Assembly (NCBI GenBank): GCA_963719085.1
Contig: CAVRAL010000004.1
Span: 896,001-960,000 of the forward strand
From: a candidate division FCPU426 bacterium
GTDB taxonomy: Bacteria > Oederibacteriota > Muellerivitia > Muellerivitales > Muellerivitaceae
Length of the DNA stretch: 64,000 nt
Reading direction: 5' to 3'
Position 1 is the first letter of the stretch. Each line of letters starts with the position of its first letter. Position numbers and translations under genes: made by a program. Below are positions 1 to 64,000 of this stretch, piece by piece. The notes below the pieces were generated by a model. It saw only the letters and a list, made by a program, of their open reading frames with translations, made no database searches and was not told where the DNA came from.

Positions 1-82
1 GGGCTTGCATCATACTTTCGACTTCCTTCTTCTTAAAACCCGTGTCCGTGGCCAACGTCGTCAACATCTCACTTTTAGTCAC
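1..82 (-). CDS. HU family DNA-binding protein, N-terminal fragment (runs off window start)
   Basis: Not in the ORF track. Manual translation from GTG at 82 gives MTKSEMLTTLATDTGFKKKEVESMMQA, an HU/IHF-like N-terminus, preceded by an AGGAGG RBS. Confidence 0.75.
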   Translation of the reverse strand, partial: MTKSEMLTTLATDTGFKKKEVESMMQA

Positions 83-254
83 TTGAGCCTCCTGGGGAAT
101 GAAAACTAAACCGAAAGCATTAATCCAAAATATCCGTTCGTTTACAAGAAGTTTCTTTATCCGGAAGCGTTTTACTCATAAGGCTTTATCGCTTTGATAA
201 GCCGGTGGTTATCCGGATGAAACAAATCAAACAAATAGCGGAAGGTAGGCGACA

Positions 255-917
255 ATGGGCTCCATGCTCGCTTGGCTGCAGACCCTACTGACCCATGACG
301 GCTACTGGATTATTTTCCTTGGTTTATTCCTGAACAACCTGGGCGTGCCGGGGCCGGGCAACACCCTTTTATTGGGCGCCGGCTTAATGGTGGCCAAGGG
401 CGCGCTTTCGCTTCCCTGGACCCTGACTTGGGCCACCTGGGGCGTCTTTATGGGCACCAACTGCGGTTACTGGCTGGGGCAGCGCTATGGCCGCCGCCTG
501 CTTGAAAAATTCAGCTGGCTTCAGTTGACCCACCAACGGATCCGGCATCTGGAGCATTTTTTTAAACGCTACGGGGCCAAGGGCGTTTTTTTCGCGCGCT
601 TCGTGACGCTGTTCCATCCCGTAATCGGCTTGCTGGCGGGGATCGGAAAAACCCCCCAGGGATCTTTTTTAGCCTACAACCTGGCGGGCTCGGCCGTTTA
701 CGCCCTGCTTTACACGATGGCGGGGGATTATTTCGGGAAAAAATTCGGCCTGCACGCGCTTTGGAAGATCCACACGATCCTTTACCTGCTTGTCCTCGGG
801 ATCGTGGCCGCCTTACTGGTCCATTTTTGGCGGCATCGGATTTTCACTATTTTTGGGTTCACCTTTTATAAAGTAAAAGCGAAAGGATTTTGGGATCGAA
901 GAAAGCGTCCCCGTTAG
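255..917 (+). CDS. DedA family membrane protein
   Basis: GVPGPGNTLL, GYWLGQRYG and FFARFV motifs typical of DedA/SNARE-associated proteins. Confidence 0.9.
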   Translation: MGSMLAWLQTLLTHDGYWIIFLGLFLNNLGVPGPGNTLLLGAGLMVAKGALSLPWTLTWATWGVFMGTNCGYWLGQRYGRRLLEKFSWLQLTHQRIRHLEHFFKRYGAKGVFFARFVTLFHPVIGLLAGIGKTPQGSFLAYNLAGSAVYALLYTMAGDYFGKKFGLHALWKIHTILYLLVLGIVAALLVHFWRHRIFTIFGFTFYKVKAKGFWDRRKRPR

Positions 918-2758
918 CAGCAGCCGTAATCCGGAATATCCGGCAGGGGATGAACGGGTTTTTTCAAAGCCTTCGGGTGTTTCTTTAGAACCAAAATTAA
1001 ATACCAGCGGTTCAGCGACTCGACCAAAATCACCAGCGCGCATCCCATAATGATGAGCGTCATGGCCATGTTGGCGTAGGCCGTCACGGCCTTGCCCGGC
1101 ACCTGGGCCAGGTTGTAATTGTTCACCACAATCAAGGCGCAGGCCGATAGCGTGGTCACCGCCACAAACAACATGGGGATAAACGTCACCCAGGCGTATT
1201 TGGCCTTGCCCGCGTTAATGAGCGCGCTGGTGGCCACCGCCAGGGCCACGCTGGCCAAAAGCTGGTTGGCCGCGCCGAACATGGGCCAGATGGTGCTGAC
1301 GGTGCCGGTGGAGAGCAAATAAATCCACCCGCCCACCACGAGGGCTGTGGAAAGAAGGGTTCCCGGAATCCACCGGGTATCGCCGAAAGACGGCCAAACC
1401 CGGCCGCCGAATTCCTGGACCAAAAAGCGCGCGATGCGGGTGCCCGCGTCAATCGTGGTCAAAATGAACAAAGCCTCAAACATGATCATGAAATGATAAA
1501 AGTAAGCCATCAGGGTGCTTAAGCCGGGAATGCCCGAAAAGATCTGGGCGAAGCCGACCGCCAGCGACACCGCGCCGCCGGGCCGTCCCGCCACATTTTC
1601 CCCCACGGCTTGGCTCAAGGCGGCGAGGTTGACCGGCGTCATGCCTAAGGCCGCGAATTTATCGGCGGGGACATTGATGGCGAAATAATCCGCCGGGAAA
1701 AGCGAGCAAGAGGCCAGCAGGGCCACGATGCCGACCAGGCCTTCCATCAGCATGGCGCCATAGCCGATCACGCGGGCGTCGGATTCCCTATCCAGCAACT
1801 TGGGCGTGGTGCCGGAAGCCACCAGCGAATGAAAGCCCGAAATGGCGCCGCAGGCGATGGTGATGAACATAAAAGGGAAAAGCTTGCCCGGAATGATGGG
1901 CCCGCCGCCGTGGATGTAGGAAGTGAAGGCCGGCATTTGTAAATTGGGATGCACCCAGATGATGCCGACGACCAAAGCCGCGATGGTGCCGATCTTCATA
2001 TAAGAGCTCAAGTAATCCCTTGGGGTGAGCAACACCCAGATGGGCAGGATCGAGGCCGCGCAGGCATAGAGGCCTAAGGCGATAATGACACCCTCGCGGG
2101 ACAGGCGCAGGTAAGGGTCCAAGGGTGAGCCGGGAATGAGATTGCCGAAGATGACGGCGAGAAAGACCAAGCTCACGCCGATGGCGCTGGCCTCGGCGAT
2201 TTTGCCGGACCTCAATTTGGACATCCAAAATCCCACCAACAACGCGATGGGGATCGTCATGCCGATGGAAAAAATTCCCCAGGGGCTGTCCTTCAAAGCG
2301 TTTACCACCGTGATGCCAAGCCCGGCCAAGGCCACCACCACAATAATGAGAATCGCGATCGAGCCGACCACGCCGGCCAGGGGGCTGATCTCATGCCGGG
2401 CGATTTCCGCCAGCGATTTTCCTTCGCGGCGCACGGAGGCCATCAAGATCATAAAATCCTGCACCGCGCCGGCCAGGCACACGCCAATGAGCAGCCACAA
2501 AAAGCCCGGGCAAAAGCCGAACTGGGCGGCCAGCACGGGGCCGATGAGGGGGCCCGAGCCCGCGATGGCGGCGAAGTGATGGCCGAAGACCACCCACTTG
2601 TTGGTGGGCTGGTAATTGTGGCCGTCGGCCAGGGCATGGGCGGGGGTCACGCGGTTGTCGTCGAGCACGACGACCTTATCGGCTAAAAACGCGCCGTAAT
2701 AGCGGTAGGCGATCACCATGATGAGCAAAGCGCCGAGGATTAAGGGGAGTACGTTCAC
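914..2758 (-). CDS. cstA: Carbon starvation protein A (peptide/pyruvate transporter family)
   Basis: FGHHFAAIAGSGPLIGPVLAAQFG and ITIACGAISGFHSLVASGTTPK signatures. Confidence 0.95.
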   Translation of the reverse strand: MNVLPLILGALLIMVIAYRYYGAFLADKVVVLDDNRVTPAHALADGHNYQPTNKWVVFGHHFAAIAGSGPLIGPVLAAQFGFCPGFLWLLIGVCLAGAVQDFMILMASVRREGKSLAEIARHEISPLAGVVGSIAILIIVVVALAGLGITVVNALKDSPWGIFSIGMTIPIALLVGFWMSKLRSGKIAEASAIGVSLVFLAVIFGNLIPGSPLDPYLRLSREGVIIALGLYACAASILPIWVLLTPRDYLSSYMKIGTIAALVVGIIWVHPNLQMPAFTSYIHGGGPIIPGKLFPFMFITIACGAISGFHSLVASGTTPKLLDRESDARVIGYGAMLMEGLVGIVALLASCSLFPADYFAINVPADKFAALGMTPVNLAALSQAVGENVAGRPGGAVSLAVGFAQIFSGIPGLSTLMAYFYHFMIMFEALFILTTIDAGTRIARFLVQEFGGRVWPSFGDTRWIPGTLLSTALVVGGWIYLLSTGTVSTIWPMFGAANQLLASVALAVATSALINAGKAKYAWVTFIPMLFVAVTTLSACALIVVNNYNLAQVPGKAVTAYANMAMTLIIMGCALVILVESLNRWYLILVLKKHPKALKKPVHPLPDIPDYGCC

Positions 2759-2894
2759 GCGAAGTCTCCAAGGGATTTTTTTAAGACAGGCTTAACTTAT
2801 CGGGTTTGTCAAAAGCCGTCAACCCAAGCCCTTCCGGGGGCCCGTTATTTTCCCGCAAAATTTGGCCCCCGGCGGGTCATAATAGAAGTTCGTT

Positions 2895-4913
2895 TTGCCC
2901 AAGAAAGGAATTTTCGTGGCCGCCAAATCCCCACCCGCGTTTTTATTAGGCTTGGTCTTCGCGGTCTTCCTGATTTCCAACGCGGTCCTGGCCTATTCCC
3001 CGCTTCCCGCGCCGGTCAAAATAGGCTGGGGATTATTGGGGATTTTAGCCCCCGGCTTGGCGCTTTTTTTACGGCCTCAGTGGTTCGGCCTTGGCCGGGA
3101 AAAGGCGGGAGACCGGATCCTACCCGCGCTTTCCCCGATGGTCCTGGCGCTGATGGCCGCGCTGGCGCTTTTCCTGCGTTTTTACCGGTTGGCGGATTTT
3201 TCCACTTGGCCCTCCACCGACGAGGGTTGGATCAACGCTTACGCGCTGGACCTTTCCCAAAAGTGGGATTGGAAATTGTTGTACGGTTTTGAAAAGGCGA
3301 CCCCCTTTTATATTTGGGTCCAGGCGGGGGTTTTTAAAATCCTAAAACCTTCGCTGTTCAGCCTCTGGTTGACGCCGGCGGTTTTTTCCCTGGCGGCCCT
3401 GGGCATGAGCTTCGCCGCCGCCAAACAATTTTTTCCCCCGCGATTTTCCCTGCTTTGCGCTTTGTTGATGGCCTTCGGCTTTTGGCCTTTACTGACCGGA
3501 CGCATCGGGCTGGGCGGAACAGCGTTTTGTTTTTTGGAATTGGCGGTTTTGGCCCTTTTCGGGAAGCTTTTAAAAGAGAAACGGCCGGCTTGGCGCCGGA
3601 TCCTGGCGGGCTTATGGGGCCTGGTCCTGGTTTGCGGGTTTTACACGGGCTATCTTTATTGGGCCGGTTTTTGTTTTTTGTTCCTGGTCTTCCTGCTGGC
3701 CACGCCGCTCCACAAAAAAATAACCGGGGAAGAATGGGGGATCCTGGCGTTGGTCCAACTGATCCTGCTGGCGCCCTTGGCTTGGGCTTTTTTGGCCCAG
3801 GGCTTGGGCCATTATGTGAACAGTCTTTGGGCTTTTAACCCTCAAAGCCAATGGGCGCCCGGAACTTATACGCCCCTTTCTTATATAACGTCACTTTTAT
3901 GGTGGGCCGACCCATCGGGATTCATCTATCGGCCCCAATGGGGAGGTTTCTTAAATCCGGTCGCGGGGTCCTTTTTTCTTTTGGGATTAGGGGCCGCCTT
4001 TTACCGCCGCCAAGCCTATTGGAGGTGGATTTTTGGGGCCCTTCTTTTTTTACTGATGCCGGGTCTCTTGTCGAAGACCTATGAGATGTTCCGGATCATT
4101 TCTTTGCTGCCCCTGCTGGTGTTGGTGACGGCCTTAGGGATCCAGTTTTTCATCGCCCGGCTTTCCCCGAAAGTTTGGGTATTGGCCGGGTTGTTCTGCC
4201 TTTCCCTGGGGCTGGACAGCTACCACTTGTTCGGCGCCTACCGCCAGGCCTGGGCGAATCCCGGGCCGTCCTGGCAGCATTTCAAATCCTTGGAGCGGTG
4301 GCGGGCTTTTGAGGCGCTGCGGGCCCAAAGCCGCGAGGACGGGCCGGGATTTATTTTGGCTGATTTCATCGACCGTAATTTCGACCCCAGCCTGGACTTG
4401 GCGACCTTTAGCTTCAACGCCGCCGAAAATCCGGCGCTTTCCGGAACCCACCCCCAATGGGTGGCTATTTTATTTCCGGACCACCTGCGGCCTTTTCTTC
4501 AAAAGCGCTTTCCCCAGGGGCGGTGGATGGAGCTTGCCCAGGGCCTGCCGCCCTCATTTGAAAATAAATGCTTAGGCATATTGCCGAACCGGCCCCAGGA
4601 CCAGGCGGTTTTTTCGGCCTGGATCCGGGCGGACCTGGCCTTTTCCCAGGTGGCCCGGCGGATGCGCTATTCCCCGAATCAAATGACCTACCAACAATTA
4701 CGGGAGGCCCTGGCGGCCCTTCAGCCCGCGGCCGGGTCCGATCCCTTGCTGGAATCCTGTTTTGACCAAAAAATGGTGAACACCTTTGACGCGCAAACCG
4801 AGGCGGCGCAGGCGCTCTTTTTCGTCCGCCGGGCCATCCAATGGGGTTATCCCAGCGCTTATTTTATCGAACAGCGCCAAAAACTTCTCCAAACCCTCCG
4901 GGGGCCGGTATGA
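2895..4913 (+). CDS. GT-C fold (ArnT/PMT-like) membrane glycosyltransferase
   Basis: ALFLRFYRL...STDEG early-loop acidic motif, many TM helices, soluble C-terminus. Start uncertain (TTG). Confidence 0.6.
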   Translation: MPKKGIFVAAKSPPAFLLGLVFAVFLISNAVLAYSPLPAPVKIGWGLLGILAPGLALFLRPQWFGLGREKAGDRILPALSPMVLALMAALALFLRFYRLADFSTWPSTDEGWINAYALDLSQKWDWKLLYGFEKATPFYIWVQAGVFKILKPSLFSLWLTPAVFSLAALGMSFAAAKQFFPPRFSLLCALLMAFGFWPLLTGRIGLGGTAFCFLELAVLALFGKLLKEKRPAWRRILAGLWGLVLVCGFYTGYLYWAGFCFLFLVFLLATPLHKKITGEEWGILALVQLILLAPLAWAFLAQGLGHYVNSLWAFNPQSQWAPGTYTPLSYITSLLWWADPSGFIYRPQWGGFLNPVAGSFFLLGLGAAFYRRQAYWRWIFGALLFLLMPGLLSKTYEMFRIISLLPLLVLVTALGIQFFIARLSPKVWVLAGLFCLSLGLDSYHLFGAYRQAWANPGPSWQHFKSLERWRAFEALRAQSREDGPGFILADFIDRNFDPSLDLATFSFNAAENPALSGTHPQWVAILFPDHLRPFLQKRFPQGRWMELAQGLPPSFENKCLGILPNRPQDQAVFSAWIRADLAFSQVARRMRYSPNQMTYQQLREALAALQPAAGSDPLLESCFDQKMVNTFDAQTEAAQALFFVRRAIQWGYPSAYFIEQRQKLLQTLRGPV

Positions 4914-6832
4914 GGCGGATTTGGACCTTTTGGTTTTGGTCGGCGGCCCTCTTCGCGGCGGGCACCGGCTTGGGCGGCTGGCTTTGGAGCCGGATCCAAT
5001 TCCCATTTTCGAATCCAGAGCAGGTGGTCGGGCCCTCGGCGCTGAATCCTTTCAACGACCTGGCGGGGTTCGCGCTGTTCGTGGGACTGCCCTCCCTGTT
5101 TTGGATTTTGTTTCATTTTTGGACGCGCGGTCATTTTTCACCGCCGCCGGGCCGCGCGCGACCGCTTCCACCCAAGGACGCGGACCGCGCCGGTCGATTC
5201 CGGCTCCTCCTTTGGGCGGGGCTGGCCCTTTTGGCCTTGGTCATCGCGCTGAACGTTCCCACCTACCATGCCTCCGGCCCTTTCGACGCGTTCCATGAGG
5301 GGGAATCCTTGGGCGCGGCGCAGTCCCTGGCGGCCCATCAGGCGCCTTACGGTGATTTTTTCTTTTTCCACGGTTGGTTCCAGGATCCGGGCCGGTCCTG
5401 GGCCGCCTTCCAGTTATTCGGGACTTCCATCGGGGCCCAACGGACCCTGGAATCCATCCTGAAGGTCCTGCTTTGGCTTTTGTTGGCGGTCTTTTTGGCC
5501 CGGACCTTCCGCCAAAACCCGGTTTGGGCCTTCGCGGCGCTTTTATCCGTGGCTTTTTTTTATGTGCCTTTTATTTTCGACGGGCTCGTGGAGCCCTTTT
5601 TGCGGTCCACGGATCCGGCCGCGGTTTTGGACGCCTTCCAAAAATGGCGGCCCTGGCTGGAACCTTTCCATTGGATCATCCTGTCGGGGCGCGACCTTTT
5701 GGTGTTGGCCTTCCTGGCGGTGGTGGGGCGCATGGGGGAATTTATTTCCCGGGGACCGCTGAAAAAAGAAAAGGCCCGGTTTTTTTTCGCGGCGGCCGGG
5801 TTGAGCCTGATCCCGCTTTTGGCCATGGCCTATTCGGTGGACCGGGGAATTTATCTTTTGGGGACCGGGGCCTTTTTTTCAGTTTTATTTTATTTTTTGT
5901 TTTCCCGAAAGGACGCGCGGGCCCTCTACGTGTGGGCGCTGGCCGCCGGGCTCCTGGCGGGCCTGTTGGCCTTGGGAGCGGCGATTCAATGGAATGGGGG
6001 CGGATTCGCGCGTTATGTTTTCCTGGACTTACCGCGCTATAAAATGTTGACGGATAAACTGGCCTATCCCCTGGGCCTGGGGGGCGGGAAGTTTTTCCTG
6101 GCCGCGGGGCTGGCGGCGCTGGCGCTTTTTCGCTGGACGCAGGCCTGGCTGTCCTTTCCCGGCCCGGCCCGGGACTTTTTCGCCCGTTATGCCGTGGAAA
6201 CGGCCCTGTTGTTTCTGGGGCTCTTTTGCTTCCGAAATATCCTGGAGCGCCCGGACTTGGACCATTTGGCCTGCGACTCCCTGTGGCTTTTTTTGTTTTT
6301 CCTGTTCGGCCTCTTTCGAAGGGGACAAAGCCTGAAACCTGGAATTTTTTCCCGGGTTTTCCCCCGGGTGATTTTGGCGCTGGCCCTGTTGACGGGCGGG
6401 CTGGGCTTGGTTCGCCTGGAACGCCAGGACCTGCTGGAAAAGAATTTTCCTTCGTGCCGGACGGACCGGGATTTTCTCGACCCCCAGCGCCTGGCGGCGG
6501 TGGATCGGCTTAACGCGGAGCTGAAGCCCGGGGAGCCCTTTTTTACTTGGGGAGTGGACGCGTCCTGGTATTACCTGCTCCACCGCGCCTGTCCCACGCC
6601 CTATCCCTGTTTGTGGGTGGCCGCCCCCGCGGATTTCCAGCGTCAGGTGGTCCAATGCCTGGAGGTGGGGAAGGTCCGGTTGGTGTTGAAGCCCGGGGGG
6701 GATTGGGTTTCCAATATCGACGGCATTTCCGATGAGGCCCGGTTCCCGATTGTGTCCGCTTATATCCGGGCCAACTACGTTTTTTGGCAAAAGGCGGGAA
6801 CGCAGGAAATTTGGATCCGCAAAGGAAGCTGA
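4910..6832 (+). CDS. Polytopic membrane protein, probable GT-C glycosyltransferase
   Basis: ATGA overlap with the upstream stop; DAFHEGE...PYGDFFFFHG loop; multiple TM segments. Confidence 0.55.
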   Translation: MRRIWTFWFWSAALFAAGTGLGGWLWSRIQFPFSNPEQVVGPSALNPFNDLAGFALFVGLPSLFWILFHFWTRGHFSPPPGRARPLPPKDADRAGRFRLLLWAGLALLALVIALNVPTYHASGPFDAFHEGESLGAAQSLAAHQAPYGDFFFFHGWFQDPGRSWAAFQLFGTSIGAQRTLESILKVLLWLLLAVFLARTFRQNPVWAFAALLSVAFFYVPFIFDGLVEPFLRSTDPAAVLDAFQKWRPWLEPFHWIILSGRDLLVLAFLAVVGRMGEFISRGPLKKEKARFFFAAAGLSLIPLLAMAYSVDRGIYLLGTGAFFSVLFYFLFSRKDARALYVWALAAGLLAGLLALGAAIQWNGGGFARYVFLDLPRYKMLTDKLAYPLGLGGGKFFLAAGLAALALFRWTQAWLSFPGPARDFFARYAVETALLFLGLFCFRNILERPDLDHLACDSLWLFLFFLFGLFRRGQSLKPGIFSRVFPRVILALALLTGGLGLVRLERQDLLEKNFPSCRTDRDFLDPQRLAAVDRLNAELKPGEPFFTWGVDASWYYLLHRACPTPYPCLWVAAPADFQRQVVQCLEVGKVRLVLKPGGDWVSNIDGISDEARFPIVSAYIRANYVFWQKAGTQEIWIRKGS

Positions 6833-6865
6833 CCTCCCGCCGGGCCGACCGTGGCGGGATACGGT

Positions 6866-6972
6866 TCGCCTTTTTTAACTACTAGAAGGAGGTCTCCTAT
6901 CCCGCCGACCCTCCGGGCCAATCGTAGCGGGATACGTATCACCCTTTTTAACTACTAGAAGGAGGGCGATAC
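6866..6972. repeat. Two tandem copies of a hairpin with TAACTACTA loop (family C)
   Basis: TTTTTAACTACTAGAAGGAGG occurs twice (hairpins at 6866-6892 and 6936-6972), each preceded by GCGGGATACG. Confidence 0.7.
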
Positions 6973-6976
6973 TAAT

Positions 6977-7012
6977 AAAAAAGGCCCCGACGGCATAGTG
7001 CCGCGGGGCCTT
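6977..7012 (-). terminator. Intrinsic terminator downstream of prx
   Basis: AAGGCCCCG..CGGCA/TGCCG..CGGGGCCTT stem with an A-run (U-tract on minus strand). Confidence 0.75.
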
Positions 7013-7030
7013 GGGGCTTCTTAAAGTTTT

Positions 7031-7672
7031 TTACGGCTTGTTCGGCTGGGGCGTCAAGCGCAGGTAAGGCTTCACGGCCTTATAACCCTTCGGGAAACGC
7101 TCCTTGATTTCTTTCTCGTCCTGCAAGGCCGGCACGATCACTACATCGTCCCCGTCCTTCCAATTCACCGGCGTGGCCACCTTGTAGTTGTCGGTCAATT
7201 GCAGGGAGTCAATCACCCGCAAAATCTCGTTGAAATTGCGGCCCGTGCTGGCCGGGTAGGTGATGGTGGCGCGGATCTTCTTATGGTTGTCGATGATGAA
7301 CACCGACCGCACGGTCACATTGGCCGTGGAGGCCGGGTGCAGCATGTCATAGAGGGTGGCCACCTTTTTGTCCGCGTCGGCAAGAATCGGGAAGTTCACC
7401 GTGGTGCCTTGGGTCTCGTTGATGTCCGGGATCCATTTTTTGTGCGACTCCGCCGTGTCCACCGACAGCGCCAAAACCTTCACGCCGCGCTTGGCGAACT
7501 CATCCTTGAGTTTCGCGGTCGCGCCCAGCTCCGTCGTGCAGACCGGGGTAAAGTCGGCCGGGTGGGAAAACAACACGCCCCAGGAATTGCCCAGCCACTC
7601 GTGAAAGTGGATCGGCCCCTCGCTGGATTCCTGCGTAAAATCGGGAGCCACATCGCCTAATCGTAATGACAT
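7031..7672 (-). CDS. 1-Cys peroxiredoxin (Prx6)
   Basis: FSHPADFTPVCTTELG and YPASTGRNFNEILRVIDSLQL motifs. Confidence 0.95.
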   Translation of the reverse strand: MSLRLGDVAPDFTQESSEGPIHFHEWLGNSWGVLFSHPADFTPVCTTELGATAKLKDEFAKRGVKVLALSVDTAESHKKWIPDINETQGTTVNFPILADADKKVATLYDMLHPASTANVTVRSVFIIDNHKKIRATITYPASTGRNFNEILRVIDSLQLTDNYKVATPVNWKDGDDVVIVPALQDEKEIKERFPKGYKAVKPYLRLTPQPNKP

Positions 7673-7713
7673 AACATCCTCCTGAACTTAAGTTGGTTGA
7701 AAAAATCCCCGGT

Positions 7714-7882
7714 AAAAAGAAAAACCCGCGGGGCTTTTTCAAGCGGCGCGGGTTCGAAAAGTACAGTTCGGACTCAACCACCGCTTTAGCGCCCTGTTCT
7801 CCCGCCTTAAAAACCAAGGAAGGACGGCCGGGGCAAGTTGGTCGCTTTTCAGTGTCGAAAGCGAGAGGTCCTCTCGAACCCC
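7714..7882 (-). ncRNA. Putative structured 5' leader (riboswitch/attenuator-like) with terminator
   Basis: Minus strand: P1 GGGUUCGAGA/UUUCGAACCC enclosing two hairpins; overlapping terminator AACCCGCG..GCUU-GAAA-AAGC..CGCGGGUU followed by UUUCUUUUU. Not matched to a family I recognise. Confidence 0.55.
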
Positions 7883-7907
7883 AAGTTAAAGCCTCGCCGT
7901 GAGAATA

Positions 7908-7937
7908 TTATTAGTACTGTTAGGGTCTTGAAGTCAA
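7908..7937 (-). promoter_or_regulatory. Putative sigma70 promoter for the prx leader
   Basis: TTGACT-N18-TAATAA on the minus strand. Confidence 0.45.
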
Positions 7938-7960
7938 GCCCGGCAAAAACCTTCAAACCT

Positions 7961-8077
7961 TTTCACCGCCAAGTTCGCCAAGTTAAACAAAACCCTTTTT
8001 GGGGGTTTAAATCATCCACCCGGGTAGTTTTGAATTCTAAATGCCTCCCTTGGCGAACTTGGCGTCTTGGCGGTAAA
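7961..8077. repeat. Intergenic long hairpin, family A (CGCCAAG units)
   Basis: TTTCACCGCCAAGTTCGCCAAG...CTTGGCGAACTTGGCGTCTTGGCGGTAAA. Confidence 0.8.
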
Positions 8078-8088
8078 GAGGGTTTGCT

Positions 8089-9834
8089 TCAGATTTGGAT
8101 TATTTTATTCTTGTGGTCCAGATAATCCTTCAGCACGTACTGGGTCAGTTTGTCGGGGGCGGGATAGATGAGCCGGCCCTTGTTGATCCGGTGCATGGCC
8201 TCCAAAAACTCGCCTTCACCGAAATAGCCGCTGTCGTCCTCGTTGCCCATCATGAAGGTATTGATGGTGATGTTCTCATCCGTCACGGCCCTGATTTCTT
8301 TCATCGTGCGCTGGTAGGTGCGCTCATTGGGCGGATAGGTGAGGTACAGATGGGAGCCCTCGTAAAAGGCCGTGGGGGCGCCGTCGGTGATGAGCAGGAT
8401 GCTTTTATTTTTGGTGTCCGAGTTGGCCAGGAGCACCCGGGCCAGCTCCAGCCCTTTTTGTAAATTGGTGAAATGCTCGGGGATCAAATCCCGGCTGCGT
8501 TGGTCCACTTCTTTCGAAAAATCCACCCGCATATTCACCGCGCCGCCCATGAGCGTCACCGGCTTGGGGGCCAGCTCGGGAATCGCGCCGACCTGGATTT
8601 GCTTGGCGAAGGTGGCGAAGGTGACGAAATAAAGTTTGTCCTCGGGGTATTCGTTCCGGATGAGCGCGTCGAGGGCCAGGGCCAACTTTTTGGTGTTATA
8701 AAAACGGCCATAGCGGGCCATGGAGCCGCTTTGGTCGATCAGCATCACGATGGCGGAGGAGGCCGCGCCTTTGGTTTGGTGGACCATAAAATCCCGGCTG
8801 TCCACGCGGATACGGCCCTTGGGCGAGCGGGGATCGCCCAACTGCCGGATCGCGGAGTTTAAAAGGCTGGCCGGAAGGTCGAGCGAGGTCAGCGAGTCCC
8901 CGAACTCATAGGGCTGGGTGGTGGTCATTTCCACATTGCCGTCGCCCTGGTAGGTGGCGTGGTGGCGGCCCACGCCGTCGGTGAAGAGCCGGGAGAAAAT
9001 TTCCTTCAAGGCCTTCTCGCCGATCTTGCGCGCGGCGCCCGGGGTGATCTTATAAATGTCCGTTTCCTCATCGTGGTCCACGTCGCCGGTGGCCTTGAGG
9101 GCCTCGTTGAACTGTTCCCGTAATTCTTCCCGCTTGGCCTCAAAGGCCTGGGCGGCTTCGTCCCCCAGCATTTCCTTGAGCTGTTCCACGTCCATGTTAA
9201 AGAGGTCGCCGTATTCCAGCGCGTCCATCAGCCGGTCTTCCAATTCGTCCAGGGTCTTGAGCTTTTCCTGGAGCTTGCGGGCCTCCGCCGGGGTGACGCT
9301 TTTGTCGCCGGTAAACTCATAATCCTCATACAGGTCCTGGAGGGTCTTGAGCTGCTGCATGAGCTGGGTCAGGGTCTGCAGTTGGCGGCGGATTTCATCC
9401 GCGCCTTTTTGGCCGGAGCGCGAAAGCTGGGAGTCCAGATTGTACAGCGAGGAAGGGTCCCGGCTTTGGAGGCTGTCTTCCAAGCGCTTGGTGAGTTTGG
9501 CGTCCTTGAGTTTTTCCATGAGGCTTTGAAGCTCGGCGGATTTGCGGCGCACATCCTCTTCCAATTTAGAAAGTAAATCGTCCAAGCGGTGGTTTTCCAA
9601 AATCTTTTGGCGGTCGTCGTTGATCTTGTCGAGGAAACCCTGGATCAGCTCATCCAATCCGCCGATCTTGAGGAACTCGTTATAGGGGATGCCTTTTTCC
9701 TGCAGGTGCTTGAGGGCCTCGTCAAAGGACACATGGTATTGCATCATCAGTTCCTTCACGGCGCTGATGAGGTCCTCCACGGTAAAGGGGGGCTTTTCCG
9801 GCTCGTGCCATTCGGAATAATCGTGGGTGATCAT
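8089..9834 (-). CDS. VWA-domain protein (partner of chelatase-like AAA+ ATPase)
   Basis: MIDAS elements DQSGSM, FTNLQKGL and ITDGAPTA; helical N-terminus. Confidence 0.85.
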   Translation of the reverse strand: MITHDYSEWHEPEKPPFTVEDLISAVKELMMQYHVSFDEALKHLQEKGIPYNEFLKIGGLDELIQGFLDKINDDRQKILENHRLDDLLSKLEEDVRRKSAELQSLMEKLKDAKLTKRLEDSLQSRDPSSLYNLDSQLSRSGQKGADEIRRQLQTLTQLMQQLKTLQDLYEDYEFTGDKSVTPAEARKLQEKLKTLDELEDRLMDALEYGDLFNMDVEQLKEMLGDEAAQAFEAKREELREQFNEALKATGDVDHDEETDIYKITPGAARKIGEKALKEIFSRLFTDGVGRHHATYQGDGNVEMTTTQPYEFGDSLTSLDLPASLLNSAIRQLGDPRSPKGRIRVDSRDFMVHQTKGAASSAIVMLIDQSGSMARYGRFYNTKKLALALDALIRNEYPEDKLYFVTFATFAKQIQVGAIPELAPKPVTLMGGAVNMRVDFSKEVDQRSRDLIPEHFTNLQKGLELARVLLANSDTKNKSILLITDGAPTAFYEGSHLYLTYPPNERTYQRTMKEIRAVTDENITINTFMMGNEDDSGYFGEGEFLEAMHRINKGRLIYPAPDKLTQYVLKDYLDHKNKIIQI

Positions 9835-9880
9835 AAAAACCTCTCTTTAAAAACCTAAAAAAACCAAACCAAAACCAACC

Positions 9881-9970
9881 GCTCACGCAAAGACGCTAAG
9901 ACGCCAAGGAAGGCAAAACAAAGTCTGATTTTCTTGTTTCTAAAATCCTTCCTTTGCGTCTTGGCGTGTG
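9881..9970. repeat. Intergenic long hairpin, family A
   Basis: CACGCAAAGACGCTAAGACGCCAAGGAAGG...CCTTCCTTTGCGTCTTGGCGTG. Confidence 0.75.
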
Positions 9971-9990
9971 CCTTTTTTATTGGTTAATGT

Positions 9991-11418
9991 TTAGTCTTTT
10001 TTTCGTTTGGGCGCGCCGGCGAGCTGGTAATCGAAAATCTCGCCCACCTTGCTTCGGGATAGCTTGCCGGACAGGTGCAGGCCTTCCAATACGAATTCCA
10101 CGCAGGAAGCCTGGTACACTTCCGAGTTTTTGCCGGTCAGGTGATGCACAGGCTCCCAAATTTGGGGAAGCTGGGAAATGACATCCTTGTATTGGCCCGC
10201 GGGAGTTAGCTCCGAAACCCGGATATGTTTTTCGGCGGTGATCTCGGGGGCCGGGATTTCCAGGTGTTCTTTTTCCATTTGTTCCTTAAAGACCTGGGCG
10301 ATGGCCTTGTCCATGATCTTGCCGAAGACCTGGAACTCGGTGACGGTTTCCTCACGGAAAGGATCGAGGTCAATCTTGCCCGAGGACGAGGTGTAAAGGT
10401 AATTGAGGTCCGACATGCGGGGCACGGCTTCCGGCTCGCCCAGCAAATAGGCCCGGCGCCTGGCGTTGGCGATCATGGTCTCGTAGTTGGCGATCGAAAG
10501 CCGGGCCGACACGCCCGATTTTTGGTTCACGTAGGGGCTCTTGCGGGCCTCGATGGTGATCTGCTCGATGATCTCGGTCATGAAGTCGGGGATCGTGAGC
10601 TTCACGTCGTCCTTCAAGGGAACGGTGGCTTCCTGCAAAATGATCTGGATGCCCAATTCCCGGGTTAAGGGATAATGGGTCCTAATCTCGGCGCCGATGC
10701 GGTCCTTGAGCTGGGTGATGATCTTGCCCGCGCGGGTGTATTCCTCGGGGTTGGCCGTGAACAAAAGCAGGATGTCCAGGTTGAAACGGATGGGAAAGCC
10801 CCGCACCTGGATGTCGCGCTCTTCCAAAATATTAAACAAGGCCACCTGCACCAAATATTCCAGGTCGGGCAATTCGTTGACGGCGAAGATGCCGCGGTTC
10901 ATGCGGGGGATGAGGCCGAAGTGGATGGCTTCCTCGCTGGCCAGCGGGTTTCCGGCGGCCACCTTGGCCGGGTCCAGGTCGCCGATGATGTCGGCGATCT
11001 TGGTGCCGGGCGAAAGACGCTCGCCATAGCGCGCGTCGCGGCCGATCCATTCCAGGGGAAGCGCGTCGCCTTCTTGGGCCAGTTTTTTCAGGCAGGCGCC
11101 GCAGATGGGGTGATAGGGATGGTCATGGATCTCACAACCCTTCACCACGGGAATTTCCTCATCCAAAAACTGCACGATCGAGCGCATGAGCCGGCTCTTG
11201 GCCTGGCCCTTCTCCCCCAAGAGTACGATGTCATGGTGGGACAAAAGCGCGTTGGTGAGCTGGGGGATGACTGTTTCCTCAAAGCCGTGGACTTTTGAGA
11301 AAAGCGGCTCCCCGGTCTTCAGCTTTTTCAGCAGGTTCTTTTCCAGCTCCTGTTTGACCGTCAGGTCGGCGTAGCCGGAGGCTTTGAGTTCACCGAGGGT
11401 CATGGGTTTGGCGGACAT
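9991..11418 (-). CDS. Magnesium chelatase-like AAA+ ATPase (Rv0958-like)
   Basis: LGEKGQAKSR Walker A, NRGIFAVNELPDL, TANPEEYTRAGKIITQLKDRIGAEIRTHYP. Confidence 0.9.
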   Translation of the reverse strand: MSAKPMTLGELKASGYADLTVKQELEKNLLKKLKTGEPLFSKVHGFEETVIPQLTNALLSHHDIVLLGEKGQAKSRLMRSIVQFLDEEIPVVKGCEIHDHPYHPICGACLKKLAQEGDALPLEWIGRDARYGERLSPGTKIADIIGDLDPAKVAAGNPLASEEAIHFGLIPRMNRGIFAVNELPDLEYLVQVALFNILEERDIQVRGFPIRFNLDILLLFTANPEEYTRAGKIITQLKDRIGAEIRTHYPLTRELGIQIILQEATVPLKDDVKLTIPDFMTEIIEQITIEARKSPYVNQKSGVSARLSIANYETMIANARRRAYLLGEPEAVPRMSDLNYLYTSSSGKIDLDPFREETVTEFQVFGKIMDKAIAQVFKEQMEKEHLEIPAPEITAEKHIRVSELTPAGQYKDVISQLPQIWEPVHHLTGKNSEVYQASCVEFVLEGLHLSGKLSRSKVGEIFDYQLAGAPKRKKD

Positions 11419-11530
11419 GGGAAATCCTTCTTAAGGAATGAAGTGTAAGGTTTCAATCTTACGGCTGAGGCACAGGCGGATGCAAGGGGAGGGGGTTTTA
11501 GAACGCATTTCAAAAGCCTAAAAACAAGAT

Positions 11531-11630
11531 AATTTTCACCACCAAGGCGCCAAGACACCAAGAAAGAATTTTTCGGTTAAACAAAAGGTTCTTGATGCTT
11601 TGCCTTCCTTGGCGTCTTGGTGATGAAATT
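11531..11630. repeat. Intergenic long hairpin, family A
   Basis: AATTTTCACCACCAAGGCGCCAAG...CTTGGCGTCTTGGTGATGAAATT. Confidence 0.8.
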
Positions 11631-11654
11631 GGGTTTGCTGATTCAGGGTTCTTT

Positions 11655-13559
11655 TCAACGGGACTCCTGCCCCAAATTCCAATAAACCCAGCCGATCCGC
11701 TCCAGGGAAGGATGGGCGTTGGAAGGGCAATCGTCCCAATGGCGGGCTCGAAGCAGGGCGAAGGGAAGGCGTCTGGGTTTCTCCGCCAAGGGCTCGCCCA
11801 ACCACAAGGCGGCGCCCGAGGGCTTGGCTAAAAGGGCCGGATGCGCTTGCCAGTAATAACGGTGAAAGGCCCCGGGCAGGTAAGAAAAGACCAGCACATT
11901 TTTATCCCGGTTTTTCACCACGATTTCCGAGAGCGAATAAATGATCCGGGCGAAGTGGTCGGGAAAATCAACCGAAGAGGCGGTGAGGCCAAGCTCGGGG
12001 TGGGAGTCCTCCAGCTCCGTGACGCCCCAGGTCTCAAAAAGGGTGAAGGGTGGAATCACCCGCACATCGGGCCTTTGGCCCTCAACGACCTGGAAATAAT
12101 CCAGCGGGAAATAATCCTCGTCGCCTTCAGCGAAAAAGACGGCGTTTCGGGGAGCGGATTTTAAAAGGTTCTCGCCGTAATCATAGCGGAGCATTTGGTT
12201 TTTCTCGTCGCTCATGGAGAAGTTGGAAACCACTTGGCTCATGGGCAAGGCCGCCACCAGCAGGGCCCAAAGGATTTTAGGCAGCGGGCTCGCGGCGCGC
12301 CTCGAGCCGTAATCAGCCAGCTTCCAAAGGCCGACTCCCGCCAAAAGGGCCAACATCCAGTTGGTGGGCAAAAGAAAATTGTCCATAAACCATCGGCTGT
12401 TGAGATAGGGGGGAATTAACAACGAGGTATAAAAAGGAAAAAGCAGGGTGGCGCAGGAGACCAAAATAAATAAAAGCGAACGGCGGGCCACGCCCGTCTG
12501 GAGCCAAAACCAAAGGCCGCCCAGGGCGAAACTCAGGCCGCCGATCTTCAGATCCACCCAAAGATGGACCGGGATCTGGGCGTTTTGGATTTGGGTCATC
12601 TGCTCCCAGGTATGGCTGACCCTGGCCCAAGGGAAGTGGCCGGCGACGGCCGCGAGGATTTGTTTGGTCAAATCGGGCGCCTGGCCCGCCACATAAGCGC
12701 GGCGGACCGCCAGCTTAAAATAATCCCAGTTTTCCGGGTCCCCCAAATTCAATACCGGATGGAAATGGGCCCGCAAGGGAAGATAAAGGCCGATCACCGA
12801 GAGGCCGAGCAAGGTAAAGCTGGAAAATTGAAAAGTTTTTTTAAGCCAAAGCCCGGGCGCGGGCCGAGGAGCCTTGCCCGGCCGCAGGATAAGAAAAAGA
12901 ATCAGCGCCGGGATAAAAAGAATTTGGATTTCCCAATAATGGGACAATCCGATCCCCGTCAGGAAAAAGGCCAGGGCCGCCCAGCGCTTTGCGCTTGGCT
13001 TGCCGGCGTCCCGCGGATCCAGCCGAAGCAGGCAATAGAGGATGCCCAAGAGCAAAACCATCTCGAAAAGGTAAAGGCCGCCTTTGGCGCTGAGCGCTTT
13101 TTCCCAATAAGTTTTAGAAAAGGCCAGGAGCAGGGAAGCGCTGAGGACGCAAATCCAGCCGGTCTTTGAAAAGGGCGGGGCCTTGGGGCGTCCGGGCTGT
13201 CTCCCGGGGCGCTGGGCCAATGCCGATAAAACCAAACGCGAACTCAACGCGAATAAAACCACGCCCAAAGCCGCCAGCGCGGCCGACCCCGCGTTGACCC
13301 GGAAACAAGGGCCGCCGAGCGCGAGAAAACCGGCTAAATGATTCAAAAGGGCGGCCAGCGGGTAGCAGGGTGGATGGGCGAGGCCTAAGCTAAAACCGGC
13401 CAGGATGCTTTCGGGCGAATCGTCGTCCATAAAGGAAGGGCAGAGGGTGAAAAGGTAAACGCCGAAAACCAAAAGAAACAGGCCGGCGAAAATCAGCCTG
13501 TCGGTGGAACCCGAAAGGGGCTTGGCGTCAGCCGGAGATAACCGGGTTTTCGAAGGCAA
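11655..13559 (-). CDS. DUF2723 / TMEM260-like GT-C glycosyltransferase
   Basis: YLFTLCPS..DDSPE..LGLAHPPCYPL, LYLPLRA..LNLGDPENW and GDEDYFPLDYFQVVEGQRPDV. Confidence 0.85.
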   Translation of the reverse strand: MPSKTRLSPADAKPLSGSTDRLIFAGLFLLVFGVYLFTLCPSFMDDDSPESILAGFSLGLAHPPCYPLAALLNHLAGFLALGGPCFRVNAGSAALAALGVVLFALSSRLVLSALAQRPGRQPGRPKAPPFSKTGWICVLSASLLLAFSKTYWEKALSAKGGLYLFEMVLLLGILYCLLRLDPRDAGKPSAKRWAALAFFLTGIGLSHYWEIQILFIPALILFLILRPGKAPRPAPGLWLKKTFQFSSFTLLGLSVIGLYLPLRAHFHPVLNLGDPENWDYFKLAVRRAYVAGQAPDLTKQILAAVAGHFPWARVSHTWEQMTQIQNAQIPVHLWVDLKIGGLSFALGGLWFWLQTGVARRSLLFILVSCATLLFPFYTSLLIPPYLNSRWFMDNFLLPTNWMLALLAGVGLWKLADYGSRRAASPLPKILWALLVAALPMSQVVSNFSMSDEKNQMLRYDYGENLLKSAPRNAVFFAEGDEDYFPLDYFQVVEGQRPDVRVIPPFTLFETWGVTELEDSHPELGLTASSVDFPDHFARIIYSLSEIVVKNRDKNVLVFSYLPGAFHRYYWQAHPALLAKPSGAALWLGEPLAEKPRRLPFALLRARHWDDCPSNAHPSLERIGWVYWNLGQESR

Positions 13560-13735
13560 TGGGCGCTCCCCTGGAAGTTCCTAACGGGAAAGCCTTATTA
13601 TCCTCGGGAGGGCGCTGAAGGGCCAAGGTTAATTTAACCCGCCTCAAATTTTGAATAAAAATTTATTTTTCGGCTAGAATGAAACCTCAACATTCCCTTT
13701 CACCGAATCCCTGAACCTAAAATAAGGAAGTCCGC

Positions 13736-15343
13736 ATGTCAGCCATCCTGGGTAACTCACTGCCGCGCTTTTTGTCCGTCGAGCCCAAGGTGACCCTGGT
13801 CAATACCTTCACCAAGCCTTTCGACAACGCGGTGGCCACGGCCCGCACCTGTTATTCCAGCAAGGGCATCGTGACCAGCGAGCAGGTTTACGGCGAGGGG
13901 TTGGATGAGGGGAAGCAGGCCGAGCGCCGCCAAAGGCGCGATGACCTGGCCCGGTCCATCTACAAGGCGGGGCACCACACCACGCTCCAGCACGCGCATT
14001 TCCAATTCGCGCTGGAAAATGTTTCCCGCCAGTTCATCTGGAGCTTTTTACACAGCCATCCCTTTTATAACTCCGAGCAGGTGTCCCAACGCTATGTCAC
14101 CGTGGCGCCCGACCAAGTGGCCCGGCCGCCCTTGACGGGAGAGGCTTCGGCGATTTACGACGAGGCGGTGGCTTTCCAGACCGCGTCCTACCAGGGTTTC
14201 TCGGAAAAACTGAAGGGCTTGGTGGGAAGCGAATATTCCAAGCGCTTTAAGAACATCGACCTGAAAGATAAAAAAGGCGCCACCGCGGTCCAAAAAAAAT
14301 CCCAGGAAGTGGCCCGCTATATCCTGCCGGTGGCCACCTTCGCTTATCTATACCACACCATCTCGGGGCTGACGCTGCTTCGCTACTGGCGCCTTTGCCA
14401 AACCTTTGACGCGCCTTTGGAACAGAGGATCGTGGTGGAAAAAATGGTGCGGGCGGTTTTGGAACAGTCGCCCGAGTACGAGGCGATCCTGGAACAGCCG
14501 ATGGATTTCGAGTCCACCCCGGAGTCCCAAATGTATGAAAGTTTCCACGCGACCCACGCCACCCATAAGGCCTTCCGGGACGAGTTTGACGCCTCGCTGG
14601 AAGGGCGCGTGTCCAAGCTCGTGGATTATTCCAAGAACGGCGAGCGGATGCTGGCCCACGCGGTGCGGGAAGTATTCGGCCTGCCGACTTCCGCCTTGTC
14701 CGATGACGAGGCCATTGAGCTGGCCTTGAACCCGGGCAAAAACAAATATCTGGGGGAGACTTTAAACGTCTCCACGCACAGCAAATTATCCCGGGCGCTG
14801 TTTCATCCCCATTACACCTTCCGCAAAAAAATCTCCCACGCGGGCGATTCCCAGGACCAGCGGCACCGCATGACGCCGGCGTCCCGGCCGATTTTGCACG
14901 CGCTGACCCTGGATGAGCCCGATTACGTGGTGCCCGTTTTGATCCAGCAGGACCCGGCTTTGGAGAAGGAATTCGCCTCGATGATGGAACGCACTTGGGA
15001 CTCGATCGCCAAACTTAGGAAATTGGGAGTCAGCGGGGAGTCGGCGGCTTATCTTTTGCCCAACGCGGTGGCGGTGCGCTTTACCGAGTCGGCGGACCTT
15101 TTAAACCTGCACCACAAGCACGCCATGCGGCTTTGCTATAACGCCCAGGAAGAAATCTGGAAGGCCTCGGTGGATGAGGCCCAGCAGGTGCGCGAAGCCC
15201 AGCCCCGCATCGGTAAATGGCTGCTGCCCCCTTGCGGTCTCCGGAGCCACGCCGGGACGCTGCCGAAGTGCCCGGAGGGCGAGCGCTTTTGCGGCGTGGT
15301 GGTGTGGAAAAAGGATTTGAACGACTACACGCGGGTCATCTAA
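13736..15343 (+). CDS. thyX: FAD-dependent thymidylate synthase, long two-domain form
   Basis: GHHTTLQH, SEQVSQRY, EVARYILP, QDQRHRM and RLCYNAQEEI motifs. Confidence 0.85.
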   Translation: MSAILGNSLPRFLSVEPKVTLVNTFTKPFDNAVATARTCYSSKGIVTSEQVYGEGLDEGKQAERRQRRDDLARSIYKAGHHTTLQHAHFQFALENVSRQFIWSFLHSHPFYNSEQVSQRYVTVAPDQVARPPLTGEASAIYDEAVAFQTASYQGFSEKLKGLVGSEYSKRFKNIDLKDKKGATAVQKKSQEVARYILPVATFAYLYHTISGLTLLRYWRLCQTFDAPLEQRIVVEKMVRAVLEQSPEYEAILEQPMDFESTPESQMYESFHATHATHKAFRDEFDASLEGRVSKLVDYSKNGERMLAHAVREVFGLPTSALSDDEAIELALNPGKNKYLGETLNVSTHSKLSRALFHPHYTFRKKISHAGDSQDQRHRMTPASRPILHALTLDEPDYVVPVLIQQDPALEKEFASMMERTWDSIAKLRKLGVSGESAAYLLPNAVAVRFTESADLLNLHHKHAMRLCYNAQEEIWKASVDEAQQVREAQPRIGKWLLPPCGLRSHAGTLPKCPEGERFCGVVVWKKDLNDYTRVI

Positions 15344-15355
15344 GACAAGCACATT

Positions 15356-15486
15356 TTTACCGCCAAGACGCCAAGTGAGGCAAACCGAAAGAATTAATTT
15401 CTGGGAGATTTTTCTCGGGTTTATTGAAAGATTGATCAAAGAGTTTATGAGATTTACTTGGCGAACTTGGCGTCTTGGCGGTGAAA
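15356..15486. repeat. Intergenic long hairpin, family A
   Basis: TTTACCGCCAAGACGCCAAGT...ACTTGGCGAACTTGGCGTCTTGGCGGTGAAA. Confidence 0.8.
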
Positions 15487-15489
15487 GGG

Positions 15490-16668
15490 TTAGGCCTTTA
15501 TCTTTCGCGAGTCCCACAACCCCAACAAGACCCCGCCGACCAGGGCTCCCGCGCTGAGGCCGAACAATAAGTGGTAAGAACCCACGCGGTCAAAAAGGTA
15601 GGAATAGCCATAGGCCACCAAGGCCTGGGTGAGCGAGAATGCCGCCGTCATCCAGCCCCAAACTTCACGTTGTCCGGTAAGCCCCGCCAATTGTCCGGCC
15701 CGTCCCAATACTAACGACACGATGCTCATGGCCAATATCCCGACGGTGATGACCGAAGCCGCCAGCGCCAGCGGGTTTTGTAAAAAGATCGCCAACAGGT
15801 TCGCCGCCGCCATGCCGGCGAGGCTGATGAGAATCCCGTTTTGAAAACCAAACTTAGGCCCCAGCCAAGACCCCACAAAAGGCCCGACCAAAGATCCGAA
15901 TCCGAACAACAGCCAATTGAACGAAGCGGCGCCCATGGAAAGCCCCAAGCCCCGGACCAGGTAATCGACCCAAAAAACCGTACAAGGCACCAAGCCGGTC
16001 GCGCTGGCGCAATAAAGGAAAAGCAACACCCAAAGGGGACGGCTCATGCGGGCCGCCGCCTCGCCGGACTCCGTCAAGGTCAATAAGGAAACCGGAGGCG
16101 GCCACACGCGCCAAAAGGCGAAGGTCAAGACGAGCGACAAGCCGCCCAATCCCAGCCAGGCTCCGGTCAACCCTTTATGAAGTAAAAAGGGAAGGGCGGT
16201 GGCGGAAAAAATAATCCCCAATCCCAGCCCCGTGAAGATGAGGCCCCGAAGGCGGTGCCGAAAAGATTCGGGCGACTGGGCTAGAAGTGTGGGCGCGGCC
16301 AGGATCATCAGAAACGCGCCGACCACGCCGACAATGAAGCGCCAAAAAGCGAACCATAGAAAGGGCCCGGGCCGGGCGCAAAGTAAAAATCCGGCGGAAG
16401 CCGTCAGCATGGAAAGGCGGATGAGCCAGGGCACGGAAAAGCGCCGGGCCAAGGGGCCGGCGGCCAGCGACCCGACCAAGTAACCCACTAAATTCGAGGC
16501 GCCTAAATAATCAGCCTGGGCCACAGGGAACCAATGTGCCTGAACCAAGGCGGGAATGAACTGGGCGAAAGAAAAACGGCCGAAGCCCACCCCCACCCAA
16601 ATGGCGGAAAGCCCGGCGAGACCAAAAAGCCAGGGGAAGCTGTTTTTTTCAGGGGCGGTGGGGGACAT
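15490..16668 (-). CDS. YbfB/YjiJ family MFS transporter
   Basis: GVGFGRFSF and LGASNLVGYLVG; ~12 TM. Start adjusted to MSPTAPEK (GGAGA RBS). Confidence 0.85.
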   Translation of the reverse strand: MSPTAPEKNSFPWLFGLAGLSAIWVGVGFGRFSFAQFIPALVQAHWFPVAQADYLGASNLVGYLVGSLAAGPLARRFSVPWLIRLSMLTASAGFLLCARPGPFLWFAFWRFIVGVVGAFLMILAAPTLLAQSPESFRHRLRGLIFTGLGLGIIFSATALPFLLHKGLTGAWLGLGGLSLVLTFAFWRVWPPPVSLLTLTESGEAAARMSRPLWVLLFLYCASATGLVPCTVFWVDYLVRGLGLSMGAASFNWLLFGFGSLVGPFVGSWLGPKFGFQNGILISLAGMAAANLLAIFLQNPLALAASVITVGILAMSIVSLVLGRAGQLAGLTGQREVWGWMTAAFSLTQALVAYGYSYLFDRVGSYHLLFGLSAGALVGGVLLGLWDSRKIKA

Positions 16669-16785
16669 CGTTTGTCTCCTGGCGTAAGGTGTCCCTACCT
16701 TAAGAAAAACAGGGGATGAAAGAAAGACCCTCTGGGATTTGAATCCGCTTGCGCCCAAACGGCTTTTCATTAAACTAGGCGGCCT

Positions 16786-17508
16786 ATGGGCCAACCAAGA
16801 CTCATTCTTTTTGATATCGACGGCACCCTGCTTTCCACCGACCGCAAGGCCTGGGAAAACCCTTTCAAGGACGCCATGGAAGCGGCCCTGAAAGAAATCG
16901 GCGAGCCCCAATCGATCGACACCTCCAGCTACAAGCCCGGGGGCAAGACCGACACCCAGATCATTTATGAAATTTTAGACGCGAACGGGTTTCCCGAGGA
17001 AACCATCGCGCGGATCTTTCCCGCCATCCGGAAAAAATACCTTCAGCTTTTGCGCGAGACCGTGGAAAAAAATCCCGAGTATGTGATGTTAAAGCCCGGC
17101 GTGAAGGCGCTTTTGGACGAGATGAAAAAAAAGCCCGAGCTTCTTTTGGCGCTTTTGACCGGCAACTTTGAGGAAGGGGCCCGTATCAAATTGGGAGCCC
17201 ATGGGCTCAACGGCTATTTCGCTTTCGGCGCTTTCGGCGAGGGAGCCCGGGTGCGTTCCGACCTTCCGCCCCGGGCGGTGGCCTTGGCCCAAAAGCACAA
17301 TCCCCACCCCTTCGCCAAAAAAGAAATCGTTATCATCGGGGATACCCCCAACGACATCCATTGCGGGCGTCATTTGAGCGTCCGGGTAATCGCAGTGGCC
17401 ACCGGGCCCTATTCGCGGGAAGTGCTCAAGGCCGAGGGCGCGGATTTTGTCCTGGCCGATTTGTCGGATAAAGCCAAAGTATTTGAAGCCATCGCCGCCG
17501 AGCTTTAA
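16786..17508 (+). CDS. HAD family hydrolase
   Basis: LFDIDGTL, LLTGN and IIGDTPNDI motifs. Confidence 0.9.
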   Translation: MGQPRLILFDIDGTLLSTDRKAWENPFKDAMEAALKEIGEPQSIDTSSYKPGGKTDTQIIYEILDANGFPEETIARIFPAIRKKYLQLLRETVEKNPEYVMLKPGVKALLDEMKKKPELLLALLTGNFEEGARIKLGAHGLNGYFAFGAFGEGARVRSDLPPRAVALAQKHNPHPFAKKEIVIIGDTPNDIHCGRHLSVRVIAVATGPYSREVLKAEGADFVLADLSDKAKVFEAIAAEL

Positions 17509-17594
17509 CCTTCCTTTTTTGTAACCTCTTTCCAGGTTTCCTTTTATACAGGCACGAAGACTATTATGTGCTTATGCACCCTTGGAGGGGTTTT

Positions 17595-18191
17595 ATGAAA
17601 AAGGTCATTGTCGGATTCTTTTTAATCCTGGGGGCCGTCCTTCCCTGGGCTTGCAGCTCCTCCACCTACACTCCCACCAGCCCCGCGGGGCCGACGCCCA
17701 CGATTACGAATACCAAAACCGTGACCTCCACACCGACCATTACCAGTACGCCGACGGAAACGTCCACCCGCACGGTCACCCACACGCCGACCACCACCCG
17801 GACTCCGACTCCAACCGCGACGGTCACCTCCACACCGGCGATTTTTGTGTCGACGGAATCGAACTCAAGTTCGGCGACGGGTTTTTCTTATACCGCCTCC
17901 GGCGCCACGGTGAACGCCGATCAATCCATCGCCCTCATCGCCAACGTGGGGGACGTCATTCAAATTGAGGCCAACGGCACGCACCCCCTTTATTTTTACA
18001 AAGGCGGCGCGGGCAGCTGCGTGGTGTCGGGATCGACCGTAAACCTCACCTATACCTTCCCCGCTTCGGGGACCTATTATTTCCATTGCGGAAACCATGG
18101 GAATAATTGCGGGGGAACCGGGTTCAACGGCAATACCACCTGTTCTTCCACCAGTTGCACGGCCATGGCGGGAAGCATTACGGTGCCTTAG
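17595..18191 (+). CDS. Putative lipoprotein: Thr/Pro linker plus cupredoxin-like domain
   Basis: Signal peptide ending in WAC, Thr/Pro-rich tract, HPLY...GTYYFHCGNH...MAGSITV. Confidence 0.65.
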   Translation: MKKVIVGFFLILGAVLPWACSSSTYTPTSPAGPTPTITNTKTVTSTPTITSTPTETSTRTVTHTPTTTRTPTPTATVTSTPAIFVSTESNSSSATGFSYTASGATVNADQSIALIANVGDVIQIEANGTHPLYFYKGGAGSCVVSGSTVNLTYTFPASGTYYFHCGNHGNNCGGTGFNGNTTCSSTSCTAMAGSITVP

Positions 18192-18235
18192 GGATTTTTA
18201 AAGGTGGAAGGCCTCCGGAATTTGTTTGCCGGTCC

Positions 18236-18266
18236 AGGTCCCGGTATTTCGCCGGGGCCTTTTTTT
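18236..18266 (+). terminator. Intrinsic terminator
   Basis: AGGTCCCGG/CCGGGGCCT stem followed by a T-run. Confidence 0.65.
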
Positions 18267-18268
18267 GT

Positions 18269-18302
18269 TTCGCCCTTTTTTAACCACTCGAAGGAGGGCG
18301 AA
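18269..18302. repeat. Family C hairpin (TAACCACTC loop)
   Basis: TTCGCCCTTTTTTAACCACTCGAAGGAGGGCGAA, closely similar to the copies at 6866-6972. Confidence 0.7.
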
Positions 18303-18390
18303 CCTATAAAATCTCAGTTGCAAAAAGCTCCTTAAGCCGGGAAGATACAAAACCGATAGCCGTCGGTACTCTTCTCCCAAAGGAATTTTA

Positions 18391-19224
18391 ATGACCACCC
18401 ACCTACGCTTGGCCCATAGCCCGGATGCCGATGACGCTTTTATGTTTTACGGCTTGGCTAAAAATAAGATCGATACCGAAGGCCTGACCTATGAGCACAT
18501 CCTCAAGGACATCCAAACCCTTAATGAGTGGGCCAAGGAAGGCCGCATGGAAGTTACCGCCATCTCGGCCCACGCCTACGCCCATGTGAAAGACAAATAC
18601 GCGGTCCTGACCCACGGCGGAAGCATCGGAAAAAATTACGGCCCCCAGATCGTGGCCAAATCGAAAATCACGATGGAAAGCCTGAAGGGCAAAAAAATCG
18701 CGATCCCGGGCAAACTCACCAGCGCCTACCTGGCGCTCAAGATCCGCTTCCCCGACTTTGTGGAAGTGGTCGTGCCTTTTGACGAGATCATGGACGAGGT
18801 GGTGAAGGGAACGGTCGACGCGGGACTGCTCATCCACGAAGGCCAGCTCACCCACGCGGAAAAAGGATTGGTTAAAATTTTAGACCTGGGCGAATGGTGG
18901 TATCAGGAAACCAAACTGCCCTTGCCCATGGGCCTCAACGCCATCCGCCGCGATCTGCCCGAGGACGTGAAGGCCAAAGCCTCCAAACATTTGAAACAGT
19001 CCATTCAATATTCCCTGGATCATCGTCCCGAAGCCCTGGATTACGCCTTAGGGTTTGGCCGCGGCCTTTCCCGGGATGTGGCGGATAAGTTCGTGGGCAT
19101 GTGGGTCAATGAGCGTACGGTGGACATGGGCGAAGAAGGCAAAAAGGCCATTCGGGAATTTTTGGAACGGGGGGAAGCGCTCAAGCTGATCCCGCCGGTG
19201 GGCGAGATCGAGTTCGTGAACTAG
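18391..19224 (+). CDS. mqnD: MqnA/MqnD family protein, likely 1,4-dihydroxy-6-naphthoate synthase
   Basis: LAHSPDADDAFMFY, GLLIHEGQLT and DLGEWW..ETKLPLPMG. Confidence 0.85.
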   Translation: MTTHLRLAHSPDADDAFMFYGLAKNKIDTEGLTYEHILKDIQTLNEWAKEGRMEVTAISAHAYAHVKDKYAVLTHGGSIGKNYGPQIVAKSKITMESLKGKKIAIPGKLTSAYLALKIRFPDFVEVVVPFDEIMDEVVKGTVDAGLLIHEGQLTHAEKGLVKILDLGEWWYQETKLPLPMGLNAIRRDLPEDVKAKASKHLKQSIQYSLDHRPEALDYALGFGRGLSRDVADKFVGMWVNERTVDMGEEGKKAIREFLERGEALKLIPPVGEIEFVN

Positions 19225-19245
19225 AAGGATCGGGGAGATTTCGCC

Positions 19246-20031
19246 ATGCATCCTTTAGAAGTGGGCGCCGCCCTGATTTATCGGGACGGCCAATACCTGA
19301 TTACCCAGCGCAAGCCCGAGGATTCTTTCGGCGGCTTTTGGGAATTGCCCGGGGGCAAACGGGAGCCCGGCGAGGACATGGAAGATTGTGTCCGGCGCGA
19401 GTTGAAGGAAGAGCTGGACCTGGAGGTCACGATCCTGGGTTTTTTTCGAATCGTGGTTTATCCCTATCCCCATCGGCTGGTGAAGCTCAATATCTACTGG
19501 TGTTCCATCGCGGCCGATGCCGTGCCCAAGGCCATCGAGTGCCAGGCCTATAGCTGGGTGAACCCCCAGGAGCTGACGAATTACACCTTCCCCGAAGCGG
19601 ATCAAGAACTCATTCACGAGCTCTCGAAAAAGCCCGCGGGCAAAGAGTCCTTTCCCCGGTCGCGCGATTATCCGGACGAATATTTGGAATTTATCCGGCT
19701 TTTCAACCGGGGATTTTATTTTGAGAGCCATGAGTTATTGGAAGAGCTTTGGCATCCTTCCCAGGGGAAGGACCGGCTTCATTATCAAGCCCTAATCCAA
19801 ATGGCGGTGGCCTTGCGGCATGTCCAACACCAAAATTGGCCGGGGGCCCTGGGGCTTTACGCTAAGGCCAAGGCCAAATGGGCCGAGCTTCCGGAAAGCT
19901 ACAAGGGGATTCATTTAAAAAGTTTGAAGCAATCGCTGGATCCGCTGTTTGACCAAATTCAAAAAACCGTCGACGCGGGCCAAACTCCCGCCGATCTTCC
20001 CGCCATCCCCAAGATCCCGCTGCCGAATTAA
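19246..20031 (+). CDS. MutT-like NUDIX hydrolase fused to DUF309
   Basis: Nudix box GGKREPGE...RELKEEL; C-terminal LFNRGFYFESHELLEELW...ALIQMAVA. Confidence 0.85.
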   Translation: MHPLEVGAALIYRDGQYLITQRKPEDSFGGFWELPGGKREPGEDMEDCVRRELKEELDLEVTILGFFRIVVYPYPHRLVKLNIYWCSIAADAVPKAIECQAYSWVNPQELTNYTFPEADQELIHELSKKPAGKESFPRSRDYPDEYLEFIRLFNRGFYFESHELLEELWHPSQGKDRLHYQALIQMAVALRHVQHQNWPGALGLYAKAKAKWAELPESYKGIHLKSLKQSLDPLFDQIQKTVDAGQTPADLPAIPKIPLPN

Positions 20032-20048
20032 AAGAAAAAAGCTGTGGG

Positions 20049-20138
20049 AACAATGATGAACGCAGATACACGCAGATGATAAAAGGATAATTCTAATTGG
20101 GTTGTTTTTATCGGCGTCCATCGGCGTCCATCATTGTT
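20049..20138. repeat. Intergenic long hairpin, family B (CGCAGAT units)
   Basis: AACAATGATGAACGCAGATACACGCAGAT...ATCGGCGTCCATCGGCGTCCATCATTGTT. Confidence 0.8.
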
Positions 20139-20153
20139 AATTGAAGTTAATTT

Positions 20154-21068
20154 TTAAACAGCTGCGTTCCGTTTCCACATGGGATATTTCACCCGCTCCA
20201 GGGCGCTGTGGCGGGTGAAGTCTTTAAACTCCGCTTCTGAAAAGGCTTCCGCTTGTTCCCGAGTTAAACTCAAAATCTCAGGCCGGGGCTGGAAGGCTTG
20301 TTCTTTTCCCGCGGGAGCCTGCTGGTTGTAGGGGCAGGCGGTTTGGCAAAGGTCGCATCCGGCCAGATAGCCCTTCAACTCCGGCGCGCCCACCGGGAAG
20401 GGCGAGCGGTGCTCCAGGGTCAGGTAGCTGATGCATTTGTTGGCGTTCAACACCCCGGCTTCTTCCAGCGCGCCCGTGGGACAGGCGTCCAGGCAGGCGG
20501 TGCAGGTTCGGCAAAAATTATCCGAAGGTGCGTCGGGGACAAGCTCGGCGTCGGTGAATAGCTCGCCTAAAAAAAGAAAAGAGCCGTGCTTTTTATTGAG
20601 CAGTAAGGTGTTTTTGCCGATCCAGCCCAACCCGGCCGCGGCGGCGTAGCTTTTTTCCAAAACCGGCCCCGTGTCCACGTAGGACTTCACCTTCGCGCCC
20701 GGAACCAATTCCCCCAGATAAGCCGAGAGTTTTTCCAGTTTTTCGCCCAAGACCTCATGGTAATCCCGGCCCCAGGCGTAACAAGAAACCGGGTTTTTCT
20801 CCAGCAGGGGATAATGAACCGCCTCGGGGTTGTAACTCAAGGCCACGCAAAAGATAAACCGCGCGCCCGGCAAAACCTGATCGGGCCGGCCCCGCTCTTG
20901 CTTGCGCCGTTCCAAGTAACCCATTTCCCCCGCGTAACCCTTTTCAAGCCATTCCAAAAAATAAGGATAGTCTTTCGAGGGGACGGCCTCCGTGGCGCCG
21001 CACAGCTCGAACCCCAGTTCCAAAGCCTTGGCCTTTAGTTTCGAGGTCCGTTCAAAAGCGGGAGTCAT
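20154..21068 (-). CDS. queG: Epoxyqueuosine reductase
   Basis: YAWGRDYH, VDTGPVLEK, GLGWIGKN, CRTCTACLDACPTGA and GCDLCQTACPYN. Confidence 0.95.
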   Translation of the reverse strand: MTPAFERTSKLKAKALELGFELCGATEAVPSKDYPYFLEWLEKGYAGEMGYLERRKQERGRPDQVLPGARFIFCVALSYNPEAVHYPLLEKNPVSCYAWGRDYHEVLGEKLEKLSAYLGELVPGAKVKSYVDTGPVLEKSYAAAAGLGWIGKNTLLLNKKHGSFLFLGELFTDAELVPDAPSDNFCRTCTACLDACPTGALEEAGVLNANKCISYLTLEHRSPFPVGAPELKGYLAGCDLCQTACPYNQQAPAGKEQAFQPRPEILSLTREQAEAFSEAEFKDFTRHSALERVKYPMWKRNAAV

Positions 21069-21613
21069 TCGGAAGAGCTGAGGGTGAGCCCCAGGGCGCT
21101 CACGAAGGTCAGGGCCATCACGGACAGGGTCAAGACATGGAGGTTGGCGGGCAGGTTGAAATAAGCCGCCAGGGACGCCGCCGCCAGGCCCCAGGCGAAG
21201 AGCGGCCAGCCCCAGGAAGTTTTAGGACCGGCCCCGTTCCGGGGGTTTAACGGGGGATGGGCTTTTTTAAATTCAGAGGCAGTCCAAGTTTTTTGAGTCT
21301 CAGCGTCCTCGGCCTCGCCTTGGGTTTCTTTCAGCAATAGTTCGGTTAGGTGAAGTAAAAGCTCCCGCGAACGCGCGGGAGCGCCTTCGGGAATGGAAAC
21401 GCTGAGCCGGCCTGTGTCCTCGTCGCGGATCAAGTAACATTCCACCTCCGCGGGTCCCTCCTGATAAAAACGCAGGGTGCTCCAAAGGCCGGCGCCCCCG
21501 TTGGGGCCGCTTAAGGCGATTTCCACCGTGAAGCCCCGCTCATGCAGGCCCCTTAAAAGAGCCTCGGGGGTGGGAAGTTCTTTTTCATGGGGGATGATTT
21601 TGAATTCGGACAT
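21065..21613 (-). CDS. Hypothetical protein with two C-terminal TM helices
   Basis: Coupled to queG by an ATGA overlap; hydrophobic C-terminus. Confidence 0.65.
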   Translation of the reverse strand: MSEFKIIPHEKELPTPEALLRGLHERGFTVEIALSGPNGGAGLWSTLRFYQEGPAEVECYLIRDEDTGRLSVSIPEGAPARSRELLLHLTELLLKETQGEAEDAETQKTWTASEFKKAHPPLNPRNGAGPKTSWGWPLFAWGLAAASLAAYFNLPANLHVLTLSVMALTFVSALGLTLSSSE

Positions 21614-21670
21614 GGGAACTCCCGGGGATTAAAAAGAAACAGAAACATTCACTTCGTAAAGCAAGACCTG

Positions 21671-21751
21671 TTGAAACATTGATAGAGGCTGATAAGGCCA
21701 GATTTTTGTGTTTCAAACATCAGTCTTCATCGGCCTTTATCATTGTTTCAA
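21671..21751. repeat. Intergenic long hairpin, family B-like
   Basis: TTGAAACATTGATAGAGGCTGATAAGGC...GTCTTCATCGGCCTTTATCATTGTTTCAA. Confidence 0.65.
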
Positions 21752-21790
21752 AAGACGGGCCTTGTCTGCTTTGTCAAAGGCATAGTTCCG

Positions 21791-21825
21791 AAAAGAAAAA
21801 GGGCGGGCCGCACGGCCCGCCCTTT
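21791..21825 (-). terminator. Intrinsic terminator after mtnD
   Basis: AAAGGGCGGGCCG/CGGCCCGCCCTTT inverted repeat with an A-rich flank. Confidence 0.8.
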
Positions 21826-21845
21826 CAAATATGAAAGATAAAAAA

Positions 21846-22310
21846 TTAATTCTTTCCGGCGGTTTCCAAATCCTTGCGGTACAAGGGGGTCCAACCGGAC
21901 TGGTCTTTGAAGAGGCGCACGCAGTGGATGTTTTTTTCCTCAGTCAGATAAAAGCGGTGGAAGCGGTTGGCGGGAACCAAAATGAAATCGCTGGGCTCCA
22001 CCGTCACCTTCATCCAACGGTCCTTGTCGCCGCGGATCTCAAACACGCCCGAGCCGGCCAAGACGAAACGCACCTCATCGTCGGTGTGCAGGTGCTCTCC
22101 CACGAATTTTTGGCACAAGGCGTCGAAGTTGGGCATGTCGGGCCACATCTTCACCTGGTCCATGGTGACATAGCCGCGTTCTTTCATCAGTTTTTCCAGC
22201 GGGCCTTTGTAGGCGGTCTCGTTGGTCTCAAATTGCTCGTAGGTCACGCCCTGGGCGTTGAGCTCGGCGGGGGTAATGGATTGGTTGGTGTCTAACCAGA
22301 TGGCTTTCAT
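21846..22310 (-). CDS. mtnD: Acireductone dioxygenase
   Basis: EHLHTDDEVRFVLAGSGVF and VPANRFHRF cupin motifs. Start adjusted to MKAIW (AAGGAG RBS). Confidence 0.9.
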   Translation of the reverse strand: MKAIWLDTNQSITPAELNAQGVTYEQFETNETAYKGPLEKLMKERGYVTMDQVKMWPDMPNFDALCQKFVGEHLHTDDEVRFVLAGSGVFEIRGDKDRWMKVTVEPSDFILVPANRFHRFYLTEEKNIHCVRLFKDQSGWTPLYRKDLETAGKN

Positions 22311-22389
22311 CGGCTGCTCCTTAAAAGTTCGTTTGTGCTTTAAGCCGGGGTCCTTCAGGGAAGGGCTCAAAGCGGGTGTGACTACTTTT

Positions 22390-23061
22390 TCACCGGCTGG
22401 GATCGATTCCCAGCTGTTTCATGCGGCAAGCCGCCTCAAACAGATAGTCGTAGGATTCGGCGTGGGTCTTGGCTTGTTTCCAATCCTTGCCCCAGACATA
22501 CACCCCATGGCGGCGCACCAACACCGCGAAAGATTTGGGGTTGTCGCGGATGGCGTCGCCCAAGGAATCGGCCAGATCGCATTCATAGGCCGTGTTCTCG
22601 ATGATGGGCACTTCCAGCGTGTCAAAAGCGCCGAAACCTTCCACGCCCTTTTCCATTTCCATGTTTTTGATGGAGAACTTTTTATCGAACAACAGGGTGG
22701 CGGCCATGGCGTTCAAGGAATGGCTGTGAAGCACGGCCCCGGCGTTCCTGATCTTATAAGCGTGCATAAAAAGCGGGGAACATTGGGAAAGTTTTAAGCC
22801 CCGTCCCGGTTCTTTGGCGATCTCGCCGTCCGCGTTAAGAATGAAGATATCCTCGGGTTTGAGGCGCTCTTTTTGGACGCCGCTGGGCGCCATGTAAATG
22901 TGGTTGTCTTCTTTAATGGAGATGCCGCCGCCGGTGCCCGAGGCCCAGCCTAATTGGTAAAAATTGCGGCAAAGTTCGCAAACCAGCTCGCGCGTGGCTT
23001 GAGAATCAGGGACGGTGGAAGGGCTCTTTTTTTGTTCCGCTTCAGAAAGAATGGATTTCAT
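22390..23061 (-). CDS. mtnB: Methylthioribulose-1-phosphate dehydratase
   Basis: GWASGTGGGIS, APSGVQKE, SQCSPLF, HSHS and VLVRRHGVYVWG. Start adjusted. Confidence 0.92.
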   Translation of the reverse strand: MKSILSEAEQKKSPSTVPDSQATRELVCELCRNFYQLGWASGTGGGISIKEDNHIYMAPSGVQKERLKPEDIFILNADGEIAKEPGRGLKLSQCSPLFMHAYKIRNAGAVLHSHSLNAMAATLLFDKKFSIKNMEMEKGVEGFGAFDTLEVPIIENTAYECDLADSLGDAIRDNPKSFAVLVRRHGVYVWGKDWKQAKTHAESYDYLFEAACRMKQLGIDPSR

Positions 23062-23145
23062 TTCGAAATAAAGTAGCAGTATTCTGTCCCCCTCGTCAAG
23101 GCCGGGCCAATGGCCCAAAAGCGCCGGTTGAAAGGAAGAAACCGC

Positions 23146-24330
23146 ATGTCGAAAGACCCCATCTCCAAGAAAGCCCAAAGCTTTTCCGAATCCGTTATCC
23201 GGGGGATGTCCCGCGTGGCCGCCGCCCACCAGGCCGTCAATTTGGCCCAGGGTTTTCCCGATTTCGCCGCCGACCCCCGCATCAAACAGGCCGCCCAGGA
23301 CGCCATCCAAAAAGATATCAACCAATACGCCATCACCTGGGGGGCTAAACACCTTCGGGACGCCATCGTGGCCAAGGAAAAACGCTTCCGGGGCCGAACC
23401 CTAAACCCGGAGACCCATCTCACCGTTTGCTGCGGCGCCACCGAGGGCATGATGGCGGCCTTAATGGCGGTCATCGATCCGGGCGATGAGGCGATTATCT
23501 TCCAGCCTTTTTACGAGAATTACGGGCCGGACACGGTTTTGTCCGGCGCCACGCCGCGCTATGTGACGCTTTACCCGCCGAACTCGGATCAGGAAGACTG
23601 GGCCTTTCAAGAAGAGGAACTGGCCGCGGCTTTTAACCACAAGACGAAGGTCATCATCATCAACACGCCGCATAACCCCACCGGTAAAATTTTCCGCAAG
23701 AAAGAGTTGGAGTTCATCGCGGCGCTTTGCCAAAAGTGGGATGTATTGGCCGTGACCGACGAGATTTACGAGCACATCCTTTATGACGGCGAGAAGCACG
23801 TCACCTTGGCCAATCTGCCCGGCATGGAAGAGCGCACCATCACCATCAACGGCGCGTCGAAAACTTTTTCCGTGACCGGTTGGCGGGTGGGCTACATCAT
23901 CGCCCCCGAAAAGCTCACCCAAGCGATCCGCAAGGTGCATGACTTCCTCACGGTCGGTGCCGCCGCGCCTTTGCAAGAAGCCATCGCCGTCGCCATGGCC
24001 CTGCCGGATGATTTTTATCATCACCTGGCCGAGGGCTACCAAGCCAAACGGGATTTTCTTTTGAAGGGCCTTCGGGAATCGGGTTTTGAGGCCTTCAAAA
24101 CCTGGGGTGCCTATTATTTGATCGCCAAGATCCCCGAAAAGGGTTTCGCCACGGACTACGATTATTCGGTGCACCTGGTCAAGGAAGCCGGCGTGGCCAC
24201 CGTTCCCATCTCCTCCTTTTATCTCAATAACCCTTCCACGGGCATGATCCGGTTTTGTTACGCCAAAAAAGAGGAAACCCTGGTCAAGGCCATTGAGAAA
24301 CTGAAGGCCTACCGGGGAGTGAAAGTCTAA
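23146..24330 (+). CDS. Class I/II PLP aminotransferase (MtnE/YbdL-like)
   Basis: NLAQGFPDF, NTPHNPTG, DEIYE and SKTFSVTGWRVG; divergent from mtnBD. Confidence 0.9.
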   Translation: MSKDPISKKAQSFSESVIRGMSRVAAAHQAVNLAQGFPDFAADPRIKQAAQDAIQKDINQYAITWGAKHLRDAIVAKEKRFRGRTLNPETHLTVCCGATEGMMAALMAVIDPGDEAIIFQPFYENYGPDTVLSGATPRYVTLYPPNSDQEDWAFQEEELAAAFNHKTKVIIINTPHNPTGKIFRKKELEFIAALCQKWDVLAVTDEIYEHILYDGEKHVTLANLPGMEERTITINGASKTFSVTGWRVGYIIAPEKLTQAIRKVHDFLTVGAAAPLQEAIAVAMALPDDFYHHLAEGYQAKRDFLLKGLRESGFEAFKTWGAYYLIAKIPEKGFATDYDYSVHLVKEAGVATVPISSFYLNNPSTGMIRFCYAKKEETLVKAIEKLKAYRGVKV

Positions 24331-24336
24331 AACCAG

Positions 24337-24441
24337 TTCACCACCAAGGCGCCAGGACACCAAGCTAAGCCAAGGGCGGCCATAAGATTGATCAGGATTT
24401 CGTCTTCGCTTTTCTTGGCGCCTTGGCGTCTTGGTGGTAAA
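24337..24441. repeat. Intergenic long hairpin, family A
   Basis: TTCACCACCAAGGCGCCAGGACACCAAG...CTTGGCGCCTTGGCGTCTTGGTGGTAAA. Confidence 0.8.
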
Positions 24442-24469
24442 TTCGGCCTTACTGGGGAAACTTAAATCG

Positions 24470-24928
24470 ATGACCTTTTACCAATCCGAAGAATCCATCG
24501 TCATCCAGTCCACCCCTGAAAAAATCTATCAAGCCCTCACCGATTGGACTTTAAGGCGTCAATGGCGTCCCGGCCTTTCGTTGTCCTGGGACGGCCCCGG
24601 GCGGGCCCAAGTGGGGCAAATCGTGTGTTTTCAAGTGGCGGGATTTCCTCCGACTCGTTTTGAATATCGAATCAGCGGCTTGGAGCCTTTTCACCGTATC
24701 TATATGGAATACACGGGCAAGCCTTTAAAGGGCCGCGCGGCGATTGAAATCGCGTCGGCCGGCGCAGGACAAAACGGATGCCGGGTCAGCTTTTATTGGA
24801 TGAAGGTGGAAGCTTCCAGCTTGGCGGCAAAACTTTATTTTGCCTTGGGATTCGGCTTAAGAACCCATCAGGCCAGGACCCGGGAAACCCTGCGGCTATT
24901 GAAGGAATATCTGGAAAAAGCCGCCTGA
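24470..24928 (+). CDS. SRPBCC/START family protein
   Basis: SIVIQSTPEKIYQALTD..QWRP pattern. Start adjusted to ATG 24470. Confidence 0.7.
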   Translation: MTFYQSEESIVIQSTPEKIYQALTDWTLRRQWRPGLSLSWDGPGRAQVGQIVCFQVAGFPPTRFEYRISGLEPFHRIYMEYTGKPLKGRAAIEIASAGAGQNGCRVSFYWMKVEASSLAAKLYFALGFGLRTHQARTRETLRLLKEYLEKAA

Positions 24929-25016
24929 AAGTCTTGAGTTAGCCCTTCTTGCCCCTTTATCATGCCCTTCCTATTGTAAGTACTCAAACGCCGGTTATTT
25001 CGCGGGGAGAGACGCC

Positions 25017-26174
25017 ATGAATTTGAACCACGACCAGATCAAACGCTACAGCCGCCACATCCTTTTGCCCGAAGTGGGCGTGGAAGGCCAAAAGAAACTG
25101 CTGGCCGCCAAGGTCTTGGTGGTCGGGGCGGGCGGCCTGGGCTGCCCCATCTCCCTTTATTTGGCCGCGGCGGGCGTGGGAACCATCGGCTTGGTTGATT
25201 TTGACACGGTGGACGCCAGTAATTTGCAGCGCCAAATCCTTTTCACCACCGAGGACGTGGGTAAGCCCAAAGTGGAAGTGGCGGCGAAACGTTTAAAAGC
25301 CCTCAACCCCGACGTGACGGTCAACACCTACGCGGTGGCCCTGAAGAGCGACAACATCATGGACATCTTGAAAGATTACGACATGATCATCGACGGGACG
25401 GATAATTTCCCGACCCGCTACCTGACCAACGACGCCGCGGTCCTTTCAGGCAAGCCCAATGTGTACGGTTCCATCTTTCGGTTCGAGGGACAGGTCACGG
25501 TGTTTAAAACCCCCGAGGGTCCCTGCTACCGCTGCTTGTACCCGGAGCCGCCGCCCCCGGGCGAGGTTCCTTCCTGCGCGGAGGGCGGCGTGATGGGCGC
25601 CATGGTGGGGACGATCGGCGCCATCCAAGCCACCGAAGCCATTAAGCTCATCACGGGCGCGGGCAAACCCGCCATCGGAAAATTCGTGATCTACAACTCG
25701 CTGGACGTGAACTTCCGGGTCCTGAAACTGCACAAAGACCCCGAATGCCCGGTCTGCGGCAAAAACCCCACGGTGAAGGCCTTGATCGACTACGAGCAAT
25801 TCTGCGGCATGAAGGTGGAGGATTTCCAAACCAAGGAAGTCGCGGTGAAAAAGGACGAGATCACGCCGCTGGAACTGAAGGTCATGCTGGACGAGAAGCA
25901 GGACTTTTTGCTTCTGGACGTGCGCGAGCCCAACGAGTGGGACATCGCCAACATCAAGGGCTCCCTGCTTTTGCCCCTGTCCCAATTGCCCCAGCGCTTC
26001 CATGAACTGGACAAGTTCAAGGGCAAGACCATCGCGGTGCATTGCAAGAGCGGCGTGCGGAGCGCCAAGGCCATCGCCTTTTTAAAACAACAGGGCTTTG
26101 ACCATCTCACCAACGTGGCCGGCGGCATCCTGGGTTGGAGCGACCAGGTGGATTCCGCGGTCGCCAAGTACTGA
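25017..26174 (+). CDS. moeB: MoeB/MoeZ adenylyltransferase with rhodanese domain
   Basis: RYSRHILL, GAGGLG, SNLQRQ, CYRC/CPVC zinc sites; rhodanese HCKSGVRS. Confidence 0.93.
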   Translation: MNLNHDQIKRYSRHILLPEVGVEGQKKLLAAKVLVVGAGGLGCPISLYLAAAGVGTIGLVDFDTVDASNLQRQILFTTEDVGKPKVEVAAKRLKALNPDVTVNTYAVALKSDNIMDILKDYDMIIDGTDNFPTRYLTNDAAVLSGKPNVYGSIFRFEGQVTVFKTPEGPCYRCLYPEPPPPGEVPSCAEGGVMGAMVGTIGAIQATEAIKLITGAGKPAIGKFVIYNSLDVNFRVLKLHKDPECPVCGKNPTVKALIDYEQFCGMKVEDFQTKEVAVKKDEITPLELKVMLDEKQDFLLLDVREPNEWDIANIKGSLLLPLSQLPQRFHELDKFKGKTIAVHCKSGVRSAKAIAFLKQQGFDHLTNVAGGILGWSDQVDSAVAKY

Positions 26175-26187
26175 GTTTTTAAAACGC

Positions 26188-26826
26188 TTGGATCCCCAAC
26201 CTGAAACGGACGCCGGCCGGGTTGTCGGGGCGGCCCAGGTCGTTTTCGCCGAGCGGTTCTCCGCTTATGTGGATTACCGCTCCGAAGAGCCCGACGCCTT
26301 GTCGCGGGAAAGGGACGCCATCCAGCTTTTTTCGCTGAGCCTGGTGAAGATCCTTCTGCTTCTGGGTGAGAACAAGCAGGCCCCCCTCTTAATCGACTAT
26401 CTGCAAAAAGTCATGGGCGACACGGTGACTCCAAAGGGCCTTCAGCGTCCGGCCATCCTGGGCCCGGGCAAAGAAATGCTGGCGGAAATCCCGGATCCTC
26501 CTAAGAAGACCATGCGGCTGGTTCTGCGCCAGGAAGAAGAGTCCCGGCTGGCGGTCTTGGACCTTTCAATCGGCGAGGAAGGGCTTTATTACCCCGTGAC
26601 GGTGGTTTTTTATCTCCAGTACCTGCTCAAAACCCTATCTGACCCCTCGCTTTTTTTCCTCATGTTGGTCTTGGGGGGCCTCATGGAATATTACGAGAAG
26701 ATCGGCAAGACCACGGACCTGCAGGCCCTCACCGCGGGTCCGGCCTACGCCTTTTCCACGGCCATGCGCTATATCGAACAAGAACGGCAAAGGCACCAAG
26801 CGATGAATCCCGGGGAAGCTTCCTGA
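26188..26826 (+). CDS. Hypothetical protein
   Basis: Long ORF filling the gap between moeB and the nucleotidyltransferase. Start uncertain (TTG 26188 chosen). Confidence 0.6.
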   Translation: MDPQPETDAGRVVGAAQVVFAERFSAYVDYRSEEPDALSRERDAIQLFSLSLVKILLLLGENKQAPLLIDYLQKVMGDTVTPKGLQRPAILGPGKEMLAEIPDPPKKTMRLVLRQEEESRLAVLDLSIGEEGLYYPVTVVFYLQYLLKTLSDPSLFFLMLVLGGLMEYYEKIGKTTDLQALTAGPAYAFSTAMRYIEQERQRHQAMNPGEAS

Positions 26827-26834
26827 CGCCCGCG

Positions 26835-27731
26835 TTGGTGGTCATGGCCGCCGGCATGGGGAGCCGTTTTGGGGGTTTGAAACAAATGGAACCCATGGGC
26901 CCCCAGGGCGCCACTTTGCTCGACTATTCCCTCTATGACGCCTTGAAGGCCGGTTTCGGCTCGGTTATTTTTATCATCCGCCGGGAGATCGAGGCGGACT
27001 TCAAAAAAATCATCGGCCGCAAATGGGAAACTAAAATCCCGGTGCGCTATGTGTACCAGGAACTTTCCATGGTGCCGGTAGGCGCCAAGGTGCCCGAGGG
27101 CCGGGTGAAACCCTGGGGAACCGGCCACGCGCTTTGGGTGGCCCAAGCCGCCGTCAAGGCGCCTTTCGCGGTGATCAACGCGGATGATTATTACGGTCCT
27201 TCCGGTTTTAAGGCCCTGGCGAAGTTCCTTTCCGAAATGAAAGACCTCAACGAGCCCCGCTACGCCATGGTGGGGTTCACGCTAAAAAAAACCCTTTCGG
27301 ACTTCGGCAAGGTTTCGCGCGGCGTCTGCCGGGTTTCCAAGTCCGGAACCCTGGTCTCCGTGACGGAGCATTCCCACATCGAAAAAGCCGGTTCGAGGAT
27401 TTTTTCCCAAGACCCCAAGGGCAAAAGGCGCGCGATGACCGGAAAAGAAACCGTGTCCCTCAACCAATGGGGCTTTACGCCGGGCTTCTTTAACGCTTTA
27501 GAAAAAGATTGGGCGGCCTTCTTTAAAAAAAGCGGAAAAGAACTCAAGTCCGAATTCCAACTTCCGGGTGTGGTGGACCGGCTGATCAACAAGAAAAAAG
27601 CCACCGTGAAGGTTTTGCCGTCGAAAGACGCCTGGTTTGGGGTGACCTATTTAGAGGACAAGGAATCGGTGAAAGAAAAAATAGCGAAACTGATCAATCG
27701 GGGTGTTTATTCAGACAATCTTTGGGGATGA
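26835..27731 (+). CDS. Sugar-phosphate nucleotidyltransferase family protein
   Basis: MAAGMGSRFGGLKQ, KPWGTGHA and INADDYYG. True start may be CTG at 26823. Confidence 0.9.
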   Translation: MVVMAAGMGSRFGGLKQMEPMGPQGATLLDYSLYDALKAGFGSVIFIIRREIEADFKKIIGRKWETKIPVRYVYQELSMVPVGAKVPEGRVKPWGTGHALWVAQAAVKAPFAVINADDYYGPSGFKALAKFLSEMKDLNEPRYAMVGFTLKKTLSDFGKVSRGVCRVSKSGTLVSVTEHSHIEKAGSRIFSQDPKGKRRAMTGKETVSLNQWGFTPGFFNALEKDWAAFFKKSGKELKSEFQLPGVVDRLINKKKATVKVLPSKDAWFGVTYLEDKESVKEKIAKLINRGVYSDNLWG

Positions 27732-28880
27732 GTGTTTAACCCCAAATCGCCGGCGGATCCACTGGTTGATGGGGAACTCGAAAAACCGATAGGAAAGCCG
27801 CGCCACCCCGAAGGTCACCGCTCCGAAAAACGCGAAGGCCGTGAAATCATTCAATCCTTTCAACCAAGGCCAAAGGAAGAACAACACCAGCGGATGGAGT
27901 AAATACATCCCGTAACTCATCCGGCCCGGTCCGCCCAACAGCCGCCAGGGTTTGGACTCGAAAAAGCCAAGGTTCAGCCCGCCCAGCAGGAATAAAAAAG
28001 TCCCCAAGCCGATGAAATAGTCCGCCCAAACATTGCCGAAAAAATCGGCCCGGAGCACGACATGGAGATAAGTATTGAGCGTCAATAAGAAGCCGGCCAG
28101 GCAAAGGGGGACACTCACTTGGGGGCCGCGCAAAATGGCCCGGTAAGTTTCCGAGATCCAGTAGAGCAATCCGCCCAGGGCGATCAGGCCGAAATAGCAA
28201 AAAGAATTCAGCGAAAACCAGCCATCCCGGAAAAACCAAGTCCAACCCACCCATTTCAAAACCGGTCCCAGCGCGATGAAAAAACCGAAACACGCCAGCA
28301 AGAACGCGGGACGCCCAGCGCGGGACAACAACAGGGGATAAAATAAATAAAACTGTTCCTCGATGGAAAGCGACCAAAGGATGGTCCAAGCCGCCATCAA
28401 GCTTTTAGCGTGACCCGCCAGCGGGCTCATCAGATACCAGTTCATCGAAAAGAAAGCGATCGAGGCCCATAAAACCGGGTTCAAGGAAGTGTGAGGATCG
28501 CTAAAGCAGAAAATATATTGGGGCGATAAGGGGGAGCAAACCGTGACCAAAAGCAGGGCCAGCAAAACCGTCAGCATCAGCAAGGGCAGGATGCGTCCCA
28601 CCCGGCGGGAGTAAAAGTCCCGGAAATCGGGATGAAAAAGCCCCTTCGGCTGCCCGGCCAAAACGCGGGTGATCAGATAGCCGGAGATCACGAAAAAAAT
28701 CGGCACCCCGTAATGGCCGTTGGCCCAGAGCTTGAACCAAGCTTGCGCCCAAAAAGGCGAGGCCGAGGGCCGGGTGAGGTAATTGGGCCCCAAGTGGTTG
28801 GCCAAAACGGCCAGGATCGAAAAAGAACGGGCCAAGTCAATGACATTGAGGGTGTGCGGGCGCGAAGGGGATCCGTTCAT
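27711..28880 (-). CDS. Acyltransferase family 3 (OafA-like)
   Basis: DLARSFSIL, GVPIFFVISGYLIT, WSLSIEEQFY and SYGMYLLH. Confidence 0.9.
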   Translation of the reverse strand: MNGSPSRPHTLNVIDLARSFSILAVLANHLGPNYLTRPSASPFWAQAWFKLWANGHYGVPIFFVISGYLITRVLAGQPKGLFHPDFRDFYSRRVGRILPLLMLTVLLALLLVTVCSPLSPQYIFCFSDPHTSLNPVLWASIAFFSMNWYLMSPLAGHAKSLMAAWTILWSLSIEEQFYLFYPLLLSRAGRPAFLLACFGFFIALGPVLKWVGWTWFFRDGWFSLNSFCYFGLIALGGLLYWISETYRAILRGPQVSVPLCLAGFLLTLNTYLHVVLRADFFGNVWADYFIGLGTFLFLLGGLNLGFFESKPWRLLGGPGRMSYGMYLLHPLVLFFLWPWLKGLNDFTAFAFFGAVTFGVARLSYRFFEFPINQWIRRRFGVKHSSPKIV

Positions 28881-28921
28881 GGAGGCTAGTTTACCCAAAA
28901 ACTTAGCCGCGAGCGCTTGGT

Positions 28922-30046
28922 TTAAAGCTTGGTCTTCGCCCCCAACAGGCCTCGAATCCATTGGTTGGCGGGCTTCTCATAAAGGTAAAAAGAAAGGGCC
29001 GAGACCAGCCAAACCGCCGACGCGGCGGTCAAAAAGCAGATAAAAGAATTAAGCCTGGTTAAAAAGGGGAACAAGACGCAAAAGACCGCCATTTGATAAA
29101 GGTATATCCCGTAGCTCATCCGTCCGAACCAAATGACCGGCAACCAAGCCTTGGAATTGAAAGCCTCCAGGTGCAAGGCGCCCAATAGGAAAATAAAAAG
29201 GCCCAAGCCGATGAATAAATCATCGAAGCGGTTGCCCCAATAATCGGCGAAATAAGGCTGGTGAAAGTAGATCTTAAAAACCAAAGCCGCCCCCAGAACC
29301 GCTAAAACCCAACTGACGCCGGGACGCCGCCGCAGGGCGGTTTGCCATCTTTCACAAACCAGGTGAAGCAGGGCGCCGAGGGCGATCAGGTCAAAGCCGT
29401 TGAAGGAATTGTAATGGATCAACAGATGATTCCAGTTCAGGGCGTAACCGACGCATTGACTCGCCGGACCCAACGCCACAAAAACCAATAAGAGGATGAT
29501 GAGGTTCCGTTTGGAACCCAAGAGGCGAAGGGCCAAGGGATAAAAAAAATAAAACTGCTCCTCGACGGACAAGGACCAAAGGATGGCCCAATAACAGGCG
29601 ATGGGCTCGCGGGGAAAAATCCGGAACCAATTAAACCAAAAGGTCCCCAGGGAAGCCCAAAAGAGGGGGTCCGCGATGTTTTTTCGGTCGTAAAAGAACC
29701 CCCGGATGGAATCGGCGGGAAGGGGGGCCAGCGTGGCCAGCCCCAAACCCAGGACGCAAAAAAGAAACAGGAGCGGCAGGATCCGTCCGGCCCGGCGCGC
29801 GTAAAAATCCCGGAAGTCGGGTTTCAAAAGGCCGCCGGGATTTTCGGCGATCAGACGGGTAATGAGAAATCCCGAAATCACGAAAAAAAGCGGAACCCCA
29901 TAAGCCCCATTGACCCAGGCCCGGTACCAGATCCACCGCCAAAAATCGGACAGGCCATTGGCGGGAAACAAGATGCCCAAGTGCCCGGTCAGGACCATGA
30001 GAACCGCCACGGCGCGGGCCAGATCCAAAACAAATATTTTTTTCAT
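28922..30046 (-). CDS. Acyltransferase family 3 (OafA-like), tandem paralog
   Basis: LDLARAVAV, GVPLFFVISGFLIT and WSLSVEEQFY. Confidence 0.9.
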   Translation of the reverse strand: MKKIFVLDLARAVAVLMVLTGHLGILFPANGLSDFWRWIWYRAWVNGAYGVPLFFVISGFLITRLIAENPGGLLKPDFRDFYARRAGRILPLLFLFCVLGLGLATLAPLPADSIRGFFYDRKNIADPLFWASLGTFWFNWFRIFPREPIACYWAILWSLSVEEQFYFFYPLALRLLGSKRNLIILLLVFVALGPASQCVGYALNWNHLLIHYNSFNGFDLIALGALLHLVCERWQTALRRRPGVSWVLAVLGAALVFKIYFHQPYFADYWGNRFDDLFIGLGLFIFLLGALHLEAFNSKAWLPVIWFGRMSYGIYLYQMAVFCVLFPFLTRLNSFICFLTAASAVWLVSALSFYLYEKPANQWIRGLLGAKTKL

Positions 30047-30121
30047 GGGGACAGTATAAGCCAATCGCGGGGATGGGTTAAAAGGTGATAGGGGCCTCCC
30101 CGGACAAACCAGGAGGGCGGA

Positions 30122-30604
30122 TTAGATGTTCCATTCCTTGAATAAATAAACCAAATAAACCGTTCCGGCGATGACCACCACTAAGTTAAAAAGGCTGGAG
30201 ATAATATGGGCTTTGCCGAATTGCCGGGTGAGCGCGTCCACTTGGACCGGATCCTTGGCCTGTTCGGCGGCTTCCCGTTGGACGCGGAGCTCGCCGACCT
30301 TGGGGCCGATCCAAAGGCCTTGGCCCAGTGAAAAAAGAAGCATCAAACAAAGGGCGGTGATTTTGACGCAATCCTGGGGAACATAATTTTTCAGAGGATG
30401 CAGCAGGTGGTAGCTCACCACTAAAAGGGTTCCACAGACATAGCTGATGAGGTAATAAGCCGGGAATAGCTTGCTTTGGACCAGGCCGAAAAGTTCCCGG
30501 GGCAGGGTTTTAAAAAGCAGCGGCGCCTGGATGAAGGTGAAATAAAGCAAAGCGCCGTACCAAAAAACAAAAGCGAAAAAATGGATAAATCGAAGCGCCG
30601 GCAT
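30122..30604 (-). CDS. DUF4149 / TMEM205-like membrane protein
   Basis: APLLFKTLPRELFGLVQSKLFPAY and FGKAHIISSLFNL. Confidence 0.85.
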   Translation of the reverse strand: MPALRFIHFFAFVFWYGALLYFTFIQAPLLFKTLPRELFGLVQSKLFPAYYLISYVCGTLLVVSYHLLHPLKNYVPQDCVKITALCLMLLFSLGQGLWIGPKVGELRVQREAAEQAKDPVQVDALTRQFGKAHIISSLFNLVVVIAGTVYLVYLFKEWNI

Positions 30605-30668
30605 GGGAATCCTTTCAAACTCGGGATGGGGCCATTCTAGGCAAGGGCGAAGAAAATTATCAACGGCA

Positions 30669-30985
30669 GGCTTAGCCGGGGATGGGGGCCTGGAGAACGG
30701 GCGACCGGCTCATCCGGCTTCCGGCGATTCTTCCCGTAAGAAGCCGGGAAGCATCACCGGAAAGGCATGCCGGATTTCGCTAGGGGCGAATGGCACTGGG
30801 TCTTGTTGCGGTGCATTTAGTCTGGGATTGAGGTTGGGAGAAGATGCGACCGGCTCTCCGGCTTCCGGCGATTCTTACCGTAAGAAGCCGGGAAGCATCA
30901 CCGGAAAAGCATGCCGGATTTCGCTAGGGGCAAATGGCGCTGGGCTTAGCCGGGGATGGGGGCCTGGAGAACGGGCGACCGGCTC
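30669..30985. repeat. Tandem repeat of ~130-145 bp (about 2.3 copies) with internal hairpins
   Basis: 30701-30800 nearly identical to 30846-30944; 30669-30711 identical to 30943-30985. Confidence 0.85.
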
Positions 30986-31004
30986 CCTATAATGCCCCTA
31001 GCCC

Positions 31005-31361
31005 ATGACCCCAGCTCCTTTCAAAGTCCAAATTCGTTTCCCCAAGACCGGACAGGCCTGCGAGGTCGACCGGGATGACACCTTGGTTGACGCCACCTTC
31101 CGTTATGATTTGCCGATCCGCTATCGCTGTGAAAGGGCGGTTTGCACGACTTGTCTGGTGGAGGTGCTGAAGGGCGCCGGACATCTTTCGCCCCCGGGTA
31201 ACCGTGAAAAACAAACCTTGGATTCCGCCGGACTCTCGGGCGCCTATCGCCTGGCCTGCCAGGTTTCGGTTTTAGGCGATGTGGACTTGGATTATGTGCC
31301 GATCATTGATCCGCGCCGAAAACCAAAACAAGCGGAAACCCAAGACGATCTTTTGATTTAA
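31005..31361 (+). CDS. 2Fe-2S ferredoxin
   Basis: CERAVCTTC...RLACQ. Confidence 0.9.
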   Translation: MTPAPFKVQIRFPKTGQACEVDRDDTLVDATFRYDLPIRYRCERAVCTTCLVEVLKGAGHLSPPGNREKQTLDSAGLSGAYRLACQVSVLGDVDLDYVPIIDPRRKPKQAETQDDLLI

Positions 31362-31386
31362 AAATAACATCGAAGCTTAGGCAATT

Positions 31387-31498
31387 AACAATGATGGACG
31401 CAGATGCACGCAGATTTTAATGCAGAAAAGATAAAAGGTTTCATCGGTGCTTATCCGCGTTCGCATCGCTTCTCCATATAGTAGTTAGGGGAGAGCGA
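31387..31498. repeat. Family B hairpin abutting an inverted family C hairpin
   Basis: AACAATGATGGACGCAGATGCACGCAGAT left arm; TCGCTTCTCC-ATATAGTAGTTA-GGGGAGAGCGA at 31466-31498. Confidence 0.65.
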
Positions 31499-31544
31499 CA
31501 TTATCCCGGGGCATCAAAATGAAATTAGATGCGAAGGAATTCTC

Positions 31545-32249
31545 ATGGCGCCGTTGGTGGAAATTCAAAATTTATCCAAAAGCTACGGCGCTGAAACCGG
31601 GGCCGTGAGGGTCCTTCAAAAGGTGGCCTTTAAGATCCAGCCCGGCGAATTTGTGGCGCTGATAGGTCCCTCGGGATGCGGCAAAAGCACCCTGCTCAAT
31701 TTGGTGGGCGGCTTGGAAGCGCCCAGCGAGGGGCAAATCCTTTTCGAGGGCCGGCCTTTGGCGGGGCTTTCGGACCTTGAGTTAAGCCTGCTTCGCCGCG
31801 CGTCTCTGGGATTTATTTTTCAGTTCTTCAATTTGCTCCCTACTTTTAACGCCCTTGAAAATATCGAATTGCCGCTTCTTTTAGCGGGAGAGCCCCGGAA
31901 AAAAACCAGGATTCGCGCTGAGGAACTATTGGAAAAGGTGGGGCTGGCCGCGCGGGCCAAACACCGTCCCGCCCAACTATCCGGCGGGGAACAGCAACGG
32001 GTGGCCGTGGCGCGGGCCTTGATCCACCGGCCCAAACTTCTTTTGGCCGACGAACCCACCGGCAATCTTGACAGTGTGAACGGCCAGTTGGTTCTTCAAT
32101 TGATCCAAAAGGTGGCTCAGGCGGAAAACTGCGCGGTCTTGATGGCCACCCACAGCCGGGAAGCGGCGGATCAGGGCGATACCTTGATCCTTCTTAAAGA
32201 CGGTCAAGTGACGGGCCTTTATCCCCGCCAGAAAAACGCGCATGCCTAA
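31545..32249 (+). CDS. ABC transporter ATP-binding protein (LolD/MacB-like)
   Basis: [18 protein letters not shown] and [11 protein letters not shown]. Confidence 0.95.
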
Positions 32250-34818
32250 CGGGCTTCATTTACGGCTGACCTTCCGGCATTTTCAGCAGGATCCCTTCCG
32301 AACCCTGGCCACGCTTTTGGGCGTGTCGCTCGGCATCGCATTGGTGGTGGCCATCCGGCTTTCCAGTGAGGCGGCCCTTTCGTCCTTTGAGAATTCGGTG
32401 GATCTTTTGGCGGGCCGCTCCGACTTAAGCCTGACCCAAAACGGGGAGCCTTTTTCCGAGGATCTTTTGCGTGAGCTGGGTCCGACCCGGGACCAGGGTC
32501 TGATGATTCCTTTGATTAAGGACAAGATGGCCCCGGCGTCCACTCCCCAAGACCTGCTGACAGTTTTGGGCATCGACCTTATCAAAGACGGGTTGGTGCG
32601 GGACTATCAACTGTTAGGCCCCGGTCAAAAGCCCCTTCAATGGCGGGACCTGCTTCAATTGCTTCCTGAGCCCGACGCGGTTTTTCTTACCCAAAAATAC
32701 GCCGACCGACATGGGATCAAGGCCGGTGACTCCGTGGATTTTCTCGTTGAGGACCAATGGCAGCGCCTCAAGGTCGAGGGCTTGCTGGCCGATCAGGGCG
32801 CGGGCCGCGCGCTGGACGGGTCCTTGGCGATCATGGATATCGCGGCGGCCCAAAAGGTTTTTGGAAAAGTCGGCCAGTTGGACGAAATCCAGTGGGTCTC
32901 CCATTCCGCCGCCGACCGCGACGAGTTGGAAGCCGCGCTTCAAAAACAACTTCCGCCTTCTTTTAAAATTGAACGGCCCAGCCAGCGCAACGGCCAGATT
33001 GAAAAGATGCTCCGGGCTTTCAAAGCCAATCTGTTGGCGCTGGCTTTGGTGTCGCTTTTGGTGGGGGCCTTCCTGGTCTACAACTCCATGTCCATCGCGG
33101 TGCTTCGGCGGCTGCAGGAAATCAGCGCCTTGCGGACCTTGGGATTTACCCAGGGACAGGTTTTAAAACTCGTTTTGCTGGAAGCCTTCAGTTTGAGTTT
33201 GGCCGGCGCTTGCGCCGGAATCCTTCTGGGACGGGCGATGGCCCAGCAAGCCCTGGCGCTGGTGGGCGGCACCATGAGCAATCTTTACCTTTATTCACCC
33301 CTGGAAAACCGCATCCCCTTGGCCACGGACACTTGGATTTGGGTTTTGGCGGGCGTCGCGGTGATTACCCTGGCCAGCCTTCCCCCGGCGATTTTAGCCT
33401 CGAAGATTCCACCCTCGCTTTCCACCCGCAAAGGTTATTTGGAGGGCGCCTTTCATCCATTCTCCAACCGGCTGGCCTTTTTTGGCGCAACGGCTTGGCT
33501 TTTAGCGGCGTTTTTAACCCGGATCTCCGCTTGGAATGGGTTGCCGGTGGGGGGCTACGCGGCGGCATTTGGATTACTGGTGGGCGCGGCCTTGTTCACC
33601 CCTTTATTTTTAAGGGTCTTTTGCGCCTTGGGCGAAAGACTCGCCGGAAGCTTTATTCCGGTGGAAGGCTGGCTGGCCCTGCGCAATTTAATCTCCGGGC
33701 TCGGCCGATCCAGTGTGGCCGTGGCGGCCTTGGTGATGGGGGTCGCGCTCATGGTGAGCGTGGCGGTGATGGTGGGAAGTTTCCGCTCGACCGTCATTTT
33801 GTGGCTCGACCAGACACTGAAGGCCGATATCTACCTCCGGCCCGCGTCCGACCAGGCGGGGAAGCTGGAGTCTTTTTTGAGCCCGGAAACCATCCAGTCC
33901 GTGGCCGCGTCCGGCGGGGTTTTGGCGGTGGAGCGGCTGCGCGGGATTCCTTACCAGTGGAAGGGAAAAGAACTTTATCTGGCGGCCTTTGACCTCGAGG
34001 CGCTTCAAAAATACGGCAACCTGGTTTTCAAGACCAAGGGCCGGGCGCAAGATTTCCTTTCTCAAATCCAAAAGACGCCCGGCGTGATCATCTCCGAGCC
34101 GCTTCAATTAAAAGACGGCCTGAACGCGGGAGACTTCTTTCTCCTTCAAACGCCTTCGGGACCGGTCAGCCTGCCCATCGCGGCGGTCTATTACGATTAT
34201 TCCAACGACCGCGGAACGGTGATTTTGGACCGCGCGCTTTTCGCCCGGCTTTTTCACGACGATCATGTGAACGGCTTGGCGGTTTACCTGCGGCCGGGGA
34301 TTGACGCGGAAGCCGCGCGGGGACTGATTCTCAAAAACCTGCCCAAGGGCGCGCAGGTTTTCGCCCGCTCGAACGCGAATTTGAAAAAAGAAGTGCTCCG
34401 AGTTTTCGACCAAACCTTCGCTATTACCTATGCCATGGAAGCGATCGCGGTTTTGGTGGCGGTTCTCGGCATCTTGACCACCTTGACCGCGCTGATATTG
34501 GAACGCAGTCAGGAGATCGCCATCCTGCGGTATGTGGGCGCCGCGCGCGGCCAAGTGCGCCGGACCCTTTTATGGGAAGCGGGTTGGATGGGGCTGGTGG
34601 GCATTGGTTTGGGGCTGGGGGTGGGCCTGCTCCTGGCGCTGCTTTTGATCGACGTCATCAATGTGCAGTCGTTCGGGTGGACGATCCAATGGCGCGCGCC
34701 TTGGGGCTTTTTATGGAAGGCCTTGGCGTTGGTTTGGGCGGCCACGCTTTTGGCGGGGGTTTATCCGGCCTGGCTGGCGTCCCGCCTTCCTACCTTAAAG
34801 GAGGTAAATCCCGAATGA
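32242..34818 (+). CDS. FtsX/MacB-like ABC permease (duplicated)
   Basis: Two FtsX-type halves (RRLQEISALRTLG and ERSQEIAILRYVG). Confidence 0.9.
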   Translation: MPNGLHLRLTFRHFQQDPFRTLATLLGVSLGIALVVAIRLSSEAALSSFENSVDLLAGRSDLSLTQNGEPFSEDLLRELGPTRDQGLMIPLIKDKMAPASTPQDLLTVLGIDLIKDGLVRDYQLLGPGQKPLQWRDLLQLLPEPDAVFLTQKYADRHGIKAGDSVDFLVEDQWQRLKVEGLLADQGAGRALDGSLAIMDIAAAQKVFGKVGQLDEIQWVSHSAADRDELEAALQKQLPPSFKIERPSQRNGQIEKMLRAFKANLLALALVSLLVGAFLVYNSMSIAVLRRLQEISALRTLGFTQGQVLKLVLLEAFSLSLAGACAGILLGRAMAQQALALVGGTMSNLYLYSPLENRIPLATDTWIWVLAGVAVITLASLPPAILASKIPPSLSTRKGYLEGAFHPFSNRLAFFGATAWLLAAFLTRISAWNGLPVGGYAAAFGLLVGAALFTPLFLRVFCALGERLAGSFIPVEGWLALRNLISGLGRSSVAVAALVMGVALMVSVAVMVGSFRSTVILWLDQTLKADIYLRPASDQAGKLESFLSPETIQSVAASGGVLAVERLRGIPYQWKGKELYLAAFDLEALQKYGNLVFKTKGRAQDFLSQIQKTPGVIISEPLQLKDGLNAGDFFLLQTPSGPVSLPIAAVYYDYSNDRGTVILDRALFARLFHDDHVNGLAVYLRPGIDAEAARGLILKNLPKGAQVFARSNANLKKEVLRVFDQTFAITYAMEAIAVLVAVLGILTTLTALILERSQEIAILRYVGAARGQVRRTLLWEAGWMGLVGIGLGLGVGLLLALLLIDVINVQSFGWTIQWRAPWGFLWKALALVWAATLLAGVYPAWLASRLPTLKEVNPE

Positions 34819-35894
34819 AAAGCTTCGCTTTCTTTTTCCTATTTCTTTTGGGATTCGGACCTCTTTGGGCCGGGGATGGGTTTATTCCCGCCAAGCCCGG
34901 TTACGCCTGGAAATTTCCCTATGACCACGGCAACCATCCTTCCTACCGAACCGAATGGTGGTACTACACTGGCCATTTAACGACGGCCGGCGGAAAACGG
35001 TATGGGTTTGAACTGACCTTTTTCCGGCAAGGCCTGACCCGGCAAGTGGACAATCCTTCTACCTTCACGGCCCGGGATCTTTATTTCGCCCATTTCGCCC
35101 TGAGTGATTTGGGCGCTAAAAAATTCTGGTTCGCCGAAAAGATAAACCGGCCCGGCCCCGGCCTCGCGGGCGCCAAGAGCGGCGGCGTGGATGTTTGGAA
35201 CGAGGATTGGCGGGCTTTTCATGAGGCCCCCGGCCATCATTTAATCGCCCAAGACGGCGGCCATTCAATTGACTTGAAGCTGGCGTCGCCCTTCGCGCCA
35301 ACGCTGGAAGGAAAAGGCGGATATAGCGTGAAGGGTGGAGCCCAGGCCTCGCTTTATTATTCTTTTCCCCTCATGACCGTGACGGGGAATTTAGGAATCA
35401 ATGGAAAGACCCAGCCCGTGACCGGCCAAGCCTGGATGGACCATGAATTTTTCAGCGGCGGCCTTTCGCCCGGGGAAACGGGTTGGGATTGGTTTGGATT
35501 GCAATTTTCCGACGGCACTGAACTGATGCTTTACCGCCTGAGACTGGCCCCGGGCGGAATAAGTCCGGCTTCCAGTGGAAACTTTATTGACCGGACGGGA
35601 AAAGCGCTTCACCTTCAAGGACCGGATTTTAGGGCGCAGGCTTTGGAAAGCTGGAAAAGCCCCCGCACGGGTGTGGTCTATCCCACAAGGTGGCTGATCC
35701 AGATTCCCAAACTTGAACTTTCGTTTGAGGTGGGAGCCGATTTTCCCGACCAGGAATTGGATACCTCTGCCAGCACCCAGGTACTTTACTGGGAAGGTTC
35801 GGTGAGTTTGGCGGGCCAACGGGGATTCAAGAAGCTGAAGGGCGAAGGCTATATGGAACTCACCGGGTATGACCGTCATTCCTCAGGTTTTTAG
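34815..35894 (+). CDS. AttH/CrtC-like lipocalin-fold secreted protein
   Basis: FPYDHGNHPSYRTEWWYYTGHL, AWMDHEF, GWDWF, YWEG and GYMELTGY; ATGA overlap at 34815. Confidence 0.9.
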   Translation: MKSFAFFFLFLLGFGPLWAGDGFIPAKPGYAWKFPYDHGNHPSYRTEWWYYTGHLTTAGGKRYGFELTFFRQGLTRQVDNPSTFTARDLYFAHFALSDLGAKKFWFAEKINRPGPGLAGAKSGGVDVWNEDWRAFHEAPGHHLIAQDGGHSIDLKLASPFAPTLEGKGGYSVKGGAQASLYYSFPLMTVTGNLGINGKTQPVTGQAWMDHEFFSGGLSPGETGWDWFGLQFSDGTELMLYRLRLAPGGISPASSGNFIDRTGKALHLQGPDFRAQALESWKSPRTGVVYPTRWLIQIPKLELSFEVGADFPDQELDTSASTQVLYWEGSVSLAGQRGFKKLKGEGYMELTGYDRHSSGF

Positions 35895-36403
35895 CCGTTC
35901 AGGATCGGTAGTTGTTCCCGCAGGTGCAGGTATTCCTTCACGCCGGACAAAATCATCCTCACATCCTCGTCCGTGACTTGGCGGACAATCTTTCCCGGCA
36001 CGCCCACCACCAAAGACCGGGCCGGGATTTTTTTGCCCTCGGGCACCAGCGCGCCCGCGCCGATGATGCACTCATCCCCAATCTCCGCGCCTGTCAATAG
36101 GATCGAGCCGATACCGATTAGACAACGATTGCCGACTTTGCAGGCATGGACACAGGCTTGATGCCCCACCACACAGTCCTCGCCGATGATGGCTGGAAAA
36201 TTCGTGTCCGTATGAAAGACACAGCCGTCCTGGATATTGGTTCGGTTTCCCACTTGGATAAAATCCATGTCACCGCGCAACACCGCGCCGGGCCAAAGGC
36301 TCACGTCTTCCCCTAGGGTGACCCGGCCGATGACAACCGCCGTTTCGTGGATCCGGACATTCTTTCCGATTTGGGGTTTATGGTTTAGGTAAGGCTGAAT
36401 CAT
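35891..36403 (-). CDS. Gamma carbonic anhydrase family protein
   Basis: AVLRGDMDFIQVGNRTNIQDG hexapeptide repeats; conserved His residues. Confidence 0.92.
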   Translation of the reverse strand: MIQPYLNHKPQIGKNVRIHETAVVIGRVTLGEDVSLWPGAVLRGDMDFIQVGNRTNIQDGCVFHTDTNFPAIIGEDCVVGHQACVHACKVGNRCLIGIGSILLTGAEIGDECIIGAGALVPEGKKIPARSLVVGVPGKIVRQVTDEDVRMILSGVKEYLHLREQLPILNG

Positions 36404-36406
36404 GGG

Positions 36407-36859
36407 TTAGAGATTTTCTAAAACGTCGACAGCGTGCCCTTTGACCTTAACGGGGGACCAGATCTTCTTAATCTTCCCGTCGGGTCCAATCAGGAACGTC
36501 GACCGGACGATTCCCATAAATTCCCGGCCCATGAACTTTTTCTTTTTCCAAACGCCGTAGGCCTTCAGCATCTTCAAGCTTTCATCCGACAATAGCGGAA
36601 AAGGAAGTTTGTATTTTTCTTTGAAGCTGACGTGCCGTTTCACCGCGTCGGCGCTGACGCCCCAAACCAAAGCGCCTTTTTTTTGAACCGCGGACCAATT
36701 GTCCCGAAAGTCGCAGGCCTCTTGGGTGCAGCCCGGCGTCAAATCCTTGGGATAAAAATAAAGCACCAGGCTTTTACCCTTGGCGTCCTTCAGGGATACC
36801 TTTTGGCCTTGGTCATCGTCCAATTGAAAGTCGGGCGCTTTTTGGCCTTCTTTGAGCAT
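36407..36859 (-). CDS. bcp: Thioredoxin-dependent peroxiredoxin Bcp
   Basis: YFYPKDLTPGCTQEACDFRD. Start adjusted to MLKEG. Confidence 0.93.
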   Translation of the reverse strand: MLKEGQKAPDFQLDDDQGQKVSLKDAKGKSLVLYFYPKDLTPGCTQEACDFRDNWSAVQKKGALVWGVSADAVKRHVSFKEKYKLPFPLLSDESLKMLKAYGVWKKKKFMGREFMGIVRSTFLIGPDGKIKKIWSPVKVKGHAVDVLENL

Positions 36860-37228
36860 GGGAAACTCCTTGGATTTAAGTAGCGCCATCATGGGCAAGT
36901 CGTTTTATGAAGACAAGCCCTTTGCGGGGGCGGTTTTAGGGTTCTTTTTTAAGGGGAAATGGGCGTTAGGGCGAGTTAAAATCTGTGTAAAAATTGACAA
37001 TTTTTGGACAAAACTGACCCTTTTTAGCATGTCTATCACTTTGAAAGTTTAAGATTAAACCCTCATAAATCGTTAAAAATTAAGGTTTTATAGATGTTTT
37101 TAGTAACTTTTAGTTTGTTTTGGGAGGTACAAGGAGTATAGTTTTTGAAATCGAAAAAGTCGGTGCCATCCCGCTAATAGGGGTTATTGTTTAGGCCCAG
37201 TAGAGGGAGCAGAAAGAGAGTTTAGGAA

Positions 37229-37897
37229 ATGAATTTTTACTTCTCGCTTTATCAGCTCATCGAAACCGTGGAGCGCGTGAACCACGACATTCAACACTTA
37301 GCCGGCCGGGCCCTTCGCATCAGCCCCCGGGACGCCCGCGCCAACCGCGAACTGCTGGAGCAATGCGAAACGAAGCTCGGCGAGGTGAAGCACCTGCTCA
37401 ACAACAAGACCCACATCAGCAAGATCACCCTCCGCAAAGCGGCCTTGCTTTTCCAAATTTTGGAAGTCAGCTACCGCCGGGTGATGCACTTGGCTACCGC
37501 GACCTCCAGCGTGGGATTGGAAGACGATCATTCGGTCAAGGTGGTTTGGCAGCTCTTGGCGATGGCCCAACGCCATTACCAGACTTTGGTCAAGACCTTA
37601 AACGATATGACCGGCATTCCGAACACATTGGTTTTGCATCCGGAGGCGGAATCGTTGACTTTGGATTTCACCACCACGGTCAAAAAAGAATGGGCACTTC
37701 AGCAGGAAACTTTGAAGCAATTGGAACGGGCCATCGAGGTTTTCGGCGAGGAGCAAGAATTAGCCGATACCTTGTCCGGCATCCGGAAAGAATTGCTGGA
37801 AGCCAAGAAGCGCTTGAAGCAGTTCGCGCCCAACAGCGTGACCGTGGAAAAGCACGAAGCGCCCGTGGCGGTAGCCGCCCCCGCCTCGAAGAATTAA
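37229..37897 (+). CDS. Hypothetical alpha-helical protein
   Basis: ATG start after an AT-rich promoter-like region; coiled-coil-like composition; no recognisable motif. Confidence 0.7.
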   Translation: MNFYFSLYQLIETVERVNHDIQHLAGRALRISPRDARANRELLEQCETKLGEVKHLLNNKTHISKITLRKAALLFQILEVSYRRVMHLATATSSVGLEDDHSVKVVWQLLAMAQRHYQTLVKTLNDMTGIPNTLVLHPEAESLTLDFTTTVKKEWALQQETLKQLERAIEVFGEEQELADTLSGIRKELLEAKKRLKQFAPNSVTVEKHEAPVAVAAPASKN

Positions 37898-37974
37898 TCG
37901 GAAGTTTTTGATCCGATGAGTTTCCGCTTGAAAACTTTCTGTCCGTCGACGGGCTCTTTCCCGAAGGTTGGGGG

Positions 37975-39267
37975 ATGAGCCCCCGTCGTTCCAGACCCCC
38001 AGCCCTTTATACCAAAGCCCCTTTTCTCCAAAACGTTTTGGATGGAATGCCGGATTCGGTAAAGATCATCGACACCCGGTATCGGGTGGTCTACGCCAAT
38101 GACTTCGCCCAAAAAACACTCAAGCGTGATTTGAATGACCTGCGCGGACGGCCTTGCCACGAGTCCTTTTACGGTTTCGCCCAAAAATGTTTTTTTTGCT
38201 CCATGAAAAGCGTTTTTGAGGAAGGCGAATCCAAGGTTTCTTACTGCACCATGGGTGTCAACGGATCGGACCGGGAGTTTGAGGTTTCGGTTTTCCCTTT
38301 AAGAAGCGCCAATCAAAAAGTGGATTACGCGGTGGAAATCGTCAAGGACGTCACCTGTCTGGCCCGGGGAAGCGCCAGGACCCAGTTGGCCGGAAAAGTT
38401 TCCAGCCGGGACCGCGCCTTCAGCATGGTCTTCGAGCAAATGTCCCAATTGGCGGGGGACCAACGTCCGGTTTTAATCCAAGGGGAAAAGGGAACGGGAA
38501 AAAAATCCGTGGCCCGCGCCCTGCATCAACGCGGCGCCCGGGCCGAGGGGCCTTTCCGGGTTTTTCATTGCGCCGACCATCCCCAGGGGGATTACGGCGA
38601 GGCGCTCTTCGACGCCTGGCAAAAGGCCCAGGACGGCTCCCTCTATTTAGATGAGATCACGCTGTTAGGGCCGGACAGCCAGCGCTTGTTGGCCGACCGG
38701 TTATCGATGAATCCCGGCCCCTCGGATCCCCGGATTGTGGCGGCTACCCGGGAAGATCTTTTAAACCTGGTCCAAGAAGGAAAGATTCTCGGCGATCTTT
38801 ACAACCTGTTCGGCGCCCGGGTGATCCGGCTTCCCGCGCTCAGGAACCGCAAACAAGACCTGCCTTTTTTGGCCCATCATTTCATTGAGACCTATAAGGT
38901 TTTGACCGGGTCGCCGGCCGAAAAACTTTCCCCGGAAGCGGTTTGCCAGCTTATGACCTATACCTGGCCCGGCAATATCCGGGAGTTGGAAACCCAAATT
39001 GAGCGGGCCTGCCTTTTGGCCACCGGCGCCGACATCCAACAGCTGGACCTTCCCATTTGCGCGCCCACGGCCGAGCGCCTCGGCGACCTTTTAGAAATCA
39101 CCGAAAAAGCTTATCTGGTGGATGCCCTGGCCAAGGCCGAGGGTAATCTGTTGATGACCGCCCGCCAAGCCGGACTGGGCCTGAAGACTTTGCAGCGCAA
39201 AATGCGCAAGTACGGGTTGACCGGCAAAGATTTCCGCGGCCTTTCGGAAGGCCCGCCGTCCGCCTAA
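37975..39267 (+). CDS. PAS + sigma54-type AAA+ + Fis-HTH regulator lacking GAFTGA
   Basis: PAS N-terminus, GEKGTGK, LYLDEI, WPGNIRELE and C-terminal HTH. Confidence 0.85.
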   Translation: MSPRRSRPPALYTKAPFLQNVLDGMPDSVKIIDTRYRVVYANDFAQKTLKRDLNDLRGRPCHESFYGFAQKCFFCSMKSVFEEGESKVSYCTMGVNGSDREFEVSVFPLRSANQKVDYAVEIVKDVTCLARGSARTQLAGKVSSRDRAFSMVFEQMSQLAGDQRPVLIQGEKGTGKKSVARALHQRGARAEGPFRVFHCADHPQGDYGEALFDAWQKAQDGSLYLDEITLLGPDSQRLLADRLSMNPGPSDPRIVAATREDLLNLVQEGKILGDLYNLFGARVIRLPALRNRKQDLPFLAHHFIETYKVLTGSPAEKLSPEAVCQLMTYTWPGNIRELETQIERACLLATGADIQQLDLPICAPTAERLGDLLEITEKAYLVDALAKAEGNLLMTARQAGLGLKTLQRKMRKYGLTGKDFRGLSEGPPSA

Positions 39268-39371
39268 CCCGCTTTTTAAAAATCAAAGCGCCGCCCAGCC
39301 ACTGGCGAATGGCCTTGAGCTTCTGTTAAACTGCCCGCGATTTTCTTGTCATCCCATCCAAGGAGCCTCCC

Positions 39372-40631
39372 ATGGCTTACGCTTACCAATCGGTGAAAGC
39401 GCCCCAAGGCGAAAAAATCCGTATCGAAAATGGAGTTCTGAAAGTGCCGGACCATCCCGTCATACCCTTTATCGAGGGTGACGGAACGGGGCCCGATATT
39501 TGGCGCGCCTCGGTGCGGGTTTTTGACGCCGCCGTCGAGAAGGCCTACCAGGGAAAGAAAAAAATATCCTGGTTCGAGGTTTACGCGGGGCAGACCGCTT
39601 TTGATAAATTCCAGAATTGGCTGCCGGACGACACGGTGGAAGCGTTTAAGGAATATTTGGTGGGCATCAAGGGCCCGTTGACGACGCCTGTGGGTAAGGG
39701 TATCCGGTCGCTGAACGTGGCATTGCGCCAGATGCTGGACCTTTACGTATGCCTCCGGCCCGTCCGTTATTTCAACGGCGTGCCCTCGCCGGTCAAGCAT
39801 CCGGAGAAGGTCGACATGGTGATCTTCCGGGAAAACACCGAGGACATCTACGCCGGGATTGAATGGGCCGCCGATTCGCCTGAGGCGAAAAAAGTCATTG
39901 AGTGGCTTCAAAAAGAGATGGGCGTGAAAAAAATCCGGTTCCCCCAAACCTCCGGGATCGGCATCAAGCCCGTGTCCCAGGAAGGCACGGAGCGGCTGGT
40001 GCGTTCGGCCATCGAGTACGCCATCAAACACAAGCGCAAAAGCCTGACCTTGGTGCATAAGGGCAATATCATGAAATTCACCGAAGGCGCTTTCCGGGAT
40101 TGGGGCTACGCCCTGGCCAAAAAAGAATTCGGCGCGGTCGAGGTGGACGGCGGGCCTTGGTGCAAAATCGCCCCCGGGAAACCCGGCGCGGGCATCGTGA
40201 TTAAAGACGCGATCGCCGACATCACCCTTCAGCAAGTTTTGACCCGGCCGGAGGATTTTGACGTGATCGCCACGCTGAACCTGAACGGCGATTATCTTTC
40301 CGACGCGCTGGCGGCCCAGGTGGGCGGCATCGGCATCGCGCCCGGAGGCAATATCAATTATCTCACCGGCCACGCCATTTTTGAGGCCACCCATGGCACG
40401 GCTCCCAAATACGCCAACCAGGATAAGGTCAACCCCGGCTCGGTGGTGCTCTCGGGCGTCATGATGTTGGAACATCTGGGCTGGCAGGAAGCGGCGGATA
40501 TGATCGGCAAAGCCTTGGAAAAAACCATCGATCAAAAGGTGGTCACTTACGACTTCGCCCGGCTCATGGAAGGGGCGAAGGAAGTGAAGTGTTCGGAATT
40601 CGCCACGGCGATGATCAGCAATATGGCTTAA
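39372..40631 (+). CDS. icd: NADP-dependent isocitrate dehydrogenase
   Basis: [29 protein letters not shown] and [10 protein letters not shown]. Confidence 0.97.
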
Positions 40632-40667
40632 AAATTGAATCACTGGGCCCCGACAAAAAGTCGTCCG

Positions 40668-40724
40668 GCGAAAGAAGTAAAGTGTTCGGAGTTGGCTGTG
40701 ACGATGATCTCAAATTTCGCTTAA
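40668..40724 (+). pseudogene. Duplicate, recoded icd 3' end (icdC-like att remnant)
   Basis: Encodes [18 protein letters not shown] versus icd [18 protein letters not shown] (40575-40631). Confidence 0.8.
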
Positions 40725-40777
40725 ATTGAGAATTGCAGGGCTTCGCGGCGGTTTTATTATATTTTTACGGAATTTTT

Positions 40778-40802
40778 GGAATAAATGGGGCGAGCTGACG
40801 AC
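40778..40802 (+). promoter_or_regulatory. Putative ECF sigma promoter, copy 1
   Basis: GGAATAAA-N13-CGAC. Confidence 0.65.
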
Positions 40803-40807
40803 TAGAT

Positions 40808-40930
40808 AATAGCGAGACCTCTTCGTTATGCCGCTGGAGGTCGTGCCTTATCAAGCAACACCGCCCTATGCTGAAAAAATTATATCTGAGCCACCCGGAT
40901 GGACCGGTGTTTCCGTCCGGTTTTTATTTT
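40808..40930 (+). ncRNA. Putative ECF-driven small RNA or attenuated leader 1
   Basis: GACCTC/GAGGTC hairpin, then terminator CCGGATGGA/TCCGTCCGG + TTTTTATTTT (40895-40930). 5' end inferred. Confidence 0.45.
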
Positions 40931-41168
40931 GGCCGCTCTCCTTGCCAAGGGGCCCGAGTGGGTCCTGAAACGCCTTCCTTCATCATCCAGTTTTAAACGT
41001 TATACCTGCCCCAAAATCCATGGAACCGGTCGATTTTCCGGCCCCTTCAAACCGCCAGCGGCTGATGAAGAATTTTTGAAAAAAGTTGGCATAGGGATTG
41101 TCCCATCCTTTATGCTTCTGGCTTATTTCGATCATTATCAGCCGGATCAAGCGACTGGGATTTAAAAC

Positions 41169-42386
41169 TTGTTCAAACTTTATCGCGGTTACCTTCTATT
41201 TATCCTTTTCCTCTTTCCGCTATTGGCGCCCGATCGCGCGCTCTGGGCCCAAACCCCCACCCCGACTTCCACCCCGGATTGTTGTCAAACCGCTTGGTCC
41301 TACCCTAATGGAAATTCAACCTATAGCTCGGATACCGTCGGGTTGGCTTATGACCCGGCCAACCAGACGCTTTACGTGGGAGGCGACACGTCCATTCAAG
41401 CTGTGAACCCGGCCAACGGGGCGCCGATCTCCACACTGCCGGGGACCTATGGACACATCACGATGATGAGTTTCGGCCATGACGGCTATATTTACGCGTC
41501 GGATTACAACAACCAGGTGATCGATAAGGTTGATCCTGTCTCCGGACTGGTGGCGAAAAGCTATTCCTTCCCGGCCTCCGAAAGGACCCGGGCGGTTTAC
41601 GCGGATGACGAAAGCGTCAATGAGGATATTTATGTGGGAGGTGACACCGGAACCCTCTATGAAATCGATCAAGCGGCCGCCACGGTGAAGACCTTAAGTT
41701 TGAGCGGGACATTACCGAATGCCGTGGGAGGCGTCCTGTTTCAGGACGGATCCCCGGCTACCCTTTATGTCGCGGACACGAACGGTGACCGTATCCTGCA
41801 ATATTTGAAGACGGGAAGCACGAGTTACGCGTACAACGCGACGGAAACAGCCGGCGGTTTTATTTTTCCACATCAATTGCTCCAGGGCCCCGGGGGGGAT
41901 ATTTACCTGGTCGGTACGGGACAATATCTGCAGTACGACGCGAATTTTAATTTCTTAAGAAACTGTTTGACGTCGACCTGGGTGGGAGATCCACAGGGAA
42001 TGGCGGTGGATCCGCAGGGCGGCGCCTATATCGGGTCTGAATTGGATGGCGGAGCCCTGCTCAAAATGAACGGTTGCGCGGACGGCCCGGCGGCCCCCGT
42101 GTCCATCCCCTCGGGAACTTGTTATGTGTATCCTTCGCCGGTCCGTAACGGCCACGCGACCCTCGCCTACGACATGGGCGGATCGGGAAAAATGGAAATG
42201 GTGATTTGGAATCAAAACCGGGAAAAGGTCGCCGATGTCACCGACCATAAACCGGCGGGTTCCCAAACGACCGCTTTCAGCCTTTCGGGATTTTCCCCCG
42301 GCGTTTATCTTTACCTAGTGACCCTCAGTTATGATTCCGGATCTTCTGTAAAATTAAAGCCCGGCAGATTCGCGGTCATCCCATGA
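41169..42386 (+). CDS. Secreted NHL/beta-propeller protein with C-terminal sorting-like Ig domain
   Basis: Signal peptide, TPTPT linker, LYVADTNGDRI repeats; C-terminal VYPSPVRNG...PGVYLY. Confidence 0.8.
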   Translation: MFKLYRGYLLFILFLFPLLAPDRALWAQTPTPTSTPDCCQTAWSYPNGNSTYSSDTVGLAYDPANQTLYVGGDTSIQAVNPANGAPISTLPGTYGHITMMSFGHDGYIYASDYNNQVIDKVDPVSGLVAKSYSFPASERTRAVYADDESVNEDIYVGGDTGTLYEIDQAAATVKTLSLSGTLPNAVGGVLFQDGSPATLYVADTNGDRILQYLKTGSTSYAYNATETAGGFIFPHQLLQGPGGDIYLVGTGQYLQYDANFNFLRNCLTSTWVGDPQGMAVDPQGGAYIGSELDGGALLKMNGCADGPAAPVSIPSGTCYVYPSPVRNGHATLAYDMGGSGKMEMVIWNQNREKVADVTDHKPAGSQTTAFSLSGFSPGVYLYLVTLSYDSGSSVKLKPGRFAVIP

Positions 42387-42396
42387 GGCGCCCAGG

Positions 42397-43875
42397 GTGA
42401 AAAGGTTCCTTCGGATTTGGATCGGGGCCCTGTTGTTGGTTTTTCTTTTTACCACCGGGGGGCGGGCGGGCGAGGTGGTGTCCCCGCCGGCGGGGCAATA
42501 TCTTCCCTCGGAAGATACAGGCCTGCCCGCCCGGACGGTCATTTTGGGGGCCGCCTTCGCGGGCGTAGCGGATGACGCTTCCGCCCTTTTCTTAAATCCG
42601 GCAGGTTTGGGAGAACTCAATTTTTCCCAGATCAGCGTCACCAGCGATTTCGGCGACTTAGAGGCTTTCCGGGAAACCGGACTTTTAGGATGGCGGCTGG
42701 CGCCGGGTCTGGGAATGGGTTTGTCCGGGGCCTACTTGGGGTTTGGGAGCTTGGAGGGCCGGGACGAATTTGGAAATCCTACCGGCGGGTACGGGGCCGA
42801 CCAAATTTCCGGTCAAGTCGGTTTGGGGGCCGAGATCTTGGAAGGGATCGCGGTGGGGGGCAGCTTTCAGTTTTCCCAAGAATCCCTCGACGGAACGGCT
42901 TACCAGGATTTTCGGCCTGACTTGGGGCTCTTGGTCGGTTTTGGAAAACAATGGAAATTGGGTTTGGATTACGGTTTCGCGGGCGGGGGATCTTGGCCGG
43001 GAACCTATGTTTCCGCCCTCACGGCCGGGTTGTCGTGGGAGGGGTTTCTCAATCCGGACGCCCGGATTTTGGCCGCGATCGGCGGTCTTTTCCAATCCGA
43101 CCAAACGGACCTTCTGCAGGGCGGGTTGGAATTCGCTTACGAATCGAGCTTTTTTGTCCGGGGAGGATATGCGGTCAATCCTCAGCCGGACGGGCAGCGG
43201 GTGCTTTCCCTTGGAGCCGGATTTGTAGTGGCCGGATTGACTTTGGATTACGCTTACTTACCTTATGGGGATAATTTCGGGGATACCCACCGGTTCAGCT
43301 TGGCCATTCCTTTGGACAGCGGGGAAGTTTCCCCCTCGACGGCGCAGGGTTCCGTTCCGGCGGCAACTTTAATGGAGGAATCGGCCCACGATTTATCCGC
43401 TCCGGCTCCGAGCCCGGCGTTGGCTTCGGATTCTTCTTCGTCCCATCCCGAACTTCAAAGCGGTTCTTATTCTTCGGCCGGGAACGAGGAAAAACTCCAG
43501 GCGCCCCCGGCTCCATCCGCGGCCGGGAGCGTGGAAAAGGTTCCACCTCCCATGAGCCCGCCCGCCGCCGTGGGCTCCCCAACGCCTTCCTCGAGCCTGG
43601 TGGTGGAGTTCAGCATTCCCGCGGACTTTGGGGCTCAGGCCGATTTAATGGCGTCTCAAGGCCATTGGGCCCAAGCGGTAGAGCTTTATTTGCAGGCCCT
43701 GGCGCAACAACCGCAAAATGTGCATCTGTGGTGGGCTTTAGGCGAGGCTTACGGAAAACTCGGGCGCGAGGATTACGCCGTGCGTTGTTATAAGAAGGTT
43801 CTTGAATTCGACCCGTCTCAAAAAACCTTAAAAGAATGGGTCGACCAGTACGAGCAAAACCATCCAGCCCCCTAA
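42397..43875 (+). CDS. PorV/PorQ (FadL-like) outer-membrane barrel with S/P linker and TPR
   Basis: ARTVILGAAFAGVADDASALFLNPAGL, DYAYLPYGDNFGDTHRFSL; C-terminal TPR (ALGEAYGKLG..AVRCYKKVLEFDP). Confidence 0.8.
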   Translation: MKRFLRIWIGALLLVFLFTTGGRAGEVVSPPAGQYLPSEDTGLPARTVILGAAFAGVADDASALFLNPAGLGELNFSQISVTSDFGDLEAFRETGLLGWRLAPGLGMGLSGAYLGFGSLEGRDEFGNPTGGYGADQISGQVGLGAEILEGIAVGGSFQFSQESLDGTAYQDFRPDLGLLVGFGKQWKLGLDYGFAGGGSWPGTYVSALTAGLSWEGFLNPDARILAAIGGLFQSDQTDLLQGGLEFAYESSFFVRGGYAVNPQPDGQRVLSLGAGFVVAGLTLDYAYLPYGDNFGDTHRFSLAIPLDSGEVSPSTAQGSVPAATLMEESAHDLSAPAPSPALASDSSSSHPELQSGSYSSAGNEEKLQAPPAPSAAGSVEKVPPPMSPPAAVGSPTPSSSLVVEFSIPADFGAQADLMASQGHWAQAVELYLQALAQQPQNVHLWWALGEAYGKLGREDYAVRCYKKVLEFDPSQKTLKEWVDQYEQNHPAP

Positions 43876-43887
43876 AGGGAGTTCGAG

Positions 43888-43912
43888 GGAATAAAACCAC
43901 CGCTTTTTCGTC
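43888..43912 (+). promoter_or_regulatory. Putative ECF sigma promoter, copy 2 (autoregulatory)
   Basis: GGAATAAA-N13-CGTC, 41 nt before the sigma start codon. Confidence 0.75.
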
Positions 43913-43953
43913 TTATGATATTGGGGATATCTTTATAAATAGAGGCGCTTATT

Positions 43954-44526
43954 TTGGAAGATCGTGAATTGGTCCGGCGGCTATTAGAGAAGGATCCGCA
44001 GGCGGAAAGTTATTTCTTTCACGCTTATCGGGACCGGTTGTGCCGCGTTTGTCATTATGTTTTGGGATACCATGACGCCGAGGCCGAGGATGTGACTCAA
44101 GAAGCCTTTATGGCGGCCCTTCGCAAATTACCCGAGTTCGAATTTCGATCCACCCTCTACAACTGGCTTTTTAGGATCTGCATGAATCTTTGCTATGACC
44201 GTATCCGGCGGCGCCAACGCCAGATTGTGCGGGCGGAGGAAGAATTGGAGGCCTTGGCCGGTCCGCCTTCGGTGGACAAGGCCCGGTGGGCCCAGGAAGA
44301 CGCCCATCGGCAAAAGATGCTGGATTTGGTGGAAACCCAAAGGGAAGTCATGGGAGACCCCTGCCGGGATCTTTTAAAACTGAGGGATACGCAAAACCAA
44401 AGCTACGCCGCCATTTCGGAAAAACTCAAGATTCCCATCGGGACCGTCATGTCGCGCCTTTCCCGGTGCAAGGAAGCCCTGAAACAATTAGTGTTGAACG
44501 CGCTGGGGGAGGGTTCCCATGTCTGA
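43954..44526 (+). CDS. ECF RNA polymerase sigma factor
   Basis: AEDVTQEAF, STLYNWLFRI and SYAAISEKLKIPIGTVMSRLSR. Confidence 0.93.
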   Translation: MEDRELVRRLLEKDPQAESYFFHAYRDRLCRVCHYVLGYHDAEAEDVTQEAFMAALRKLPEFEFRSTLYNWLFRICMNLCYDRIRRRQRQIVRAEEELEALAGPPSVDKARWAQEDAHRQKMLDLVETQREVMGDPCRDLLKLRDTQNQSYAAISEKLKIPIGTVMSRLSRCKEALKQLVLNALGEGSHV

Positions 44527-45307
44527 ATTGGTGGAAAAGTATTTTCAAGAAGACCTGAGCGAATCCGAGCAAGACCTATTGGCCCAAAGCCTGTTGGAGT
44601 CTGAAGACGCGGCGTTTCAATTCAGCCGGCTGGCCCGGGAAGCTTATCTGCGCTTTGGCCTGCCCGAGCCCGAGCCGGAGTGGAAGGATCTTCCCCCCGC
44701 TTTCGACGCGGAAAAGGGTGGAGCCTTTTCGATTTTGGGGATTCTATTTTTGGCGCTAGGTTTGGCGGCGGCGGGCGCCGGTGCGGCTTGGCATTTTGGG
44801 CTGTTGCCGGGCTTTTCAAAAACACGCGCTTGTGGCCCAGTCAACGTTTGCGCGCCCCCGGCCTCCGGCAAAGGGTTGGCGACGGCTCCGGGCGATTCTT
44901 TAGGGGCGGGTCTTTCGGCGTCAGGTCGCTATGGCAAAAACAGGGTGAAAAAAGAATTGGAAACGGGTTCTTCCGCCAACCATGCTCCGGCTGCGGCTTC
45001 TTCTGTCGTTTCGGCGGCCCCCGAAGAAGCGATTACCCCGGTAAATTTGGATGTCCACCCCGCCACCCAGTTCCCCAACCTGTCAGTCGTGGTCAATCAG
45101 GCGCAAGCCGAGCCCCTGAAAGTCAGCGTTCTGGACCCGACGGGGGCGGAAGCCCGAGTTCTTTATCAGGGCACCTTGACGCCGGGCCATTGGGTTTTTG
45201 AATGGAACGGTTTGCTGGCGGGGGGCCAAAAGCCCCCGGCGGGTTTTTATCAAATTCAGGTCCAGTCGGGGCTTTTTGCCCAGCAAAAGACGGTTCAAAT
45301 TCAGTAG
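44519..45307 (+). CDS. Membrane anti-sigma factor with C-terminal FlgD-Ig-like domain
   Basis: Overlaps the sigma gene; helical N-terminus, single TM, linker; VSVLDPTGAEARVL...FEWNGLLAGGQKPPAGFYQIQV. Confidence 0.75.
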   Translation: MSELVEKYFQEDLSESEQDLLAQSLLESEDAAFQFSRLAREAYLRFGLPEPEPEWKDLPPAFDAEKGGAFSILGILFLALGLAAAGAGAAWHFGLLPGFSKTRACGPVNVCAPPASGKGLATAPGDSLGAGLSASGRYGKNRVKKELETGSSANHAPAAASSVVSAAPEEAITPVNLDVHPATQFPNLSVVVNQAQAEPLKVSVLDPTGAEARVLYQGTLTPGHWVFEWNGLLAGGQKPPAGFYQIQVQSGLFAQQKTVQIQ

Positions 45308-45370
45308 ATTCGGTAGATTTTTCCTTTCTTTTGGGCGCGAATCCTTCCATAAGATTTTTTATTTTTCCTT

Positions 45371-45395
45371 GGAATAAACCCGGCAAGGCTGCGTC
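45371..45395 (+). promoter_or_regulatory. Putative ECF sigma promoter, copy 3
   Basis: GGAATAAA-N13-CGTC. Confidence 0.72.
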
Positions 45396-45400
45396 CTATG

Positions 45401-45531
45401 GACAAGCTTTCGTTCAACCTTTCGACAGATGTCGAAAGGGTAGGCCGGTTTCCTATGAACCTGAACTTGGGTATGAACCGGAAGGTTTATGAAGGGACTT
45501 GGGTGGCCGTTTGGCCACCCTTTTTTATTTT
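45401..45531 (+). ncRNA. Putative ECF-driven small RNA or attenuated leader 2
   Basis: Perfect CCTTTCGAC/GTCGAAAGG hairpin, CCGGTTTC/GAACCGG stem, terminator GGGTGGCC/GGCCACCC + TTTTTTATTTT. 5' end inferred. Confidence 0.5.
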
Positions 45532-45824
45532 GAGCCGGGGCGCGGCGGGGAGATTTCCGCGTCGTTTCTCATCGCCCGGGTTCTTTAAAACCGTGACGCT
45601 CGCCCCCGGCATAGGGAAGTCGAGGCCGCGTTGGGTGGATCCTCGGAGGATTCATCCAAGTTCGGCCGGGCTTTTTCACCCAACCAAGCTGGTTCAGCCC
45701 CTGCCGCCATTCCTCCGGCCGATGGCCCCGTCCTTTTTTTTAAGGTAAACTATCCGGTATATAACCGAGGGGATGAAGCCCCGTCTCGCTGGCTGCCGGA
45801 CCTATTGGATTTAGGATATCGCTT

Positions 45825-48800
45825 ATGCCCCGTTGGAACCGAATCTCACCGAGAATTCTCTTAGTTCTTGGGCTGCTCCTGCCGATGCCGGGTTTTTCCT
45901 CTCCCGTGCGGGGAGTGACCGGCGATTATTGGGCGGACCTGGTGTTGGGACAGCCTGATTTTTCCAGCCAAGCCATCAATCAAGTCACCAACCGCAGGAT
46001 GTTCAATCCCAGCGGCGTGGTGGTAGACCGATTTTCCACGCCCAACCGGCTCTATGTGTTTGACGGCGGCAACAACCGTGTCCTCGGGTTTAGTGACATC
46101 GCCAACGCGCTTTGTTCGGGATCCAATTCATCAGCCGTGCCGCAAGGCGCCGATATTGTTTTGGGACAGCCCGATTTTTCCCATTCGGCCTGCAACGGCG
46201 ACTCGAATTGGCAAAATTATCCCGTGGTGGCTTCGCCCAACGCGTCCTGTCTTTGCAGTGTGCGGCAAAGCGAAATATCCCCGACCGAAGCCCATTACTA
46301 CGCCAACATGGCGGTAAGCCCTCAAGGCGATCTTTTCGTGCCGGATTATTTCAACAACCGGGTCCTGCGTTATCCCGCGCCCGTCGCCAGCGCGGAAGCG
46401 GCGGATCATGTTTGGGGCCAGAGCGATTTTACCAGCGGGTATCAGGACGCCTTTACTTCTTGCGGGACTCCCAGTTCTTCCAGCCTTTGTTTCACCGCCG
46501 CCAGCGATTGGGGCGCGGGCGTGGGGGTGGATCCCCAGGGAAATCTTTGGGTGGCCGATTCGGGGAACAACCGGGTCCTGCGTTTTCCCAATCCCAACGC
46601 CCCGAGCGCGGGTGTGCCGTCTTCCACGGCGGACTTGGTTTTGGGCCAGGCGGATTTTAATTCCAACCAGGCGGCTTCCGGCCCCTCGGACCTCAATCAC
46701 CTTACGAACCCCTTGGCCGTGCGGGTCGATAGCGCGGGCAATGTTTACGTGGCGGACGAGGCCAGCGGCGGCAACCGCGTGGTGGTGTACCTGGCGCCTA
46801 TCACCTCGGGAAAAGCCATCGGTTATGTGCTCACCCAATATATCCAGGCGCCCCGGGGACTGGAATTTGACCCCGCGGGCGGACTTTGGATCAGCGACGC
46901 GGGCACCAATCAGGCCGTCCTGTTCAACGTGAGTCCGGGAAGCCCCACGAACTTCTCGCCCTTAAAAGTCTTACTGCGAAGCCAACCCTGGACGGGATCC
47001 GGAAGCCCCGCGGCCACCAGCGGCGGGGACGGCGCGAATTTCAATTACCAAGATGGAAATTCGGTCGGTTCTTACACCATGAATCCTCCGGCGGGCGGGT
47101 TGGGCGTGGATTCGACCGGGGACGTTTTTATCACTTCCCGGGATAATGATTTTGACGTTTGGCGGTTTCCCGCTCCCATTCCCGCCATTGGAACGCTTCC
47201 CGCGGGAGAGGCCCATTCGGCGGACTGGGCGGTTTTCAAGGCCGCCCAATATGGCATGGCCAACCAAGTAAGTCCGCTGGGACTTCGGTTTGGAAAAGGC
47301 ATGGCGGTGGCCGCGGGGCAGGTCATTGTTTCGGACTCTTCGCACCTTCGCTATTGGAACATCCCTTCCGGCGTGCAGGCCCTATCTAGCGGCCAGGCCG
47401 CCGATGGGACCGCAGGAGTCCCCGCGGCGGACGTCTCCCTCGGAACCCAGCCCGAAATGGATCGTATCCGCGAGGACCATGCCAGCCCCCAGCACCTTTG
47501 GGTGTTGCGGGGTTACAGCCCCTCGGTCCACCTGGAGCTTTACAACCTGCCCCTCACGCCGGGTGAGCTGCCCGTGACCTACCTGACTTCGCCCCTGCCG
47601 GTTTTGGGCGGAGGCACCATTTCTTTTACCCGGGTGGACGGCTTGACTACCGACCCCACGGATACCAACGGCACCTATCTTTGGTTTTCTGATACGGTCG
47701 GCAACCGGGTGATTCGGGTGCGAAACGCCGAGAATCCCGCTATGGCGGTCGTGGATATTGTTTTGGGCCAAAACGGGTTGTCGGCGACCGGTTGCAACGG
47801 CAATCCCAGCGCCTCCGTTCTTCCGGGCTGTGAGTACTGCGCTCTCTCCTGCGGGGCGGGGGAAATCGCGCCCACGGCCTCCAGTTTCGCTTATCCGGGG
47901 TCCTTACGAATCGATCACCATGGAAACCTTTATGTCAGCGACGGGGCTTTGGAGTGGGCGGGCAACAACCGGCTTTTGCGTTTCAACCAAGCCAACATCC
48001 AAAATAACTCGGCGGGCACCCCGCTGTTCGGGGTTTCGGCTTCGGCGGTTTACGACACGGGCGGCAATTTCACCGCCACCAGCCCCTCCAGTTCCAACGG
48101 GGTGTGGGGCCCTTGGGAAACGGCGTTCAACTCGGACGATTCCATCATGGTGGCGGGCATGAACGAATACACAGGCTCCCGGTTTCCCGTGGTTTATTCC
48201 AACCCGATCGGCTCGGACAATCCGGCGGCCCATTTGAGCGATTACACCACCCACGCTTATTCTTCCACCTTTGATGATCAGGACAATCTTTACATGGCGG
48301 ACTTGAATAAAAGCCGGGTGCTGGTTTACTTCAAGCCTTTTATCGGAGCCTTCCCGACAAGCACCCCGACGGTTTCCCCCACGCCCAATTGCTGTCAAAC
48401 CGCCTGGAGCTACAGCTCGGGCAACGGAACTTTTAGCTCGTCCACCGATGGAGTGGCCTATGACCCGACGGGTTCGGGTACGCTCTATGTGGGAGGCGTC
48501 ACGGCGGTTCAAGCCGTTAATCCCGCCACGGGGGCGATACTGGGAGCTTTACCCAATACCTATTCGTACGTGAATAACATGGCGCGCGGGAAGGACGGGT
48601 TCCTTTACGCGTGTGATTCCAGCCACAACCTCTACAAAATTACCCTGCCGGGCGGGAGCCGCGCCACGCTCGCGAACTTTTCCCCGTATGGTAACGACAC
48701 GCTCTACACCATCGCCGTTGATGATCAAAGTACTGGAGAGGACCTCTACGTGGGGGGCGCCAATGACACGGTCTACCGGGTTACCCAGGGGCCGCCCGTG

Positions 48801-49712
48801 GTGGTCACCCCGCTCACCTTGAACGGGACGCCTTCCACCGCGCCAAACAGCGATGTCTCCGGGCTTTTCTTTCAAGAAGGCTCGGGCGGGGCGCCGGCCA
48901 CGCTTTACGTGAGCGATGAGCATAACAACCGGCTCCTACGCTACCTGCAGGCTTCCCCAGGGAGCGCGGCCTTTAATTTTTCGTCGCTGGTGAGCACTTC
49001 AGTCGCCTTCCCACACCAGATCACGGCGGACCCCGAAGGGAATCTTTATGTCTGCGGGGCGAGCGGATACGCCGCTTATGATTCCAACTTCCTAAACCTT
49101 TGGAGGGACTGCGGTAGTTCCATCGTACCGGACACGACTGGTCTGGCGGTGGACGGCCAGGGCGGCGCCTTCCTGGGAGCCGGCTCGGATAACGGGGCCT
49201 TGATGAAGGTGGGGGGATGCGGCATTCCCGGCGGACCACCCACGGCCACACCCACCCTTACCCCGACCTTCACGGCGACCTATAGTCCCACCATTTCGCC
49301 CAGCCCTACGCCGACCGCGTCGCCTACGGATACGGCGACGGTTACCGCGACCTTCACCCCCACTTTGACGCCTACGGTGACCCCGACCGCGACCTCTACC
49401 CCGTCCCCGACGGGCACGCCAAGCGCGACGGCCACGCCCGAGCGGTTGGTCCTTTATCCCAATCCGGGGAAGGGAAGCGATGTGCACCTGTTGGTGCCTT
49501 TAAGCGCGAATGTCGGCGTCCGGGTCCAGCTGTTCACGGTGGCTTTCCGTAAAATTTTGGACCATGATTTTGGCCTCCAGAGCGCCCCCCAAGTAGTGTT
49601 GGATTTACCCCTTCAAGACCAATGGCAAAGGCCCCTGGCCAACGGGCTTTATTACGTGGCCGTCATTACCCCTGGGGGGCGGCAAATCCTGAAACTCCTG
49701 GTTTTGCGCTAA
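45825..49712 (+). CDS. Large secreted NHL-repeat protein with Thr/Pro linker and C-terminal sorting-like domain
   Basis: Repeated ADLVLGQPDF and LWVADSGNNRVLRF; PTATPT tract; C-terminal LYPNPG...LANGLYYV. Confidence 0.88.
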   Translation: MPRWNRISPRILLVLGLLLPMPGFSSPVRGVTGDYWADLVLGQPDFSSQAINQVTNRRMFNPSGVVVDRFSTPNRLYVFDGGNNRVLGFSDIANALCSGSNSSAVPQGADIVLGQPDFSHSACNGDSNWQNYPVVASPNASCLCSVRQSEISPTEAHYYANMAVSPQGDLFVPDYFNNRVLRYPAPVASAEAADHVWGQSDFTSGYQDAFTSCGTPSSSSLCFTAASDWGAGVGVDPQGNLWVADSGNNRVLRFPNPNAPSAGVPSSTADLVLGQADFNSNQAASGPSDLNHLTNPLAVRVDSAGNVYVADEASGGNRVVVYLAPITSGKAIGYVLTQYIQAPRGLEFDPAGGLWISDAGTNQAVLFNVSPGSPTNFSPLKVLLRSQPWTGSGSPAATSGGDGANFNYQDGNSVGSYTMNPPAGGLGVDSTGDVFITSRDNDFDVWRFPAPIPAIGTLPAGEAHSADWAVFKAAQYGMANQVSPLGLRFGKGMAVAAGQVIVSDSSHLRYWNIPSGVQALSSGQAADGTAGVPAADVSLGTQPEMDRIREDHASPQHLWVLRGYSPSVHLELYNLPLTPGELPVTYLTSPLPVLGGGTISFTRVDGLTTDPTDTNGTYLWFSDTVGNRVIRVRNAENPAMAVVDIVLGQNGLSATGCNGNPSASVLPGCEYCALSCGAGEIAPTASSFAYPGSLRIDHHGNLYVSDGALEWAGNNRLLRFNQANIQNNSAGTPLFGVSASAVYDTGGNFTATSPSSSNGVWGPWETAFNSDDSIMVAGMNEYTGSRFPVVYSNPIGSDNPAAHLSDYTTHAYSSTFDDQDNLYMADLNKSRVLVYFKPFIGAFPTSTPTVSPTPNCCQTAWSYSSGNGTFSSSTDGVAYDPTGSGTLYVGGVTAVQAVNPATGAILGALPNTYSYVNNMARGKDGFLYACDSSHNLYKITLPGGSRATLANFSPYGNDTLYTIAVDDQSTGEDLYVGGANDTVYRVTQGPPVVVTPLTLNGTPSTAPNSDVSGLFFQEGSGGAPATLYVSDEHNNRLLRYLQASPGSAAFNFSSLVSTSVAFPHQITADPEGNLYVCGASGYAAYDSNFLNLWRDCGSSIVPDTTGLAVDGQGGAFLGAGSDNGALMKVGGCGIPGGPPTATPTLTPTFTATYSPTISPSPTPTASPTDTATVTATFTPTLTPTVTPTATSTPSPTGTPSATATPERLVLYPNPGKGSDVHLLVPLSANVGVRVQLFTVAFRKILDHDFGLQSAPQVVLDLPLQDQWQRPLANGLYYVAVITPGGRQILKLLVLR

Positions 49713-49774
49713 CCCGAACGGGGTTTTAAGTTGAAAAAAGAACCCGCATCGGCTTCACTAGGCGCCTTCTTCGC

Positions 49775-50425
49775 TTGAAATCAAGAAAGGCCCCGGTGAA
49801 ACCCAACCGCCTCATCCTTTTTGACCTCGACGGCACGCTGACTTACGGTATTTCCACCACCCGGTTTCTTTTTCGCCGGGCGGGTGACGAGGCTTTTTTT
49901 AAAGAGCTGGAGCGCCAATGGATGAACGATTTGACCGACCACCTCACCTTAGCCCGGCAAGTGACCCGCCGCATGACGGGTTGGAAGATACGCGAAGTTG
50001 AGAAATCCTTACACCCCGTCCCTAAAATGACCGGCATCGCCCCAACGGTCCGGGCCCTCAAGCGCTTAGGGTTTTACGTGGCGCTTTCCACTTTGGGTTA
50101 TGAATTGTCGGCGCGGTATTTTAAAAAACGCTACGGTTTTGATGAGGTCCGGGGGACCACGCTGGAGATTAAGCGGGGCGTCATTACGGGCCGGGGCATG
50201 CGGATCTTTCAGGAGCGGCAAAAGGCCCTTTATCTCAAACAGCTTTCCCGGCGGCTCAAGATCCCCTTGCGCCAAACCGTGGTGGTGGGGGATAGCCGCT
50301 CGGACCGGGAAGTCTTCAAGATCGCCGGGCTCCGCATCGCCATGAACCAAGATGGGTTCCTCAAAGGTTTGGCGGATGTGGATTTGAAGGGACGGGACCT
50401 GCGCCGGGTTCTTCGCGTGTTATGA
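49775..50425 (+). CDS. HAD-IB hydrolase (phosphoserine phosphatase-like)
   Basis: FDLDGTL and VGDSRSD. Start may be GTG 49796. Confidence 0.85.
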   Translation: MKSRKAPVKPNRLILFDLDGTLTYGISTTRFLFRRAGDEAFFKELERQWMNDLTDHLTLARQVTRRMTGWKIREVEKSLHPVPKMTGIAPTVRALKRLGFYVALSTLGYELSARYFKKRYGFDEVRGTTLEIKRGVITGRGMRIFQERQKALYLKQLSRRLKIPLRQTVVVGDSRSDREVFKIAGLRIAMNQDGFLKGLADVDLKGRDLRRVLRVL

Positions 50426-51312
50426 GCTTCGCGCGCAGTGGAATCGCCCTCATCCTCCTCAGCGACCTTTTGTTCGCCTTCGTGCCCATCACGGTGAAAT
50501 GGGCGCATGGTTACAATTACTCCGCGGTGCAAGTGACTTTTTTCCGGTTCGCTTTCGGCCTTTTGGGGGCGGGGGCGCTGGCGGCGGCGGGTGTCCAAAA
50601 AATAAGAATCGTTAAACTCAAGCCGCTTTTTTGGCGGGGGTTTTTCGGCGGATTGGCGGTTTTCTTTTATTTTATCAGCCTCGACTTTACCACCGCGGCC
50701 CGGGCCACCCTTTGGAACTACACCTACTCTATTTGGGCCAACGTCTTCGCTGTTTTTTTTCTCAAGCGCCAAGCCCCCCGGCATTTTGGTTGGATGCTGG
50801 CCCTGGGCGTGACCGGGGTTTGGCTGGTTTTGGGCGCGCGTTTGGAAGATGTGGGAAGGGGCGATTGGGCGGGTCTTTTATCCGGCGCCGCCGCGGGCGC
50901 TTCCGTGGTGGCTATCAAGGAAGCCCGCCGCACGGATAACGCGCTGAGTATTTTTTCAAGCTTCAGTCTTTTTGGTTTTGTTTTCGCGGGAGTCTTTTTG
51001 GCGCTGGCGGCGGTCCCCGCCGCTCCCGCCCTGGCTCAATCCCTGGGTCATTGGACGGAGATTTCCGGCGGGGGGGGCGGACTTTTAGTTTTGATGGGGC
51101 TCTTAGGGATGGCGGCCCAACTGCTCTTGACCCAATCCCTGGGATTTTTAAGTTTGCCCATGGGAACCCTCTTGTCACTTTTGGTGCCGATCGGGGCGGC
51201 GGTCTTGGGGCTTTTATTACTGGGGGAAGCTTTGACCCCGCATTTTTTGGCCGGAACCTTGCTGGTTTTGGCCGCCTGCGCCTGGCTGGGATGGCGTGAA
51301 AATAAGGGGTGA
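50422..51312 (+). CDS. DMT/EamA family transporter
   Basis: QVTFFRF motif; two-repeat 10-TM pattern. Confidence 0.85.
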   Translation: MSFARSGIALILLSDLLFAFVPITVKWAHGYNYSAVQVTFFRFAFGLLGAGALAAAGVQKIRIVKLKPLFWRGFFGGLAVFFYFISLDFTTAARATLWNYTYSIWANVFAVFFLKRQAPRHFGWMLALGVTGVWLVLGARLEDVGRGDWAGLLSGAAAGASVVAIKEARRTDNALSIFSSFSLFGFVFAGVFLALAAVPAAPALAQSLGHWTEISGGGGGLLVLMGLLGMAAQLLLTQSLGFLSLPMGTLLSLLVPIGAAVLGLLLLGEALTPHFLAGTLLVLAACAWLGWRENKG

Positions 51313-51390
51313 TTATTTTCCCCTCAAGCCGGGGGTTCTTTTTTAGGTATGATAATCAAGCTCATATCCCTTTAGGAATCGAGGCGCGCT

Positions 51391-51831
51391 ATGGCGGGAA
51401 AAACCGGATGGGTGGAAAAACGCCAGCATGAACGCGTGGTGGCCACCATTAAGATCAGCTACCGGGTGATTGAGTCCAAGGACGCCAAGGCGGTCCTTTC
51501 GCAGGATTCCTATCGAAGCACCACGGCGGACCAACTGCCGGGGCTTTCCCAGGTTTCCCCCCTTTATGACGCCGTCACGAGGGATATTTCAGTGGGCGGG
51601 CTTTCGGTCATCAGCGAACAGCCGATCCCCAAGGGAACGGTGGTGGAGGTGGGGTTGACCCTGCCCAATTACAAAACGATCCTTAAATTTTTGGCGGAGA
51701 TTGTGCATGTGGAATCCGTGACCGAAATGGGACGAACCTTACAGCGGTCCGGCGTGAAGACTTTGGCCATTAACAAGGAAGACGTCACCCGGATGGAAGA
51801 ATACTTGATTGAAAAGGCCCGCAAGAAGTAA
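51391..51831 (+). CDS. PilZ domain protein
   Basis: RQHER (RxxxR) and DISVGG (DxSxxG) c-di-GMP-binding motifs. Confidence 0.85.
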   Translation: MAGKTGWVEKRQHERVVATIKISYRVIESKDAKAVLSQDSYRSTTADQLPGLSQVSPLYDAVTRDISVGGLSVISEQPIPKGTVVEVGLTLPNYKTILKFLAEIVHVESVTEMGRTLQRSGVKTLAINKEDVTRMEEYLIEKARKK

Positions 51832-51836
51832 CCGGG

Positions 51837-52418
51837 TTACTTTCGCTGAAGGCAGCTCAGCCAAGCCTGAACCGGTTCGGGGCGGAGGTTGGTCTCATAG
51901 GTGGCGCGCTGAATGAGCGCGATGTCGAATTGTTTTTGGAAAGTCCGTCGAATTTCCCCCTGGGTGACCCGCCGGGGCCCCCAGCCTTCGGGTTCCTTCT
52001 CGCTGAAACAAACCACATAAGCCACGCCCTTGGGCCGCAAAATGGAAGCCAGGCTCTCCGCGTACAAAAGGCGTTCTTTGTCGGTAAAAACATGGAAGAC
52101 CGCCGAGTCGATGACCGTGTCAAAGGAGCGTTTTAAGAGGGAAAGTTTTAAGGCGTTGCCCACCCGGAAGAGGGCTTTTAAACGGCGCTGCTCGGCTTTT
52201 TCCTGCGCCAGCTCAATGGCGGTGCGGGAAAAATCAACGCCGGTGACATTGAGCCCTTTGGATGAAAGATAAAGCGCGTTTTCGCCCGTGCCGCAGCCCA
52301 CGTCCAGTACTTCGCCCTCGAAGGCTTCCTGGTCGAAAAGTTCCACGACCCAGGATTGGGGGCGGCCGATTTCCCAAGGAGGCACGCCTTCCTGGTAGCG
52401 TTGCTCGAAAGTATTCAT
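51837..52418 (-). CDS. Class I SAM-dependent methyltransferase
   Basis: PWEIGRPQ, VLDVGCGTGEN and FDTVIDSAVFH. Confidence 0.9.
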   Translation of the reverse strand: MNTFEQRYQEGVPPWEIGRPQSWVVELFDQEAFEGEVLDVGCGTGENALYLSSKGLNVTGVDFSRTAIELAQEKAEQRRLKALFRVGNALKLSLLKRSFDTVIDSAVFHVFTDKERLLYAESLASILRPKGVAYVVCFSEKEPEGWGPRRVTQGEIRRTFQKQFDIALIQRATYETNLRPEPVQAWLSCLQRK

Positions 52419-52434
52419 CGGTGGCCCGTCCGGA

Positions 52435-53370
52435 TTATTTCAAGGCTTTCATGGTCTCGCGGATGAGGTCGGCGGATTTTTTCAACATGCCTTTCTCCTC
52501 TTCGTCCAACTTGTACTCAAGAATTTCTTCCAGGCCTTTGCGGCCCAGCTTGACCGGCACGCCGAAGTACATGTTCTTCAAACCGTATTCGCCTTCCAGA
52601 TAAGCCGCGCAGGGGACGATCAGTTTTTTGTCCTTCAAGATGGCTTCCACCATGAAACCGGCGGCGGCTCCCGGCGCGTACCAAGCGGACACGCCCAATA
52701 AATTCACCAGTTCGCCGCCGCCCTTGCGGGTGCGGTCCACGATGGCGGCGATTTTCTCCGCCGACAAATAATTGGCGATCGGAACGCCCGCCACCGAGCA
52801 GTAACGGACTAAGGGAACCATCTCATCGCCGTGGCCTCCGATGACCGAGGCGGTCACGTTCTCGACCGCCACTTTGAGTTCGGCGGCTAAAAAGGTGCGC
52901 ATGCGGGCCGAGTCCAAAACGCCCGCCTGGCCGATGACCCGGTGTTTGGGAAGTCCGGCGGCTTTATAAGCCACATAAGCCATGGTATCGAGCGGATTGG
53001 TGACAACAATGAGGATGGTATTGGGCGAGCCGGCCACCAGGTTCTTCACAACGTCTTGCACAATGCCCTGGTTGATCGCCACCAGGTCTTCCCGGCTCAT
53101 GCCGGGCTTTCTCGGCATACCCGCGGTAATGACGCAAATATCCGAATCCTTTGTGTCGGCGTAATCGGTAGTGCCGGTCAAGTGGGAGTTATAATTGGAG
53201 ATGGGCCCGACCTGCTGCATATCCAGCGCCTTGCCCTTGGGCATGTCTTTTGCCGCCGGGATATCCAAAAGCACAATGTCCCCCAGGTCGCGTTCGGCCA
53301 TCCAGACCGCGCAAGAAGCGCCGACGTTTCCGGCTCCGACCACGGTAATTTTGGGGCGTTGGGTCGACAT
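52435..53370 (-). CDS. mdh: Malate dehydrogenase (LDH-like)
   Basis: GAGNVG, TAGMPRKPGMSREDL, GVLDSAR and GGHGD. Confidence 0.95.
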   Translation of the reverse strand: MSTQRPKITVVGAGNVGASCAVWMAERDLGDIVLLDIPAAKDMPKGKALDMQQVGPISNYNSHLTGTTDYADTKDSDICVITAGMPRKPGMSREDLVAINQGIVQDVVKNLVAGSPNTILIVVTNPLDTMAYVAYKAAGLPKHRVIGQAGVLDSARMRTFLAAELKVAVENVTASVIGGHGDEMVPLVRYCSVAGVPIANYLSAEKIAAIVDRTRKGGGELVNLLGVSAWYAPGAAAGFMVEAILKDKKLIVPCAAYLEGEYGLKNMYFGVPVKLGRKGLEEILEYKLDEEEKGMLKKSADLIRETMKALK

Positions 53371-53478
53371 GTTGAATCCTCCGAACGAGTAAAATGGGAA
53401 AAACTGGAGCTCAGTTTATCCAAGCCCTAGGGGAATGTCTACGCAACAGGCGGGCGGAACCCGCTCGAGGGTTGAAGC

Positions 53479-53760
53479 TGGAAAGCTTGAGCGCGTTAGC
53501 CTCAAGCCTCCAGGGGTTGGCGTTGGAAAGCTTGAGTGCGTCAGCCTCAAGCCTCCAGGGGTTGGCGTTGGAAAGCTTGAGTGCGTCAGCCTCAAGCCTC
53601 CAGGGGTTGGCGTTGGAAAGCTTGAGTGCGTCAGCCTCAAGCCTCCAGGGGTTGGCGTTGGAAAGCTTGAGTGCGTCAGCCTCAAGCCTCCAGGGGTTGG
53701 CGTTGGAAAGCTTGAGTGCGTCAGCCTCAAGCCTCCAGGGGTTGGCGTTGGAAAGCTTGA
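53479..53760. repeat. 45-bp palindromic tandem repeat (6 full copies plus partial)
   Basis: Unit TGGAAAGCTTGAGTGCGTCAGCCTCAAGCCTCCAGGGGTTGGCGT starting at 53479, 53524, 53569, 53614, 53659 and 53704; partial at 53749. Confidence 0.95.
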
Positions 53761-53815
53761 CTGATAGGATGAGGATTATTAAGGTTGGGGAATAAGCACG
53801 AGAAAGGGGCCGCAC

Positions 53816-54340
53816 TTGTCCAAGGGATTCACGCTTTGGTTCACCGGGCTTTCGGGATCGGGGAAGTCGACGATTTCGGAGCGGGTGGCCCAACAACTGA
53901 AAAAAGACGGCCTGGCGGTCGAGCTGCTCGACGGCGACATCGTGCGCACGAACTTGTCCAAGGGTCTGGGTTTTTCCCGCGAGGACCGGGACGAGAATAT
54001 CAAGCGGGTGGGATTTGTGTGCCAGCTTTTAACCCGCAACGGCGTGGCGGCGGTTGCCTCGGTCATTTCCCCCTACCGGGCGGCCCGGGACCATAACCGA
54101 AAAAAAATAGGAAACTTCATTGAGGTCTATGTGCGTTGTCCCCTGGAGGTATGCGCGCGGCGCGACGTGAAAGGCTTGTACCAAAAGGCGCAGGCGGGCG
54201 AGATTAAAAATTTCACGGGCGTGGATGATCCTTATGAGGAACCGCTGACGCCTGAGATTATCTGCGACACGGACAAAGAAAACGTGGAGCAGAGCGTGGA
54301 AAAGGTTCTCGGGCGGGTTAAAGAGCTGGGATATCTTTGA
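53816..54340 (+). CDS. cysC: Adenylyl-sulfate kinase
   Basis: WFTGLSGSGKST, LDGDIVR, ISPY, RDVKGLY and FTGVDDPYE. Confidence 0.95.
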   Translation: MSKGFTLWFTGLSGSGKSTISERVAQQLKKDGLAVELLDGDIVRTNLSKGLGFSREDRDENIKRVGFVCQLLTRNGVAAVASVISPYRAARDHNRKKIGNFIEVYVRCPLEVCARRDVKGLYQKAQAGEIKNFTGVDDPYEEPLTPEIICDTDKENVEQSVEKVLGRVKELGYL

Positions 54341-54341
54341 G

Positions 54342-56600
54342 TTGAGCCCTTTCAAGGCGGATTCCCCAACGGCGCGGGCCGCCTCCCCTTCACCGGGATG
54401 GGTGGCGCCGGTTTTAGCCCTGGCGGTCTTGTTTGTTTTTGGGAATTTCCTCAATCCCCACACCCGCTTGATCCTGTCCGAAGGCCACCAGGATCTGGAC
54501 ACCCAAATCCTTTGGTGGCGGCAATTTGGTTTTTCCGAGTTGGCGAAAGGCCATTTCGCGCTTTGGATCCCCCATTTATTTTGCGGCACCCCCTTCTTTG
54601 GCTATCTCCAACCGGCCCTGCTTTATCCCCCCAATTGGCTCTATATGGTTTGGCCCCTGCCCTTCACGGTGAATTTTCTCATCGCCCTGCACGTTTTTTT
54701 AGCCGGTTGGTTCACCGCGCTCTGGATTTTGAGACGGGGCTTCTCCACTCTGCCGGGGCTTTTGGCCGGTTTCATGGTGATGTTTGGAGCGGCCGTGTTT
54801 TTAAGGATCGTGCCGGGCCATCTTTTGAACTTAAGCGCCATGCCTTGGACTCCGCTGACCCTTTGGGTGATCGAGGGCTATCGGCAGGAAAAAAAGCCGG
54901 GATGGATTCTTTTAGGCGTTTTCGCCGTTGCGATGCAGGTGCTTTCCGGGCAGATGCAGCTTTTTTACTACAGCGTTTTGTTCACGGCCGCTTATGTTTT
55001 TTTCACGCTTCCGTCCCAGGGCAAAAAATCATTCCTGATCGGGGTTTTCGGCATGGGCCTGGGCGGGGTTTTGATCGGCTCGGTCCAGCTATTGGCCGGA
55101 TGGGACGCCGCCCGTGAAAGCCTGAGGGGCGGCGGGATGGCGCTGGACGTGGCTTCCTCGACGCCCATGCCGGTGGAAAGGCTTTGGTGCCTTTTGGCGC
55201 CGAACTTTTACGGTGATTGGAAAAATTACTGGGGCGCCGGGCTTTATTGGGAGGGCGTGTGTTATGTGGGATTGACGGGTTTTGTTTTGGCGGCGATGGG
55301 CGTTACCAGCCGCCGGCCGCAAAAGAAATTTTTCGTATGGGCTTTGATTCTATTGGTTTTGGTCGCGCTGGGCCGGCGGACATTTTTATTCGCCCTTTGT
55401 TACCACGCCTTGCCCCTCTTCAACCATTTCCGGGGCGTGGCCAAGCTGGATTTTTGGATAACCCTCTGCCTGGCCGCCCTAGCGGCGATGGGGCTCGAGG
55501 AAATTTTGGAAAATCCGGAAAGGCTCAAAGGGTTGATGCGGTGGACGGCTCTCGGGGCCGGGATTTTTCTTTTCCTGGCGCTGGGCGTGAAGGCCATCGC
55601 CCAGCGGGGGGACGCCGGTCATTTCGCCCGGTATCTGCCTTACGCGGGCGGGATGATCGAAAGCCTGCTGATGGGAGCTTGGTTATTGGGGCTTAACTCG
55701 CTGGTGGCTTGGACCAGTTTGAAAAGACCAGCCTTCCGCCATGCTTTCTTATTATTGGCTTGCGTCGAACTTTCGGCCTTCGCGTTGGATAATCGCCCCT
55801 TTTTTGATATCCAGGCCCTTCAACAAAAGATCGATCCTTTACGTCAGGTGTATCAGCTGGATCCCGGGGATTACCGGGTTTTGGCCGACTCCCGGAATTA
55901 CGCGCTGGGCACGGGGGGGAGGGATATTTGGGGTTATGACACCAACATCCCCTCCCGTTACGCCCGGTTTGTGGCGCTCACCCAAGCCTGTGACACGAGC
56001 GAGTTTTTGAAGGATTCCACCCTGCGCCGGGTTTCGCCCGCCTTGGGGCTGGTCGGCTTGCGTTATGTTTTTAACGACGCGGGGAACCATTTAACCGTGA
56101 GCCGGCTCCATCTGAAGGAAGCGCCTCGTTTTTTTGTGGATGACCGTTGGGAAGGGGCGAGCCAAGACGAGGCCCTCCAAGCGGATGTTCGGGCCGGCTT
56201 TGATCCTTTAAAGGAAGTCTTTTTGGAATCCGATCCCGGCTTCCCCGTGGCGCCGGGAAAACTTAAAAGCGAAGTCCATCTTCAAGACCTCTCCAGCGAC
56301 CTGATCCGTCTGGACGTCAAATTGTCCAAGCCCGCCGTGCTGGTTTTGGATGAAAATTACAGCGCCGGATGGAAGGCCCTGGCCTTGCCCGGCTCGGCCC
56401 AAGCCGCCTACCGGGTGATCCCCGCCGATGGGTTTTTACGGGCGGTTCCTTTGGGCGCGGGGGAGCACCATTTTCTTCTACAATACCGTCCGACGGCCTT
56501 CGTGGCGGGCAAGTGGATTTCGATCGTTTCGCTAGGGCTCTTTTTGGCCTTCAGCGTTTGGTGGATGGGATTTCGCTTTTCTCATCCCCGTAAGATTTGA
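54342..56600 (+). CDS. YfhO-like GT-C membrane protein
   Basis: ALWIPHLFCGTPF..LYPPNW; C-terminal VLDENYSAGWKA..LRAVPLGAGEH. Confidence 0.8.
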   Translation: MSPFKADSPTARAASPSPGWVAPVLALAVLFVFGNFLNPHTRLILSEGHQDLDTQILWWRQFGFSELAKGHFALWIPHLFCGTPFFGYLQPALLYPPNWLYMVWPLPFTVNFLIALHVFLAGWFTALWILRRGFSTLPGLLAGFMVMFGAAVFLRIVPGHLLNLSAMPWTPLTLWVIEGYRQEKKPGWILLGVFAVAMQVLSGQMQLFYYSVLFTAAYVFFTLPSQGKKSFLIGVFGMGLGGVLIGSVQLLAGWDAARESLRGGGMALDVASSTPMPVERLWCLLAPNFYGDWKNYWGAGLYWEGVCYVGLTGFVLAAMGVTSRRPQKKFFVWALILLVLVALGRRTFLFALCYHALPLFNHFRGVAKLDFWITLCLAALAAMGLEEILENPERLKGLMRWTALGAGIFLFLALGVKAIAQRGDAGHFARYLPYAGGMIESLLMGAWLLGLNSLVAWTSLKRPAFRHAFLLLACVELSAFALDNRPFFDIQALQQKIDPLRQVYQLDPGDYRVLADSRNYALGTGGRDIWGYDTNIPSRYARFVALTQACDTSEFLKDSTLRRVSPALGLVGLRYVFNDAGNHLTVSRLHLKEAPRFFVDDRWEGASQDEALQADVRAGFDPLKEVFLESDPGFPVAPGKLKSEVHLQDLSSDLIRLDVKLSKPAVLVLDENYSAGWKALALPGSAQAAYRVIPADGFLRAVPLGAGEHHFLLQYRPTAFVAGKWISIVSLGLFLAFSVWWMGFRFSHPRKI

Positions 56601-58897
56601 CGGAGGTGGAGGTGGAACCGACTTTAGCGGCGAAAGGATCCAAGGCGGATTTTCCCTTAAGCGGGGCGGCGTTGATTCTGGCGGCCGCGACCCTCGCGGT
56701 GTTCGGGCATTTTTTGAACCCCCAGGGATCCCAGGTGCTTTCGCTTTTAGGCGAGGACTTGAGCGGCCAATTTGTCTGGTGGCGGCAATTTGGCTTTGAG
56801 CAATTAAGGCAGGGCCATCTGGCCTTATGGAACCCCCATCTTTATTCCGGCGCGCCCTTTTTAGGCGGCTTCCAATCGGCTTTGCTTTACCCGCCCAATT
56901 GGCTTTATCTGATCTTACCTCTGGCCTTCGCCATTAATTTGGGCGTGGCGCTTCATGTTTTTTTAGCGGGTCTTTTCACGTATCTTTGGACCCGCTACCA
57001 GGGGTTTCATCCGGCGGCCTGTCTTTTGGCGGCCTTCATGTTTATGTTCGGCGGCGCCTATTTCCTTCATATTGTTCCCGGCCATCTGCCGAACCTATGC
57101 ACCATGGCCTGGATCCCCTTAACCTTTCTCGCGCTGGACGGCTGGGCGAAAGAAAGAAACGAGGGCTGGGTGGGTTTGGGGATATTGGCTTTTGCCATGG
57201 AAATTTTGGCCGGGCATATCCAATATTTTTATTACACCCTCCTGGCCGCCGGGCTTTACGTCTTCATCCAACTTCCTCAAGCCGCGCGGAAATTTTCTTA
57301 TTTGGCCGGGCCGCTCTTAATGCTCATCGGGGCTTCGCTTTTGACCGCGATTCAATTGTTGACCGGATGGGACGCCACCCAGGAAAGCGTCCGGGGTCAG
57401 AACCTGCCGCTGGATTTAATTCTTTCCAACGATTTGATGCCTGAGCGGATGTGGTCCTGGTTCGTCCCGGCCTTTTATGGGACCGCGCTGCGCCGGGATT
57501 ATTGGGGCGGAGGGATGTATTGGGAAGGCTCCCTTTTCGCCGGTGTCACGGGGATCACCCTGGCCTTTTACGGTTTTTTCGCCTCGCGCGAGCCCCGGCG
57601 GTGGAAGGTGGCGGGCCTGACCTTGTTTCTTTTGCTTTTGGCCATGGGCAAACGCACCCCTCTGTTTCTTTTGTTTTACCATTGGGTCCCCCTGTTCTCC
57701 GCTTTCCGGGGCGCCGCCAAATTCAACATTCTGATCTCGTTGGGGATTTGTTTTTTGGCCGCCGCCGGACTGGATCATTACTTAAAAGCCGGGGGAACCG
57801 GAAAAGCGCTGCGGCATTGGACCTTGGGTTTCGGCTTATTCGTCGGGGCCTTGGCGCTTTTGTTCCACGACGCGCCGATTTTGGGGCTCGCGCGCTTGGC
57901 CCAAAAATTCAGCCCGCATTGGTCCGGCATGGTTGGAAGCCTTGGGGTTTGCGCCTTGTCGCTTCTGTTGGTCTCGCTGGCGTCTTGGGCGGGCGGGCGC
58001 ACAAGCTATTTAAAGTTCGGATTATTGGCGCTGGCCTTTTTCGAGTTGTTTCTTTTCGCCCGGGCTAACCGGGGCGGGTTTGATTTGACCGAACTCGAGA
58101 AAAAAGTCGGTCAAATCCAGGCGGTCTATGACAAGGATCCCGGGGACTACCGGGTGACCGCTGATCCCACCAACGACGTTTTAGGCACCCAGGGGTTTGA
58201 TGTTTGGGGCAACGATCCCATGATCCTCAACCGTTACGCGCTTTTTATGGCCCAAAGCCAAGGGTTGGATATGGGAAACCATTTCGTGGACAAACCCTTT
58301 TTCAGGTCTTTCCCGCCCATGTTGCGGCTCACCCGGCTTCGGTATGTTTTTCGGGACCAGGGGGATGATTTTTCGGTGGAGCGGCTTCCTTTTCATGAAC
58401 AGCCCCGGATGAGTTTGGTGGGCGGATGGCGGATGGCCTCCGGGGAAGCGGCGTTGAAACAGCTGGCCGACCCGAAATTTAATTTCAGCAAGACGGCGCT
58501 GGTGGAGTCCGATCCGGGTTTCCCGTCCGGGTCCCAAAACCCCAAAGGCCAAGTGAGCTTCAAAGACCTCTCGACGGACCGGATTGAGATTCAATCCCAA
58601 AACGACAAAGCCTGTCTCTTGGTGATCAGCGACAATTACGCCCGCGGATGGCGCGCGAAAGGCCTGGCGGGGGATATCCAAGGCGTTTATCAAGTTTTGC
58701 CGGTTAACTTTTTCCAGCGGGGCATTCCCTTGTCGGCGGGAAGCCATCATTTCATCCTCGAATATTTGCCCCGGTCTTTTGAGGCGGGCAAGTGGATTTC
58801 GCTGGTTTCGCTGGGGCTTTTGCTGAGTTGGGGTTTGGGCGCGTGCGGACTCTTTTTTTACCGGTTCGTTTTCGCGGCCCGAAAGCAGGCGCTTTAA
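56597..58897 (+). CDS. YfhO-like GT-C membrane protein, tandem paralog
   Basis: ALWNPHLYSGAPF..LYPPNW; ISDNYARGWRA..RGIPLSAGSH. Confidence 0.8.
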   Translation: MTEVEVEPTLAAKGSKADFPLSGAALILAAATLAVFGHFLNPQGSQVLSLLGEDLSGQFVWWRQFGFEQLRQGHLALWNPHLYSGAPFLGGFQSALLYPPNWLYLILPLAFAINLGVALHVFLAGLFTYLWTRYQGFHPAACLLAAFMFMFGGAYFLHIVPGHLPNLCTMAWIPLTFLALDGWAKERNEGWVGLGILAFAMEILAGHIQYFYYTLLAAGLYVFIQLPQAARKFSYLAGPLLMLIGASLLTAIQLLTGWDATQESVRGQNLPLDLILSNDLMPERMWSWFVPAFYGTALRRDYWGGGMYWEGSLFAGVTGITLAFYGFFASREPRRWKVAGLTLFLLLLAMGKRTPLFLLFYHWVPLFSAFRGAAKFNILISLGICFLAAAGLDHYLKAGGTGKALRHWTLGFGLFVGALALLFHDAPILGLARLAQKFSPHWSGMVGSLGVCALSLLLVSLASWAGGRTSYLKFGLLALAFFELFLFARANRGGFDLTELEKKVGQIQAVYDKDPGDYRVTADPTNDVLGTQGFDVWGNDPMILNRYALFMAQSQGLDMGNHFVDKPFFRSFPPMLRLTRLRYVFRDQGDDFSVERLPFHEQPRMSLVGGWRMASGEAALKQLADPKFNFSKTALVESDPGFPSGSQNPKGQVSFKDLSTDRIEIQSQNDKACLLVISDNYARGWRAKGLAGDIQGVYQVLPVNFFQRGIPLSAGSHHFILEYLPRSFEAGKWISLVSLGLLLSWGLGACGLFFYRFVFAARKQAL

Positions 58898-58946
58898 GCC
58901 CTTTTTTGTCCTATGATGAGGACGAAATTTTTAACTTGAGGCCTTT

Positions 58947-59810
58947 ATGAGCAAAGTCGCCGACCTTCATATGCATACCACCCACTCGGATGGAACCCTG
59001 ACGCCGGTGGAGTTGGCCCGCTTGGCCAAAGAACAAAAGGTGGACGCGGTGGCCCTGACGGACCATGACACGGTCTCAGGCATCGAGGAACTGGTGGAAG
59101 AAACCGGCAAGCTGGGCCTGGAAGCCATTCCGGGGGTGGAACTTTCGGCGGCTTTCGGCCCGGGTACCCTGCATATTTTGGGATACGGCTTCGATCCCCG
59201 GGGACCTATTGAGGCGCGCTTGGTTCAATTTCAAAAGGCCCGGGAAGAGCGCAATCCGCGTATTTTGGAAAAATTAAAAGAACTCGGCATGCCGCTGACC
59301 CTGGAAGAAGTTAAAACCCTTTCGAAGGCCGCGGGACAAGTCGGCCGCCCCCATATCGCCCGGGCTTTGGAACTCAAAGGCTATGTGGCTTCTTACGCGG
59401 AAGCCTTTGATAAGTTTTTATCCAAGGGAAAACCCGCCTACCTTTCCAAGGCCGGCCTTTCGGCCAAGGATTGCGTGGAACTGATCCACGAGTCCGGGGG
59501 CGTGGCGGTGGTGGCCCATCCGGTCCAGATGCGGCTTAAGGGCGAGGAGCTGACCAGCAAGATCAAGGAATTGGTGGCCTTGGGGATGGACGGGCTCGAA
59601 GTGATCCATCCGGATCATTCGCCCGAAAACCAAACGCTTTTTTCCGACCTGGCCGACGAGTTCGGTTTGTTCAAGACCGGAGGCAGCGACTTTCACGGCG
59701 CCCACAAACCCGGCGTCCAATTGGGCCAGGGCCGCCCGCCCTATTTTTTCCTCGAGAAGATGCGCGATAAAATCAGCGAGCGCCGCCGCCGCTACGCGCT
59801 TCGGAATTAG
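58947..59810 (+). CDS. PHP domain phosphoesterase (YciV/TrpH-like)
   Basis: DLHMHTTHSDG, LTDHDT, GRPHIA and GGSDFHG. Confidence 0.92.
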   Translation: MSKVADLHMHTTHSDGTLTPVELARLAKEQKVDAVALTDHDTVSGIEELVEETGKLGLEAIPGVELSAAFGPGTLHILGYGFDPRGPIEARLVQFQKAREERNPRILEKLKELGMPLTLEEVKTLSKAAGQVGRPHIARALELKGYVASYAEAFDKFLSKGKPAYLSKAGLSAKDCVELIHESGGVAVVAHPVQMRLKGEELTSKIKELVALGMDGLEVIHPDHSPENQTLFSDLADEFGLFKTGGSDFHGAHKPGVQLGQGRPPYFFLEKMRDKISERRRRYALRN

Positions 59811-59816
59811 AAAGCC

Positions 59817-60497
59817 ATGCCTGAATTCACCACCGAACAACTGATTGAAAGCATGCAAACCTGGAAGCCCGCGCCGGACCTGGCGGAGCGCCTGTTGGCC
59901 CGCTTCAACCGCAAAGAAATTGCCCCGGAATTTCAAAAGGCGCTGTCGACAGCGATCGTTCAATGCGCCCGGTCCACCTACGATTACATCCAGTATATCC
60001 ACGAGTTTTCCACGGTCCGGGAGCTGGACGCCAAAAATTTAATGACCCAGGTGGCCCATTGGATTTTTTTGACGCAGGATTTGAAGACCCAGGCCAAGGT
60101 TTATGGCGAGGCCTTTCAAAAATACAACGCCGCCGTGGAGCCCCGGCTTCAAAAAGACAGTTTTGACACCTATTACTATGACGCCATCGTGGGGTTGGAC
60201 GTTCGGGAAACCTTGAAAGGCATCCTGGGCGAAGTGGAAGTGCTGCTCCAATCCATGGCCCTGACCAGCCCCGAGCTTTCGGGAGTGGATGGTTTGGCGA
60301 TTTATGAGACTTGTGTCCGGTTTCAGCTTTTTTTACAGTACCTCCAAATTCAAGCGAAGTTCAACGTGGAAGAAATGTGGTCGGTGCTTTTTGACCTTTA
60401 TAATTTGTTAAACGAGGTGGAAAACCCGGCCGAGGGGCCGAGCTCAGCGGAGTTGGGCGAGTTGCATGAGCGGGTGAGGAATTATAAGAAGAATTAA
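59817..60497 (+). CDS. Hypothetical protein
   Basis: 226-aa ORF starting 6 nt after the PHP gene; no recognisable motif. Confidence 0.7.
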   Translation: MPEFTTEQLIESMQTWKPAPDLAERLLARFNRKEIAPEFQKALSTAIVQCARSTYDYIQYIHEFSTVRELDAKNLMTQVAHWIFLTQDLKTQAKVYGEAFQKYNAAVEPRLQKDSFDTYYYDAIVGLDVRETLKGILGEVEVLLQSMALTSPELSGVDGLAIYETCVRFQLFLQYLQIQAKFNVEEMWSVLFDLYNLLNEVENPAEGPSSAELGELHERVRNYKKN

Positions 60498-60555
60498 GCC
60501 GGGCTTCGGGCGGATTGTCCGTTCCGAAAGGTTCAACTTGAAAGGGGTTTGAATC

Positions 60556-61431
60556 ATGCGGAAATTATTATTTTATTTGATTTTTGGATTGTCGTTTATG
60601 AGCGGCGGTTTCGCGGCGGCGCAGGACCAAGCGGCGGCCTATTACCAAGCGGCCAATGTGGCTTATACGGGTAAGGATTATGACGCCGCGATGGCGAATT
60701 ACCAGGAAGCCATCGAAATGGACGCCACGTTATGGCAGGCCTACCAGGGTATGGGAAATTGTTTTTATGCCCAGGGACAAAAGCAGTCCGCCTTGGTGGA
60801 TTATCAAAAGTCGTTGGACTTAAACCCCAACAATCCCCAATTGGTGGCCTTTGCCCAATCCTTGCGCGAGCAAATCGGGGCGCCGCCGCCCGCGCCCATC
60901 AGCCAAACCACAAGCCAAACCGCGAGCCTGACAGCCACTCGGGTGGCCGCCTCGGCTGGCCATTTCACGTGGGGCATCGGCTTGGCCGGGGCGATTCCGG
61001 GTACTAACGGCTCGGACGAGACCGTGGGATTTGGGGTGAACGGCAATGTGGGATACGCCTTTGACGAGAATTTGGCGATCCTGTTGGAAGTCGATGGGTT
61101 GGTTTTCCCCACGACGGACCCCGAGTTCACCAGCCTGGAAACAGACGTTTTTCCCGCGATTCAATATACCTTCACTTCGCCCGGCTCCACGGTCCATCCC
61201 TTTGTGTTCGGCGGCATCGGGCTTAACGACAATATAGCCGAATATGATTACTACTACGGCGAGTCTGAAACATTTTCGCAGACGGAGCCCTTACTGGCGA
61301 TCGGCGGCGGCCTGGATTTTTTCATCGCCAATAAACTTGATTTGGTCGTTAAGGCGAAATATGTGGAGGTCCTGAGCCCGGGCGGCGGGTTCTCTTTCCT
61401 GCCTATTTCCGCGGGACTGCAGTTTAATTAA
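60556..61431 (+). CDS. TPR plus outer-membrane beta-barrel protein
   Basis: Signal peptide, TPRs (AYQGMGNCFY..YQKSLDLNP), amphipathic strands ending GLQFN. Confidence 0.8.
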   Translation: MRKLLFYLIFGLSFMSGGFAAAQDQAAAYYQAANVAYTGKDYDAAMANYQEAIEMDATLWQAYQGMGNCFYAQGQKQSALVDYQKSLDLNPNNPQLVAFAQSLREQIGAPPPAPISQTTSQTASLTATRVAASAGHFTWGIGLAGAIPGTNGSDETVGFGVNGNVGYAFDENLAILLEVDGLVFPTTDPEFTSLETDVFPAIQYTFTSPGSTVHPFVFGGIGLNDNIAEYDYYYGESETFSQTEPLLAIGGGLDFFIANKLDLVVKAKYVEVLSPGGGFSFLPISAGLQFN

Positions 61432-61442
61432 GGCTCAATGAG

Positions 61443-61482
61443 AAAAGCCCCGTCCCGGCAAGGGGCGGGGCTTTTTTATTTT
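61443..61482 (+). terminator. Intrinsic terminator
   Basis: AAAAGCCCCGTCCC/GGGGCGGGGCTTTT followed by a T-run. Confidence 0.8.
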
Positions 61483-61499
61483 TGAAAAGCTTTCAAAGG

Positions 61500-61542
61500 G
61501 GGGCTCCGGTTCGTCCATTTAGACCGGGATGGCTAAACCTTC
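61500..61542 (-). repeat. Duplicate of the MBL gene 3' end plus downstream flank
   Basis: 39/43 nt identical to 61686-61728. Confidence 0.8.
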
Positions 61543-61704
61543 TCCCTAAAGGGATTCAGGTTTGTTTGTATTTAAAAATAGCGGAAAGGCGTGCCATTTT
61601 TATACAGGGATGACGAGTCTCGCCCCCTCCCGTTGGTCGGGGACCAGGTTTATCCGTATTAAATTGCCGCAACCTCCGCCCGAACGGGGCTCCGGTTCGT
61701 CAAT

Positions 61705-62646
61705 TTAAACTGGGATGACTAAACCTTCGTACGCGGCGATGGAATTGGTGAAGAGCTTTTTGGCGGCTTCTTCCTTCTTGGCGATGGCCGCGTCATCGTG
61801 GTTGGGGTCGTGATGGTAAAGCACCAGCTGTTTCACGCCGGCTTCTTTGGCCACGTGGGTCGCCATCTCCACTGTGGAGTGGCCAAACCCTTGCAAAGGC
61901 ATGGGCCCGGCGTATTGGTCGGCGAAATACTGGGTGTCGTGGATCAAAAGATCCGCGCCCTTGGAGAAATTGATCAGCCGCCGGTCCCCGTCCACATAGC
62001 CCTCAATGTCGGTGGCGTAAACAATCGATTTGCCGGCGTACTGCAGTTTATAAACCAAGGTTCCATTCTTCGGGTGCGAGTAGCTGCGGTACTGGCTGAT
62101 GATCACCTTGTCTTTGAAGGAAAGCTTGGTATCGGTCTGCAAATTGGCCAATTCGGGCTCGCCCACGCCTTCGCCTAAGAAAATTTGGTCGAAGGGTTTC
62201 AGGGTATGGATGCTCTTGATCGAGTTGGTTTCCTTGAGGTCGATCGGGAAAAACATCTGGTCCATCATCATCTCCAGCACATGTTCCAAGCTGGATTCCA
62301 TGGCGTGTTGGACCGGGGCGTAAATCGAGGGACCGTAAATATAGAGGGAAGAATCCGGCAGGTACAGGGGCGGAAAAAAGGGAAGACCCATAATGTGATC
62401 ATGATGGGTATGGGAAATAAGGACGGTTGTGGAAAGGCGCTTGACCTTTTCCTTGTTGGCGAAAAAATTACGGGCGATCTGCTGGCCGGCGGAGACAATG
62501 CCGGTGCCCGCGTCCAAAAAGATCGTGTGATCCAAGACATTGACTTGCACGCAGGAAGAGTTGCCGCCGATTTTCAGCGTGGAAGGTCCCGGAACCGGAA
62601 TGCTGCCCCGGACCCCCCGAAAAGTGATGGTGAAGTCGTGTGCCAT
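61705..62646 (-). CDS. MBL-fold metallo-hydrolase
   Basis: GVRGSIP, LDAGTG, SHTHHDHIMG, GHST and YHHDP. Confidence 0.92.
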   Translation of the reverse strand: MAHDFTITFRGVRGSIPVPGPSTLKIGGNSSCVQVNVLDHTIFLDAGTGIVSAGQQIARNFFANKEKVKRLSTTVLISHTHHDHIMGLPFFPPLYLPDSSLYIYGPSIYAPVQHAMESSLEHVLEMMMDQMFFPIDLKETNSIKSIHTLKPFDQIFLGEGVGEPELANLQTDTKLSFKDKVIISQYRSYSHPKNGTLVYKLQYAGKSIVYATDIEGYVDGDRRLINFSKGADLLIHDTQYFADQYAGPMPLQGFGHSTVEMATHVAKEAGVKQLVLYHHDPNHDDAAIAKKEEAAKKLFTNSIAAYEGLVIPV

Positions 62647-62723
62647 GGGGCTCCTGGGGTGGAATTGCTAACCTAAACTCCCGTTATTATTTCTGAAAAA
62701 AGGGGGTTTTTCAACGAAGAACG

Positions 62724-62972
62724 TCAGGGTTCCCAGAGCGCCCGGGGGCCGCATTGGGGGCATTGGGGCGCCAGATTGCCCGCTTTTAAATAAACGCTGA
62801 CGGTCCGGTTCTCCGCCGCGCAGGTGACGCACAAGTGGGGGCCGGTGTAAAGCAGGCTTTCCCCGGGCTTCCGGGCGGAAATATCGATGTTCATTTTGGC
62901 CGACTTTTTTCCCAAGGCCAGGGAAGGGTCGGCGTCCGGGTTTAAGGGTGTTCCGGAGGGTAAGGTTTCCAT
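62724..62972 (-). CDS. Small zinc-ribbon protein
   Basis: CVTC...CPQC..W pattern. Confidence 0.5.
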   Translation of the reverse strand: METLPSGTPLNPDADPSLALGKKSAKMNIDISARKPGESLLYTGPHLCVTCAAENRTVSVYLKAGNLAPQCPQCGPRALWEP

Positions 62973-63201
62973 GGAATTGTTTTACGGCATTTGCCCGCGC
63001 TTTTCAATCAATCCGACGCGCCGGCTGGCGCGACGACGGCGAAAAAAAGAGGGGCGGGCCGGCTTAAGTGAAGTAAAATTTGGGACGGCTTTTAACCCGC
63101 CCCTTCCTGATCCGTCAGGAATTTGGGTTTATCCGAAAATGGCGGAGAGGCTTGCCATTTTCAAAAGTTAATGATTAAACCACGCGTCTTAAGGAGAAAC
63201 C

Positions 63202-63816
63202 ATGCTGGATCTATTTTTAAAGGGCGGCCCGGTGATGTGGCCCCTGCTTTTACTTTCGATATTGGTCTTAGGCGTGGTATTGGACCGGCTTTGGTTCTTC
63301 TTCCGGGAAAAAAACTCGAGAAATCCCCAGGCCTCCGAGCTGGTTTGGACTTTGGTGGAGAAACACGAATTCAACTCGGCGGCCGTGGAAGGCTTAAAGT
63401 CGAACGATTATGTTTTGAGGATTTTGGCCTACGCCCTGGAGCATCGAAGCCAGGGATTGGCCAATGCCCTGCTCCAAGCCTCGAACCGGGAACTCAAGCG
63501 CTTTTCCAAGGGGCTGGTGCTTTTGGATACCAGCATCACCCTGGCGCCTTTTTTAGGGTTGCTCGGAACCGTGGTGGGGCTCATCCGTTCCTTCGGCCTT
63601 TTGGGCGACGACCAACTACAGTCGCCCTCGGTCTTGACCGGCGGCATCGCCCAGGCCTTGATCGCCACCGCCTTCGGGCTTTGCATCGCCATCGTGGCGC
63701 TGGTCCCCTTTAATTATCTTCAGGCCCAGGTGGAAGAAGCCCGCCACGAGATTGAGGACAACGCCACCCAGCTGGAACTGGCGCTTCAAAAGCCGGGATT
63801 CTTTCCGCCGCTATGA
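63202..63816 (+). CDS. exbB: MotA/TolQ/ExbB proton channel protein
   Basis: APFLGLLGTVVGLI and GIAQALIATAFGL. Confidence 0.92.
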   Translation: MLDLFLKGGPVMWPLLLLSILVLGVVLDRLWFFFREKNSRNPQASELVWTLVEKHEFNSAAVEGLKSNDYVLRILAYALEHRSQGLANALLQASNRELKRFSKGLVLLDTSITLAPFLGLLGTVVGLIRSFGLLGDDQLQSPSVLTGGIAQALIATAFGLCIAIVALVPFNYLQAQVEEARHEIEDNATQLELALQKPGFFPPL

Positions 63817-64000
63817 GGATTCCGTCTCCCTTCCCAAGAAAACGCGCCCGGCTCGAGATCATCCCCTTGATCGACATCATGTTTTTTCTTTTGGCCACCT
63901 TCATCATGGTGTCCTTGTCCATGATCCAAAATAAGGGGCTGGTGGTGAACCTGCCGGGCGCGGCCGCCGCCACGACCCAGCCCCAAACCCCTTCGGTTAC
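63813..64000 (+). CDS. exbD: ExbD/TolR family protein (runs off window end)
   Basis: ATGA overlap; MRIPSP..LEIIPLIDIMFFLLATF..VNLP. Confidence 0.88.
   Translation, partial: MRIPSPFPRKRARLEIIPLIDIMFFLLATFIMVSLSMIQNKGLVVNLPGAAAATTQPQTPSV

Follow-up and report, generated by a model that had tools for sequence, protein, structure and literature searches.

The window, that is, the whole stretch of 64,000 nucleotides that was analysed, contains five co-oriented open reading frames (ORFs) on the + strand, reaching from 41169 to 49712 according to ORF calling on the window:

Gene 1, 41169-42386, + strand: 405 aa; signal peptide, beta-propeller and sorting domain CTD-A (residues 311-405)
Gene 2, 42397-43875, + strand: 492 aa; PorV/PorQ-family barrel, linker, putative donor strand and TPR
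Gene 3, 43954-44526, + strand: 190 aa; ECF sigma factor of a lineage-specific subfamily
Gene 4, 44519-45307, + strand: 262 aa; anti-sigma factor, overlapping the ECF stop by 8 nt
Gene 5, 45825-49712, + strand: 1295 aa; large secreted NHL/propeller protein with a Thr/Pro stalk and the generic sorting domain CTD-B

A sequence-only reading of this DNA had named five co-oriented genes here, among them an ECF sigma factor, a PorV/FadL-like barrel fused to TPR, and an overlapping anti-sigma factor ending in a FlgD/CTD-like Ig domain. The ORF coordinates and profile matches confirm this gene set: gene 3 matches Sigma70_r2 and Sigma70 r4_2 in profile searches; gene 2 has PorV_fam and TPR matches and a 14-strand model; and gene 4, besides its overlap, has a FlgD_ig match at residues 194-250. 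The signal peptides and the single transmembrane segment of the anti-sigma factor, at about residues 71-95, are putative assignments made by inspecting the sequence. In the interpretation developed below, gene 1 would encode the surface sensor and cognate partner of the gene 2 barrel, and gene 5 would be the output of the sigma switch.

Sorting domains, barrel protein and secretion genes

Gene 1 is 44% identical to residues 847-1129 of gene 5 (BLAST, E 2e-63), and each protein ends in a YP(S/N)P...G(V/L)Y tail that matches Por_Secre_tail weakly. The two had been described as propeller paralogues with tails of one kind; the paralogy stands, but the tails are two different classes, CTD-A and CTD-B, which BLAST does not align and whose match sets are separate. 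CTD-A is a dedicated, type A-like domain that nearly always adjoins a barrel, and CTD-B is the generic sorting domain of the genome. A reading of genes 1 and 5 as equivalent cargo was rejected. The sorting-domain model TIGR04183 is matched by 5 of 6 CTD-A domains, 4 of them over the cut-off; in the window both scores lie under the cut-off of 23 (gene 1, 16.3 bits; gene 5, 21.9 bits). There was no match to the type B CTD (TIGR04131) among 8 domains, and a PDB sequence search with CTD-A gave only a weak CTD match (E 0.14).

Gene 2 scores 81.5 bits against PorV_fam (NF033709; cut-off 90). Both of its paralogues in the genome pass this cut-off, and all 22 barrel-family members match the model at E<=0.001. 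Against NF033710, the equivalog of PorV proper, gene 2 reaches 29.5 bits, below the cut-off of 250. It is modelled as a 14-strand FadL-like barrel; in structure comparison it most resembles chain F of the T9SS translocon in entries 8gl6 and 6h3i, with FadL ranking lower. The PorP/SprF family is absent from the matches of the 22 barrels, and neither Pfam nor NCBIfam gave a TonB-dependent receptor or STN match in the barrel proteins. TPR matches overwhelmed a PDB search with the aligned barrel sequences, and atlas matches for a homologue, with scores under 0.9, are leads only. The protein consists of the barrel (about 40-305), a disordered linker (311-397), a short strand (399-409) and the TPR (411-488), the strand being encoded as follows:

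Donor strand, 43591..43623, + strand: gene 2 codons 399-409; lone amphipathic beta-strand, predicted to enter the anti-sigma Ig domain

The conserved strand takes in residues 401-407, and its Phe405 is kept in 19 of 21 tails, following linkers of very different length. The strand is unstructured in the monomer model of gene 2. By eye, four PorV-TPR fusions of the source genome that have no ECF match nearby lack such a strand ahead of the TPR, and in the one of them matched by the tail profile the match begins at position 20, past the strand.

Elsewhere in the genome, a 1966-aa ORF resembles SprA in four stretches, the best at E 7.9e-35 and all of them below the cut-off, and RseP and Prc have matches over the cut-off. 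The PorU profile matches CTD regions only. GldM and GldN had no match in the genome, in searches that were also silent in every control genome.

The anti-sigma factor and its predicted complex

Gene 4 encodes three confident, conserved cytoplasmic helices (2-45), which are a candidate class I anti-sigma domain (ASDI), the transmembrane segment, a disordered linker and a six-stranded FlgD/CTD-like Ig domain (188-261). Across 22 anti-sigma members, Pfam found FlgD_ig in all and FecR in none, with no anti-sigma match for the N-terminus and no RsgI_N / SEAL match. Since the FlgD match covers the Ig part only, a flagellar FlgD was rejected. Among structural matches, whose rows span residues 185-262, the Ig domain resembles the PorU CTD region (VIA Z 8.5, rmsd 2.4, 77 aligned), tied with Vpr (Z 8.6).

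Complex prediction inserts the strand of the barrel protein into this Ig domain with a score of 0.67 (0.68, 0.60 and 0.67), against 0.00 for the best of 3 controls, which were unrelated proteins rather than strand-scrambled or non-cognate tails. Of solved pairs, 116 of 157 come up to the score mark, as do 2 of 215 mismatched ones; these counts apply only roughly to purpose-built alignments such as those used here. At least 80% of contacts agree between runs, and the partner pLDDT is at least 81. The predicted interface joins gene 2 residues 399-409 to anti-sigma residues 186-196 and 246-259; the TPR is not named in it. The model may tend to fill out an Ig fold with whatever amphipathic strand it is given, which could explain the prediction.

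Recurrence of the module and its putative promoters

The module is present in three copies in the source genome, and is a multi-copy arrangement of one uncultured bacterial family. The ECF subfamily has 111 matches in 30 genomes, with three to eight copies per genome. In the family genomes, 82 of 95 barrel matches lie within 10 kb of a co-oriented ECF gene of the gene 3 subfamily, and 90 of 111 CTD-A matches lie within about 3 kb of a co-oriented barrel match. The strand+TPR tail behaves likewise, as 72 of its 81 matches are in ORFs within 10 kb of a gene 3-subfamily ECF (56 of 65 once the rows used to build the profile are removed). These counts were tallied by hand from search coordinates, and since the genomes are kin they do not represent independent events. 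Gene order is shuffled between copies, and the four genes remain together. Two further copies in the genome, and others across the family, show that the gene set does not reflect chance; co-occurrence of ECF, Ig anti-sigma and barrel is conserved across the family, in agreement with the earlier view of a self-contained module. A search of the genome's contigs for related loci gave one weak match, probably spurious.

The modules differ in their sensor heads. The second and third modules of the genome carry PA14+CBM9, adjoining GH62 and GH30, and pectate lyase+malectin, adjoining GH28, and in these two the sensor heads track the neighbouring enzymes. In the window, genes 1 and 5 share their propeller. 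A propeller, carbohydrate-binding, lyase or DUF11 match was found in 14 of 16 CTD-A proteins scanned.

One ECF-type promoter motif precedes gene 1, the ECF gene and gene 5 (3 matches against 0.01 expected):

Promoter-like site 1, 40778..40802, + strand: -35 GGAATAAA, 13 nt, -10 CGAC; 367 nt before gene 1
Promoter-like site 2, 43888..43912, + strand: -35 GGAATAAA, -10 CGTC; 41 nt before the ECF start
Promoter-like site 3, 45371..45395, + strand: -35 GGAATAAA, -10 CGTC; upstream of gene 5

Genome-wide, the pattern has 15 matches against 8 in the control, a modest excess; sigma-70 promoter-like sites in the locus number 0, against 4.0 expected. Site 2 would be an autoregulatory promoter, and GGAATA stands ahead of 20 of 21 ECF genes, followed by a -10 that is variable and differs between paralogues. 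In all 7 relatives aligned, site 3 is kept ahead of the giant gene that follows, and GGAATA precedes 8 of 8 gene 5 orthologue positions. Site 1 has a terminator-like hairpin on its 3' side (40895-40920) and may therefore drive a short RNA or leader. No counterpart was seen at the corresponding position of 7 relatives, where the aligned window row began downstream of the site, and no conserved GGAATA site was found upstream of gene 1 orthologues. Terminator-like sites overall show no excess (18, against 17.8 in shuffles). Rfam has no match within 40600-46000, and the spacer at 45360-45830 had no match in the 18 genomes of the family that were searched; its one match, of 28 nt, is in a genome of another family.

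Proposed signalling model, alternatives and known systems

The reading that we favour, with a probability of roughly 0.6, is cell-surface signalling by a trans-envelope unit made of type IX secretion parts: a dedicated PorV-like barrel would carry a secreted sensor and be tethered to the anti-sigma factor by strand donation. The gene 1 protein would be exported by the SprA-like pore and kept on the surface through its dedicated CTD on the gene 2 barrel, for which it is the likely CTD partner, as suggested by the gene pairing and by analogy with type B CTD/PorP-SprF pairs. The C-terminal linker of the barrel would reach into the periplasm, where the end strand, as modelled, would complete the open edge of the anti-sigma Ig domain; both flexible linkers together may span the periplasm. 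By analogy with PupR/FoxR and RsgI, the complemented anti-sigma factor would be stable and hold the ECF. Ligand binding, or a pull on the surface domain, might strip or exchange the strand. Prc or another site-1 protease could then cleave the Ig domain, RseP would follow, and the ECF would be freed. Its targets, transcribed from putative GGAATA-N15-17-(C)GTC-type promoters, would be the ECF gene itself and that of the adjacent large secreted protein(s) with a generic CTD, and paralogous modules would swap the sensor head (propeller, PA14+CBM9 or pectate lyase+malectin) together with the neighbouring enzymes. A bolder version, which we regard as doubtful, is a third trans-envelope architecture, in which an exchangeable T9SS-displayed sensor, mechanically tethered through its dedicated PorV-like barrel and the donor strand to the inner-membrane anti-sigma factor, would bind an insoluble substrate, pull the strand from the Ig domain and free the ECF; if true, it would be a two-membrane counterpart of RsgI and of adhesion-GPCR mechanosensing, built from three genes in a lineage that would lack a recognisable T9SS motor.

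The known routes from the outside to an ECF in two-membrane cells run mostly through TonB-dependent receptors. The module suggests another such route, by way of PorV-family barrels and T9SS cargo, and a signalling role of PorV-like paralogues beyond shuttling. It offers a small testable interaction, that of an 11-residue strand with a 90-residue Ig domain. The family is rich in natural variants, which differ in sensor head and -10 element; these could show how uncultured soil degraders sense polymers without being able to take them up, and could serve as a source of orthogonal surface-sensing switches.

An unlikely alternative is a checkpoint without an outside ligand. Stabilisation of the anti-sigma factor by the strand would then depend on a barrel that has reached its proper place in the outer membrane together with its CTD partner, and the ECF would report barrel supply, envelope spacing or secretion-pathway health and top up the module. 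Certain modules do have a CTD-A protein of merely 118-140 aa, with a signal peptide and CTD and no sensor head, and at locus G060:C2 the barrel is replaced and the strand+TPR tail, still beside the ECF/Ig anti-sigma pair, is carried by a barrel-less membrane protein; extracellular ligand sensing is therefore not universal. The promoter-like, putatively autoregulatory site ahead of the ECF is also consistent with a checkpoint, as is the FoxA/FoxR and PupB/PupR contact, protective before any signal in the passages cited (PMC11637429, PMC7186176). However, most CTD-A proteins scanned bear ligand-binding or enzyme heads, the -10 elements differ between paralogues, and genomes hold several copies, which together fit several inputs better than one housekeeping check.

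The model of the sequence-only reading casts the anti-sigma Ig domain as a cargo mimic, a CTD that would enter the SprA pore or bind the CTD site of the barrel, with export competence removing or cutting the anti-sigma factor; this model is now improbable. FlgM-like logic is a parallel for such export-linked removal; the Ig domain does have the CTD/FlgD fold, a SprA-like pore is present, and the anti-sigma linker is probably long enough for the outer membrane. The domain, however, has neither the YP(N/S)P first strand nor the cargo-type C-terminal end, and does not match TIGR04183 at E<=0.1, a model that 5 of 6 CTD-A domains and the gene 5 tail do match. Profile comparison with CTD-A gives a probability of 0.3%, the anti-sigma factor is membrane-anchored with a cytoplasmic N-terminus, and the neighbouring CTD-A is a better candidate for the CTD site of the barrel. 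The Ig domain has, moreover, a different and well-scoring predicted partner, the periplasmic strand after the barrel linker; the first reading of it as a tag is thus weakened. Co-regulation alone, with an ECF/anti-sigma pair that senses a periplasmic cue and runs a cargo-shuttle operon without any link from barrel tail to anti-sigma, would suit the cargo-plus-barrel pairs without a nearby ECF match in the source genome and the 29 of 111 ECF matches without a barrel match (E<=1e-15) within 10 kb, some of which are contig edges or divergent barrels, but is improbable given a strand that is kept specifically in ECF-linked tails, outlasts barrel replacement and makes up the entire predicted interface, and four genes that stay together despite shuffled order.

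Under the strand-donation reading, the module probably works like FecA/FecR and RsgI, being homologous to neither. In FecA/FecR/FecI, PupB/PupR/PupI and FoxA/FoxR/FoxI, as described in the parts of two papers considered here, a periplasmic extension of the barrel binds the periplasmic domain of the single-pass anti-sigma factor, and this contact is proposed to protect the latter until Prc/RseP proteolysis (PMC7186176, PMC11637429). A FecIRA parallel with a PorV-type receptor had been drawn for this locus. The adjacency of ECF and single-pass anti-sigma genes agrees with it; contact through a cargo-mimicking tag is not supported, and the contact with the outer-membrane protein is a predicted one. 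The barrel is a TonB-dependent transporter in those systems and a 14-strand PorV/PorQ-family protein in the module; the link is an N-terminal STN domain there and a C-terminal lone strand here; the anti-sigma domain is FecR/CCSSD there and FlgD/CTD-like Ig here. The likely sensor of the module is, in addition, a separate secreted protein.

The pairing of a special CTD class with its own small barrel directly beside it recalls type B CTDs, whose genes, in the portions of the sources cited, adjoin their own small PorP/SprF barrel, thought to take over cargo at the pore and hold it at the surface; PorP also has a link to the periplasmic TPR protein PorE (PMC12618676, PMC9143113). In contrast, CTD-A matches the type A model TIGR04183, and the barrel is of the PorV/PorQ family. 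On the same accounts, the periplasmic link of the type B pair leads to peptidoglycan and that of the module to the anti-sigma factor, and the pairs described there have no sigma factor. SigI/RsgI of Clostridium thermocellum and Bacillus subtilis, as far as the sections cited go, likewise form paralogous sets with carbohydrate-sensing heads, control secreted enzymes, and use a beta-sheet shared by two pieces of polypeptide, intramembrane proteolysis becoming possible once these separate (PMC10328401, PMC10556640). The module shares the paralogous sigma/anti-sigma sets, such heads and, in prediction, a sheet across two chains. However, RsgI is one self-cleaving chain of a cell with a single membrane, and the module has three gene products and two membranes; its strand would be supplied in trans by a protein of the outer membrane, and the two systems have unrelated folds.

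The main text of the Casas-Pastor ECF classification (PMC7826278) does not mention FlgD, PorV or Por secretion. In the main texts of openly accessible articles, no description was found of anti-sigma cell-surface signalling with T9SS or via a donor strand, nor of type IX secretion with SprA in Elusimicrobi- lineages, and the papers found there that bring ECF, anti-sigma and PorV together are all on Porphyromonas gingivalis. In its PorA-PorXY-SigP pathway, according to the passages considered, a small PorV-binding CTD protein relays a surface signal to an ECF through a two-component relay, using the general PorV and controlling T9SS genes (PMC7712824). The module, on the other hand, has a dedicated barrel, a membrane anti-sigma factor and local targets.

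Gene content and domain structure

ORF calling confirmed the coordinates of the five co-oriented genes that the sequence-only reading had described as one module:

41169-42386, + strand: gene 1, ORF; propeller protein ending in the sorting domain CTD-A
42397-43875, + strand: gene 2, PorV/PorQ-family barrel with TPRs (ORF and family profile matches)
43954-44526, + strand: gene 3, ORF; ECF sigma factor
44519-45307, + strand: gene 4, ORF; anti-sigma factor
45825-49712, + strand: gene 5, ORF; large secreted protein ending in the sorting domain CTD-B

The module is flanked on one side by an ORF that, from its sequence, we take to encode an isocitrate dehydrogenase-like protein, and on the other by a HAD hydrolase (domain match); its GC content is close to that of the rest of the window. 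Signal peptides and the transmembrane (TM) segment were assigned by reading the sequence directly. According to structure prediction, the gene 2 product has 14 strands, a disordered region (311-397) and a helical TPR region (411-488); structural comparison ranks chain F of the T9SS translocon entries 8gl6 and 6h3i first, followed by FadL. For the anti-sigma factor, the prediction gives three helices of high confidence at 2-45, a central part of low confidence, and six strands at 188-261. These strands resemble Ig domains of the FlgD and CTD type, at middling scores (Z 8.6 for Vpr, with rmsd 2.7 over 79 aligned residues; Z 8.5 for the PorU C-terminal region, with rmsd 2.4 over 77). Elsewhere in the window, a 45-bp unit is repeated in tandem about six times (53394-53896) between malate dehydrogenase-like and adenylylsulfate kinase-like genes, and the array contains repetitive ORFs in several reading frames.

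The host genome (G000) contains three strong CTD-A copies, each immediately 5' of a barrel-TPR gene, and 18 CTD-B matches, many of them on glycoside hydrolases. Five of six CTD-A domains match the type A model; despite this, CTD-A is, by analogy, deployed in the manner of type B CTDs, which are described as encoded directly 5' of their cognate PorP/SprF shuttle, also their surface anchor (PMC12618676, PMC9143113). The heads joined to CTD-A (16 proteins scanned) are NHL/SGL propellers, PA14 with CBM9, pectate lyase with malectin, DUF11, or none, the CTD-only ORFs coming from separately opened loci. Gene 1 is 44% identical to one of the gene 5 propellers. Four large secreted proteins at G000:C4:1000827-1036523 have identical final 45 residues, which suggests that the generic CTD was recently duplicated or underwent gene conversion. 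PorV-family matches number 22 in the same genome, spread over 20 ORFs, and several are joined to a FlgD-Ig, OmpA-like, FN3-like or TPR part. Of four such loci opened (L104, L107, L112, L115), three have a CTD-bearing gene directly upstream of the barrel ORF. Such fusions and adjacency suggest that the genome may contain many dedicated cargo-barrel pairs.

Recurrence of the module in related genomes

The host genome (3.04 Mb, 99% complete) carries two further copies of the module (C1:1272921-1276935 and C4:1039158-1043670), both in the order ECF, anti-sigma, CTD protein, barrel-TPR. Their CTD-protein heads fit the adjoining enzymes (GH62 and GH30 in one, GH28 in the other), two cases that do not make a rule. 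Across 30 other family genomes, searches returned 95 barrels (E<=1e-15; 28 genomes), 111 ECFs (E<=1e-22; all 30), 111 gene 1-type tails outside the host (E<=1e-9; 29 genomes) and anti-sigma matches in 29. A co-oriented ECF lies within 10 kb of 82 of the 95 barrels; the gene set picked out by the sequence-only reading recurs across the family. Likewise, 90 of the 111 tails have a co-oriented barrel within about 3 kb, mostly directly downstream and sometimes directly upstream. Coordinates were compared by hand with all rows kept, and contig edges are among the misses; since the genomes are kin, these counts measure conservation rather than independent origins. Nine cases have a gap of 1.3-1.5 kb between tail and ECF, and both of those opened contained a more divergent barrel. 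The gene order of the window recurs, with an ORF of 1,800-2,800 aa behind the anti-sigma gene, in all eight loci picked for a barrel upstream of the ECF; the one translated (G024) matches the window gene for gene and adjoins the same dehydrogenase. Outside the family (30 genomes), full-length Ig-type anti-sigmas were found only in G060, which has one complete module.

Several look-alikes were also observed. A fourth anti-sigma-like protein of the host genome (L093:5579-6337; G000:C1:1237578-1238336) has a TM segment and a FlgD-Ig domain and lacks an adjacent ECF; the gene directly upstream presumably encodes a FlgE-like flagellar hook protein. At L135:1214-5989 (G032:C118), genes for the same ECF subfamily and for the anti-sigma N-terminal bundle, here with a different outer domain, flank a 1156-aa TPR protein whose end we take to be CHAT-like. 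Atlas look-alikes (P0005; scores 0.83-0.86) form clusters of hypothetical proteins, 260-390 aa long, of Bacteroidota and Ignavibacteriota that carry Por_Secre_tail (34%), CHU_C (43-55%) or zf-HC2 (45%), a lead that classical T9SS hosts may also have CTD-tailed anti-sigmas.

The barrel tail strand and the anti-sigma Ig domain

An alignment of 22 barrels shows a short, conserved, alternately hydrophobic motif just ahead of the TPR, preceded by a linker that differs greatly in length; Phe405 within the motif is near-invariant (retained in 19 of 21 tails). Cargo tails begin with a YP(N/S)P strand that the anti-sigma Ig domain does not have. From these observations, strand addition was proposed before any complex was modelled. 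Complex prediction with barrel tail 393-490 and anti-sigma Ig 168-262 scored 0.67 (best control, 0.00), with runs sharing at least 80% of contacts and partner pLDDT of at least 81. Among solved complexes, 116 of 157 reach the score mark, as do 2 of 215 mismatched pairs, rates that are only roughly applicable to the own alignments used here. The confident predicted interface on the barrel comprises residues 399-409 only, which run along anti-sigma strand 188-194, residues 403, 405 and 407 packing against 246-259. This prediction supports binding of the tail strand to the Ig domain, although the model may be completing a familiar fold; we are aware of no comparable complex among solved structures, and PDB sequence searches returned nothing beyond FlgD and TPR relatives.

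Searched with a tail profile, relatives yielded 81 matches, and for 72 of these the ORF has an ECF no more than 10 kb away (56 of 65 once the 16 rows used to build the profile are removed). By eye, four host PorV-TPR fusions that have no nearby ECF match carry no such strand before the TPR, and the sole non-module match of the profile in that genome starts past the strand. In a barrel-less locus (G060:C2, L132:4888-7201), ECF and Ig anti-sigma are followed by a signal-peptide protein that has the same strand and TPR tail as well as a glycine-rich hydrophobic segment. The strand and TPR tail is present twice in one barrel ORF at G026:C21:64728-65348.

Signalling model and promoters

We favor, at a probability of roughly 0.6, a sensor seated on the PorV-like barrel, whose tail strand guards the anti-sigma Ig domain until a surface signal frees the ECF. 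Gene 1 product would be exported via an SprA-like pore and retained at the surface by the gene 2 barrel through CTD-A, and the tail strand, in the predicted contact, would complete and protect the Ig domain. A surface signal would strip the strand away, Prc and RseP would then cut the anti-sigma, and the freed ECF would transcribe the module and gene 5. Matches to an SprA-like pore, Prc and RseP are present in the genome; searches for the T9SS motor and ring components GldM and GldN gave no match there, and the same searches matched no control genome either. The protective contact is modelled on accounts of PupB/PupR (PMC7186176) and FoxA/FoxR (PMC11637429), and release through parting of a shared beta-sheet on those of RsgI (PMC10556640, PMC10328401). 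Genes, domains, synteny and motifs are observed directly and the strand-Ig contact is a prediction, while export, CTD-A binding, the signal, proteolysis and the direction of control are inferences. Against this reading, CTD-only and barrel-less modules exist, the signal has no evident route through the barrel, and no motor turned up within the limits of the GldM and GldN searches.

An assembly checkpoint is the foremost alternative, though an unlikely one. The earlier proposal, in which the anti-sigma Ig domain is a cargo-mimicking tag bound by the barrel or export machinery and reporting export state, is improbable; the domain is CTD-like in fold and lacks the cargo first strand. Co-regulation only, in which barrel tail and anti-sigma would not touch, appears equally improbable.

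The module is real, and is probably a variant of trans-envelope signalling for which no description was found in the literature searched; the key terms do not occur in the main text of the paper re-classifying ECFs (PMC7826278), and group descriptions in its supplements may bear on novelty. The module would work like TonB-dependent cell-surface signalling, but has no TonB-dependent receptor, STN or FecR match. Its gene logic is that of type B CTD/PorP pairs, built from other protein families. In PorA-PorXY-SigP, a PorV-bound CTD protein is reported to connect to an ECF via a two-component system (PMC7712824).

Aligned with seven relatives, the spacer 5' of gene 5 contains a conserved GGAATA...C(G/C)(T/A)C with ECF-like spacing (8/8). 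The pattern matches three times in the window, 5' of gene 1 (site 1), the ECF and gene 5 (site 3), vs 0.01 expected, one match being in the training set. Downstream of sites 1 and 3 lie about 125 nt of hairpins (40808-40930 and 45401-45530; folding z of -2.2 and -3.5), each stretch closing, no more than about 130 nt from its site, with a terminator-like stem and a U-run, and the two sites may drive ECF-dependent small RNAs or attenuated leaders; these regions have no Rfam match and are not conserved in the relatives searched. GGAATA lies upstream of 20 of the 21 ECF genes examined, and the -10 part differs among paralogues, a variation that insulated switches would be expected to show. Across the whole genome, a relaxed form of the pattern gave 15 matches vs 8 for the control, from which the regulon looks local.
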